From: Geosiphon pyriformis uo1
Taxonomy: Eukaryota > Fungi > Glomeromycota
Assembly (NCBI GenBank): GCA_016748015.1
Contig: JAAOMT010000231.1
Location: forward strand, 145,453-209,452
Direction: 5' to 3'
Length of the DNA: 64,000 nucleotides
The notes beneath the pieces are model-generated. The model made no database searches. It saw only the letters and a list, made by a program, of their open reading frames with translations, and was not told the DNA's origin. Within the stretch, counting starts at the first letter, position 1; the number at the start of each line of letters is the position of its first letter. Below are positions 1-64,000 of the stretch, piece after piece. The position numbers and the translations under genes are program-made.

Positions 1-3000
1 TACATCAACGAATGCAAACTTAGCAAATGCTAGACCGAATCCAAGGTCTCGTAAGAACATCTCCCAAACTCCGAACATTCGCGTGCGATATCAACTCTAG
101 TGTCTCTATCAGCACAGTAGACGATTCCACCTCACCGCACTTCACTGTCATAAACTTTTTTCTCTCAGCAACTAGCAAAAGGCCGTGTTAAGTTCTCATA
201 GCGGATGTATGAAAACTAGCCATTTTTCAGCTCGTCGTTCCCGATTTCAGATGCGAATCTTGATGCCATACTACTGTCGTACTTTCCCAATCGATTCCTA
301 TGCACTATGCATGGTTATAATGTCGAGCCTCTTGTGCGCCTGGTCCACCACCCCCCTCCCCCCCCCCGTACACATTTGAGCGTGTCATAAATGCCACGAA
401 CGTACCGCCTAGCGATGTGCGAAATTGGTACACCGAAAGTGTTAACTTAAAAATTTCTTGAGAGATTGTGACGTAGGGTTCTACCACAAGTGCCAGATTC
501 CCCAGCCAACCTATCTGCCTTGTCATTGCCCACATCTCCTAAATGGTTTGTATTCGAATTTGTAACCTATTTAACCCTTTTATTTAAATTAAAAAGTTAT
601 AAATAAAAATTCAATCTTTATTATTTTAGTATAAGTTTTTTAAAATTGTTAATAATAATAAGAAACTTTTGTCAAAATATAAATAATATTTATTATTAAA
701 ACCTTTGTTTACTGGTAGTCAAATATTTAATATTAAAATAATTAAATCTTGTATTTAAAATAAAAGTTTCTAAATGTTTTGATAAAATTAATTTAATGAG
801 GATATTGAAAAAAACCTTTGAAATAATACAATGCGAAATCAATTTGTAGAAGTTATTAAAGACTAAAATAAATTTATGTAGAAATTTTTGACTTTTCTAA
901 CCCTTTAATAAATGCGATGTCATCTTAATTCTTGTGTAACTGAGGAAAACCCGAATTTTAAAATTGTTAATCATGATTTCCAACTTATTGAGATCTTGGT
1001 AATTGTAGCTGAAATAAAAAAATATACATGAACAAAAAATGCCCATGCACATCTTCAAACACCATAATTTTTTGGTTTTTTAAATCAATTTCTCTTTTTC
1101 TAAACCAGTGTTTTTGCTTTTTAATTTATATTAATATTTTGCGAGCATTATTACATACCATAAAGTCTCTAAAGTAAGCAACTTTTTCTTCAAGCTCAGA
1201 AGTCTTAAAAAAGTTGAATAGTTACCTTTTAAAAATTCATATTGTTAGATAAAAAATATATTTATTATTTATTTTATTAATTTTCTAATTCTAATTCTTC
1301 AACAAACATACTATCTTCTTTCAATTAAATCTTTAATTTCATCTCTTTTATTAATTTCTGAGCCAGAAATATATAATAAATTATCTTCAATTTTCTTTAC
1401 ATTTTTTAAACTATTTAATAATGATTTCTACAAGAATATTTTTTTATATCTCTAAAATTCATAGACAAATCAAATCATAATCTGATTTTGTAAATTTCTT
1501 ATCTTTATCCAAACGAAATTCTTTATTACTCATTATACATACCATATTTTTTCAATTTGTCTTTGAATGATTTTTTGATACTTATGTTAAAACTGTACTA
1601 TAGATATTAAATTTCCTGAAATGATATTATATATATTTATTAGCATTGCATTATGACATATTAATATAGTTTTGTGTTCCTTAAATAATTCATAAAGAAT
1701 ATATTTTATTATATGTTATTATGACAAAAATATTATATCTTTTAAAAACCAATAACACAAAATTTTAATTATCAAGTTTTTTTCAACAAGATAAGCTGGA
1801 ATTTTTTTGGTATTAATATTCATTGTAATATTATTAATTAATAAATATAAAAAGATTATATTATATTCAAAATATTAATTTGTTTAACTTCATAAATAAA
1901 AATAAAATTGTAATATTACAAATTAAACTTCAATTAACTGTGTTTATATAATTTAAAATTGCATTATATAAAATCAACATCAATTTATTGAAATATAATT
2001 TTTGTTTACAAATATTTCATACAAAAATTTTAATTTTGGATATTTTGTTATTAAAATTGACAAATTATTAATTACTTTTATATTAATAAAAAAGATAAAA
2101 CGCACTTAAATAAAATACACAATAAAACGTAAAAAGGCATTAAAATTCGATTTTTGAAAGAATTAACATTAATTAAAAAACATAAAAAATAAGTTGTCAA
2201 GAATAATTATAAACCAAAAAAAATGTTAATTTGTATTCTAGTTTTAAAGTTAATTTGACCAAATATAATAATAAATAAAATAAATTGACCTAAAAAGCTT
2301 GTTTTTGTAAATATATATGTAAATATTAAAAAAAAATATGAATGCCAACACCAAAAGTTATTTTGATTGATTCAAATCCAATTACATGTTTTTTAAAATA
2401 GAAAATTTTATAATAAACCACTTAAGCATTCATTAATCCTGCATAGTTAAAAGACGGCTTGAATATGATGCACCGGGATGAACATTTATCATAGATTTAA
2501 TTCTCTCATTACTTTTTTCATTTTTTTTATAAGCCTATCTGATTCTTCAAACTGCACCCTCTCAAAACATTTATCTGTAGAGCTGCTATCATAAATTTCA
2601 ATAAGTTGACACAACTCGAGACAAACTTCCAAAGCAGTAGGGCGATTCTTGGGATTAGCATTACAACACTTTTTAATTAGTTTAGCGATAATAGGTAAAA
2701 TAAAGAGGGAGGTAATATTTGGTCTTTTGTCATTTATAATATCACTTATAAGAAATCGGTCATGAGAAAAATTATGAAAGGGAGGGTTTCCAGTTGTCAT
2801 TTCCCATAATAACATCCCGAGACTATAGATATCACCAGACATTGTGAAATTTTCACCTTGGATAACTTCTGGTTGAATATATGGAATCACTCCAAATATC
2901 CCTTTTTTCGCTAATTCCTTGTTTACAGGTTTATTCAATCCAAGGTCTCCAATAAGTCACTAATATCATCGATTTGTAGAATGTTCCCCGCATGTAGGTC

Positions 3001-3419
3001 ACAATGAACTATGCCAGCAGAATGTATAGATCCAAGCTCACCAGCAATATTAAACCCTATATATAATTTATTCCTCCAATTAATAGAATGAAAATTCGAT
3101 GATAAATATCTTCCCATATCTCCATGTTTGGCAAGATGCATCGCGAAACCGTAATCGACTGTTTCAGAATTTTGCGTGATCCCTATTATTAAAGGGATAT
3201 ACATGATTATCATTGCTAATAACTCTTTGTACATTGATCTATTAAAAAGTGAATAAATAGATTTGAATTTGAGATTATGATTTTAATTACCTCATGAAAG
3301 AATTCTTCATTGTTGCGCTGCGATCTGTGCATTAATTTTATTGCAATTTCCGATTCTCCTTTCCTCAAGTATTCCATTTCACCATTATGCACATTTGTAA
3401 AAGAAATAGAACGACCTTC

Positions 3420-3488
3420 CCATGTTGCTTTGTATATATAACCGAACCCTCCTTCCCATTTTGCTTTGTATATATAACCGAACCCTCC
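3420..3488. repeat. 36-bp tandem duplication of the kinase glycine-rich loop
   Basis: Two near-identical units encoding GGFGYIYKAKWE / GGFGYIYKATWE. Confidence 0.9.
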
Positions 3489-3584
3489 CGCACCAATTTT
3501 AGACATGTTTTTCAAAGACTTCCATGGAATCCATTCGTAATAATACAATTAATCCTTTTTATTTTCATTCTTGGCCGGTATATA

Positions 3585-4190
3585 CAGAGGGTGTCCAAAA
3601 GTTTCCGAACAAGATTTTATTTAACAATAATATTTATTTTTTTATAAAATAAAACAAAATAAACAACATATTTATAATTTTATAGTAATAATCTAAATTT
3701 TTCTATTAAGTGTTACTAAACGTTTAAGTCGGCGATATTTTTGGTGAGTAAATAAAGATGGACGTCCTGAACGAGGTCTTGAATCAATTGAACCAGTTTC
3801 TTTAAATCGTTTTATTGTATCCGAAACTGTTGTCAAGCTGCAATTGACTATGTTAGCAATATCACGATATTTCTTGCCATGCTGTTGTAATAAGCATATA
3901 GTATTACGTTGAGCAATCGTTAATTCTTTTTTTGCTCCCATTTCGTTTTAATAAAAACGACGAAAAAATCTTATATGCGCGTTACATTTTATTTTTATAA
4001 AAAAACGAGTATGAATAAAATCGATTATGCGCGTCGCGAAAAAACATTATACACGCGTGTTTAAAAAACAAAAAACGCGTAATTAAATAATTAACTAACT
4101 TAATTTAGTAATAAACTCGTGCTTTTCTAATTATTCAAGCATGTGGAATGTTACTCCAAAGTTTGTTCGGAAACTTTTGGACACCCTCTG
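3585..4190 (-). mobile_element. Non-autonomous Tc1/mariner element (606 bp, internally deleted)
   Basis: Perfect 28-bp TIRs CAGAGGGTGTCCAAAAGTTTCCGAACAA (3585-3612 and 4163-4190), TA target duplication (3583-3584, 4191-4192), internal HTH ORF. Confidence 0.96.
3693..3941 (-). CDS. Truncated Tc1 transposase, N-terminal HTH DNA-binding domain only
   Basis: 82 aa with HTH pattern YRDIANIVNCSLTTVSDTIKRF and RSGRP linker motif; stops before any DDE domain. Confidence 0.85.
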   Translation of the reverse strand: MGAKKELTIAQRNTICLLQQHGKKYRDIANIVNCSLTTVSDTIKRFKETGSIDSRPRSGRPSLFTHQKYRRLKRLVTLNRKI

Positions 4191-5089
4191 TATTTTGGAT
4201 TTTTTATTATTTCGTCAATCGTTTCGTTGCTGCTTGAGAAATCTTTATAAAGTCTTTCAAAAAATAGGCATTTACAAGCCTTGCAGTCATTCCATTTTTT
4301 CTTGATACTTTCTTCACATAAAGTACACTTGTCGCAATCATGAAGTTCTTTGGACGTTTTGTTAAGTTCAAGTTTTTCCATGCTTATAAATTTTTTTTTT
4401 TGAACTTTGAAAGGCGGCTTTGATTTTAAGAGGGCTTTACACATAATAACATATTCAAAGGGGATTCGTATTTAATATATTTCTCTAAATAAAAAGGTAG
4501 TGATATGCTAGGAATCGTAAAAAAAACGCCACTTTTAATTAAATATTTCTCATTCTTCAACTTCTAGGGAAATACATGGATAAAAAAACTCCACTTTCAA
4601 TTAAACTAAAATTTATTCAAGTTTCATGTTGATTGGATAACTTAATTTCTCATTTTGAATTCATTCTGGGAACCTCTAAGGGAATACATAAAGGATGGCT
4701 TCAATATAGAAAAACCCCAAATCATAAATTATTAGAATAGAAAATTGGATGATTTGAAAGTACAGACGGGTCACACAAATTCAAAATGTATACAAAAATA
4801 GTTAAATAACAAGGAAAACAAAGTTTTAAAGTTTAAGATTACTCTCATTTTTTAGTTCCATTTTAAATTTGGACATTTTTAATATTTTTACATAAACTCT
4901 GGCAAAATTTTCGTAGGTGGAAAGATTGTACGAATTCTATCTCTCATGAATCCGAGTTCTAACTTGATACTTCCCATAAAGCTTTCCACAAAAATTTTGT
5001 CTAGTTCCTTTAAAGCCGATTTTAGAACATACTACTGTAACAAGTGAGAATGATTCATATATATATATGAAGATATACATGCATTATGT

Positions 5090-5340
5090 ATGAAAAATTT
5101 AGCAAGTACTTAAATCTTAGAATCAGCTGAACTCGCTCATTATACAGCTCTATAGTTATATGATGGAAAGATATATATTTCTGGAGGACAGGAGTTTTTT
5201 CGAATGAAACAAAGCTTTATTTTTATATATAGAATATAATATCTTTTTCATATAAAGATACGCTAATCAATTTTCTTAGTGAATGGGCAAAGCAGCTGAT
5301 ACACAGAACTCTATTGTTTGGATATAAAAATCTAGTGAAA
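5090..5340 (+). pseudogene. Kelch/galactose-oxidase-repeat gene fragment
   Basis: Translates as AHYTAL*LYDGKIYISGG, a kelch-blade-like pattern, with stops; only a fragment. Confidence 0.4.
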
Positions 5341-7049
5341 AAGCCAAATAATACTTTGAAACCAATCTTTTTGTACTATATGGTAATTATTATCCAGTTT
5401 TTTATTTAGATTCTTAAAAGAAATAATGCTTATATAAATACACATATATTATTATTATCCTTATTAACTAAATATGAAATTTATGTTGTCGACACTAATA
5501 TTTAGCTGGAAAACTCAATATACTCTAAATCATCTTTGAGTTAAGATTAGCAGATGAAGATTTCCACAATTCTGTCTTACTAAAATTTCATTTGATAACT
5601 ATCAACAATCAATTATCAAAATTTTGAAAGGTATTCCAGATAATTTACATTTGAAATTTGTTAAGATAATTTAAATTTATTATGGTTCAGGTTTGTATAA
5701 TAAAGGTATACCTTTATCTTATAAAGTTTATCACCTTCATTTACACATTTGGACTATTATGAGTTATTGAAATATTAAGGTGAATTTTGTTATTCTCATT
5801 GAAAATGCTCAAGACATTGGGGTTTAATAGTCATTCTGGTGAAAGCTACACAATGACGATGAATATGATGACTTTAGGATCTTAACTCATTCAATTCAGT
5901 GACAAAAGGCAGACAGAAATTTCACAATGTGTAAAAAATGTGACTAATATTTAATATCTACACATTTAACCTGAAAAATAGCCTCAATTCTTTGGGTAAA
6001 CTTAAAATTAAATGATGTAGAGTTTTTAATTTTATACATGGCAATTTTTCTTTATTATTTATTTTAATTCAAATTTAAATCGAAGTAAGGTCTTCTTTTT
6101 GCAGTTTAATTACCCAAATAGTCTCATAAATATTCAATGGGATTGAAAGCTAACTAATCTGAAATTATCAAGTAGTAAATTAGAAGTGTGACAATTAAAA
6201 TCATTTTATTGAATCTAAGGTATAAATTAATTTTATAAATCATTAATAAAGGTATCTGGATTTATGTTTCTTTGATTATGACTAAAAACCCAATAGCGTG
6301 CTAAGAAAAAAGCCCAAAACATAACCAAACTTTATTACAATCGATATTTTAAGCTTTTCATTTGTTCAAACTCCCACTTTTCTATCTGACTTAAATAAAG
6401 CAAAAATGAGATTCATAAGATCATAGAATCTTTTTTATTTCAACACTATAAATGTATCTTTTTGTGGCAGCAGTTCAATCCAATTTTTTGTATATATTGA
6501 TAAATTGTATTCATTGTGTTGAATTGATTTTATTGAAGATCGCAAATTACTTTTTCAAAACGTGTTGTAAAAATAGTTTTCTATATTAAAAAGATATTTT
6601 AATTGTCCAAAATTTCCATTGCAATGTGAATATTAATTTTTTATATTAATTTATAGTAGTAAAAATAATTGCAGAAATATATTGAATTAAGAAAATAACA
6701 TCAAAAATGAATGTTAATTATTTATTTGAATTTTCGAAACCTTAACTTGAAACTTTTTTTGGATGCAATTTGTATTTGACTATTGTTATTTAACAAAAAA
6801 CACTCAAATTATGTAAATCAAATAGTGATTAAATATCAAAAAAGTAAAAGTATAAACTTTGGAAATTTTTCAAAAGAAACAAAATACAGAAATTTACACG
6901 ACTTTAAGCATGCATGCAAAAATTTAACTTAAAACAAAACAACTCATATTCAAGAACTTATAAAAGATTGAATAAGACTATTATTTAGCATTTATTGTAT
7001 TTTTTTGATAAATTGGTGATTAATAAATAGAAAAGCAGTTTTGAATGCT

Positions 7050-9560
7050 TGCCAGTTAGTAAAAAAAGAAGCTTAGTTTTCAAATCATTTGTTAACAGTT
7101 CACTGGAGAAATAAGAAATTGATATCAATATTCTGGTTGCATTTTATCTATTTGTATCTACTGCTTTTGTCGCTTTGTTAAGTTATTCTTGGGAACTGGT
7201 TTTGGCATTTTCTTTTAGAATAAATTCAGAAATGTTTTTAATGCTTTCTTTATTTTTTTGATTGCTAAAATAGTCACTTTGATTTTCTTTTAAATAATGA
7301 ATTTTGGTTGTTGAGTTGGGCTTTTTAATAATTTGAAATTTTTTGGTTTTAAAAAGCAAACAAGTTGTAAATTAGATATTTGGACTTAAGCAAGTAATTT
7401 TGAAAATAGTCTAATAGAGAATAGTAATTTGTTACTGGTTTTTCGTTTAAATGTTTGGTGTGTTGTAAGTTGTTTAAAAATGTTATTGAGCTCTTTTTTG
7501 TTTTTTATTGTAATTGTTTTTAAATTCTAATTTTAAGTCAAATAAGAATTAACAGTCAATTGAGTATTTTTTTTACAAATTTTATGATGCCATAATTAAG
7601 TTTTTAAAATTAAGTTTAATAAACATTAAGACTAATAACTTTTGTTTTTCTTGTTAAGTAATAGATTAAATTTTAAAAAAGCTCTATTTTACTTTTGTAA
7701 TATTGTAATTTCCAAAGAAAAAAGTATTTGATTCAATTTTTAAGATATTTGTAAAAGAGTTTTCTTTACAATTAAAATTCTGCTAAATTTCAAATTTTTG
7801 CTTGTAATAAGTTTAAATTAATTTATAGTATATTAAAGTTATTGTGTTAAAAGTAGTTTTTATTTTGAATAATTTTTTGCTTTATTGAATTTTTGAGAAA
7901 GCACTAAATGTTATTAGAATTTTTTGTTATTTTTTCTAATGTTGTTAATATTAATATTATTGCTAATTCTATCTTTAATAAAAATTATTAAACTTTTAAT
8001 AAGCTATTTATTTTCAAAGTATCTTTTTATACTTTGAACTATTTATGCTATTAAACTTATGATAGAATAACCAATTTTATGCCAATTATTTTGTATAATT
8101 ACTTTGTAATAAAAATTAATTCTTTGATAGAAATTTTTGTTTGTAAGCTTTTTAATAATGTGTAATTACTTTACAATAAAAGTTTACTCTTTTATAAAAA
8201 ATATTAATTATAAACTTTTTAATAATATGAGAAAAATAAAAAATAAAATGATTTTATTAAAAAGAAAAATGTTTTTTGTTTAGATCTAAAATAATTAAAC
8301 TGTTTAATAAAATTGGTAATTAATTAATTTCAAAATATTAGCCAAAGATTGTAAATATTATGAACAGTTAATTAAAAGGAAGTTTAATTTTTAAAATAAA
8401 AATATTTATTTTATTTTAATAATATGTATTCCTACTTAATGATTTTAATTTAGAACTTGATATATTTTCTTGAAGAAAAAAGCTTTTTTTATACTTCTTG
8501 TTATAGTACTAGTTTAAATTTTAACACTCTTTCTTTTAAGAAATTAAATGTTTATTTTAGTAAACTACAGATTGTTTTAGCAAACTGTTAAGTATTTTGG
8601 TGAATTGTTAAATATTTTGACAAATTCTTAAATGTTATATAGTTTAAAGTATTACATAATTTGTTTATAGAATTTAGTTTTACTTTTATATTATACAAAT
8701 TAGATTATTAATTAAATAATAATATTTGATAATTTGAATAAATAATAAAGATAAAAATAATATTATGTGCTAATTGATATTTGGAATTATAAGAATAATT
8801 TCATGTTAATTAATAACTCAAATTTTGCTTAATAATAATAATAATTTAAAAAAGTTTTTTAATAATTTCTAATAATAAAAAAGTAATTACTTAATAAATT
8901 ATTTTGAAAAATATTGTTATGTATAATTTCAATGTTTAATATATTGTGTAAAATAATTAAATAACTATTAAAATATGAAATACTATTCTAGATTTTTTAT
9001 TTTAAATATTACTTGGATTTTTGTACATTTGATATTTAAGTTTTTCGCTGGTTAATGAATTATTACTTTTGGTAAGATTTTAAAAGCAATTTTAAGTTGA
9101 TATTAGTTAAAGCTTTTAGTAATAAAATTAAATATTGTTTTTAAAGTATCTGAAATTGTATTTAATATTTGATTTTTAAACTGTTGTTGGTAAAATATTT
9201 AAATTGTATTATAAAATAGTTTTTGTTAGAAATATTAATTTTATTTAGTAATAGTATGTTAATTACATAATATTTTGAACATTGTTGTTTATTATACAAG
9301 AAAAAAAAATTGGTACTTTAAGCAAACAAATTATTAAAAAACCACTTTTGGTAATAATGTAAGCTTAGAGCACAAATTTATTAATATTTGGTCTTAATAT
9401 AAAAAAACTACAACCAAAAAATATACTATTTTTGGTTTGCTTTTTAATTTATAATAAGTTGTGTTTGGTTAAACTGGCTAATTTTGTTAACAAATTAAGA
9501 AAAATTTTTGCTGTTATAGTATTGATAATTGTAATATATTGTTACAGTTAGATATAATAT
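7050..9560 (-). mobile_element. Heavily G/C-eroded transposon relic, probably a retroelement
   Basis: About 2.5 kb with strong G+T skew on the plus strand, almost no CpG, no ORF, an internal ~66-bp duplication near 8093-8224 and a weak dUTPase-like trace (INLKIALKI-like) near 9070-9120. Confidence 0.5.
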
Positions 9561-10019
9561 GCTAATGAATAGCAAGAGAGAACAGCATTGTATGATGATA
9601 AAATAATCAAAAGGGTTAATGAGCGAATTGAATTAGTAAAGATTCAATGTGCGAGATCAGTCTCATAAATATTTCAGTTGCTATTCTTTTCAAAAGGTAA
9701 CAAAGGAATCTGAAGGTAGAAGGATAGTCCATACTGTTAAAAAAAGATAACACACTCGTATAATTCTATGCCTCATGTTGGTGCTCTTAGAATTCAATAT
9801 CAGGTATCAGTTGTACTTTTTAGTAAATATTTATTCAATATACTTTACAAAAACTAACAATTATACAAATCAAGAAAAGAAAAGGGAAAAGAAAAGGGAA
9901 AAGAAATAGTGAAAAGGAAAAAGAGTTGATATTGTTGTATTGATCTTTGCTTTGAATGAATTTGATCTGAGTGTGGATGATTTCTACAACTTTGGGCTCG
10001 CTTATATACTCTCGAAAAG

Positions 10020-10105
10020 GGATCAATTATCAAGTCAATGACCAAGTCAACGACTAAGTCAATTGATCAAGTCATTGATCAAGTCAATGATCACATCAAC
10101 GACTA
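10020..10105 (+). repeat. 12-13 bp tandem repeat (CAAGTCAAYGAY), about 6 copies
   Basis: caagtcaatgac caagtcaacgac taagtcaattgat caagtcattgat caagtcaatgat cacatcaacgac. Confidence 0.85.
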
Positions 10106-10738
10106 CTTCTAAAAATAGGGTGGCTATCTAATGACATACATGGGATTAACTATGGCTAAGTAAATAAATGAAAACTAAAAAGTAAAAGTTTCATTTAAAA
10201 ATTTTAAGTATTAACCTTAACATTTCTAATATTACAATCAAGTGGGCCAACTGAGTATTATGTTCTTAAGTTATAACAAAAGTAATGTGTTTTTTAAATT
10301 GAATGGAACAAACAGTAGGTTAGATTGAGTTATGAGACGAGACCACCACCTTTGCAACCCATTTCACTCGCATATAGTAGGGAGGCGAATTTTGGAAAAA
10401 ATCGGACACGAGCGTTCGTCTGAATCGTTCGTTCGTTCGTTCGTGCAGGGTAACCGCCTCTATTCCTCTGGCTATCAAATAACGAAAGTCATCATTCGAT
10501 AACGTTGAGCGGGTGACGTTTGAAGGCGTTCAGTTAAAGGAGAAGTTATCTATTGGGCGTGCCGGATCTACGGCACGTGATAGGTGTGAAAAACGTTATG
10601 CATGGGATACAACTGCGTGATATTGATTCGAAATTGTGAAAAATTTTCTACCTTATACGCCAAAAAGTTATAGTTATTCGATATAACAAAGCTTTTATTT
10701 TTTCAAAACTTCTAAACAAGCTATTTTTCCTAATTAAT

Positions 10739-11801
10739 ATGTCTATTGACTTAAAAACTAAAATTCACAAGTTTTTGATTGAAGAGCGCCATATAAATGC
10801 CTCCGTTGTTCATCAAGAGTTGGAAGAAAATCCTTGGATTCCACAAAATGAGTTGAGATCGATTGTAGACCAAGTCGTTGGTTATGTTAGTTGTTTGTAT
10901 CCAAGTACTTCTTCACGTTAACGAAGGCTTTTTAGGATTGATTTACAGGTTAGTCATTAAAATTTTTATAAGATTATTTTATTAGTGAAAACTGATGCAT
11001 TATATATTTTTAGTTTGAAGACGCTTTTGAAGGAATCAGCACATTTTACGATCTCGGGGTCGTCAAAACAAATAAAGAAAAGCCTCTTAACTAGATTTTA
11101 AGAGGTGTGACAGTGAAACGAGACCAGCTAAACTAATACACAATGGACTTGGAAAGAGTCAGAAGATATTGGATGTGTAGTCAAAGAAATTCCAAATATC
11201 TTTTAAGATATTTGGAATAATCCCCGAATTTGCAAAAACATTAAATGAGGGGACGTACTAATCGACTAATATAGTCCCTGTCATTCGAGCTTCATTGAAA
11301 AACCTTCCTATCGGAGACTCCTTTTTTATTAGTACATCAGAGAAGCAAAGTATTGCTAGTGCTAATAGAAAGGGAGAAGGTCATGCTTGTAGTGAAATAT
11401 CTGGAGGCAATTTTCCAACCTATGTATTGTGAATGCTCTCGCTTAATTTGTAGTCCACAAAAAAAAGGAAGACGATGAAATAAAGCTATGGCGAGAGACT
11501 AATGATGGACTATACTGGATACGTCAAAGACTTAAACCCGACAAAGAACAGTTTGGCATTGTAGGCATGCAAGTAGCAGAGAGTGTATTGCATTTGAATG
11601 TTCTTGTTTGAGATATGGGTAATGTGCACTGATATTACCATTTACAATTCCTGTACAATTTTCTGATGAAAGAATTGTAACTAAACTTTGTTATTATTAT
11701 GTAACATAATAATTCCTAATTTATCTTTACTACATCATATACTTGTTTTCACATTGGAAAGACTAAGGGAGGGGAATACTACAGTTTCTACTCCGGAATG
11801 A
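10739..11801 (+). pseudogene. Relic of a Glomeromycotina multicopy gene with a probable PD-(D/E)XK nuclease-like fold
   Basis: Interrupted frames give NEGTY..IVPVIRASLKNLP..STSEKQSIASANRKG..ECSRL..KEDDEIKLWRETNDGLYW..KEQFGIVGMQVA..LHLNVL. There are many stops and frameshifts and one intron near 10949-11013. Family assignment is from recognition, not a search. Confidence 0.6.
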
Positions 11802-12006
11802 CTAGAATTTCATTACTTCATGGCTATATTTCATTATAAAGAATAAAAAATAGCATAAAAAACGTCATAAATAATGATATAAAACAAATTAAAAAAAACC
11901 CAAAACGTAAAAAATTATTATCTTTACCTTTTGTTGATGCGCATATGCGTTACGAGATGGAAAAAAAAGATGATGCGTTGGTGTACCTTGTCGCTGTACA
12001 TTACGT

Positions 12007-12640
12007 TTAATGTTTTTCCTTTGGTGCAACTAATGCTTGGTCGATTGTTTCGTCTGTGATATTGGCGGGAGCTGAGCCAAGACGGACCTTTTGCGCCATC
12101 GCACCACAGTATTTAAAGCAGATCTCACCAGGCCTATCCATCGCTTCAATAGCTGTTTCTGATGGTGGTTGGAATACATCTTGAGTAGTAACCGTACGGT
12201 TGAGGATTCCTTCCGTCTTCTGACGTTTGCCACGGACTCTGTTGCCATTCCCTTGCGCTTTTTTGTTTTCTGCGTTCTCTTCAGTCAGGAGAAACTCTCC
12301 TTCCCTGCAGGCGGCAGATGAAGACTGTGTTGACGGCAAGAACATCCTGGAAGAGTTTGTGCCAGTGAGAGGTCGCATTGTCGAATAGAACCACGATTTT
12401 TGCAGAATGGAGGGAGAAGATATATTGGAGGATGTCAAAGGCAAACAGACAGAGTCAATCACAGTGTGTATGGCAACCTCTGAGACAGCACCGTGACTTG
12501 ATCGTTCCAGTAAGGTCTTAAGCTCCTGGCATTGAAGACACCACGGCCGATATTTTCGACGAGCTCAATGTCGGGAATCGGGGCGAGAGTTGTTTTTGTC
12601 ACTAAAAATCCTCCTTTTGCTTTGCACTTTCTTGGTAGCA
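12007..12640 (-). pseudogene. GC-richer coding-like relic of unknown family
   Basis: Visibly higher GC than the flanks; 151-aa non-ATG ORF plus an upstream frameshifted coding-like segment; no recognised motif. Confidence 0.35.
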
Positions 12641-13244
12641 GAGGTGGTGGGTGGTGTTATCAGCATTTTGAGAATTTAGCTCAGGAATATGCTTTTCCAA
12701 AAATATGCATATTGAATATCCCAAAAATAAGCTTCAAATTTAATTTTTTTTTAGGGATTATACAAACCATTAAATATCCTAAACCCTCTTACATTTTTGC
12801 AGCCCAATGATCTCAAAGGTAATGTAGACGGTTTCTTGCCTATCTTGTTTCTCCATGTTTGATTACCAAAGTTTGAGCGAGTGTAACATAAACGATTCCC
12901 CAAGTTTTATTTTTCTGTCAAAAATTTGGAATCACCCTATCTAAATAAAAGAAATTTAGATAAATTTACCATAGACTTTATCCGACTTTCAAACATTGAT
13001 ACAAGACCAAACAAACCAAAGTATCCTTTATAACCAAGCTTTGCCTTATTTCTTTATACATTTCTTATTTCGTCAAAATCAAGAGTGAAAATTTTTTTTA
13101 TAAAACTTAAACATATTTCAAATATTCTGAAATTCCTTATATAATTAACATTATATTTTTAGAAGCACTTTTGTTCGAACTATATATTTCTCTTTTTTTC
13201 AAATAAAACTTTTATAATATCTGTTCAACGCTAATTTAAAAACG

Positions 13245-14289
13245 ATGACCAAGTTCAGTTCTAGGAATAAAATATACATGACTTTGAAAATCTTTATAGT
13301 GTACACACTATTATTATTGATTCAGGTATATTTAATTGCTGACCTATGAATTCTCTGTTTTCAAATACTCGAGTTTTGACTCTGCGAATAGATTCCGTTT
13401 TCATGAATCATGATCTTTTCTTGACATGCCATTTTTTTTGCGATTTTATTAAAACTTTTCAATTTTTTTGGCTATAACAGAAAGAGGTAAATGGAGAACG
13501 ATTCAATGGGATTGTAGATTTACCAGGAAGAAAGACATGGTATGGTTGTAGTCACGTTGAAGCGAACATTGTTAGTAGGTAAAAGTCTTTTCGTCATATC
13601 CGAAAAATCTTCCATAAAAATTCACAATTTTACTTAAACCCATTCGTTCAGGCTTCCAAGTGTCTTTAGCCACTTACAATTCAACAACCGAAAACCCGAT
13701 CAAAGGCTTTACAAAACCAAATAACCTTTACAAATCAGCTACTCCCGGGTTTATCGTTGTCTTAACTGATGAGATCAACATAAGGAAATATATAAATCCA
13801 AAAATACAACTATCCGATTTTTACCCTAAATTGTCATGTTGGTCCAAAGATCCAGTTAAACCTGTAACAAGTTGTTCCAAATCTGGACGTATTTATGAAA
13901 ATTCCAAGAGATTATGTATTGCAGTGACGAATCCAACTAAAAAAAAATTGAAATTCTCTTTGGAACTCGAATTTCAAAAATTGCCTAACCCCACTGTTGG
14001 TACTGGTTATTACACAAATTATTCCAATACTATAACACCATCAACCACTATTGCATCAATGCCTACAAGTACAAGTACAATTACAACTACAACTACAACT
14101 ACAACTACAACTACAACTACAACGACAACGACAACGACAGATAGCACTAGTGCATCATCAACTTCGAATGCTAATGGCGCTATAGGTAGTATGGGATATC
14201 CAATGGGTAACGTTTCAATTTATCCTGTTCTGGGTATAGTATTTACATTTTTAGGGACAGCAGTTTGTTTATTGGTTGGAAACTTTTAA
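13245..14289 (+). CDS. Secreted/GPI-anchored Cys-containing surface protein with Thr-rich stalk (paralog 1)
   Basis: Three exons (13245-13325, 13481-~13574, 13652-14289) with GT-AG introns; N-terminal hydrophobic signal, TWYGCS and LCIAVTNP motifs, poly-Thr, C-terminal hydrophobic tail. Confidence 0.85.
14083..14140 (+). repeat. (ACAACT/ACAACG)n coding microsatellite, poly-Thr
   Basis: Directly visible; encodes the Thr run in the 13660-14289 ORF. Confidence 0.95.
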
Positions 14290-16455
14290 TTTTCCTCTAA
14301 ATTATATATTTTATTTCGAATACTTTCTTTATAAATTTATGATAAACTTAAAATTTTAATGAAATAAACATTTTTGAAAAGTGGTTAATATTGACAGATT
14401 TGCTTGCTTTTTGGTTCCTTGGAATTCATTATGTTGGATTGATAGAATGTAGCCTGAATAATATATTTTTTACTAATATTTCAAAGGATGTAGCTAATGT
14501 TACAGAATTTGTGACTAATGGTGGCTATTATTCCTATAGACTTTTGTTGGCTAATGTACATGTGACTTCACATAGAATTTTTTCATCGAGCACCAAATAA
14601 AATGTCTCGTAAGAGGTCCGCGTAGTCAATAAAATTACGCAAAAGCCTTCTAGCAAGTTCTGATGGCTGTAAAGATATGTAAAATGCTAAATAAATACGT
14701 ATATTTTGAATCCTCCACTCTTTTCGTTTCCTCAAATAACAGTCTTATTAATGACTTTTTTCTCCCTATGAAGCATTTAACAGCTCGGAATCTTCTCCAG
14801 AACACTTCGTCGCTGGCATGCTCAAGGAAATTTAAAGCTACACATAGTTTAGGTGGGTGTTCAGTTATATTCCTTCGAAGATATTTTCCACCCCAGCCTC
14901 TGGAACAGCCTGTGATTACATTTATGCACAGCTCTCAAAGCCCCAAAAAACACTAGGACAGAAAATTTATTTCCAATAGCATTATCCCTCTTATGGTATC
15001 ATCACAAATGTGGTTAGTAGCATCAATTTTAAGATATCAGGCCTTAGAACCCTATTGGAATTCTAAACAAGAAATGATCATACAGTAATATTTGTACATT
15101 TTTATTGCTTTTATATAAAGCCTCACATGAGCAAATCAAATAATTCAGGATCGAAGATTTAATTTGATAAAATTCGAGCCAGTTTTGTGGGAAAATCATT
15201 ATGACTTTTTTAATTTAAAAAATTGTGAATAATTCTGTTGCTTTGAATATGATCTTTTCAAACATATTTTTAATTTCAATGACATTAAAATCATCATAAT
15301 TTATTTACAAGATACTACATCATTTATCATTGCAGCTTAAAAACTGGTTGAAAACAAAATTCAGTAAAAAGTTAATGAAAAAATTTTTTAATTATAAAAG
15401 TCTAACCTTTTTTTTTGTTATTTTTTGTGATATAAACATACTAAAAATAAAATATAAAGTTTATAAATAAATAAATTATTTATTTTTTAATTATTAAAAC
15501 ATATTAGATAAAATAAAATGGAAACAAAACCAAACAATAAAACAATACAACAAATGATAATTTGAACACATTCAAAATTTAAAAAGATATTAAAATTAAT
15601 GAATTTGATTAACATGTTTTTTTGGTGTTTAAAGTTACACAAACAAAATTTGCAATTGATGTGAATGGTTTTACAAAAAGTTGAAAGGAAAGAAGGTCTT
15701 TAAATCTCAATGATGCACGTGAAATATTTCCTTGGGTATTATTAGATGGCTGTTTAAAATTTGAAAATATATCATATTTTCTTTTTCTTTAATAAATCAA
15801 TTAACCGCTGATTAAATAAGAAGTAATACACTTTTAATGTTTAATTAATCAGAACTGAACACAGCAAATAAATAGTAAATGAAGCATGAGTCATTCTCGG
15901 TTTTTTGATAAAAATACTCAATGCACTTAATAACACTGGCAAATCATATCAGAAAAACGAATTCATATTCAGAGTCAAAAAAACATCCGCCGTCATATTA
16001 TAAAAGAAGTTTAAACCCTAAAACATTAGAAGAATGGCAAAATTAAATGTTTTATCATCTCATTAGGTATTACTACGCACGATAATGGTGGAGAGGGATA
16101 GAATTACCAGACACTATAAAAATCCAGCTTTTTTGAACTCTAAAAAAATGATGGATCTGGTTAAATGTCGTTTTGGACATATAAACAATGCGCTCGTGAG
16201 TTTGGCGGGCTTTGCTAGATGGAGCTGTCCAGTTGGACATATCATGATTATTTAATATCTATCTGAATCCGACTCAAGCCATTATGAAAATGAAATCGAT
16301 TGAAATTTTGACATGCCAAAATATAATAAATTAATTTTATTTAAATCAATGATCAACGATGATCAATTATTTATAGTAAGACAGAGTGATACTTGCTTAT
16401 TAAATTAATTAAACCAAAGATTAACAGGATCATTTGTCTTTTTCGACTCTGCAAA

Positions 16456-17566
16456 ATGACTTCTTCCTCTGCTATTAGTACATATTCCGCCGTGGTTATT
16501 GGGGCTACAGGTATCTGGTATCATAAGCGTTAAAGAAATGGTTATATATTGTAACAACACCTTATAACAATCTATCTTTATCTAATATCACTTTGTCAAA
16601 TAGGCGCGGTTGGTTCAGCTCTAACTCGCGAACTCCTTTCATCCCCACGTTGCACCAGCGTAACAGCTCTCAACAGACGCTCCATAGATCCTACTTTCTA
16701 CCTTTCGCCACCCAACTCACCATCCTCTGAATCCCTCTCGCTCACACCTGATCTCTCTAAACTCCAGCAACACATTATAAATCTTGACGAGATCAATACA
16801 CCAACAACTCAATCTTTAATCGCACCACATGATGTGGCGTTTTGTACCGTTGGCGTAGGCCAACCGACTAAAGAGAAATATGAATACGTACATAAGATTG
16901 AGGTTGAAAATGCGACTGAATTTGCAAAAGCATGCAAAGATGCGGCAGGGAGTCGAATAAAACATATTTCGTTGTTGTCTGGTCAAGGTGCGAGTGAAAA
17001 TAGTCGTATTTCTTTGTTAAAGTTGAAGGCGGAGGTTGAAAAAAATTACGAGGACGTTGGAATTAGGAGAACTAGTTTTTTTCAGCCTAGTGTGATGATC
17101 ACGAAAACCATGAGATATGGCGCCGTAGGTGAGTAATACGAATCGAAATATTTAGTTTGTTTTGGCGAATATTTAATATTTTATAAAGCCTGACCTTTGG
17201 TCAATATAAAGAATAACAAACAAAGAATAATTCTCATTTAAGTCTCTATTGCCATTAATAGACATATTCAATCAATTCGTCTTTCCTAAAATCTCGGTAT
17301 TAGCCCCTCAAAGGTGGCGTGAGATTGCGGTGTGGGACTTGGGTCGAGCTATGAGAATCAATGCGGAGATTAATCTCGACAAAAATAAAGACTTGAATGA
17401 AAATGTGATTGAACGTTTAGGTTGGAAGGTAAAAAATTTTATATTAATTTCAATATAAATAAATAAGGTGTAATAGATTTTAGTTTTAAATCTTTAGGAA
17501 TTCCATGAACTTTTGGATCTTGAAAAGGAAACAATTGGAAAGGATAAGAAGTGTAGCCGTAAGTGA
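16456..17566 (+). CDS. NAD(P)-binding Rossmann-fold oxidoreductase, HTATIP2/TIP30/Fmp52-like
   Basis: Spliced VVIGATG|AVGSALTRELL nucleotide-binding motif, AFCTVG, HISLLSGQGA, KLKAEVE, SFFQPS; four exons with GT-AG introns; stop TGA 17564-17566. Confidence 0.88.
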
Positions 17567-18739
17567 TTGACCGACGAAGTTTGAAAATTTTTGGATTAAT
17601 ACTTTGGTCTGTGGCAGCTTCTCTCTGAAGAATGGATATTACAATCTAGTATTTTAATGTAATGCAATTTCGGTCTGGTTGCTAAGTGTTAGAATATAAT
17701 TTAGTTAAAAGACAACGATTTTTAAATTGCCTTTTATATAGTTACTTATAATAATATATTTTATTAATATTTTAAGTATTAATTATGGTTTTATCGAAAT
17801 TTCTAATAACATATTCTTTATTAAACTTTAAAAAATTAAAAAATGTTTTAAGGTTAGATATGATGTATGACTTATCCAAATATAAAATGACTTTTTATAA
17901 AATTAAAACTCTTGAAAAAGAGTTTTAATATTTTCAAATCAATTAAACTTTGCAGCTTATTAAGAAATTCATTTATTAACTATTTTCTTACAAAATATTT
18001 TAAATATTGGTTCAATTATTTATAAATATGATTTATCTAAATATTTTATATCAGAATTTTCGCTAACTAAAAAATCCATTTCAATTTGTATTAAACAAAA
18101 TTATTAATGAATTTATTTCTAATTTAAGAAGAAAATAGATATTTAATAATTATAATAGACTTTGTTTCAACTAAAATAAAAGATTTTTTGTTTTCAATAT
18201 TATTATTCTGCACAACATATAGAAACTATTTCAAATACTGTAAAATCAATTTTTTGGTATTCGATTTTTTATTTTTATTCTATTAGAACTTTTTCAATAA
18301 AGGTCTGCTTTATATTCTAAAATCTTTGGCTGAATCGATTTAAACGATAAAAATTGCTCTATTTCAAATATATATTGAGAATTTTTTATTTGAATAGAAA
18401 AGAAATAATTCGGTCATTACAGAATAACATTAATCTCTATTTCAGATATCTTCATTAATAAAATGGATGAAATTTCAATAGAGGCAATAATGAGTCGAAT
18501 TTTTTGACATGTTTGGTTTGATTTTTTTTTTATAAATTGACAAACCTCATTAAATATTTTTTCATTCAAGATTATCCACAAATTTGAAATTTTCTTTGGC
18601 AAATGATAAAATTAATAAATTTAGAAACCCGGAAATGAATTTTACTTAAATAGAGGAAAATTTTTCTGTCTATAAATCTAAATTTTTCTCAATAATAAGC
18701 GTGAATACAAAGTTTACACAAAATAAGGTTTGACTTATT

Positions 18740-18800
18740 TTTCTTCAAATCTTGTTTTGAAGGATTAGGATTGAGAAATTATGAATCATATTCAACCCTT
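18740..18800 (-). ncRNA. Candidate omegaRNA scaffold fragment (two adjacent hairpins)
   Basis: Immediately 3' of the Fanzor ORF on its sense strand: an AGGGUUGA..UCAAUCCU stem (8 bp with one G-U) and a CUUCAAA-6nt-UUUGAAG stem. Based on position and structure only. Confidence 0.25.
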
Positions 18801-19800
18801 TATTCCGGATCAATAATAGGCAATATTAAGCATGGTCGTTTTAGGACCAAGGCTCCATCAAGCAATGCCCGGAGGAAGATCTCCTGAGCACCATTTTCAT
18901 CTCTGTCTATCAAAATCCCACAATCTCTCTGATTCTTTGGATGTTGACACATTGACTACAAGCCTTTGATCGTTCTAGGTAGTAACACGAACATCTAATT
19001 CCTCAGCCTTACCGATCAGGCATTTTCCAAAGCGGTAATGCGCCCAACAAAGCATTTCTGGACAGTTTTTCGTGTAATCTTTCTTGAGTTGTCAAAAGGA
19101 GGAAATCGAATACGCGGGTAAAGAATCTGACTGATTTCCAGTGAATTCACTTTGCCTTATCAAGTCATCAGGCAATTTAATTCTGAGAAGGATGCTACTA
19201 ACTTATCCTTTTTACAGATGAGATCATCCAAGTACTTGAAAATGCAAACTATACGTCCAACAGAATGTTCGCCAGTCTTACCTGTACCTTTTGTGGGAGA
19301 GTGCCATGTAAAAAGCGTACGGACGCCAGGATCAAAAGACTGCATGAACAGAGCCATCCCGTTTGGGTTTCGCGGAGCTGTTTTTGCGTCTGGTATACCC
19401 CGGCAAATTTCTGTTCCGACATTATATTGTGAGGAACGGGCCACCTATTATTATGTTTCTTCTTTTTTCGAAATCAAGAAGCCACAAAGCACGCTTATTA
19501 CTGAGATAGTCTCTAAAATCTTTTTATTGATTTCAGCCGCCTCCTGAGAGCATCTTTTTAAAGAAATTGCAACCATACATGTAGCAAGAAGCACTTACAT
19601 TCCTGCATTTCGGCGAGTGGCTGATTGAGCTATTGATCTAAAAGTCCATCTTCCTTCTTGAAATGGTAATCTTCAGAAATACTTGTTGTACATTTTTCAT
19701 GTTTAGAGGGCGTGTTTTTTCATTCCAACGAGGCGAATGGGATGGTTGTTCTTGCAAATGAATGCTATAAACTCCTTGGTCTTTGCGTCAGATTGTACAT
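18800..19800 (-). pseudogene. Decayed Fanzor2 / IS607-type TnpB RNA-guided nuclease gene
   Basis: Motifs in the expected order across frameshifts: INKKIL/RDYLSN..WLLD, RuvC-I SFDPGVRTLFT (Asp codon at 19331-19333), RKITRKTV..MLCWAHYRF, KAEELDVRV..NE..SKACSQC, CGILIDRDENGAQEIFLRAL (RuvC-III). Confidence 0.9.
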
Positions 19801-20330
19801 TTTAACTTTAGCTTTGTGCTCTGTTAGAAGATGGCCGTTATAGTCGTCCCTCATTTTATCATCAAGGGGATAATCTTTTAAATGAGTGGTCAAGTCAAAT
19901 CATCCTTGTCTTTAGCCATGTCGCGATAAATTTCTTTGCCTTCATTTGATAATTAAGCTGTTCATATTTATATAGCATAATCGAGTCATATCGACCTTAA
20001 TACATTTGAGAATTTGTCAAGATCAGGAACAGCGACAAGATTGCTGTCAAGTTCCACGGCACACACTCTTATTATTTAGGATAATTCCATATTTGGCGTT
20101 ATTGACCTTATAGAAGTCTTTCTCTCAAATCAATTATGAGTTCAATCTATTTCTTCGACCATGGAGACTGATCAAACTCAAATATCTTCCAAATTTCTTA
20201 ATTTGCGTCCTCAAATATGGTTTTTCTTATAGCATATATTCAGAAAAAGCTTTTTACCTCTTGTTTAATATTCATCCTCCAATTTTTGAAAGCTACTTTT
20301 AATAATCACTCATCAACTCCATCGTTTCAA
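19801..20330 (-). pseudogene. Decayed coding segment reading in frame into the Fanzor ORF (unknown N-terminal domain)
   Basis: FDLTTHLKDYPLDDKMRDDYNGHLLTEHKAKVK runs without a stop into MYNL at 19800; further upstream NAKYGIILNNKSVCRGT*QQSCRC..PDLDKFSNVLRSI*LDYAI..LSNEGKEIYRDMAK. Confidence 0.6.
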
Positions 20331-22171
20331 TACTAAGGGTTATCAGAATGAGAGTTACATATTTCGATTAATTTCTAGGAAACATCCTTCATTGCAGCAG
20401 TACAATATTGTTAAAGTATTGGATTTCCTTTGTGTCCATCTAAAACCAGTTTATGCTAATTATCCTGCCTCAAAGACTGGTCTAAAGATCCAAGTTTTAG
20501 ATTTGTTTCGATCTAACGACGAGCGAATCGATGACCAAAATGCTAGCGAGTGGTGTAGATCCAAAAATGTTACATGTGATACAGGTTTCATGTAAAACCC
20601 ATATTAATCTTGTGAAACGAAACCTATAATTACTTTCTGAACTTTCTGGCGTTCTTGATAAAATATATAAAAGCAAATCATATTTACATCTTTACAATGT
20701 CAAATATGTCTTTTTTAATTCATTTGATCTTCTTTTACAATTTTTACAATCTTTCAATTGGTTGACATATGTGTTTTAAGCCTTTGGCAAAAAGGTAATT
20801 TCAAATAACAAAATTAATTTTTTTTATTCTTACAAATATGATAAAACAGCATCAATTGAAAAACGTCTGGCTTCAAAAAAAGTATACTTAAAACAAAATT
20901 TTAAAATATAAATTATTCAGAAATATAATTATTATTATATATATATTAAATACCGAAACTTTAATTGTTTTGGACTAATAATCCCAAATTAACTTTTTTA
21001 AAAAAATAAATGATTAATAACAGATAATAAAAGTTTCAGGATTTTCAACTAGTCACAATTTAAAGCAAAAAGTTGCAATTCTTAATAAAAAATGCTTGAA
21101 ACTCATTTGCACCTATTTGCAACCAGTTGTAATGTTATTTTTAATCTGTATATTTTAATATAAATGGGAACCACCTTAGCCACATTTCAATATAAAAACT
21201 CAATCACGATTATATTTTCATTAGTAAATTTCTTAATTTGCTTGAAAATTTTTACTTAATAATGATTTAGATTTTATGATGTATTATAATTCTTTTAAAA
21301 ACTTTTAATTAAAGGTAGATTTACAAGACTTTGGCACGCAAGTTGCCAGAATGAGTGCTATTTTATTGTAGCTTATTAACATAATTCCTTCATTGCATGG
21401 TTTTAGGACCAGCGGGTCCAACTGGTATGGCTGTTTGTAGGTCTTGCAACACCGGAAGAGGGAGTAGTATAATGTATGTATACACAGATGACATAAATTT
21501 CATAAGTGTAACATTGAATGGTTCCGATTTGCTGCACTGTCCCACAACCCCGTTTAATCTGAAAAAAAAAATTTGAAAAAATTGAAGAAACGGATCAAAA
21601 AATATGTCCAAATTGAACGATATTATTAGGAAATAGAATCATTATTATTTCATGTTGGATTTAGAACCAAAAGGATAGTAAGATTTGTTGTTGGTTAATA
21701 TATACCCTTTTCTTGAATGCTATTTAATATTACTACATGAATTATACAAATACAAAAGTTACGATTAGATGAAGATGGAAATCAGATTCGGGCGTTTACG
21801 GTTGAAAGGTGATCCCCAATCTAAGATTAATGTTGACTAATCAAGAAAACCTGAATACTTGAGATGCCTTTAGTAACAGGGAAACAGAGGTTGCTGTAAT
21901 TTAATTAAACCTCAGGTATAGCTCAAAATAAGTGAAGAAATTTTGGAGTAAGGTTAAAGGATGGCAGAGGTATTGTCCATTGAAAAAAAAAATTTCTATT
22001 AGCAAGGAACGGCAGGGATATCTGTGGCATCAAACATAGTTTAAAATAACTTTCGAAAAGGTTTGATGCAAGTCATAATTCGCACCAGCGTGAGCCATCT
22101 TAAATGCTCATCCGGGAGTACCCAGTGATATTAATTCACAACATCCCAATCCAGCAACACGTAGTCTGCAG

Positions 22172-24045
22172 TTAATCGATTGACCACCGCTTTGTGTGCC
22201 GGTTCTCAAGATTAAATCCTGGATCATTTATGGATATATCTTCAACGCTATCAGATGTGACATTGCGACGTGATACTGAAATTAAGAATTTTGATGAGCA
22301 TATATATGTAAAGAAATCAAGACAAGTTTTAAGAATTTAATTTACAATGAAATTTGAGGCCTTTATCAAAATTTTTGAGGCATAGTGCAGAGATTATTAA
22401 AGTCACCTAAGTAATAAGGCTTTAATAAATAAAAAGAAAAACCAGTATGATTTCAATTTAGGAAAGATAAATCAGCTTACCACTCCCAATAATAAACATA
22501 CGAAGACTAAATTTGAAAGGATTTAATGATCAGCTATTATGAAAAAACACAAGTTGTACTATTATCAAAAATATTTCATGTAACTTACGGAAAAATGTAG
22601 CAAATATTCTTGTTCCCTGATACTTTGAAGGGTTGGTTAAAATATCTACAATCTTTGAAATAATATAGCCTTCAGTGCCGATACATCCAATCATAAAGAA
22701 ATACATGAGTAGCTTTCGCTCTGTTTGTACCTAATATATTATTAGCAATAAAGATTTGATCAGCCTGGATCATGAATCTCAAACAGATCAAATATGAATT
22801 ATTCATCCTTAGTTACCCCCCAAAATGCAAGTACAATCATTGATATGGAAACCACTGTTGATAATGTTATATGTAGCCAAATGTTCCCAGCGAAAATCAC
22901 TACGATTACCAAAAATTGGATGGTGAAGCCGACGAAAAAGAAAATATCTAATTTTAGCAACATGATGAAAACTGTAGGGAAAATTAAGAGGTTAAGGATT
23001 TTCAATTTTATAGCTACATAACGAAACCAGAAAACAAATCCATCTTACTTTGGTACATTTTGTATCGATCTAAAAGACATGTAATTAATTCATTAATTAG
23101 TATCATGCAAAATGATGAAATTGATAAAATTTTCAAAGGTTGACTCAGTCTGCTTGCTTGCTTGCCTCTCATATTCATATCAGCTCCAATACGCTTATAT
23201 ATACTCCATCCAAATTCTTTGTAAAGCTTATAGGCGAGATAAGCGAATCCACACGCGAAAAAAGTCATAATAATTAAAATTGCGACCTCATATGGTATTT
23301 CAGATAATTTAGGGTATTGAAGCTCATCAAAATGATCGTCGATAGACTTGATTGGTTGAGAATCAGACGAATTATTTGATTGGAGACTAAGCAAGTTGAG
23401 AGATTGAACAACTAGATGAATTGAAAACAGATTCATTTGAATATATTATATTATTGAATCAAAAAAAAATAAGAATGTCCTTAACTCACTTTGAATAGCG
23501 GAATACGATAAAATGCCAACAGAAAACAAGGATAATGCTATCAGTTGGATGGTATTTTCGTGATAAAGCTATTTATAATTAATAAACTTTAATTGGTTTA
23601 TTGAATATAATAATTGAACTAAAAACAATTAGATAAACTTTCTTTTAACTTGTACTTACAGCATCGACGCATAATACGAACTGAAATATCTGGCTGATAA
23701 TAAACAAGATATGATATACTGACATACTTTTAGCATTCAAAAAAACTATATTGTATGAATCCTTTGGAAGATCTTTTGAAATAACACTTATATCTTCTAT
23801 GTGGGCCACTTTGCTTGTATGCATGGTGTACACAATAGATTCGAGTGCAATGATGAGAATCATTTGAGCAAAAGAGGAGAAAAGAGCCCATTTGGCATAA
23901 CGTGATTGCCCAAACTAATTTTCAGACAAGAAAAAAAAATAAAAAATGAGCATCAATAGAAGTGATATTGAGATATTTGATAAATCGATTGATTTCCATT
24001 AACATATTGTGATTGCCTTCAAAGGTTTACTTGAAAAATAGTCAT
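22172..24045 (-). CDS. Multi-pass membrane protein (fungal UPF0658-like family)
   Basis: Many short exons; motifs ENTIQLIA, EFGWSIYKRIGAD, IFIMLLKLDIFFF, NFDKGLK, RWSID*; ATG at 24045. Confidence 0.8.
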
Positions 24046-26077
24046 TAGAAAATTTTTGACCTTCCTTGTTGCGCACTTTTTTTCATAACTGACTTTGAGG
24101 ATAATTTGATTCGCCGCTGTATGAAGCAAAATTTTTTTGAATAATCCCACTTACCAATTTTGCCTGTAATACGGAAAACATGGTTGGCTAGTGAAAATAT
24201 TAAAAAAAAATGCTTACAAAAGAAAAGCAATAGATTTGAAAATTAAAATGAAAAGTCTGGCTAAAGCAAAAAGAAAGTGTATGGTGTGGGGGTAAGACGA
24301 AGGGTTTTTCTGGCTAAAATAATAGGTTGTAATCAGGTGTCAAGAGAGTAAGAGCGCTAGTAAGGCTTTGACCAAAAAGTCAGGTCTCGAACCGCGACAG
24401 CCCATGAAGTAAGTTTTGGCCAGCCAGATGTTTCTCAATTTTCTAAAAAGATAGACTGAAGGGCGAAACGAAGAAGCAAAGAGGCTTACAATTGAGCGGA
24501 CATGGACAGGAAAAGGTGAAAAAACCGAGGTGTATCTGTTATTAATATGACGAATGATGCTACTGGATAGAAGGAAACATCTAATATTTATCTGAACACA
24601 AAATATAATCCACGAGTTAGCATGGCCTAAAATAAGGTCTAAACTCTTTAAGCTTAGCTTAGGAACGCTTGGAATTCTCGATAATAATAAAAGCCCTCGA
24701 GAAACTAATTTCTTCTTGCTAATTTTGGATGAGGGTACTACACACCATACTGCCCTTGCAGCAAGAAAGATTTAGATTAGGCTTTTTCAAAAAGATGACG
24801 ATCATTTTTGTCTAATTAAATTAATTAATATCAAAAAAAATAAAAATAAAAATAAAAATAAATCCATTTATAATTTATAATATAAAATCTTTTATATTGA
24901 GATCCATATTAATGAATATTTATATATGAAATTAATAATTTGTTATTATTATTATTTTGATGCATAATTATTAAAAATCAGTGTATTTCAAATAAATTAT
25001 TTTATGTTAATATTTTTAAAATTTTTAATTCATAAAACAATTTATTATGAAAAAATTTTATTTTTTAATTATTATTATAATTGAAATTAAATTAGACAAA
25101 ATACTTTTATTTTTTATATAATTAATAACAAGTCTAATTTTTTATAATAAATTTTATAATAATAAAATGTATTTATATAAAATAATAATTTTATTTTATT
25201 TTAAACTTAAAAAATTATTTTTTGTATTAATAATATAATAAATATTATTATTTTTTAATATTGCATTTAAAATTTAGATTGTTTGATTTAAATTAAAAAA
25301 GTATTAAAATTACATTAAATTAAGCTTATAAGTTTTATTTTTGAATTAATAAATTTAAAAATAAAATAATCAATATTTAATATTTAAATATAAATCAAAA
25401 AATTATTATTATTTTTATATTATTAAAAAATATATATTGATTTTATTTATTAAATATTAATATTTGCCAAAAACATTATATAAAATAAAAGATTTAATAT
25501 GTAATAAAATTTTTAACAGTAAACAAAGGAATATCAAAACCAAAAAACAATAAAAAAAAGAAAAAGAGGGAAAGAAACGGACAATCAATAAAAAATGAGT
25601 TAATAGAAATGTAGATCAAGAAATAACCTCCGTTGTTTTGATTATATTGACTTTTTATTTTTTACTTCAAAATACTCGAAAATTGAAATTAAAAAATATT
25701 ATTTCTGAAAAAATTTTGTCGGCTTTGAAGCGAAAAGAGTATATTCAAGCATTGAAGGGTAATACTCCTCATTCAATATTTCTTAGCTCTGAAAAGTTTC
25801 ATCCATTCTTTAAACTAATAAAATCATTGAATAAATAGCTGCTTATTCTTTCAACGTACAACTTTCTCAATGATGATCAAATATTATGAGATAGGTGCAC
25901 CGCATATATTATTCAAGTTACCAACAAGTACATGTAGAATGCATGACATTGGTAATAAATGGTCAAAAATCACTAAAAATGAGCTATCCAAAAAAAAAAA
26001 TTCACTTATACTTTTCTTTCTTGTTTATATTACAATTATTTTGTCGAGATCCCATTTATTAAAATTCAAAACAAACA

Positions 26078-26943
26078 ATGAGAAGACAATATTCATTTTT
26101 CGTGGGATTTTATTTTGCAACATTTTTGGTAAGGCCCCGGCGTTGTTATTGACAAGAAATTCATTTTGAAATTTTTTATTCAAGTTCTTTTAACGAAATG
26201 GAGTTTTTTGAACGGGCAGACAATTTCAGTCAATACAATAGAAACTAAATCGGGAATAATTTCATTGAAAAGTTTTAACACTTGGTATAGTTGTAGTACT
26301 AATCTTGTGAATGCTGCCAGTAAGTTTCTTTAATTAACTGTTTCTTTATTTGATGCTTTTTCAAATACTAAAATTTAATTACTCAACCAAAATTTATTTT
26401 CTTTCTTAATAAATAAATTGTTAAGGTTACCAATTAGAAATTACTGATGGGTCCAAATATGTTTCGCCTGATTTGGGGACAACTGTTAATCAAGCTCCAA
26501 TAAAATTTGAACAGAATTATTCTCCTGGCGTAGTCACTGCAATACTCGGTTATCAGGATTTACAAGATTATATTAATCCCAATACGGCACAATTTTTTTA
26601 TGTTCGAGATCTATCCTGCATAGATTCACCTGTTTCCATATGCGAAAAAAATATGGGAAATTGGCCTTTAAGAAATAATACGATTTGGTGTTTAGCTGTA
26701 ACCAATCCTATATCGAAGGATGTACAATTTCAAGTAAATGCCATTTTTGGACCTTCATCTGTTACAAGTCCTAACGTTGACGCTAATTCAACCACTGGCA
26801 GTACTACCACCACCTTTATTACTGAAACTTCCAAAAACGGTGGTGGATTCACTCTCAAGGAGTCAAATCTGGAGGCTATCATGATTTGGACTTTATCATT
26901 AATTTTTCTCTTGCCTATTTTTTATTTATTCATCAATTTTTAG
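26078..26943 (+). CDS. Secreted/GPI-anchored Cys-containing surface protein (paralog 2)
   Basis: Three exons with the same intron phases as 13245-14289; TWYSCS, YINP, LSC, WCLAVTNP, Ser/Thr stalk, hydrophobic C-terminus. Confidence 0.85.
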
Positions 26944-27757
26944 TCAAACCTTTAATCTGTATCATACAGTTGAAATGAATTCTACGTTTAAATACATTAC
27001 TTGAGAAACTGGATCATAATGGAGCCACTTTTTATAATGTCTGAGGATTTGAATATATTAATCAATGTTACTAGAGTATATTATTTTATTATATGAGAAT
27101 AGCCAAATATTCTTAAAAAATTCAAAATATATATATTTCTATTAAAATCTAATATCTCCCTATGCATCTGGAAAACTAGGAAGATTCTAGAAAAGATTTA
27201 TCAAGAAATTGTTTTTGGAACACCAAAAAAGCAGTTTATAATTTTAATAAAGTATATCTTTATTAAAACAATATTTTCGTTCAATAATTTTTTCGTCCAA
27301 AGTATTAGGTTAATTGGAAATAATGGGAATTTTGAAAAGCTGGTTGTGTAATAAAAGTTATTTTTCAAAATTTTCACAATATTTCACGATCCATTTCTCT
27401 TATTCCCCACGTTATTAATCAAGTTCACTCTTATTCGGGGAATCGTTTTTTCACATTTATCTTAATAAGGCCTCTAATCAAAAAAATAAAAATGATTATC
27501 ACTTGCTTCTACGCTTCAGAAATTAAATCGAACGCCACTCTGACAAAAATATGATGATCATAACTAACTTTTTAAAGGTGGTGGTATTTTTCATTTTATT
27601 ACGACATTATGACACAATTTCAGGGTCTAGAAACTTTTATAAATGACAAAGGTAAAGGGAGCGATGAAAATAAGAATTATTATATAAAAAGCCCTCAAAA
27701 TTACATTGCAAAGAAGCAATCCTTAACAACTTTTAATAAAATTCAAACGGAGCAAAC

Positions 27758-28482
27758 ATGAGCGGTGAAGAAAGCCAAAAATACGTGCAAGCTTGGTGAG
27801 CGAGATTGTTCAATAAATTGTGATTTTAAATTTTTAAAGCATTGTTACTACCATTTTCATCACGTTTTGGTAAAAGTAACAAGAGTGCTGAGGCTTGCAA
27901 CGTAAGCTCCGTTTGGTGAAAGCCCGGACTCAATTTGTTTTACCTTTAACACTTTTCATAATTATTACTTGAATATCGTTAGAATTGTGCTGAGAAGATG
28001 AAAGAGGAAGGTTGCGCAAAACAATGCCGTACTAACGCTGGTGAGACTTGAGGCTCTTCAATCTTTCTTTTGGACAATTTTAAAACTTGAATCTTTAATT
28101 AAAACCATTTGTGTGCTACAGAGCTCGCTAATTGCACTTCCAAATTGATTTCCCTTAATTCACCTCAAGCTCCTAAGCTTGCTGAATTGACCGTTGAGTC
28201 AGCCAAATTGTGCGCCAGCATGTGGTAAGCCACGTTTCTCTAAAAGAAATAGTCGCAATGTAAATTTCTAATTGTCTTCAAATTCATTTTTACATTTATG
28301 TTAATCCAGCGGAAAAGTGGGTTTGGAAAAGTTAAATTCTCATGTATTTTCCCTTTTTTTTTTGTGAAACTAACCCCTCTTTTATATGATAGCGTGAAGA
28401 GGATCACTGTAAAGCTTGTACTGAAGCCGCAAGACATCTCTACGAAACCTTGGGCGAGTACCAAAATCATGTTAAAGCCTGA
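27758..28482 (+). CDS. csp3: Csp3/DUF326-like four-helix-bundle copper-storage protein homolog (106 aa)
   Basis: Exons 27758-27795, 27877-27901, 27983-28040, 28122-28224, 28310-28316, 28393-28482 (all GT-AG) give MSGEESQKYVQACNKSAEACNNCAEKMKEEGCAKQCRTNAELANCTSKLISLNSPQAPKLAELTVESAKLCASMCGKREEDHCKACTEAARHLYETLGEYQNHVKA. Confidence 0.82.
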
Positions 28483-31110
28483 AAAGGAACACAACTTATC
28501 CTAAAATAATCACGTTATTAGAACGGTGATTATTCTATTTTATTGATAGGAATATTTGGATCATTGTCATTTTGAAATCTTTTTGCGCTATTGTTTTATC
28601 ATTGAAAACCATAAAAGAAAAGAATGGTCAGTTTGATTGTGTTCATATGAAAAAAATAACCAGTGAGATTTGAAGTACAAGTGTCGTTGAAATATTCGAT
28701 AGTTAAATTACAAAGAACAATAGGGTTTGGAATTTTATAGTTATTATTTGCCACTCGATTTTACCCCTAGCATTATCGATCGCATGATCTTGGTCGTTAT
28801 ACCAAACTTTCGGCAGCGTTTTATTAATCTTTTTATCTTTAGGACAAGTGGTTTATTGCTGATCGAGGTTGGGCTGCCTTTAAGCACTTTGTTCAAGAAA
28901 ATACAGACTATATCACATTAAAGAAATTGATTTTTCAGAATGAATTTTTAGTCAGTTTATTCGTTTTCTCATCTATGCTGAATACATTAGGCGAGATTTT
29001 CTTTTTGTTACAGCTAAAAACGCGCTCTGTGAATATTTTGAAACAAAGATATTTCTCGCACATGGGTTGGTTTAAGGTTCAAGATTTTCACTTTTATTCC
29101 CAAATATGACTACTAATTAAACATTCAAAAGGTTCATTTTCTCGATAAAAAAAATATAAACTATGAATAATTCTGAATCATGTTATCAAAAGAGAAATTT
29201 TATTTTGAAAGAGTTAAAAATCCTAATTTTTAATGAATTTGGTTGTTAAAAGCTTATATACAAATTTTCTCAACATAAATCTTTAAAGTTAGAATGAAAT
29301 ATGTACATACACAATAATTTAATTTTGGAATTTTATATATCATTGATGTTAGAAAAAATGTTAGTCAAAAATGATAAGAAAAATAAGCTTGGTTGGTTTA
29401 AGTTTAGTATAAGAAAATATCAGTCATAATTTTCATGGTTATTTTGATTAAAAAAACAAATAAAATTCGAATGTAATTCTAATTTAAATACTCAATTGGT
29501 ATTTATGTTTAACAAGACTGTTTTAATGTTTTCAAAAGAATTAAGATTATTGAAATACAGTATTTATGTAAGAATATAAGTGACAAGATTTTCTGATTTA
29601 TTATTTGGTTTCTTTGTTATACTTTAAATTCATAAACTTTATCTTTTATAATAATTCTTCTCTGTTCTTAATATTTAAATTTAATTCCAAATAATTATGT
29701 TTATATTGTACATATAAATTATTATCATGTTTTATAACACCAACCCATTAAATTAGCAAATTCAAGATATCAAAAATTATCTTAGTTAAAATAGCTTTGA
29801 ACAATAAAAAAGAAAGCTTGATTTACAAAAATTCAATCTTTGGGTTGTATTATATGTTATTTTCTTTTAAAAATTATATATATAAGAAGGCTTGTATTCG
29901 ATGAATACAGATTTATATCAGTCACATTTTTATTTTTTTTTCAATTTTAAAAATATAATTTTATTATTTGTTGTTTGTAAAAAAAAAGCTTGAATATAAG
30001 ATAAATAAAATGAATTATTTACTTTAAAGATATTTAAAAAAATTCTGGTGTCTGGAATTCTATCCTCCATTACACTTTATGCAAATATATGAAAATAATT
30101 TTTTCCTTTTTAATAATATAATAATTGATGGATTTGATTTTATCAAGAAACCAGCTCTGGAGGAAAGAATCCCAAAATTTTAAGCCAAAACTTTGTTTTG
30201 TAAGATTTATCAAAACTATTTGAACATAATTAAACCATTGCGAAATGGTAATGGCTGTAAAGTTAAAAAGTTGTACCAAAGAAGGCGGGATATTTCCAAA
30301 ACCTGGAGTTCGCCCCACAGACATGTAATTTTCATAAAAAAAACTTTTATTACAAGTGGCTAGCAATTTCTTCATAAAAGTATCAAAATAAGATTTTACC
30401 CACTTTCTCTGAACTAAAATAGACATACAAACCCATGACATGTATAAGAAATAAAGAAATCTTTCTTAAATAGAAAAAGTCCAAATTCCAAGTCATCATG
30501 CCAAAGACCCTCACAATAAACAAAAGGAAAACAAAAAAAAAGTTTGTTGATAACTACAATTTTACTTGCATAGAAATTTGAATAAAATTCAAAGATCAAT
30601 TTATGAAATCCTTTTTTTCTAAAACTTTAGTTAGTTCAAAGATTAATATAATGGGTAGTTAATTGTGTGATGAAGTTTGATTAAACATTTTGTTAATCTA
30701 ACAAGGCCACAAATTCAGCCATGAAAATTCTTCATTTGGTAATTCTAATTAACAATGAATTTTTAGTTTATCGTTGAATCTGGCTTTTTAAAAACTGATA
30801 AAAGATTTAGTATCTTTTAAATCAAATATCGAACAAGTTTTTTACCATTTCCGTCTCGCTTCATTAATTTGAAAAATGAAACTGAAAAATGATTGGGGTA
30901 GATGTGAATTTCGAACTTTGTTTTCATTATAGTTTTGCTAATGAAGGTTTAAACATTATGTATTTGAACGGTAAAAAGTGAAATTTCTTGGTAAAATCGA
31001 TTTTCTAGATTCAAAAATTAACGGATTTATTTTGGAAATAAAATTTTAGCCACAAATTAGGGAATCATAGAAACTAATAATTTCAGGAAGGATATCAAGA
31101 AAAAGTTCTT

Positions 31111-31749
31111 TCATGAATCATTATAAAGCATAAATGGACCTGAGGTTCCCCAGTTCACATCGTCAAGGGTAACCTTGAAATAATAAAATGTACCATCACG
31201 TTTGACTTTAGTTTCAGGGGTAACTGACGCTTCCCCAAGGTTAAAAGCATACTGAAAAAATATTTTAGCATGAGAAAATTAATTTATTACAGGAATCAAA
31301 TCATTTTCAAAAAATTTACCTTATTTGAAAATGTCTGTAAAAGTGTCTTTGTATCATCATAGCTTTTTGACCAAAGTTCGAGTGTCAAATTCGCTTTTAA
31401 AAAAAAAGAAATTTTTTTTAAGATTAGTAATTTCAAAACAATTCTTAAAAATCTAAAATTTCTCGCGAGATTTCATAATGGTCTACCTACCATTCGGATC
31501 TTTGACAAGAGTCGAGTCCACCTTCCATTTGACCACAATCGGGGATTCGATTGCCCATGGACCAGGTAATGGTGACGAAACATCAATATTGCCGTCTTTA
31601 GTTTGTGGTAATTGTGTCCTGAACATTTTTAATCCATCGAAAGTTGGGGCTTTATTCGATTCATGGTTAACCTCATTCTCTGGCGTTGGAAAAAATATTA
31701 TCACTCCAGCGATAAGCAAGAAGGTACATATGGTCACAAAATATTTCAT
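31111..31749 (-). CDS. Small secreted beta-sandwich protein (Kre9/Knh1 N-terminal-like), paralog A
   Basis: Signal peptide MKYFVTICTFLLIAG; three exons; GNIDVSSPLPGPW..W..YYFKVTLD..WGTSGPF; stop at 31111. Confidence 0.82.
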
Positions 31750-32406
31750 TGTAGATTGGAATGTTGATAAAGCACTTTTGGAATTTACTTGTTTGAAACA
31801 ATAAAATTCATTGAACATCTATTTAAAGAAGGAAATTGAGTTGTAACACATTTTAGGGATTGCTTTTATATTATATCGTCATCCATTCTGCAATGAGGCT
31901 GAATTGTATGCAGGTGATTTTCCGTGTCACTACTTAATTAGCGATATAATACAAGATAAACTTTCATCAAAATATCCAATATTTTTAATAAAATTTAAAA
32001 GTTTACCAAGAATCAAAGTAGATTTTTGAAATTTTCTAAAGAGAAGGAATCATTATTTCGAGGAAAAAATTTACTTTTCACAAATATCTTTGTAACATGA
32101 TTGCTGAGACGAAATGATAATGAAGTATTCTAGACTGACGATCCAATAAGGGAAAATTCGAAAATAATTTACCCATTTAATAGAATAAATATTTATGTTG
32201 GCTAAGGTAAATCCGAATGTTGTACAATCATTGTCAAAATATAAATAAATAGCAACACATTCCTTAACTTGTAAAAGCCGATACAAAATAAAAACTTACT
32301 TCATAAGAAGCTCATTTGAATACTCTATTAATAAGCTTGTTTAAATGGGTTGTTTCGTTCGGATTCTACTCATTTTTGCGAGTGTTTTTCAATAGCTATA
32401 AACGAA

Positions 32407-33036
32407 ATGATTTTACTAATACTGTGGTTAAATCTCCCATTTATTTTTCCTTGGTTTTTAACGATCACGCAATGTATTGCATACCAATCTGAAAATCTAT
32501 CCTTAAAAAATTGGCAAGAAAATGTAAAACGACTTTCATACTTTGAACTTCCAAAAACGAAATCAGGAAACATTGATGTTTTTCAACCACTACCTGGTCC
32601 TTGGGAACAAAATACCGTCATTCTGATAAGATGGAGTTTGAACCGTACAGCATTGATTTTGAACAATGAGCCAAAGAATGTCCTTTCTTCATTTTCAAAT
32701 TCGGGGGACCAATTAGAAAAATACACAGTAACTATAAAAATTTTTGAGAAATTCTTCAACGGATCAAGTATTTTTTTTCAAAATATATCAGAAAAGGTAG
32801 GTGATCCAATTTAATTATCTATTAAAAAAAAACTTTCAAAGAGTAATTCTATCTAAAAGTTCTCTAAAATAATTTTGACTTTTGAAAAGTACGCTTACGA
32901 TGCTGAAGCTGCCTCATTTCTAGCTGACAAGCGATTCAAAACTGACGGGTCTGTATACTATGTAAATGTAACACTTGATTCCCAGAACTATGGAACTTCG
33001 GGTCCATTTGAAATAAGATCAAGTGACAAATCATAA
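32407..33036 (+). CDS. Small secreted beta-sandwich protein, paralog B
   Basis: Hydrophobic N-terminus; exons 32407-32796 and 32890-33036; GNIDVFQPLPGPW..W..YYVNVTLD..YGTSGPF. Confidence 0.82.
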
Positions 33037-34049
33037 AATTTTAAAGAAATAAAACTGTATAAAATATTTTATTTAGGCGAAAATATTATAAAATTAGTCC
33101 TATCTTTGATGGAATATTTTTTAATGAAAGTTGAAAGGTCGATCTGTAAATTTTCCTCTAAATATCTTTATCTTTAAAGTTAAAATACAATCTCTATTAT
33201 CTAAAGTTGAAAAAAACCTCTATTATGACATTTTTAAGAATGTTTCTCTGCACAGTATTTGGGTTATGATTATTCCTCAAATCAAAAGATCCATTTGATT
33301 GAGTAAATTTTCACTTGAAAACTTTCGATTTTGAAATATTCCTAAAATAATTATGTCAAGTCACTTATTATGCTAATTAAACCGAATTTTCACGAACCCA
33401 GTAAGTGAGATGATTGAACGATTTGTACTATAGAATGCAAGAAAAAAGTTGCATATCTGTTTTATCTTGGAGATTAACCTTATTTGTTTTTAAGTATATA
33501 TAATCACTGCTTTTTTCTATCATAATCCTTTTTTAATCTTTGATCTAATCTATTAATAATCTTACCATTTATGTAGGCATTTATAAATGGTTTCATTTAG
33601 TTATTTTAAAAAAAGATGTAATTATTCATTATATTATGAACTTGGTTGTTTAAACTAAATATTTGGCTCTTTTAAAAAAAATTATTTAAAAATTGCTTTT
33701 AAAAAACAATTTTGATTAATTTTAACATTTTTCAATTAAAATATATAAATTATTTTGTGTTTATTTAATATTATAATTATAAACTGTTTTTAATTTTTAT
33801 TTATATTATTATAATTTATTTGTTTTTAATTAAAGATAAAATTGCAAATATAACAAAATAAACAATATATTTAAATGATCAATTAAAAAATTATTAATTA
33901 TTATTATTATTTCATATTTAACATGTAATTTTATTATTATTTATTACAATAGAACAAAAAAATGTTTTAAAATAAATATAATTCATGCATTTTTTACATA
34001 TAACCAAATGTGTGTTCAGTTAAGACTAAACCATGTTGAATATAATAAA

Positions 34050-35500
34050 AAAAACCTATTTTAAAGAAACATTTTTTACATATAAACAACATATATATTA
34101 TTATTATTTTAGCAAATATTTTTTTATTGATAACAATAATTGAAACTATTTATATTTACTTTTTTTTAATCTTAAATTTTAATTTAAAATTTACTACCTT
34201 CTTAATCAAATCATTTATTATCTTATATAAAAACTTGAAATTAATCTTAATTAAATTCAACTTATTTTTGATAACTGCATTTTTTACAAAAAGAACAAAA
34301 AGCAAAATATAATTAAAATAATTAAATAACCAATAAGTTCAACTATTAATCTTATCAAAAAAGACAAATTTATTAACTGTTTTTTTAAAAAAACAAATTA
34401 AATATTTATATTAAACTTAAAGCATAAAATTAAAACACTAAAAAAGCAGCAGCTTTAACATAAAACATTAAACCAGTAAAACAAAATGATTAAAAAGCTT
34501 TAAATAACTATAAAAATCTCAAAAATTTGTTAAAAAATTATTTTAAAGGCTACTAATAATTAAAAACCAAATATTTTAAACTTTAATACTTAAAATAGTG
34601 CCAATATTTAAAAAAATTTTTATCAAATTAGGTTTAATAATAGTTGTATTTAAATTAATTTTTAACAAAAAAAGTTTGATTATTTATATAAAAAATTAGT
34701 AAATTGATTTCAAAAACAATACAGCTAAAAAGAAAATTTTTAACATTGTTTTTTAATCAAAACTAATTAACAAATAATAACAACTATAACAGCATATTAT
34801 TAAATACCAGCAAATTTTAATTTTATATCAAAGATTTTACTAAAAACATTTAAAGTATTTTTAATATTAATAATTAAAACATTATTAAATATAATTTACA
34901 AAGCAATAACAGAAAAAAATATGAATTTAATAACTATTAAAAACTTAGCAATCTTAAACATAATAAAACAAATAAAATTAACAAGTTTATCTTAATAGTA
35001 ATATTCAAAAAAACTTGAAATGCAAATTTTATACAGAAAAATTTAATATTGTTTTTAAAAACTAACTTTATATTAATAAAATTATATACCAATTAAAAAA
35101 CAATCTTAACATAAATTAATTTAATCTTACAAGATATATCAAATATTAAAATAAAGGTTTTTATCTAAAAAACTTTTGTTAATTAATAATTGTTTTTTAA
35201 TAACATCAAAAACAATATTATAAGAAAACAAAAAATTAAATAAAGTTATATATAAAAAGAAAAGCTGGCTTTAATAAGATCTTAAAAGAAAAAAAATTTC
35301 TACTTAAAGCCAAAAAAGATGTTTTAAAACTATTAAAAAACTGTTTTACTATAATATTATTTAAAAAAGTATTTTTACAAAGTGTTAACAAGTAGTTTCT
35401 ATAGTTATAAATGTATTTTTAGTGAAAATATTACCAGTAACTTCAGATATTATAGTGGTTGGCTTTTTTATTCTTTGTTTTGAACACAGCCATAAAAATA
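34050..35500 (+). mobile_element. G/C-eroded transposon relic
   Basis: A+C skew on the plus strand, essentially no CpG, coding-like texture without an ORF; mirror image of the 7-9.5 kb relic in composition. Confidence 0.45.
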
Positions 35501-36076
35501 AAAGAAAAAAAAATTATATTAATTATATTTTTGATTTTGATTTTTTTTTAAAGTTTATATATATATATTAATATTTATATTATTATATTTTTATTTTAAA
35601 ATTACATCAAACACTTATATTTTCTTTCTTAAAAGCTAATATGATTATTAACAAAAAAATAAATAATATAGTAACTTTATTTTGAATTATTATTTTATTT
35701 ATCTTTAAGTTGTTTACATTATATATTAAAAAAACAAAAATTAAGAAACAAAAGTTATAAAATTTCAAATAATTATTTAACTTTAAAATCCGAGTTTTAT
35801 GATTTTAATATATTACACTTGTAAAAATATTAAAATTATAGGATTGACTAACAGTGGCTGATTTGGCCTATACTTTTAATGAAGTAAAAAAATAAAAAAC
35901 TTTGCATTTTGCGATAGATGGTTTCAGTGCAAGCTATTAAAATTTTGTAGCTTCACAAATGAAAATTTCGCTAAAAATAAAATAACTAATTATGTCATGA
36001 ATTTATTTGTCTCAATAATAATTTTTTATGTTTGATTTATGAAAGCTCTATTGAAAAGAATGATATATTGTTTTAG

Positions 36077-37452
36077 TTAATTTGATAAAAAATGGGATTT
36101 GTGAAAACGACCTAGAATATAAAGCAGATTTTTATATTTTAGCTTCCAATGTAAAAAGGATCCTGGACTACATTATAACGCGTATGGGGCAATCTCTTGA
36201 AAAAGATGGGCCTATGAACACTTATGAGAAGGATTTTGTAGCCATTCTGGAAGATAAATCTCTCTTCGATCTCCAGATAAATCTTCCTAATGACGAAGTT
36301 GTCTTAGCGCACAAGTATCTAAGATTTTTTTTTGAAAGGGTTTCACTTATATAAATTAAAAAATTAAAAATCTACTCCCTGAATAGGTTCCTCTTGATTG
36401 CTCGTTGCCCCAAATTTCGAAAATTGTTTTGCGAAGTCAATCAGTCCAATTCTAAAAACAAGGGAGTAAATTATTCCTCAATTCGGTCGGACTTAGACTT
36501 AGAGGCGGTAGACCTTCAAAAAGTTATAGGGGCAACTGGCTTAGACCCAAAATCAGTCTCAAAAGCATTTCATGAACTTCATTATTATTTCTACCATGAT
36601 AGGGTGAATTGGGACAACGTTTTTAATGAAAACCAAACTCTGATTTCATTTGGAATGCTCATTGAACGCTTAGAAGTTGTGAATTTGATTGAGCCAACAA
36701 ATCTGAACTTAATATTTTACGTTTCCCGCAGTCCCATTGATCGTTTTATTGATCTTTTAAATCAAATACTTAAATTTAAAAATTATGAAAAGTCCTGCAA
36801 AGAAGACTTTTTCACGATCTTGCAAGAGCTTGTTGTCAGCGGTATTGCAAATAATCTCGAAGAACCTGGTGTTGAAATCTTGTCACTCCCTGCATTAAAG
36901 CTTGTTCTTCAATTCTCTTCTGAATCGTTAAACACTGAACAGAAAACTCAAGTCTTGGTGGGTTAAATTATTTAAAAAATTTCTTTTTTTCATCTAACTT
37001 TCAAGATTCAGTGGCCAATTAATACCTTTAATACTCAAATAATATTTTTAGGGAGTGTCGGACCATAATATTGAGAAAGAAACCCAAAAGTTCTGCCTTA
37101 TTATTAGGTGGGTCGAGGCAAATTCCCCAATTGAGATTGAAAAACATGATCTACTTGGCCTTGTGAGTTTAAGTAATGTAAGGCCGCAAGTGCTTATTCA
37201 AAATGTAATTTTTTGCTTTTTTGATTCCAATCTGTATTTAGGTTTGTAGCTGAAGTAACTACAAGTTTTTGAAATTCATAGATGAAAATGATTAACAAGA
37301 TCTCACCAGCTCGGTACCAAACTATTTTGGAAGAAACTTTTGTCAATTTAGCAAGAAGTCCTCTCACTTTAACATTAGAAAAAGAAAATCAACATTTGCG
37401 TGATCAAATAAAGGCTTTAAAACGGGGAACTGCAGATAAATCCAAAAAATAG
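36077..37452 (+). CDS. BTB/POZ-BACK domain protein (5' end unresolved)
   Basis: DLQINLPNDEVVLAHK|FLLIARCPKFRKLF (BTB), AFHELHYYFYHD, LSLPALKLVL, E..KF..IIRWV (BACK); GT-AG introns; stop TAG 37450-37452. Confidence 0.8.
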
Positions 37453-40019
37453 GTATTTACTTTTGACAAGAAAATTGAAATATGGGATCTTTTTATTAAT
37501 TAATCGGCTATTCCTAATTTTGTAATTTATTGTCTAGGAAAAAGATAGGAAGAATTTTTATCTTCAGAGGTAAATAAAATCTTGTTTTTTTTTTAATAAA
37601 GTCTTTCATGCTTTACTAGAAAACCAAAATTCAATTTTATAATCAACCCATGCACTTCACTTTCTCTCAGCAAAGAGTATTCCTGCCCACTTAAGATATA
37701 TGATTTATGTATTCATTTTGTTTAATGAGCTTTAGACTAAAGCTGCATTCAGAAATTACACAGTCCACTAAAGCTTAAAATTAAACCGATTTCAAATAAA
37801 AATTTGACATTCATCAGATAATGTATTTCCTGAAGAAATTTTTAATTACCAATGTAGCTAAAAACAGCCATATGCATCATTTTTCAAAATCAAACTGCTT
37901 TTAATTTATAAGGAGGCGCAACTCGTTTTTGATTTATTATAGAGCCCTAGGGAAAATGTTCATTGCTTTAAAGAATCAATAGTATTGAAATATTATCAGC
38001 TCCTAACGAGGAATTAATTGTGTCAAATTTATTTAAACTTAAAATGACTATACCTTGAAAAGAATATTCTGGTCTGCAATTAACATCGAAATTTTTAGTT
38101 GCCAAAGATAACATAGAATGAAATTAATAAGCATAATAAAAATTCATTTATTATTAAATAAAAATAAATTTTTAATTAATTTTAATTTTTGCTATAATTA
38201 AAATTTTAAAAAATTTTTTTATTATTAATTTTAATAATAATATAAATATAATATTAAATTAACATTATTAAGTATTTAGAACACTTATATAATATTACAT
38301 TAAAATTGAATAATTAATAATTAGTAATTTACCATAGAAATTATATATCAATATAAATTGTTGTATTAAAGAAAAAATATGAAAATAAACATATCTTTTT
38401 TAATATTTAATATTTTTTATTAATAAATTGTATAATTTATAAAATATTAAATATTGTTTGGTAACAGTAAAAACTTTATTTATATAAAAATACAATTAAG
38501 CAAAAATTAAACATTATTCTAATATAAAATTTAGTAAAACATTAATTTTTAATTATGTAAAAAAAAAATTAAAAAAAAGTACAGATAACAAATTATTACA
38601 ACAATTAAAAAAAAGACTATTTATTTATTTATTTATTTTATAAATTTTTTTAAATCAAAAAATGTATTTAATTTTTAAGTTTTGTTTTTAATATTCAAAC
38701 AGATTAACATATTATAAAAACAAAATAAATTTGATATGTTTTTAGGATCATCAAGCTTTTTAATATTTTAAGCAATATAAATTGGAATAATATTTTATAT
38801 TGCAAAAAATAATAACAAAAATTAAATTTGGATTGAATTTATAATAATAATAATAATAATAATAATTTTTTTACCAGTTTAATATATATATATATATTGA
38901 ATTAATTTTCATATAGTTTCAAACAAAATGAAAAAAAAAATTTTCAGTTTTTTAAAAACATTTTTGATATTAAAAAATAAAATAAAATTTGAAATCAATA
39001 ATCTTATAATTTAAATTGATTTTTTACAATTATTATTATATTTAAAAGTTTAAAAAACAATCTATTAATTGTAATTGTTAAAAAAATAAAAGTTTTAAGA
39101 AAATTGTCAGTATTAATATATATAAGTTTAATTAATTTAAAAATTAAACATTATAAAAACAGTTGTAAATTTTTTTAGTATTTATTAAAAATTTATTAAA
39201 TCTTTTTAATTACATGATTAATAAAGTCGTGTATAATAAATAATTATGTTAATTAACTTTTTGTCTTAAATTAATTTCTTAAAAATTTATGTAATAAATA
39301 GTGTACTTAATCAAATATTTTTAAAAATAATTAAATTAGAAATTACAGAACTTTTCAAAAAAAAAATTACTTTTTAATTATGATGATGCTACTTTTATTG
39401 TTGATTCTGACATCGTTCTATCATGAACACCAGAAATTGAATCATTACTGGCTCAATGATGAGGAGGTCAAAGCTTTTATATAACAAGCATCTTAAACAG
39501 TAGACCTTCATTGGGTATATAACAAGAAAGTTGTATATATTACATTTATCAAGTACCAACTACATAAGAACATGACTATCGTGAAGAAAATGACATCTAG
39601 AACATTATCTAACTTCTTTTTGCTATTAATAGTTTCATCTTACGCACCTATCAACTATCAGCACAATAATGGGAGAAATTCTGCCGACAAGTATCATAAG
39701 AAAATGGTTAAGAACATTCAATTTGATCATTCCACAATTTAATTCACATGCAATGGCAGAGAAAAAGAAAAAGAGATTAATCTAGCATAGATTACAAAAA
39801 ATATTAAATGAAGACACAGAAGTTTTCCCACAGGTTCCTCAGTAAGACAGAGGAGTTAGGTTATTGTGTTTGAAACATACACCTTGAAAATATGCAGTGG
39901 GTGTGGATGGGTTTTAAATAATACCTTGGTGACCAGAAAATTTTTAAGCGCCAGGATTATAATTTGGTAATAAATAGAGATATCAATAGCACTTGAGGAA
40001 TTTTTTTGTTGAGAGGTCT

Positions 40020-40230
40020 TCTTTTCCTCGAAGAGTTTGCTGTTTAGGTTGATCTCGATGAAAGCTTTGGAATTTTCGGATCATAGTTTTATTTGCATTG
40101 TGAATTTAGCTGCTCGTCGGAAGTTGTTGAATAAATGTTCTTTGCTCTGGCGGTCTTTGACTGGTGCGAGTTTGGAAACCTCTGCCTGAGGAGCTGCATG
40201 GCAAATTTGCGGAGGGAGAATCACTCATCT
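40020..40230 (-). pseudogene. Possible HMG-box gene fragment
   Basis: PQAEVSKLA followed by frameshifted QQL..AAK.IHNA..YDPK resembles HMG helices 2-3; weak. Confidence 0.25.
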
Positions 40231-40780
40231 GACTAGCGTTGACTATTTTAATATTAATAAACAATTCAATCCATCCAATTACCGGATGAATATAAATGAA
40301 TTGAAGAAAGAAGAAATTTTGAATTATGAATCAAAATTCATCGCGATTAACTACTTTTACAAGGTTAGAAATGTTTTGATTATTTATAATAGTTTCTCTT
40401 CAAGCTTTTGAGGAAAAGTCGAATATAAAGCCTATCACTTTGAAATATATGTGAACTCATTTATGTTTTTAAAGAAATTATATCAAATAGATTTTACCTG
40501 TTATATATCCCTTTCGTTAAGAATTTTGAGATTTTCTTGTCAATTTTTGGCATGATGGTATCGTGGCTGACTTTGATAATTAAAGCAGAAAATTAATACT
40601 CTAAAGCTAGAATTCTTTAAAGGATATTAATTAGAAAATATTTAAAAGTCCTAGACGATTTCTGCCTTTTACAGCTTTAAAAAAAAAAAATTATAGTAAA
40701 AAATTATTTCAAGACAATTTGTATATGATTAAAATGAAAAGAAGGGTAAAATTAAAACTCTCAAATAAAGCTAAAAAATT

Positions 40781-42105
40781 TTAAATTTGATATTTATAAT
40801 AAATATTTTCAAATGGTTTATATTCATAACATTGTTTCATTCTGTACCCGAAATAGGGTCCATTATGTGCATCAATGAAGGAGCCATGTGTCTTAGAGGT
40901 ATTATCTAGTTCTCCCTTTAATAAGAGTTCTTGAAATTGTAGATTACAATCCTATAATAATTAAGATAAAAGAAGTTCAATTACTCTAGGTATTCAAATC
41001 AGATCAAAAATATTTGCCCATACTTACAGGATTTTCGGTTCCAAATATCTGATGGCAATTAAAAATTATAGGTTTATCATCTCCACAGTTACAGATGTCA
41101 CGCAGTATCCAATACTCAGTATTTGGATGTTTAAAAGTGCGGCTCAAAAACAATGGAACATAATCATTGATATAAGTTACGCGGTTGACGAAAAATCTTT
41201 GTGAAATATAGCGTATGAAATTTTCATCTCCAATTCTTGGAGCTCCATATGTAATGATTGCAATTTGATCTGGAGTAACTACGTCACGATTCTTCCTCCA
41301 AAACTCTACTGCAGCATAGGTAGCTAAAGCTTTTAAAAAAGGTTTTTTCATTAATTAATTTATATATAGTGAGAGTATGAAAAAATTAAAAACTCTTAAT
41401 TTTACCTCCACCCTCACCATGACCTGTAAAAATAAAATTATAATCTGCATAATCTCGATAATTTTTATAGGACACATATTTTTCAAGAGATTTCAATATT
41501 TTATCTTTCAATTTTCTTTTAAACCTTTGATAAAATTCTAGTGGTACTTTGGAATTAGCAAATAAACCCAATTTTAGAGTCTTAGAGGCCATGGATCGAT
41601 CCAATTCAACCATTCTATCAAAGGTTAATTCTCGCCCTCTGACTTGTATCACAATTGTTGGAATAAACGATTTATTCCTCAAAATTTTTCGGTAGGCGGG
41701 AGCTACCCAAACTAAATTTAAAATTTTCATTATCAAAAGAAAAAATTTAAAATTTTTTGCAAGTAAAATAAGAGAATAACTACCATAAATATCTTTTTCC
41801 ACAAACCCTGATTCATCAAGTAAACAATAAGTCTGATGAGCATAGTAAGCCATTTCAGATAAAAGCCACATTGTATTCATTTGATTTTGATTAATTACTC
41901 TCCCAACTCTTTTAATCAAAATATTTGTTTCTAAATATTTTTGATTCAGAGTATTATTAATAACTGTATTGGAAATATTTTTGTATCTTCCTTGTTTTTC
42001 ATATGCAAAATTTTTTTGAGAAAAGATGTAAAATAATAATAATAATAATAATAATAAATTAAAAAAAGAGAGGTTTCGTTGTGAGAAAGATATTTTGAAA
42101 TTCAT
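40781..42105 (-). CDS. Class-3 lipase-fold protein with non-canonical nucleophile elbow (GHGEGG)
   Basis: YYAHQTYC, IVIQVRG, FTGHGEGG, ITYGAPRIGD, RVTYINDYVP, FKHPNTEYWI, DAHNGPYFG; poly-Leu signal anchor; last exon ends at 40781. Confidence 0.88.
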
Positions 42106-43688
42106 TTTTAAAATATATTCAATTTTATTTCTCTCAGAATTCTAGATTTGTAAGATGTTATGAATGAAAAATTTTAAACTATAAAGTAAACCCTGAAAAG
42201 TTTTGCAAATTGTGTATATTTCTATTTGTATTTACTGGGATCAGATGTTCTTTTAACTTTTCTTAAAAGGGAATTTTTCATGAAAAAGATAATTTAAAAA
42301 AAAAGATGTTCCTATGTTAATATTCTGGTTATTTACGCACATTGAAAAACTTTCCCTTTATGCCAAAATTTTTTTCCATATATAAAATTAATCATAAGAT
42401 TATATATAATCCAATTAAAGTCATTATATAATATTCTTTCTAAAATAGGCACTACCTTCTATTTTACACTTAAAATTTTATCGATTAAGTTCTAATTATT
42501 TTCTTAAGAAAACGATATAATATATTTTATAAGAAATTATTTTACTACTACATAGAATACTGAAAAATGATAAAAATCAAATGGATTTACATTAATTTTA
42601 AAAGCAATAAACCAGTAGATTTATTAAATACATGATTAAATTGTTTTTTTCATTAAAAACAAAATTCTTAAATTGTTATTTATAATTTTATGAGTTATCA
42701 AATATCAAAAATTTATTTTTAAGTAAACTTTATTGAAAAATTGAGAATTTTAATAAACAAAATAACCATTAAATATCAAGTCATATTTAAATTATTTTTT
42801 GTTTAAATAATTTATTTTAAATCTACTTTGACCAATTAGTTTATCTCTTTAAATTCTAAGCATCACCTTCTGACTAATAAGGCTCAAAAATGAGTTAAAT
42901 ACCTGTAGTCTCTTAAAGCAGATCATTAGAAAGTATCTCTTTTTAAAAAATTAAAATATATTCCCTTTATAAAAAGGTACAAATAAAAACCACAAATTAC
43001 TAATCAATGACGCAAGTATTTAGATGAAAAGTCTTCTCCTTTATCTAATCCAAGCTAGTAGTATAGCAAATAAGGGATGAAAACGGCGTTTTCGGGTTTT
43101 CCTTATTTAAACTAAGTTTAAAATGGGATAAATTTTTTAATATTCTTGCTACGCTCCAGTTTTTTGCACTCATTGGTATTTTTTTTAAAAAACGTATTTT
43201 TAATTAAATATGTTACTTTTGTTATATTTGATGTATTTTTACTTGAAAATTTTCAGATAACTGTAAATCAATAATAAAGCTATCAATCTGTGAAATCAAA
43301 TATCTTTTTCGAATATGGTTCTCTTTTTTAGTCAAATGCAACGGTAATTTTGTCATTTCATCATTGGCTAACAAATTATGGGACTTTGACACTTTGACAA
43401 TTATTAAGAAAGTTCTTGAGAATGCTATGAGAGTGAAAGGTAATTTAATTATAAGGAAATTTATTGCATTATTTATAATGACTTTACTCATTCTCTCATT
43501 TTTTGTTCATAGGCAAAATATTCGAATGAAAAATCGGATTTAATTCATTTTTTATTTGTTCGTTTTAAGTAAGTATATATAATATATATATATATATGAA
43601 ATTCTCTAATTATACTATGTGATAACAATTTTGATCGTTTCAGTATAATTCTAAAATTATCCTATGTTTTATATATTCTTACAATCTT

Positions 43689-44269
43689 TTAACCTTCACT
43701 CCCTTCCTCTTTAAATATGTATTCCTCTTTTCGAACCGGCGTACTAAATCGTGAATATCTTTATAAGGAGTTAAGAAGGTATTAATTAGAAAAAGAATCC
43801 GACTTTTTTATTCAAAGGGACTCGTGAATAAAATTAAGAATACCTTTTATCAAATTTTTGATTAATTGCAATTAATTTCACTTGGGTATTTTGATCAATA
43901 TTATTCCATGGTTCTGGGTTATTGATTCTGTTTAAATCAATCAGTTATAAATACAAGACAAATAAGACGACAGTTAAGTTTTTAAGTAAATAAAAATTTA
44001 GAACTTTAATCATTAAAATATAATATAAAATTTACCGATCCCAAATAACGTCAGGGCCACGAGCGAGACGACTCAGATACCAAGTTGCACCTCCAACAGC
44101 AACAGCCTAAAAACCATTTATTTTTTATATTTCAATCATTTTCGTTTGAGTTTATGTTCCTCGGCAAAAAAAAAAAAAATTTTTTTTTACTTACAGTAAC
44201 ACAATAGATCGGAATGATCTCGACACGGAACCAATGTCTAAAGAAGTTACTTGAGGCAGTGGAAGCCAT
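43689..44269 (-). CDS. NDUFA4: MLRQ/NDUFA4 (COXFA4)-family mitochondrial respiratory subunit
   Basis: Four exons: MASTASSNFFRHWFRVEIIPIY.., AVAVGGATWYLSRLARGPDVIWDR, NNPEPWNNIDQNTQVKL, then a short acidic tail. Confidence 0.88.
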
Positions 44270-44408
44270 TTTGATCAAGTTTTAAATTTTAAGGGTAATT
44301 TTAAAAAAATTTTCAAGATTGAAAAAGTATTGCGAAAAAATAGATCAAAAAGCCTGAATTTATTTTGAATCCTAGGTGGGTTTTTCCTCCTTTCGAGCAA
44401 AGCACGCA

Positions 44409-44476
44409 CCAATCAACAGTCGTTAAAATGAAATTAAAATGCATGTAATATATTGAACTTTCGGCGAATTTCGCCG
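44409..44476. promoter_or_regulatory. CCAAT box plus CGG-N9-CCG palindrome upstream of the MLRQ gene
   Basis: CCAATCA at 44409-44415 and CGGCGAA-T-TTCGCCG at 44462-44476, 140-210 bp upstream of the ATG. Confidence 0.35.
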
Positions 44477-44929
44477 TCGAAAAATATTAGTAGAAAAAAA
44501 CGTTTTACTAACGGTGGCTACAGGTATTACATTAACATATGCATCATACACTTTGACAGGTCTCAAAGTAGTTAATGTTAAAAATACATCATCGTTTATG
44601 ACATAATCGGCGGTGTTAGGATGTACATTACCCCCAAAAGTAACGCCCGATACAAAATTGGACACAAAAATTCTAATACTTTTCCGATTCTTTTTTTTTT
44701 TTTTTTAACCACAGACTTTATGTTTTTGGGTATTGTCCTTCCATAATTTCCGGTTTGGCAAATTCGTCAGTGAGTTGATGATCGTGATTTCATTTTTCGT
44801 TTGATTATTCCCGCAATATTGATCGGCGCGTTATCTTGCGTAGCTCCCGGTTAACAGCGTAATTAGGTTCTGAAATAGAAGCAAAGTTGGGTTTAAGATT
44901 TCAAGGTAATTATTTGCATTTATTTTTTC

Positions 44930-44965
44930 ATCATTAGTATTTTGTATTCACAAAATACTAATGAT
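44930..44965. repeat. Perfect 16-bp inverted repeat with 4-nt loop
   Basis: ATCATTAGTATTTTGT-ATTC-ACAAAATACTAATGAT. Confidence 0.9.
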
Positions 44966-47722
44966 CCTTTTAATTTTCCCTTAACCCATTATGAATTTTC
45001 GTCCACTTTTTTGAAATAAGCATTAAATTTTTCTAAAGTGTTCCATCAAACTCTTGGTTGTCGTGATTGCTTCCCAATTTCCAAACTTGTCTCATCAGAG
45101 GAGATAACTTTTTCCCAATTTTTAATTGTTTTTATTTTTATTTTCCTCAAACTACCTAACACGAATATAAGCATATGTTTCTAAGATATATAAGGTTTTT
45201 TTGCTGCAATACGCGAGTGAAGTCTAGAGTTTAGCGAAAACATTTGCGGCAGTTGAAAAATTACATTTAAGACATTAATTGTTAACTATTTCGTGGAGCG
45301 ACGCATATCATTTTTCTTGGTTTTAAATACCAATAAATTTTTTTCGTGGTTTTCAAAGAATTTGTAATCTTCAAGAATGTGATAAATTTACACTTTTTTC
45401 TGTTTTGTCAATAAAGCGCCGTATTATTGTGGGATCATTTTTGGGATTTTAGGTGGATTTATGATTTTCATATATTTCAAAATCTTTTTTTTATCAATGC
45501 GTTTAGCTGTGTACGAATTGTTGTCATTTTTTTTTTACATAACAATATCATAATATTGTAGAGTTGTAAAAAGAAAACAAATTTCAAGTTTATTTGTCAA
45601 AAAACGTTACTTTTTACGAGTATTATAAACAGATAGATTGTAATAAATCAATACTATGCATTACTACTATTTCCTGCATAATAACAAAGCTCTTGTTATC
45701 CATTAAGCTCTATAATTTTGGCATTTCTATACCTTGAACCCTTCAATTCTTTGGACATTATAACAAGCATTTCCCGGAAATATACAAATGTCAAACTGCA
45801 TAAAACTATTTGTATATCCAGGCAAATTTTTAATAATTTTTTTTATAATAATAAGTAAACTTGTTTCTTTTTTCAAAAAAAAAAAAAAAAGATCACATAA
45901 ACCATATTTATAATTATTTAGAATGATAATAGGCTTATAACAATATATAATAAGCAATAAAAAATTATGAAAATTAATGACAAAAATACAGTTTTAAGTG
46001 AATTTTAAAAACTTTTGTTATTATTTGTTACAAATTTTTTTAAAATTAAAATGATAAATGATTTATTTATAAATTTTGCAAATTTGCATTATTAATTATA
46101 TTCTAATAATCAATGCTTTTTTTATATTGTAAAGCAATATTAAATTTATTAAAAGACACTATTATGAACAAATTTTTATCAAGTTTTAATTATTTTTCAA
46201 AAGTTATTTTTGATTAATAATGTATATTTAAGAATATTTTTCCATTTTTTTTTATTTTTTTTTATTTGTATTTTTTTTTAACATTCAAAAGTTGATTTTG
46301 TATTATACTTGATTGTGATATATAAATTAATTATACGTTATACTTTAATGATTAAATTTTTTTTGGTTTTTATAATATAAATTTTTAATATTCTAAATTC
46401 GCTATTTGCATAATCTTTTGATTTTAAATATTTTTAATTTTACAAGGTATTTAGTAGATATTAATAAAATTTTTTGATATCTAAAATATAAAAATTTTAG
46501 GATACTATTTGTCAAACTTTATGATATTTATTTTAAGTTCAAACATTAAAATTATTATATTAAGAGTATCAAACAAATAAATTTAAAAGTGTTTTGTTTA
46601 ACTTACAATTTATTATATTTTTTAGTTCTTGAAATAAAAAAAACTATTTTTGATTAAAAGTTCAGGTAATTTTTTACTTTTGAATATTTTAAAAAATTAA
46701 TTTTTGTATTCAATAAAAAATATTTAATATTAAATATAATCACTTAATTTCTTTTTAAATTTGGTTAAATATTAAAAAAAAAAAAAGGAATAACTATTGA
46801 AAAAGAACTTGGCAAGAACCTACTAATAAAAATATTATTCAAAATATAATTTAATTAAATTGATCATATTCTGTGTGTCTTAAGGTTAACTAATTTTTCG
46901 ACGAAATATAATTTTATTTCTTGATTAGAGTTACTTTATTATTACTTATCAATTGATTATTTTTGATATTAAAAATAAATTTTGTTTGTTTTTAAGATTC
47001 TTTTTTTTTTTGAATTGAATTGAATTGAAAACTGGTATTTTAATTTGTTTATGAAAAGTATTGAAGATTTCTTTTTTAAAAAAGCCTCTAGACTTGCCAT
47101 GAATTTCCTTAATTATATATTTTCTCGTAGAATATATCAATATTTTCTTGTAAGATTTAATTACATTACTCTTGCTTGAAGCTTCAAAGAAGATAATTGC
47201 TTCTATTTTTATATAAACTAAATATATTTTCTTAATCCTGAAAATATATTAATAACTGATAATTTTAATGTTATTATTTCTTTTTGTTATTTATAATACA
47301 ATATCAATATAATTTTGCGAGGTGAATATTATAAGGACTTGGATACGTAATACAATATTTTTTCTGAACTTTAAAATAAAATAAAAAAGTTAAATTGCAA
47401 TTCTTGAAGTAAATAAGATATTATTTTAAAGGTTCATAATTTCACAGTAAACGATTATGGGGTATTTTCTCATTCTTTTGGCCCTTTAATAATGAGAATC
47501 AAAATAATTATATTTCACGTGACAAAATCCGATGATTAAATCGAATACAAAATAAAGTTAAAATTACCTTCTTATCACTTTTTAACTTTTGTTTACATAT
47601 TTGATGTTTTTTGTTTCGAAACGGTAAAAATTAATATAAATAAGAAAAAGTTAAGATTTAAAAAATGTGGCTTTTTTGAGTATAACGAAATATATTTTTT
47701 TTTACTAAATTTTACTAAGGGA

Positions 47723-47755
<33 letters not shown>

Positions 47756-48479
47756 TTAGAAATTATTATTAAAAAAAAGGGGATGTTTTAATTTCAATCC
47801 TTTTTTTTTTTAATCATGTTTCTTTATAATGATAATGATGTTGATTATGATTTTTAATTTTCGTAAAAAACTAAAATAAAAACTAGTAGCTTTTCTTTCA
47901 ACCCTTATACCAATTAAATTTTGAAAATCAGGATCAAACAAGTTCTTTTTTTTTGCTAATCTTGAATTTTTCTTCTAAAAGAAAACTTTTCATTCAAAAA
48001 AAAAAGCTTTCCTTCCTTACTTTCATCAATCAATGGTAAAATTACGATGTAACATTTTGATATATTTTTCAAATAAAATTTTTATTTTATTGGAACGAAA
48101 TAAAAAATACTTTTCAATAAAATCTTTCACTTTTATTAAATTTGTAGATATGCAAGGATAATTATTGAAATTGTTAACTTTAAAAATTTTCTCTTTAATT
48201 AAATTAATCAGCAAAAAAGTTGTCGTTTTTTTTTTGTTTTTTTTTTGTTTTTTTTTTTTGTTTAACTTCAAAGATTTATAAATTAAATACATTTTTAAGA
48301 TTAGAAAAAAATTTTTTTTTTTTAAAGGGAATTTACTTAAAATTACATTTGCGAATTTAAATATTGAAAAATTTATATATATACAATTACATTTATAATT
48401 ATAATACAATATTTGGAAATAAAATATATAATGAAACATCTCTCTCTCATTTTTTACATTTTCTACTTTCCCAACTCTA

Positions 48480-49073
48480 TCATGTCTTGAAAAACCTTCT
48501 TAACCCAAATCGAGAAATCATTCTCTTTAACTTTTTAAAGCCTCTAGGACGATTTTCGTCAAAAGTATCCGAAGAAGTAGTCGAAGTACTCATTGAAGAA
48601 GTGGTGTTTGTGATAAATGAAAAGGTTCGTTCACCATGCCGTTCACGATGTATACAAGTTCTGCATTTCTTTTTAAACACTACTGGAATCCCTTGATAAT
48701 CTAATACTGGTATATACCAAATGTCACCGTTGGCCATAAAACCAATAGGTTTCGTAGCCCACATGGTGTAACCTCCTTTAATTAGAGATTCGATAAGTGG
48801 TTGAAACTTTTCGCGGTATCTTTCCTCAGCCAAATCCGAGATATGAATTCTGTGTGTATAGACTTCGTTGATGCGTATTGGTGGACCTCCATCGTTTAAG
48901 TTGATATATTTTGGACCTGGTAATCTTTCAGAGACATAAGCTATTGGGGAAGTTTCCCCTTTTACAGGAGGGGTTAACTCTAGAATATATTCGTTATCAG
49001 GGTTTAAGGTCAAGCCAATAATTTCTGGAGTTTCGTGGTCCATCCAAAGTGGATTTGGTCTCATTAGCAACAT
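48480..49073 (-). CDS. Hypothetical single-exon protein (197 aa)
   Basis: ATG-initiated intact ORF with balanced composition inside very AT-rich DNA; no recognised domain. Confidence 0.7.
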   Translation of the reverse strand: MLLMRPNPLWMDHETPEIIGLTLNPDNEYILELTPPVKGETSPIAYVSERLPGPKYINLNDGGPPIRINEVYTHRIHISDLAEERYREKFQPLIESLIKGGYTMWATKPIGFMANGDIWYIPVLDYQGIPVVFKKKCRTCIHRERHGERTFSFITNTTSSMSTSTTSSDTFDENRPRGFKKLKRMISRFGLRRFFKT

Positions 49074-50706
49074 TTTTAATTTTTATGAAATAATTTGTAT
49101 TAAATTTTAATTTTTATGAAATAAATTATATTGAATTTTCTGGGAGAAAAGTTTTTTTGTCTGAATGGGCAGCAAAGGGCGTATTAAATATGCGAGAGGT
49201 AAAGATGCTTGGCTTCCATAAAAAGAAATGATTTTCAATATCACGGAAAGAGCTTTTGTTTGTTTCGTTGTTCCCGGTTTCATTTGAAAAGGCTATCTAT
49301 AGCCAAGATAGTTAGTTGGGATTAGATCAATAGGTAGTGACCTAAAATAGCCATAAAAGACAGAAAAACTTGGGGAGTGTGTCACATCGATTAATAATTA
49401 ATTTTTAAATTTTTGATTGACATTTTAAGGAAATTTCTATCAATTATGCAAAAAAAAAACCCGCAATTCAAATTAAAAGGTATAAATTTTAATTTTCTCC
49501 GGATCTTTTTTGATTTTTCCTTTGAAGGAAAGAAAAACTCCAAACGCAAAAGATAACTTGCCGACTTGATAAGGTGGTGGTGGTGGTGGTGGTTATGGTG
49601 GTTATGGTTTAGTCATGGTTGCTAAATTTGGATTATCAATTATGTATCGTCGGCCAAGAAATCAGTGCTAACAAGATTCAAGGTCTCTTATGATAGTGAT
49701 CATTAATTATACAAGAAAAAAGTTAGAGAATAAATTCATGAGGTCTATTGATAAATAAACATTAAAAATGGGTTCAGATCGAGCGCGAAAAAAAATTTAG
49801 GCGCCAAAATAAAGCTAACAGCAACAATTAATAATATAAAGCAAGATATGAACGAAATGAAAGATTTGTAACAAAGTATAATCTAATACTTCAAAAAAAA
49901 AAACCTTTTAGACCGGCTTTTTCATCCCTTGGTTATCTTTTGAAACCAAACCTTTATGAGACTAAAAAGGTTTTTTACATTATTTGATTCCCAACAAATA
50001 AAATGTTTAATAAACAAATAGAACAACGATAACGACATAGCAGGAAATTAAATCCAACCTTTTTTTGAACTTCGATATCTCTGGACTTTTTTGTTTAAAA
50101 TTCCCACAAAAAAATTAGTCTGAAAAGGTACTTTTTTCAAAAAAGTAACTCATACTAACTAGTTAGAGGTTTTATGAAAAAAGATCTTAATATATATTAT
50201 TTTAATTATTAACATGATATTATTAAAAAAAGATAGATGAACATATTATCAAAAAATTAAGAAGATAATTACATACTTTTAAAATGTCTCTATCGGGACA
50301 GATAAATGAAATCATATATTTGAAATCTAAATTTTAAATTCGTATATTTGTTTGGGTGATGAGATCCAAATTTAATTTGACATGAGCTCTATCAATTTAC
50401 TGATTATGCAACATTGTAAATATGTTGAGTATGAAATGATGACTGACAAAAAAGTATACGTTATCATTATTAAATTGTATTAAATCCGAAAAAATTAGGA
50501 TTGAAACGAGTAATTGAGGGAAACCCAATCAAAAAATAATAGCTTTTATTGAAAATAAATAGACACACACAGATTATCAAACCATTTTTTATATGGATAA
50601 TAAAGTTTTATTAAATAAAAAAAATAAAATTTTTCTACAAGTCCAAAAATTTAACTTTCTTAAAAAAAAAGTTTAATGAGAAAAAGGAGAGTTTTAGAAT
50701 TTTAAA

Positions 50707-50940
50707 AATTGATAATTACAAAGCTTCTATATTTTTTAGACAATAATTAATAATTACAAAGCTTTTATATTTTTAAATAATAATTGATAATTACAAAGTT
50801 TCTCAATTTTAAGACAATAATTGATAATTACAAAACTTTTATATATTTTTTTAGATAATAATTAATAATTACAAAGCTTTTAATTTTTTTTTTAGACAAT
50901 AATTAATAATCACAAAGCTTTTATTTTTTTTAGGCAATAA
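50707..50940 (+). repeat. AT-rich minisatellite, 6 units of about 37-41 bp
   Basis: Unit approximates AATTRATAATTACAAAGCTTYTATATTTTTTAGACAAT, with length variation in the T-run. Confidence 0.9.
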
Positions 50941-53790
50941 ATCCTGCTTAAAACTTGTAAATTTGAGTCTTAAAGAATTTTTATTTCTAAAAACTTTTAA
51001 ACTCCAGGTATTTTTTCTATTTTGTTAATTGGTATCTTATTTGTTGTGATAATAACAATTTAATTTTAAAAGAAGTATAAAAATTAACGTTTTATTGAAT
51101 ACAAGTTTGGAAAAATTTAAAAAAAGACAATCTTTGAAAATATATATTTTAAAATTTATATGTTCAAGATTTTTTCTATTATTATTAAAAGAAAAACTTT
51201 GCTTTTTATTAAAATTAAAATGTTTTAACTGAAAGAATTATATAAACAATAATAAAATGGTTCATTTATCATATAGAAAAAAATGAAGATAGTCTCATTT
51301 TGGCTAACGTCTGGGAAAATTTTTTCAAACAAACAAAGAAAATATGTCCCGAAAAAAATAGTTGGTACAACATTAGAACGATAAATCCAGGTACAAATAT
51401 ACATGCATGGTCAAAAGTATGATGAAAAATAATGACAGATTTACTGCAAGCATTCGCTATTCAGTCTCAAACTAAGCTTTTTAATCTATCTTACCAAAAA
51501 AAAAAAAGAATATTAATCAATCTTTCAATGAGAGAAGATCTTATTTTACCCTGAATTTGCTAATATGTGTCTCATTTAAAAAAAATCTTTATTGTAATTC
51601 ATAAACGTAAAACAATAATTTTTTTCTCTTTTTAATAAAATTTTTCACACAAATATTATTATTTTTTTGAAACCATCCTTTTTTGAAAAAAGTTCTTAAC
51701 CAATAATGGATGATTCAATAATTTTTTTTTTTAATAAAAATCAAAATTAATTCTTTAAAAAAAAATATGGTGTAAATTAAAGTATGATTAAGAATTACAT
51801 TAACAATAAATTGGTAATTATGGTTTTTAAGATTTTTAATAATCTAAAAATTAAAAAAAAATTGAATTAACAAAAAACATTTATCGTTTCACTTATTTTA
51901 CTATTTTTTAAAGTATAATTTTCTTTTTTTAAAATATAATAAAAATTGAATTAATTAATTATATTATACAAAAACTTATTTTACTCTAGAATATAAGATT
52001 TCAAATTATTTTCTGTTATTTTATTTTGTTCTATTTTGAGTTTTTAACAAATAAAATTAACAAATATTTATATTTATTTTTTTTACCAATTTTCTAATTC
52101 ATAATTTTTTAATTTTTGATAATAATTTTACAAAATATTCACATTATTTATTTTTATTGAGATTTTATATAAATTTATATATACATTTATTTTTTAAACT
52201 TGATATATTTACACAATATAAATTTATTTGGTTTAAATAATATTAATATTATATAATATAATATAACTAAACTTTGATTTATATAAATTAAAAAAATATT
52301 TAAATCAAATATTCTAAACTTGAATAAATTTTTAAAATTAATTATATATATATATATAATATTTACTTGTTTTTGAAAAGACTTTTTTCAAATAATTTTA
52401 TTTTAATAATATAAAAATTATTAAAAATTTACTTTATAACAAAATGAAAGTTTCAGTAAAGTTTTAAAATATTCTATTAATATTCATGTTTTTTGATATT
52501 TAAAATATATTTCTAAAAAAAAAAATTATAATGTTTTTTAATTTTTAAGCTTTAAGCTTTAAGAATATTAAACTCTATTTTTTCCTTTTTACTTTGATCT
52601 TTATACATTCTTTTTTTTTAAACACAAATCCAAGAGATTTTTTTACTCAAGATACCTTAATATTAATGCTCATAATATATACATATAATCATATTTAGTA
52701 TAACTTTTTTCTGTATCTATATATAAGATTTAATATGACCAGACATACTGCAAATATTAGAAAAGATTAGCTTCTTTGGAAGGTTTTGTCTATTTTTTTT
52801 TTTTTTTTTACAAGTTTAATAAAAATCTCAAGATATAATCACTATTCCTTTTACTTTTTTTTCTCACAAAAATCTTTTTTTTTTTTCGTTCTTTTGTATA
52901 ACTATTAATTAATATTGATTAGATATATAAGTAATAATATACGTTATTTGCTGCATGAACTAATTAATGATAATGCAATATAAAAGCAGTAAATATAATT
53001 TTTTGTATAAGTTCATCTTTGAAAAAAGTTCTCGACTTAAAATCAATTATTAAAAATTTTCTGTTCTCAAACATTATTAACGATTTGGCAAAAAAAAAAC
53101 TTTCTTAGATCGATTTCAATGTTTTGTAACAGTAATATGTTGTGAGCTAGAAAATGGAAGTTTTCGTATCTAATATATCTAACACAAATAATATAATGTA
53201 GATTAGTTAACTTTTTTCACCAAATTAGAGATTTTTACACGTATTTTAATTTTAAAATAAATTTGATATCCAGATCGCACTAAAATTTTTACTCAATAGA
53301 ATGTCTTCCTCGAATTGAACCATTTTGCAGCACTTATCAGTGATAATTACAAGATAAACTATAAGAAAATTCTGACTGGTCAAACAGAATTCTGATGATT
53401 TTTTAATAAACCTGTCGTATAATTTTTTGCTCGCTGGTCAAAAGAAGAAACCAAAATTACTCACAAGACTATATTTTAAATATGCTATCTCTAATTCAGG
53501 CAACATTACCTAATATTAGAACTTTGAAAGGTCTTCAAGAAATTTTCTGCAAAAAAAAAAAAAAAAAAGTAAATTTTATGAAAGAAATTTTCGAAAACTA
53601 AACTATTTCTGTCCTAACTAATATTTGGGATCATGTTTTGCAAAAATCTACATTTAAAATTGACAAAAAAAGTGAGAAAAATCCAGAGATTAAAATCTCC
53701 CAAGAATTTGTTGTAGGTCAAACCTATACTTGTTCGAGATGAACTCTTAATTTTTAATATTGATTCAGATTTCCTCAACAAATAAAGAAT

Positions 53791-54558
53791 TTAAACCCAT
53801 CCGATATTATAAAAAATTTTTCCAATAAATGCGAACAATACACCGATCAAAAGTCTCAAAATTGCCAAAATCGTGCGAATAAATGGTAAATAACCAAAAC
53901 TGAGTGCAATCAATTCATCAATTTGGATAAAATCTTCTTGACGAGCTATGTAAAATTTACCATTTTCTGATCGATACAAGTCTAAAATAGTAGTCTCTCT
54001 GTGAGGAGTTAAAATTTTTAGTACCAAACTTCCTGAAAATTCAATTTTAAAAACAAACCAAATATTCCAATGTATAATGTAATTACCGGACGCTAAGATT
54101 CCGAAATGGAAAAAAAATCACCCAGGGATTTAGAGTGTATTTAATCACGGCCCGTGTATTTTTATCATCAATCCCTGTTTTAAATTTTCAATGCTCAAAG
54201 CTTTTTAAAAAAGAGAAACAAGGAATCGTCCCAAAATTTTTTTGACTTACAAAAGTTGTTTATAACTGGATCGTTTCTCCAAACAAACCCTATTAAATTA
54301 CAAAATTTATTAAAAGAAGTTATAATCCATACGAAATATTTAGATTTTTATATACAAACCACCAAAGAATCGAAATACTTGAACAATTTGTTCACGAGAA
54401 CCTGCACGGCTGGGTATAAAGAAGAAAGGATGTTTGATCTGAGCATCTTCAGTGTAAAATTCCCGAATTTCTGTCTCATCGACAGATGGTCGTTTAACTG
54501 GACATACAGTAAAAAAGTCGATGAATATGTGAGGCAACTCCGTTGGAGGGTCGTTCAT
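53791..54558 (-). CDS. NTF2/SnoaL-like fold protein with hydrophobic C-terminal tail
   Basis: MNDPPTELP.., FYTEDAQIKHPF, GSREQIVQVF, FYIARQEDFIQ; multiple short introns. Confidence 0.75.
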
Positions 54559-55809
54559 GTTTTTATGAATCCTTTAGTTTGAGGTCCTTTCCTTAGAAAT
54601 ATATATAAGAAATATAATTTTTTCTTTGACTGATCCGAAAAACGTCATTCATTTCTTTTTCATGTGAAAATTGGTTATCGCTTTTAACATCAAGTCATAA
54701 TTTTTAATGCATTGTGCTAATTATTAAAATCAACATGTAAATGACGTAAATCAAAACCTTTTTTTGAAAAAAAAAAAAAAATTATCCAATCCTTCCTTAG
54801 AAACCCATTTATAATATTGAATAGTTTTTTTTTAAAAAAAAAATTCGGGAAGCCGAGAATAAATCGTTTTATTTTCATATAGAAAGTATATAGTCCAAGT
54901 ACTTAATTAGTGAAACAATTTTTTAGAAATTACTTAAAAAAAAAAATGGTTACGATCAGAATGTATGTAAGTTTTCCCAAGTTCAAAAAAGTTTTTTTTA
55001 AAAAAAATTACATTTGTTTTTGATTTCGCTTTAAATTAAAAACTACAATCCTTCGTTTATTCTTTGATTCAAATCTTATTTTAGACGACATTCACTAAAT
55101 TGGTTTGATTCCACAAAAATTTTATTATTTGAAAAGTTTTTAGTAAATTATCTAAAAATATAATGTTTTGGAAATAAAGTAAAGTATTTATTTTGTAATC
55201 TTGATCTTTTTTTTTGTTCTCGAAAGTAGATTTCAAAGAATTTCGTATTAACTATCATTACCTAAAGTTTTTAGATTTTTTACCAAAAAAAAAAAGAAAG
55301 ATTATAACTGACAAAAAAATTAATTTGTCTGTTATGAAGAGGCTCAAAAAATTTTGATTTGGAAATTTTATTCAAAAATTTCATTTTTCACTTGATCATC
55401 TAAGGAATATTAAATAATCACCTGAACTCCCTTTATCAAAAAGCAATTGTTTCATATTTGTACAAAAGATTCAAGATTAGGGTGTTTTATGGGTCGAAAA
55501 AGAACCCATCCGATTTCTTATGCTTATTAAGTCTACGTCTCTATGAGAGAATAATTCTTATACCTTAATTGAGAATGCCTCGTCCTTATTGAGAATTAAA
55601 AAGGTAAACTTTGAGTCAAATATCAAAGTAACCTTTAATTGCTGCATTTCAAAGATTAAGGTTACATATTAAATATTGAGGTTCAAGGAGAATCATAGCT
55701 AATTTTAGAAAATAATTGCTAAACTCGAATTAAAAGTTATACTTGAAATCAGATTTACAAAGAAATTTTTATGGAAACTAACTCCAAAATGTGGATCATT
55801 ATCAAAATC

Positions 55810-57420
55810 TTAGGAGCTTCCTCGCTCATTGGCTGATTCTTTCTGCGAAAAATTTGTAGAATCCATTTCAATTGAATCACCTTGATCTTCTGCCGAATTT
55901 GAGTTTTGACTTTTTTGTAAACTCATATTCTTGGAGGAAGATAACGACAAAGTCGCAAAACCGCTTGATGAGGTGCCTGTATTATTTGATTGACTCTTGC
56001 TGCTTATTGGTGTCGATGATGTAGATTTACTTCCTTTGGTGTGCCTCTTGAAAACATTGAAAGATCCATGTTTTTGTCTGGAAAAATTGGTATTCTCAAC
56101 TCTAATATCTTCTTCGCTTGGCTGTTTACCATGATACATTGATTCAGGAGGTCGTATTAGTTTCTTATCATCTTCGGTTTTGAAACTTTCAATTGTGAGA
56201 TTAGATGACAATCCCAAGTCTCTAATGGGTAGCTCGTGAAAATGATCATTATTTTCTTGTAAAATAATTGATTGGTTTTTTTCATTTCTAATTTTGGAAA
56301 AATATTTTTGGAGACTTGAAAAAGGTGATGATTTTGAATTTTCTCGGCTTTCATTGGTTGATTCGGGACCAGTTGGGGATGGGTAAATCGTACTGTTTGA
56401 ATCAAAATAAGAAAATAAATCAGAGCTTTTCAAAAGAAATGAAAAGTTAAATTTTTTTTAGAAAACGTGAATTTACTTGTAAATAAAAACTCCTTGAGCA
56501 ATTGTAAGTAATATCGGTATTGCAAAGTTCCACATCACCAGATATAAAGTATTAACTATTGGCATCAATATTGTGGTGTTGTGGTGCCACATACCATAAG
56601 CAAAACATACAAAAGTGTATGATCCATTAGTCTCAACAAAAGTAATAACTATCATATTCAACTAAAAAAAAGGGAAAAAGATTAGACAAGTAAAATTTTA
56701 TAATATTACATTTTTGAATTTAAAAAAGCAACTCACGTTCCTTACGGCTCGTTTCACCCTTGCTAATTTCCATTTACTTTCACGATCACCGTTTTCATTT
56801 CGTTGTTTCAACTCTTCCATATGGTTATTTAATATCGAAATCAACTTGTACCAAAAAAATATTACAGTTGAGACGTAAGCTGCCGACCAACCAGTCCAAA
56901 CCAAATAATGAATTTTAAAAAATTTGTTTGCATTTCGAATGTCATTTTGATCCGCATAATAGCCGGTTAATGCAGCCAAAGGAACACCACACATAAATGG
57001 ACCAAATATTAAAGCCGATCCCCAGACGTCAAGTAGATGTTTGTTTGGAATCCAGGCTGCTGTGTCTGATTCTATATTTGGTATCGAATAAACTGGGGGG
57101 AGGGGATGGGGAGTTGGAGGGGATGGGGGGTTTTAAGAGACAAAATTTCGAGTTTTAAATTACTTTGAATAAATGAGATAGCAGAATTACCAATGCTTAT
57201 TGGCAAAAGTCCTGCTAAACCAAATCCAATGAGACGTGGAATATCCTGTGAAACTAAAAATTTCGTCCGAAACTTTTTTTAAGTTAGGAATGATTTGATA
57301 AAAAATTCAGGATAAGAAAGAATTAAAATTTTTCTTACGTTCCGCAATCATTATGTTTGGAAAGGAATCACAAAGCAATAGAGCTAAATGAACAATATGA
57401 ACTAATAAAATAAGGGAACA

Positions 57421-57453
<33 letters not shown>

Positions 57454-57849
57454 GTTATTCGTTCAACCTTATTATTGCGTTTCCCTTTTTATGCATTCCT
57501 GATCCTTAGGGAAATGATTACCTGTGTTAAATACAAAAGCTATAATGTGAAAGGCATCCTGAGGCCTTGGTCTTATAAATCCTCGGTTTCTTGTTGCGGC
57601 AAACCATAATTTTTGGCCTTTCACTTGGGTTCGGTAATAAAGAAAAAAGCCGCTCACTAAGGCTATCAGGGCCGAATATGGTATTAATATCCAATGAATT
57701 TTACGAATTAATTCTTCTTCCTCACATCCTCGGGAGTTTATTCGAAAGTCACAGACACATTTTACCGAAAGTTTGGAAATATTTGTGTCAAGATGGTTTG
57801 AAGTAATATTTCTGCAAACAAGAGCAAATCCCCCTTTCAATATTGCCAT
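55810..57849 (-). CDS. Seven-TM / GPCR-like membrane protein with Ser-rich cytoplasmic tail
   Basis: Extracellular CVCDFR..GC motif, then about seven hydrophobic segments across exons and a long hydrophilic Ser-rich last exon. Confidence 0.75.
57095..57130 (+). other. G-quadruplex-competent G-run tract at an intron 3' splice site
   Basis: G6-A-G4-AT-G4-AGTT-GG-A-G4-AT-G6, abutting the minus-strand CAG acceptor. Confidence 0.6.
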
Positions 57850-60800
57850 GTGATTCGTCTATTCTTTTCTTAATGAAATGAATAAAATTTTTTGCCGCGT
57901 GAGAATGAGCTTAATTTATAAAAATTCGATGGCTTGTAGAGAGTAAATTTATCGTTTTATAGAATATGACTTAAACATTGAACTGTCACAGTAAATTGTA
58001 ACTGCAGAAAGAGGTCTGTGCACATTTGTGTAAAACAAACTCTTTACATTTTTTTGAGAGATCTCCATGTTTTAGTGAATTAAAACCAATAGATCTTGTC
58101 AGGGCTCAAAATTAAATGCATTGTGCAAGTTCTCCAGAAAACCTTATTTTACAAACACTTGCACTATCAAACAGACATTAATTGGTGAAATGCTGAGACC
58201 AATTTTTATTTTTTTGCTCAGGTTCACAATTCCTCTTTTTTGAAACGTAAATTATCGGCGTTGTTTATATAATAACATTAATTTCCTATTTCAGCTTACT
58301 ATCATGCAAAATTAATAGCTGATCAAAATAAATTATCGCCTCAAAAATACAAACATGTGATAAATTGAATTTGGAGAGATTTAGAATTTGTCGGGGAGGG
58401 CAAAAGTAATCGATTTGCAACTAGTTTTTTGAATTGATTTTGTTGTTTCAATGATAATCATCATCCGAAATTTCTATTCGATCTATCACTTATTTTTGAT
58501 GCTTTTTAAAGACAGTAGTTACATAGATTGAAGAGAATATGAAAAATTTTGTAACCCAATATCACGATCTATAGAAAAATTTTTTATCAATATCATGTAT
58601 TATTCACAAAACTTATTTTTAATAAGGAACTTTTAACTCCTGCCTTTGATTATGACAAAAGAACTTTCAAATCGAAAAAATTTTCAATCATTATATAATA
58701 TGGAGAGTTTAATGCAAACTTGTGTCAGGATTGTGATTTAATATTATATAATATGTTAAAAAAAATCAACGAATGCACAAATACGCCATTATTTAAAAAG
58801 CGTGAATTTTAAATTTCAAGTGCACCAAATTATAGAACCTGTTTATAACTTTTTTTTCTAAAAAAATTGTATCTTTCAAAATAGTTGACACCAAAAGATT
58901 TTAATAGATTTTGATGATTATTTATTCAAAATTTAATTTTTTTTTAGTTAAATTTCTGAGATTCCATAGGTAAACAACGGTCCTGAGATTTTTTCTTTCA
59001 AACATGCAATGAGTTGAACTTGAAATCCTTTAAAAAGGCACACTATCTGCTCTAAATTTTTAGCAAGCAAACCAATTTTCCCCTTGTAAGTTTTTTAATC
59101 CTGCATTAAATAATAATTTTGATGCTATAAACTTTGATACAAATGATTATTGAAATAAAACTTTGAATGAAAAAAATTATTCTTTTAGTTTTCAAACATT
59201 TTTGAGTACAATATTTTTTGGTGAAAACCTATTTCAAAGAGATTTTTGAAAAGGAGAAATATAATGGAAATATATATATTGAAAATTAAGGAATCTATTT
59301 CAAAAGTTTTTGTTGGTGTTTTTATTTGCTCAGCTTTTAAAATTGTCAAGTTTAAAGTTTTTAAATTTTATGTAGTTTGTTTTTTTGGTTAAATTGAAGT
59401 CTTGAATGAAATTTTTTTAGAATTATTGTTTAGCTACTACACAAACAATAGATTGGCAGTATTATAAATATATAACAAGATTTTTTGAAATAAAAATTTA
59501 GGCATTGTTATATCTATAAGAAATCATAATAGCATTACTAAAAGAAACCACAAAATTTCTTGGCACTTTTAATTAAATTTAATAACTACCATAAAGCTTT
59601 TTACTCATTTAATTTCTAATGAAATTTAAGAAAATTTAAAGAGCTTTTTGATAGTTTGGAAAATAAAATTTCTTCTTTTAGCTAATAACTCAAAGGGCTA
59701 ATTAAAAAACAATGTCGCACTTAAGGTACAGAACATGATTTGTTAATTATATACCTTCTAATTTTTTAATAGCATATCTTCTTGAGCAAAGATGGACGAT
59801 TATAAATTGAATGTACTTTTAACCTTTGCATTAAATTAGTCCTGACGCGTTGATCTTCATTGTACGTATTTTTAAATAATGGCTGGAGCGAATCAGATAT
59901 ACTCTAGATTTGAAAAGTTATAGTTTTGATGTGGTAAGAAAGTAAAAATTTAAATTAGCAAGTCAACTCTCAAAATGATCATATTGTACTTCGTGTTACA
60001 ATCCTCAATCCTTTAAGTTACCATTCAGGGTTTTTAATGAAGTTTTATTGCTTTGACCAAAAATTATGTAGAAGGTAATTAAAGTTCGCTTGTGTAACTA
60101 TGACATAACTAGAAAGCAGATCAACTCCTAATCAAAGTTATCAATTGAACACAGAACTTTTAGTATTATAAGTTAGTAACTGCTGGATATTTAAGGCTGC
60201 AGAAGTTTACAAAACTTTCCCCCTTGATTGGAGATTTTAATTTAGAAAATAAAATTCATATAAAGTTAACCGTGCGAATGAAAATTTGTCTTTGAATCCC
60301 AATATCTCCTATATAAAATATTTCAAAGCCCATATTTTTTTTTTAAAAGAGATAAATAAAAGCAAGACCAAATCAATGACTTAACAATTTTCACAATATA
60401 TAATCATAAAAAACTCTGTCAATGATTAGTTTTCACAAAAATTTTTCAAAAATAATTGAAAAATTAAAAATTAAATTTCAATATAAAACCCTTTTCAGTA
60501 CATCAATTTTAATCATTCTACAAAAATTTCCAAGCCTAACCCTATTTTCTAATCCAACAAATTCCAAAATAAAAATTTCCCAAATTTCTCATAGATGAAA
60601 AAATTATTACTTGAAAGAATGAAACATATTTTTAAAATCCGACATATTAATATCTTTTAAAAATTAATTTATTTAAGGAATATCTCGAAAAGATAAAAAA
60701 CGTTAAGTAAAATTTACCATAACATTTAAACAAATAGAACGGAATAAAAACTTGTAAATTTTAATGAAAGTTGCATCAAACTCTTGTATTAAATGTTTTA

Positions 60801-62849
60801 TTATCCGAGCTTAGAAATTTATAGTTTTCATTAGAATTTTCATCTCTTTCAAAAAATTATTATTATTTAAAAGCTTTAAAATGTCATTCTCAAAGAACTC
60901 AAAATACTACTGCATCTTTGAGATTGAATTCTTTGCTAAGTTATTATCTAAAATATTTTTTAAAATAAAAAATTTATTATAAAACAAATATTTTCACAAT
61001 TGTGATCTAAACACATTGTTTATAAGGTTTTTAATGCCATATACAAATTGAATCTAGAAGCATAATAATTGATTGTGTTTTCTGTTGAAAATTAATATTA
61101 ATAATAGCAAGTTATTAATAAAAATTTACATATGATGCATAACTCAATAATATGGCAAAATTGAATAGTTGGTTAAATATTTTTTGATTGATTTATTTAG
61201 ATTTTATTCACAGGATAAATAAAATATTGATTTAAAATAGCAATCTATTTAACAATGCAAATATTAAAAATATACTAAGCATATTTCACATTTATTATTT
61301 AATTGATTTAAACTTATGGAATTTAGATTTAAACCAAAATTAAACAATAATTTACCAAATTCAATGAATATTTATTTTATAAAACTATTTTTTTTTAAAT
61401 TATATATTTGTGAAAAAAAGACATAAATCTTGTTACATATTAATTATTTATTAATTTTATAATATAAAATTAAGAAACTAGCTATCTTTATTGCTATCGA
61501 TTCACTTTTACAATTTTTCTAAAAAATTTTCCATTAGTTATAGCATTTTTAGGTTTCTTCAAAAAACATCTTTGTAATCGAATTCTTCTTCAAATAATAA
61601 AATTTCAATTACAAGCTACCTTTATTCCCTATGAATTATATGGTAACTAGCATGCAAAATTTAGAAATTAAATTTCCTTTCTTTGTATTTAAAATTTGAA
61701 TTAGGAATTCAAAATTTACAATAGTTCTTATAATTTGCTTTTTTAAAATTTGAAAAACAGTACATATAAATTTTCAACATATTAATCAATGTTCGCTGAA
61801 TTTTCTTTTAATATAATCATGTTCAATAATGTTTTAGATTTAATAAAAGCTTCTTTCAAAATAATTGTCTTGTTTCATATTCCCCAAATTTGTTTAAATT
61901 TTACAGAACTTTGATGAGGTTATTAAAATCAAAGAAATTTATATTGGTGTTTGTTAATAATTATTTCAATCAATATTCTTTGTCCAACTTTTTGAAAATT
62001 GAAATTTCCATGCTAGCCTAGCTCATTTTTATATTTGAAAAAATAACACAACTAATCATTGGAGTATTTAAAACTACTCGTTAACTCTATTTTCAAGGTC
62101 CAAAAGAATTTTTCATTCAAAATCTTATAATATTAGCTTCCAATTGCGGTTAACATTTTATCCTATTAATGAAACATGCTTAGGCAATTAAAGGCTAATA
62201 TTAATAATACTTGTATTTTTTAAAATTGAAATCTGACAATCTGACTGGTCTATTCGACAAACCGTAGAAAGACCATTTTTGTAAAGCAATAACAACTCTT
62301 TTATTTGAGAGGAAATAGGTGGTTGAAATCTATTTTAGGAAATAATTGAACAAAAACAGGGCACTTTTGACCAAAATAGCTAAAATCAATGTAATCCAAC
62401 AAGTAAAATCTTGTTAGATTAAATTAAATTTCAAAAAACAAACTTGATAAAGTTTGGCGTAAGTTCAACATTACATCATATACCATAATTATGGCGAGTT
62501 TTAGCTGGCATGTGTTTTTTCAAAAATGAATTGATCCATCCAAGTCGGAGCTCAAGCATTTCGCGATGCATTTGGATGATGCTTCTGCAGATTTACGGAG
62601 CTTTGATCAGGTGGAAGATTATGCAATCTCTTAAAAAGAGTAACCGGTAAATGTATCACGGAACAGATAAAATCTGGTCATCATCCACAAACAAAGCGTT
62701 TGTAATACGTCAAATCTGCTGTGTTTGTGCCTGGGCCTTTTTCCAATAAAAAAAGCGAATTATACAGAGGTTCCATTTTGCGTTCTGAAATTCTCAAGAT
62801 TTTCTATTTTTTGAATCGTTTTCTCATTGAAATTTCTCAAATCAATTAA

Positions 62850-63401
62850 ATGTCTGAAACGAACGAGGGATTTCCCGTCAAAAGAAATGATTATAATGAG
62901 GTGACAGGGCCACTAAGCGTAAGAAAAATCGAGGCAAATGAATCAAAAGATCATCATGTTAAGGTTGAAATTCCCACTGAACATAGTAAGTCTTGAAATA
63001 AAGAAGATTTGTCTATAGGTTTTGTTTTTCCTTTCAAATATTTGACGTCAAAAATTGTAATTTAATTTAAAAAAAAAAAGACCCGATACCGCTATACCGT
63101 AACCCAACTAAAGCACCAGGAGAATTAGAGTTGGCCAAATTTGAAACACAAAGTATAGATGAACAAACGCAACCATATAAACATGATGGTCCTTGGTACA
63201 AAGATATTTCCCAAAGAAGATGGATCATTTTTGGTGTACTAGCTATTGTTATTGTTATCGTCATAGTAGTTGGTGAGTCTTTGCTTTTGTTTTTGAGTAA
63301 AATTTTTTACTTTTTAAACGAATTATATTCATGAAAAAATATTTATTTTTATCCATAAAGTTCCAGTAACGGTAGCTCACGCTATTAAGACTAAGGACTA
63401 A
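62850..63401 (+). CDS. Small single-pass membrane protein with C-terminal TM helix
   Basis: Three exons; hydrophilic N-terminus, then RRWIIFGVLAIVIVIVIVVVPVTV, stop TAA 63399-63401. Confidence 0.75.
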
Positions 63402-64000
63402 GATCCTATTTATTTTTTAAAAAAGCTTTTTCTTTTTTTTATAATTATTAATACGTTAATAAATCTAATACTGGGCCTCTTACAGATAATAGTTAGATTT
63501 TTGTAATATATTAAATCGCCGTTGTAATTTATCGAATTTCACTTCCATATAAAAGACACAATTGATGCCATATTTTCATTTGCAAGAATGAGATAATTTA
63601 TTTTTACTTGGGCAATATGAGCCATTGAATATACTTTTTGCAATCTCATTATTGCTTCGTTCAACATTTATAGTTTATTCTGGATTTATTCAAATAAATA
63701 AATAAACATGATTAATCTTTTTTTTTAATTTCTCAAGTTTCAGGTTTTTATCAATAGTCTCAAAGCAACCAATGAATCATCAAACTTATTGAAAATAAAT
63801 TTACGTTATGGCGAGCTGTTAAAGATTTGCCTGAAGATTGATTGGCTTTTATTTTGTTGAAATCAAAGATTAATCAAGTGATAAGTTTTGGTTTAAATGT
63901 TAAATTTTGCATTTTACATTTCTTTCAAGTTTTAAAATATATTAATAAATCTTGTTTTTATTGTATTTTGCGTTATTTATTTAAATGTTCACAATATTCT

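What the first reader, a model, noticed from the sequence alone, without database searches (positions are those of the whole stretch)
27758..28482. Intron-rich fungal homolog of bacterial Csp3 copper-storage proteins with about half the cysteines
Seen: six exons splice into a 106-aa helical protein with AC-x6-CNNC, GC-x3-C, NSP, C-x3-CGK-x3-DHCKAC. It is absent from the ORF track. Established: Csp3/YhjQ (DUF326) proteins are mainly prokaryotic four-helix bundles lined by many Cys (19 in B. subtilis Csp3) that bind Cu(I), and they share the SP turn and CGKHDHDHCxAC-like segment. Inference: an old bacterium-to-fungus transfer, fully intronised. With only 10 Cys and the rest replaced by Ala/Ser/Thr/Leu, it may have lower capacity or a changed role such as chaperone, sensor or a different metal. 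I cannot confirm how well eukaryotic members are already described.
Basis: partly seen in the sequence, partly recalled or inferred. Interest (0 to 1): 0.8.

Follow-up and report, generated by a model that had tools for sequence, protein, structure and literature searches.

The report
Cysteine-poor Csp3-like gene in Geosiphon
A small five-intron gene of the fungus Geosiphon pyriformis encodes a very diverged relative of bacterial Csp3 copper-storage proteins that keeps cysteines only near the open end of the helix bundle, and the public annotation misses a 7-base exon and so mistranslates its last helix.

Summary
An alternative acceptor gives 103 aa.

The genome is Geosiphon pyriformis. Its GenBank protein KAG9300942.1, a singleton "hypothetical protein", equals exons 1-4. 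It skips the 7-nt exon 28310-28316, so it reads the last exon out of frame.

No single exon hits Pfam, NCBIfam or PDB. Two referenced pieces do match a profile of 39 bacterial Csp3s:
- exons 1-4: hhalign P 8.8e-6;
- exon 6: hhalign P 4.7e-5.

The matches are colinear and in register. The gap between them is exactly the C-G-K that the split codon and micro-exon encode.

Eight of the 10 Cys sit on family Cys columns, clustered toward the alpha3-alpha4 loop (mouth) end. The closed-end columns hold Ala, Thr, Leu, Asn, Ser and Tyr.

My best reading is a real, intron-bearing, cytosolic Csp3-like protein with a shortened thiolate core, and so a small Cu(I) capacity.

The following could not be tested or resolved:
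- the fold of the joined protein, a step left out by rule;
- the donor lineage.

The parts
27638..27687 (+). two TATA-like boxes (TATAAAT at 27638, TATATAA at 27681), 71-120 nt upstream of the ATG; possible core promoter
   Evidence: consensus match only. No MRE, CuRE or Ace1-type copper or metal elements lie in the 800 nt upstream.
27758..27795 (+). exon 1 (38 nt): start codon, N-terminus and start of helix 1; no signal or Tat motif
   Evidence: Same start as GenBank KAG9300942.1.
27877..27901 (+). exon 2 (25 nt; alternative acceptor at 27886 gives 16 nt): helix 1, ...AEACN
   Evidence: The 25-nt form is the one in KAG9300942.1. Its AAG acceptor is better than GAG and it makes intron 1 81 nt long, like introns 2 and 3. 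The choice is not settled.
27983..28040 (+). exon 3 (58 nt): end of helix 1, short alpha1-alpha2 loop and start of helix 2 (NC...GC-x3-C)
28122..28224 (+). exon 4 (103 nt): helix 2, N-S-P turn and helix 3; ends in a split Cys codon (TG|)
   Evidence: Second-best hit of the Csp3 HMM among 4815 six-frame pieces of the window, at HMM positions 46-80. Single copy in the genome.
28310..28316 (+). exon 5, a 7-nt micro-exon (CGGAAAA): completes Cys and adds Gly-Lys, the family's C-G-K; it restores the frame of exon 6
   Evidence: CAG acceptor and GTGGGT donor. The flanking introns are 85 and 76 nt, against 168 nt if the exon is skipped. There is a CTAAC branch site 19 nt before exon 6. The pattern is unique in the window, with shuffle frequency 1.3e-4. 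It fills exactly the three-column gap between the two profile matches. It is missing from the GenBank model. There is no RNA evidence.
28393..28482 (+). exon 6 (90 nt with stop): alpha3-alpha4 loop remnant (R-E-E-D-H-C) and helix 4 (C-K-A-C, then Ala/Leu/Leu on former Cys columns)
   Evidence: Best hit of the Csp3 HMM in the whole window (13.2 bits, E 0.018, HMM 86-103). hhalign P 4.7e-5. Single copy.

Best explanation
This is a genuine nuclear, spliceosomal-intron-bearing gene of Geosiphon pyriformis. It encodes a cytosolic protein of about 106 aa that is homologous to bacterial Csp3 copper-storage proteins (DUF326).

Shown:
- The gene structure.
- The homology across all four helices.
- The loss of 11 of the 19 family Cys columns.

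Inferred:
- The kept Cys sit mostly toward the end of the bundle that carries the alpha1-alpha2 and alpha3-alpha4 loops, which is the 'mouth' of Csp3s. These are C20 and C23 on helix 1, C32 on helix 2, C71 and C75 on helix 3, and the two Cys of D-H-C-x-x-C on helix 4. C13 lies further down helix 1.
- A Met occupies the mouth column of helix 1, and one His remains of H-D-H-D-H.
- The Cys columns toward the closed end have become Tyr, Ser, Asn, Ala, Ala, Thr, Ala, Ala, Leu and Leu. That would form an ordinary hydrophobic core.
- The likeliest mechanism is therefore a four-helix bundle holding one small thiolate-bridged Cu(I) cluster near an open mouth, roughly 4-8 Cu(I) against 18-20 in classical Csp3. 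It would act as a low-capacity buffer or hand-over protein, not a bulk store.
- The correct mRNA includes the 7-nt exon, and the GenBank model is mis-spliced at its 3' end.
For: Gene model.

The public protein matches exons 1-4.

Homology:
- hhalign of P0001:1-74 against 39 bacterial Csp3s gives probability 83% and P 8.8e-6 over 69 columns with one loop gap.
- Exon 6 gives probability 68% and P 4.7e-5.
- The two matches are colinear. They leave columns 90-92 (C-G-K) for the micro-exon.
- In an unbiased scan of all 4815 six-frame pieces of the window, exons 6 and 4 are the top two hits.
- Summed Smith-Waterman scores reach 138, against 73 +/- 8 (maximum 98) for composition-preserving shuffles.
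- Five group HMMs each hit both pieces at single-comparison E values from 6e-8 to 7e-5.
- Pfam's only hit is DUF326 (14.8 bits).
- The three listed ESM-feature neighbours are Csp clusters (0.86-0.88), against 0.81 once Csp is excluded.

Fold:
- Single-sequence AlphaFold of exons 1-4 gives three helices with the turn at N-S-P (pLDDT 75). Its top Foldseek rows are RkCsp3, BsCsp3 and PA2107, though none is significant.

Cys columns and mouth geometry:
- Cys-column table.
- The mouth lies at the alpha3-loop-alpha4 end, with the His motif and Cys38/54/111 of MtCsp3: PMC10155185.
Against: - There is no transcript evidence.
- Pfam stays below its gathering score, and nothing rings per exon.
- The full four-helix fold and the Pfam score of the joined protein were not computed.
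- Two Cys (C36, C45) fall off the main family Cys columns.
- No copper-responsive promoter motif lies upstream.
- No orthologue was found in any annotated proteome, so purifying selection cannot be shown.
- The MSA-guided fold (pLDDT 96, TM 0.84 to 5fig) is circular.
- Copper binding is pure inference.
Confidence: 0.6

Rival explanations
1. It is a true Csp3 homologue that has been re-purposed. The remaining Cys/His/Met cluster binds another cofactor (Zn, or an Fe-S cluster) or acts as a thiol redox switch, not as a Cu(I) store.
For: - Only 10 Cys remain, and two of them (C36, C45) are off the main family columns.
- Two of the three loop His are lost.
- Some DUF326 clusters are auto-named 'ferredoxin'.
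- The weak gapless resemblance of helices 2-3 to the Zn-binding AZUL domain shows that the spacing could suit Zn.
- The terminal branch is very long and the composition is altered.
Against: - The Cys that survive are the ones on the family's Cu-binding columns, on all four helices and at one level of the bundle.
- A Met sits on a mouth Cys column, and Met is a Cu(I) ligand in Csps (PMC7558416; PMC10155185).
- No family member with a non-copper role is documented in the papers read.
Confidence: 0.22
2. The GenBank isoform is the real product or the gene is decaying. In this reading the micro-exon is not used, the last helix is not translated in the Csp3 frame, and the locus is a relic of an old transfer with no bundle-forming product.
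For: - The only public model skips the 7-nt exon.
- 7-nt exons are rare and hard for the spliceosome.
- The alternative frame of exon 6 is also open, for 36 codons.
- No orthologues show constraint.
- The protein lies on an extreme branch.
Against: - The Csp3 frame of exon 6 is the best Csp3-profile hit in the whole window and is in exact register with exon 4 once C-G-K is inserted.
- The required AG|CGGAAAA|GT is unique in 64 kb.
- Including the exon gives introns of 85 and 76 nt, like the other three (81 nt each). Skipping it gives a single 168-nt intron.
- The annotated tail has four Pro and no family similarity.
Confidence: 0.13
3. The resemblance is chance: an unrelated Cys-containing helical micro-protein, or an AZUL-like zinc finger, and not a Csp3 relative.
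For: - The PDB phmmer search of exons 1-4 returns only the UBE3A AZUL domain (16-17 bits, E about 0.1, about 40% identity over 42 gapless residues). No Csp3 chain is returned.
- All Pfam and Foldseek values are below significance.
Against: - Only two of the four AZUL zinc ligands (C-x4-C-x4-C-x28-C) are Cys here, by reading the alignment.
- Pfam's AZUL model does not hit.
- The Csp3 evidence comes from two independent pieces, covers all four helices, survives composition-preserving shuffles, and predicts the micro-exon.
Confidence: 0.05

Closest known systems
Classical bacterial Csp3 (B. subtilis YhjQ/BsCsp3, PDB 5fig/6wkt; M. trichosporium MtCsp3, 5arm; S. lividans Ccsp, 6ei0)
   Same: - Length of about 105-110 aa, with no export signal.
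- Four helices in the same order, with an N-S-P turn between helices 2 and 3, as in Bacillales members.
- C-G-K ... D-H-C-x-x-C at the alpha3-alpha4 junction with identical spacing.
- E-A-C-N-x-C in helix 1.
   Different: - 10 Cys instead of 18-19, and the closed-end half of the core is not thiolate-lined.
- One His instead of three in the loop.
- The alpha1-alpha2 loop is 7 residues shorter.
- About 25-30% identity.
- It is a eukaryotic gene with five introns.
RkCsp3 subgroup (Methylocystis sp. Rockwell, PDB 6zif; PMC10155185)
   Same: It is a natural Csp3 variant in which part of the Cu(I) site set is missing and a Met replaces a polar or Cys mouth residue. It is the top Foldseek row for the unbiased model.
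   Different: RkCsp3 loses the mouth sites, keeps the main core and still binds about 18 Cu(I). The Geosiphon protein does the opposite: it keeps the mouth-side Cys and loses the deep core.
Cys-reduced cyanobacterial DUF326 proteins (e.g. WP_039728152.1 of Leptolyngbya; loci L067, L079, L080, L083)
   Same: - 14-16 Cys, with losses at the start of helix 1, the start of helix 3 and the end of helix 4, which is the same closed end.
- A shortened alpha1-alpha2 loop.
- C-x3-C at the start of helix 2. In my sample this column is Cys mainly in cyanobacteria, and Geosiphon C36 sits on it.
   Different: They still have 14-16 Cys and 24-28% identity to the Geosiphon protein. There is no supported grouping in the tree and no better HMM score than other phyla give.
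[quoted passage not shown] 2018)
   Same: They are eukaryotic occurrences of the family.
   Different: I could not retrieve those sequences: the top 120 of 5568 hits were all bacterial-type. Whether they carry introns, are Cys-depleted or are contaminants is unknown to me. No eukaryotic member has been characterised in the papers read.
Eukaryotic metallothioneins (e.g. yeast Cup1)
   Same: They are small cytosolic Cys-based Cu(I) cluster binders. The predicted capacity is similar.
   Different: Metallothioneins are unstructured until metal binds. This protein is predicted to be a pre-folded helical bundle, and there is no sequence relation.
AZUL zinc-finger domain of UBE3A (PDB 2kr1, 8ept)
   Same: A gapless match of about 42 residues to helices 2-3 (E-G-C...T-N...C...A-K-L-C), E about 0.1.
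   Different: Two of the four Zn ligands are not conserved. There is no Pfam AZUL hit, the match covers only part of the protein, and there is no HECT ligase context.

Membership tests
Csp/DUF326 (Pfam PF03860) | Pfam PF03860 score above the gathering cut-off (20.4 bits) | tested here: inconclusive
   - Exons 1-4 (P0001:1-74) score 14.8 bits, E 0.029, as the only Pfam hit.
- Single exons and the genome scan give nothing.
- The last helix, which would add a second repeat, could not be scanned joined to the rest.
- Bacterial controls score 42-57 bits.
Csp/DUF326 | Sequence homology across all four helices to characterised Csp3s | tested here: met
   - hhalign P 8.8e-6 (helices 1-3) and 4.7e-5 (helix 4), colinear and in register.
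- The window-wide HMM scan ranks exons 6 and 4 first and second of 4815 pieces.
- Shuffle control.
- The profile used hits 5fig, 6ei0, 5arm and 6zif.
Csp/DUF326 | Four-helix bundle monomer | tested here: inconclusive
   - Exons 1-4 fold as three long helices with the expected turns (pLDDT 75 without an MSA; 96 with a Csp3 MSA, TM 0.84 to 5fig, which is circular).
- The fourth helix could not be folded with them because the joined step was left out.
Csp3 (classical) | Core lined along its whole length by Cys (18-19 per monomer) | tested here: not met
   There are 10 Cys, 8 of them on family Cys columns. Eleven of the 19 Cys columns of the reference Csp3 hold Y, S, M, N, A, A, T, A, A, L and L.
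Csp3 (classical) | alpha3-loop-alpha4 His motif (C-G-K-H-D-H-D-H-C) | tested here: not met
   C-G-K and D-H-C are kept with the same spacing, but H-D-H has become R-E-E, leaving one His of three.
Csp3 versus Csp1 | No Tat or signal peptide (cytosolic) | tested here: met
   The N-terminus is short and acidic, with no twin-Arg and no hydrophobic stretch before helix 1. It aligns from residue 4 with the start of cytosolic Csp3s. This was read from the sequence; no predictor was run.
Csp3 | Homotetramer; high-affinity binding of many Cu(I) | not testable with these tools
   Needs recombinant protein. Complex prediction was not used because the complete chain cannot be submitted.
AZUL zinc finger (UBE3A N-terminal domain) | Four Zn ligands, C-x4-C-x4-C-x28-C | tested here: not met
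   In the alignment, only the first and last ligand positions are Cys here. Pfam gives no AZUL hit at E up to 10.

The most novel reading that the evidence does not exclude
The gene descends from a cyanobacterial Csp3 taken up from the Nostoc-type endosymbiont lineage that Geosiphon alone among fungi houses. It has since been intronised and pared down to a mouth-only copper site. That site would work in copper hand-over or sensing at the symbiotic interface, not in storage.

The hints are weak:
- C36 sits on a column that is Cys mainly in cyanobacterial members.
- A shortened alpha1-alpha2 loop and closed-end Cys loss also occur in a cyanobacterial subgroup.
- Cyanobacterial rows are the nearest by path in the tree.
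- However, there is no branch support, and the group HMM scores do not favour cyanobacteria.
Probability: 0.08. Interest if true: 0.8.

Novelty: new variant of a known kind. Interest (0 to 1): 0.47.

Why it matters
Csp3s are treated as a bacterial answer to cytosolic copper, with metallothioneins as the eukaryotic one. An intron-bearing nuclear Csp3 relative cannot be a bacterial contaminant of the assembly, because bacterial genes have no spliceosomal introns. It would therefore place the four-helix copper-store fold in a fungus of the arbuscular-mycorrhizal lineage.

Its natural truncation of the thiolate core to the mouth half is a ready-made test of how many Cys layers a Csp needs to take up, hold and release Cu(I). 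Structural chemists currently address that question with point mutants.

There is also a practical point. The GenBank protein has a wrong C-terminus because a 7-nt exon was missed. That may be why no family scan flags it, and similar genes may be hidden in other fungal genomes.

Tried and rejected
- Per-exon scans (Pfam, NCBIfam, PDB phmmer) were blank: the exons are too short.
- PF03860 and the 39-sequence Csp3 profile on the whole Geosiphon genome gave nothing. No classical copy and no paralogue were found.
- Aligning exon fragments with a bacterial Csp3 in MAFFT, to build a mixed query, scattered the fragments. I dropped it.
- The exon-4 phmmer search over 1.84e9 representatives found only the species' own protein and an unrelated repeat protein, P0002.
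- The word search with P0001:1-74 found no other protein.
- The word search with a mixed profile gave 5568 DUF326 proteins. The 120 listed were all bacterial-type, so no eukaryotic relative was recovered.
- The look-up of encoding contigs had no record of the gene.
- The tree left Geosiphon on a branch of 3.48 with no supported set.
- Group HMMs showed no donor: Bacteroidota 29.7, cyanobacteria 28.3-28.6, Bacillota 26.9 and Pseudomonadota 19.0 summed bits.
- Foldseek against PDB gave no significant row, and the ESM Atlas shape search gave no hit.
- No copper or metal promoter motifs were found upstream.
- Neighbouring ORFs have no Pfam family.
- The AZUL reading was rejected (see the rival explanations).
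- The joined spliced protein was never sent to a search, family, fold or complex tool. It was only translated in a local script so that it could be read.

Full report
**What is there**

The window is 26.6% G+C. It is contig C553:145453-209452 of a 128-Mb, 792-contig genome.

It is KAG9300942.1, 'hypothetical protein G9A89_005000 [Geosiphon pyriformis]', 111 aa, and a singleton cluster. Published assembly figures for that species are 129 Mb, 795 scaffolds and 29% G+C (PMC9453076). These fit the genome here. Geosiphon is a Glomeromycotina fungus, the only one known to house Nostoc cyanobacteria.

**Gene model**

I read 27400-28900 directly. The + strand carries six exons:

| Exon | Coordinates | Length |
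|---|---|---|
| 1 | 27758-27795 | 38 nt |
| 2 | 27877-27901 | 25 nt |
| 3 | 27983-28040 | 58 nt |
| 4 | 28122-28224 | 103 nt |
| 5 | 28310-28316 | 7 nt |
| 6 | 28393-28482 | 90 nt, ending in TGA |

- The five introns are 81, 81, 81, 85 and 76 nt long.
- Their donors are GTGAGC, GTAAGC, GTGAGA, GTAAGC and GTGGGT. Their acceptors are AAG, TAG, CAG, CAG and TAG.
- Intron G+C is 0.28-0.35, against 0.43-0.56 in the exons.
- TATA-like boxes lie 71-120 nt upstream of the ATG.

One ambiguity remains. An acceptor at 27886 (GAG) would shorten exon 2 to 16 nt and the protein to 103 aa. Both versions keep the heptad spacing of the helix-1 Cys. I prefer 27877 for three reasons: AAG is a better acceptor than GAG, intron 1 then matches its neighbours at 81 nt, and GenBank uses it. 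I have no decisive evidence.

**The micro-exon**

It then joins exon 4 directly to exon 6, shifts the frame, and ends in a proline-containing tail with no family similarity.

Four things support the 7-nt exon (CGGAAAA):
- It completes the split Cys codon and adds Gly-Lys, which puts exon 6 into the frame that reads R-E-E-D-H-C-K-A-C.
- It has a CAG acceptor and a GT donor. Intron 5 has a canonical CTAAC 19 nt before its end.
- Including it gives two introns of the normal size. Skipping it gives one intron of 168 nt.
- The string AG|YGGNAAR|GT occurs exactly once on both strands of the 64-kb window, here. It arises in 1.3e-4 of shuffles of the interval.

The strongest argument is homology, which is set out next.

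**Homology to Csp3**

Single exons are too short. Pfam, NCBIfam and PDB phmmer give nothing for them, and PF03860 does not ring on the genome.

I fetched 50 bacterial loci carrying the classical C-G-K-H-D-H-D-H-C motif. I confirmed three of them as DUF326 (42-57 bits) and as Csp-family by NCBIfam. I built a profile from 39 of them, and it finds the solved Csp3s 5fig, 6ei0, 5arm and 6zif.

I scanned all 4815 six-frame stop-to-stop pieces of the window with that profile.
- The best hit is exon 6 (13.2 bits, E 0.018, profile positions 86-103).
- The second is exon 4 (7.0 bits, positions 46-80).

The public protein gives a legitimate reference for exons 1-4 joined (P0001:1-74).
- hhalign of P0001:1-74 against the 39-sequence alignment gives probability 83% and P 8.8e-6 over 69 columns, with a single 7-residue gap in the alpha1-alpha2 loop.
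- Exon 6 alone gives probability 68% and P 4.7e-5.
- MAFFT reproduces the same register.
- The two matches are colinear. What lies between them is exactly C-G-K, the residues supplied by the split codon and the micro-exon.

Further support:
- Summed Smith-Waterman scores of the two pieces reach 138. Composition-preserving shuffles give 73 +/- 8, with a maximum of 98.
- Five phylum-level HMMs each hit both pieces at single-comparison E values from 6e-8 to 7e-5.
- Pfam's only hit on P0001:1-74 is DUF326, at 14.8 bits, below the 20.4 cut-off.
- The three listed language-model neighbours in the ESM Atlas are Csp clusters (0.86-0.88; 191-196 of 256 shared features). With Csp excluded, the best score is 0.81.

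I consider homology established and formal Pfam membership unproven.

I translated it only in local scripts so that I could read it. As a result, three things are not available:
- the Pfam score of the complete protein;
- its fold as a four-helix unit;
- an exact-sequence look-up of the corrected product.

No read evidence could be laid on the junctions.

**Structure**

- P0001:1-74 folded without an alignment gives three helices (residues 3-26, 30-51 with a kink, and 57-72) and the turn at N-S-P, with pLDDT 75.
- Foldseek finds nothing significant. Its first rows are RkCsp3, BsCsp3 and the DUF326 protein PA2107.
- With the Csp3 alignment as the MSA, pLDDT is 96 and the model overlays 5fig at TM 0.84 and 1.3 Å. 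That result is circular and shows only compatibility.

**Where the cysteines went**

I mapped the protein on the family's Cys columns.

| Helix | Kept | Replaced by |
|---|---|---|
| 1 | C13, C20, C23 | Y9, S16, M27 |
| 2 | C32 | N39, A43 |
| 3 | C71, C75 | A61, T64, A68 |
| 4 | the two Cys of D-H-C-x-x-C | Ala, Leu, Leu |

- C36 sits on a column that is Cys in 41% of the aligned bacterial rows. In my wider sample of about 180 sequences those are almost entirely the cyanobacterial members.
- C45 is on no Cys column.
- In Csp3s the alpha3-loop-alpha4 region, its His motif and three nearby Cys form the mouth of the bundle. The other end is closed (PMC10155185; PMC7558416).
- The Geosiphon protein therefore keeps the thiolates of the mouth-side half on all four helices, plus one His and a Met on a mouth column. 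The deep half has become an ordinary small or hydrophobic core.
- This is the mirror image of the RkCsp3 subgroup, which loses mouth sites and keeps the core.

My mechanistic reading is a pre-folded cytosolic bundle that holds one small Cu(I)-thiolate cluster, on the order of 4-8 ions. Tetranuclear Cu4-thiolate units are documented loading intermediates in Csp3 (abstract of PMC5519932). Such a protein would be a low-capacity buffer or hand-over protein. This step is inference.

**Origin**

- The gene is single-copy. No classical Csp3 rings elsewhere in the assembly.
- No annotated protein of any organism shares words with it.
- In a tree of 88 sequences it sits on a terminal branch of 3.48 substitutions per site, against a median of 0.13, with no supported placement.
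- Summed group-HMM scores do not single out a donor.
- Five introns, host-like base composition and this divergence fit an old acquisition or fast evolution. Neither the direction nor the donor can be shown.
- A weak cyanobacterial flavour is recorded as a lead only, because of Geosiphon's Nostoc symbiosis. It consists of the C36 column, the short alpha1-alpha2 loop, closed-end Cys loss in a cyanobacterial subgroup, and nearest rows by path in the tree.
- About 10% of 201 sampled cyanobacterial genomes carry DUF326.

**Rivals**

- Same homologue, other cofactor or redox role: plausible (0.22).
- GenBank isoform or decaying relic: possible until RNA is seen (0.13).
- Chance, or an AZUL-like zinc finger: the UBE3A AZUL match (E about 0.1) keeps only two of four ligands, covers part of the protein and has no Pfam support (0.05).

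**Novelty**

[quoted passage not shown] 2018, which is not held). A fungal Csp3 as such is therefore not new.

Three things are new here:
- This member is hidden by a mis-spliced annotation.
- Its spliceosomal introns rule out bacterial contamination of the assembly.
- Its cysteine loss is polarised to the closed end.

I found no paper on a characterised eukaryotic member. I rate it a new variant of a known kind and of moderate interest. The main open point is transcript evidence.

Noticed in passing
window 28225-28504: The GenBank model KAG9300942.1 joins exon 4 directly to exon 6. It reads 36 codons in the wrong frame, to a stop at 28502-28504. The record probably needs a corrected CDS that includes the 7-nt exon.
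   Followed up: yes
window 24900-25500: An extremely AT-rich stretch of about 600 nt, with G+C of 7-8% in 300-nt windows. It lies upstream of the gene neighbourhood.
   Followed up: no
loci L067, L079, L080, L083 (cyanobacterial genomes G156, G142, G013, G130): A cyanobacterial DUF326 subgroup has only 14-16 Cys. It has lost Cys at the start of helix 1, the start of helix 3 and the end of helix 4, and it has a shortened alpha1-alpha2 loop. One member is WP_039728152.1 of Leptolyngbya. It is a bacterial precedent for closed-end Cys loss, and the papers read do not discuss it.
   Followed up: partly
P0001 residues 27-71 (window exons 3-4): A gapless match of about 42 residues and about 40% identity to the AZUL zinc-finger domain of human UBE3A (PDB 8ept, 2kr1), E about 0.1. 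I judged it to be chance because only two of the four Zn ligand positions are Cys.
   Followed up: partly
P0002 (155 aa): A repeat protein built of L-N-S-P-K-L-P-K-L-Q-K-L-T-V-C-E-like units matched exon 4 at E 1.4e-5 through the N-S-P...K-L...L-T-V stretch. It looks like a repeat or compositional match and not a relative.
   Followed up: no
window 26473-26943 (+): A 156-aa ORF with a Ser/Thr-rich stretch and a hydrophobic C-terminus, as in a secreted or GPI-anchored protein. It lies 800 nt upstream on the same strand and has no Pfam family.
   Followed up: partly
window 18800-20330: Earlier notes of this scan flag a Fanzor/TnpB-like relic here, and a LINE-related element just before the window. 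I did not examine them.
   Followed up: no
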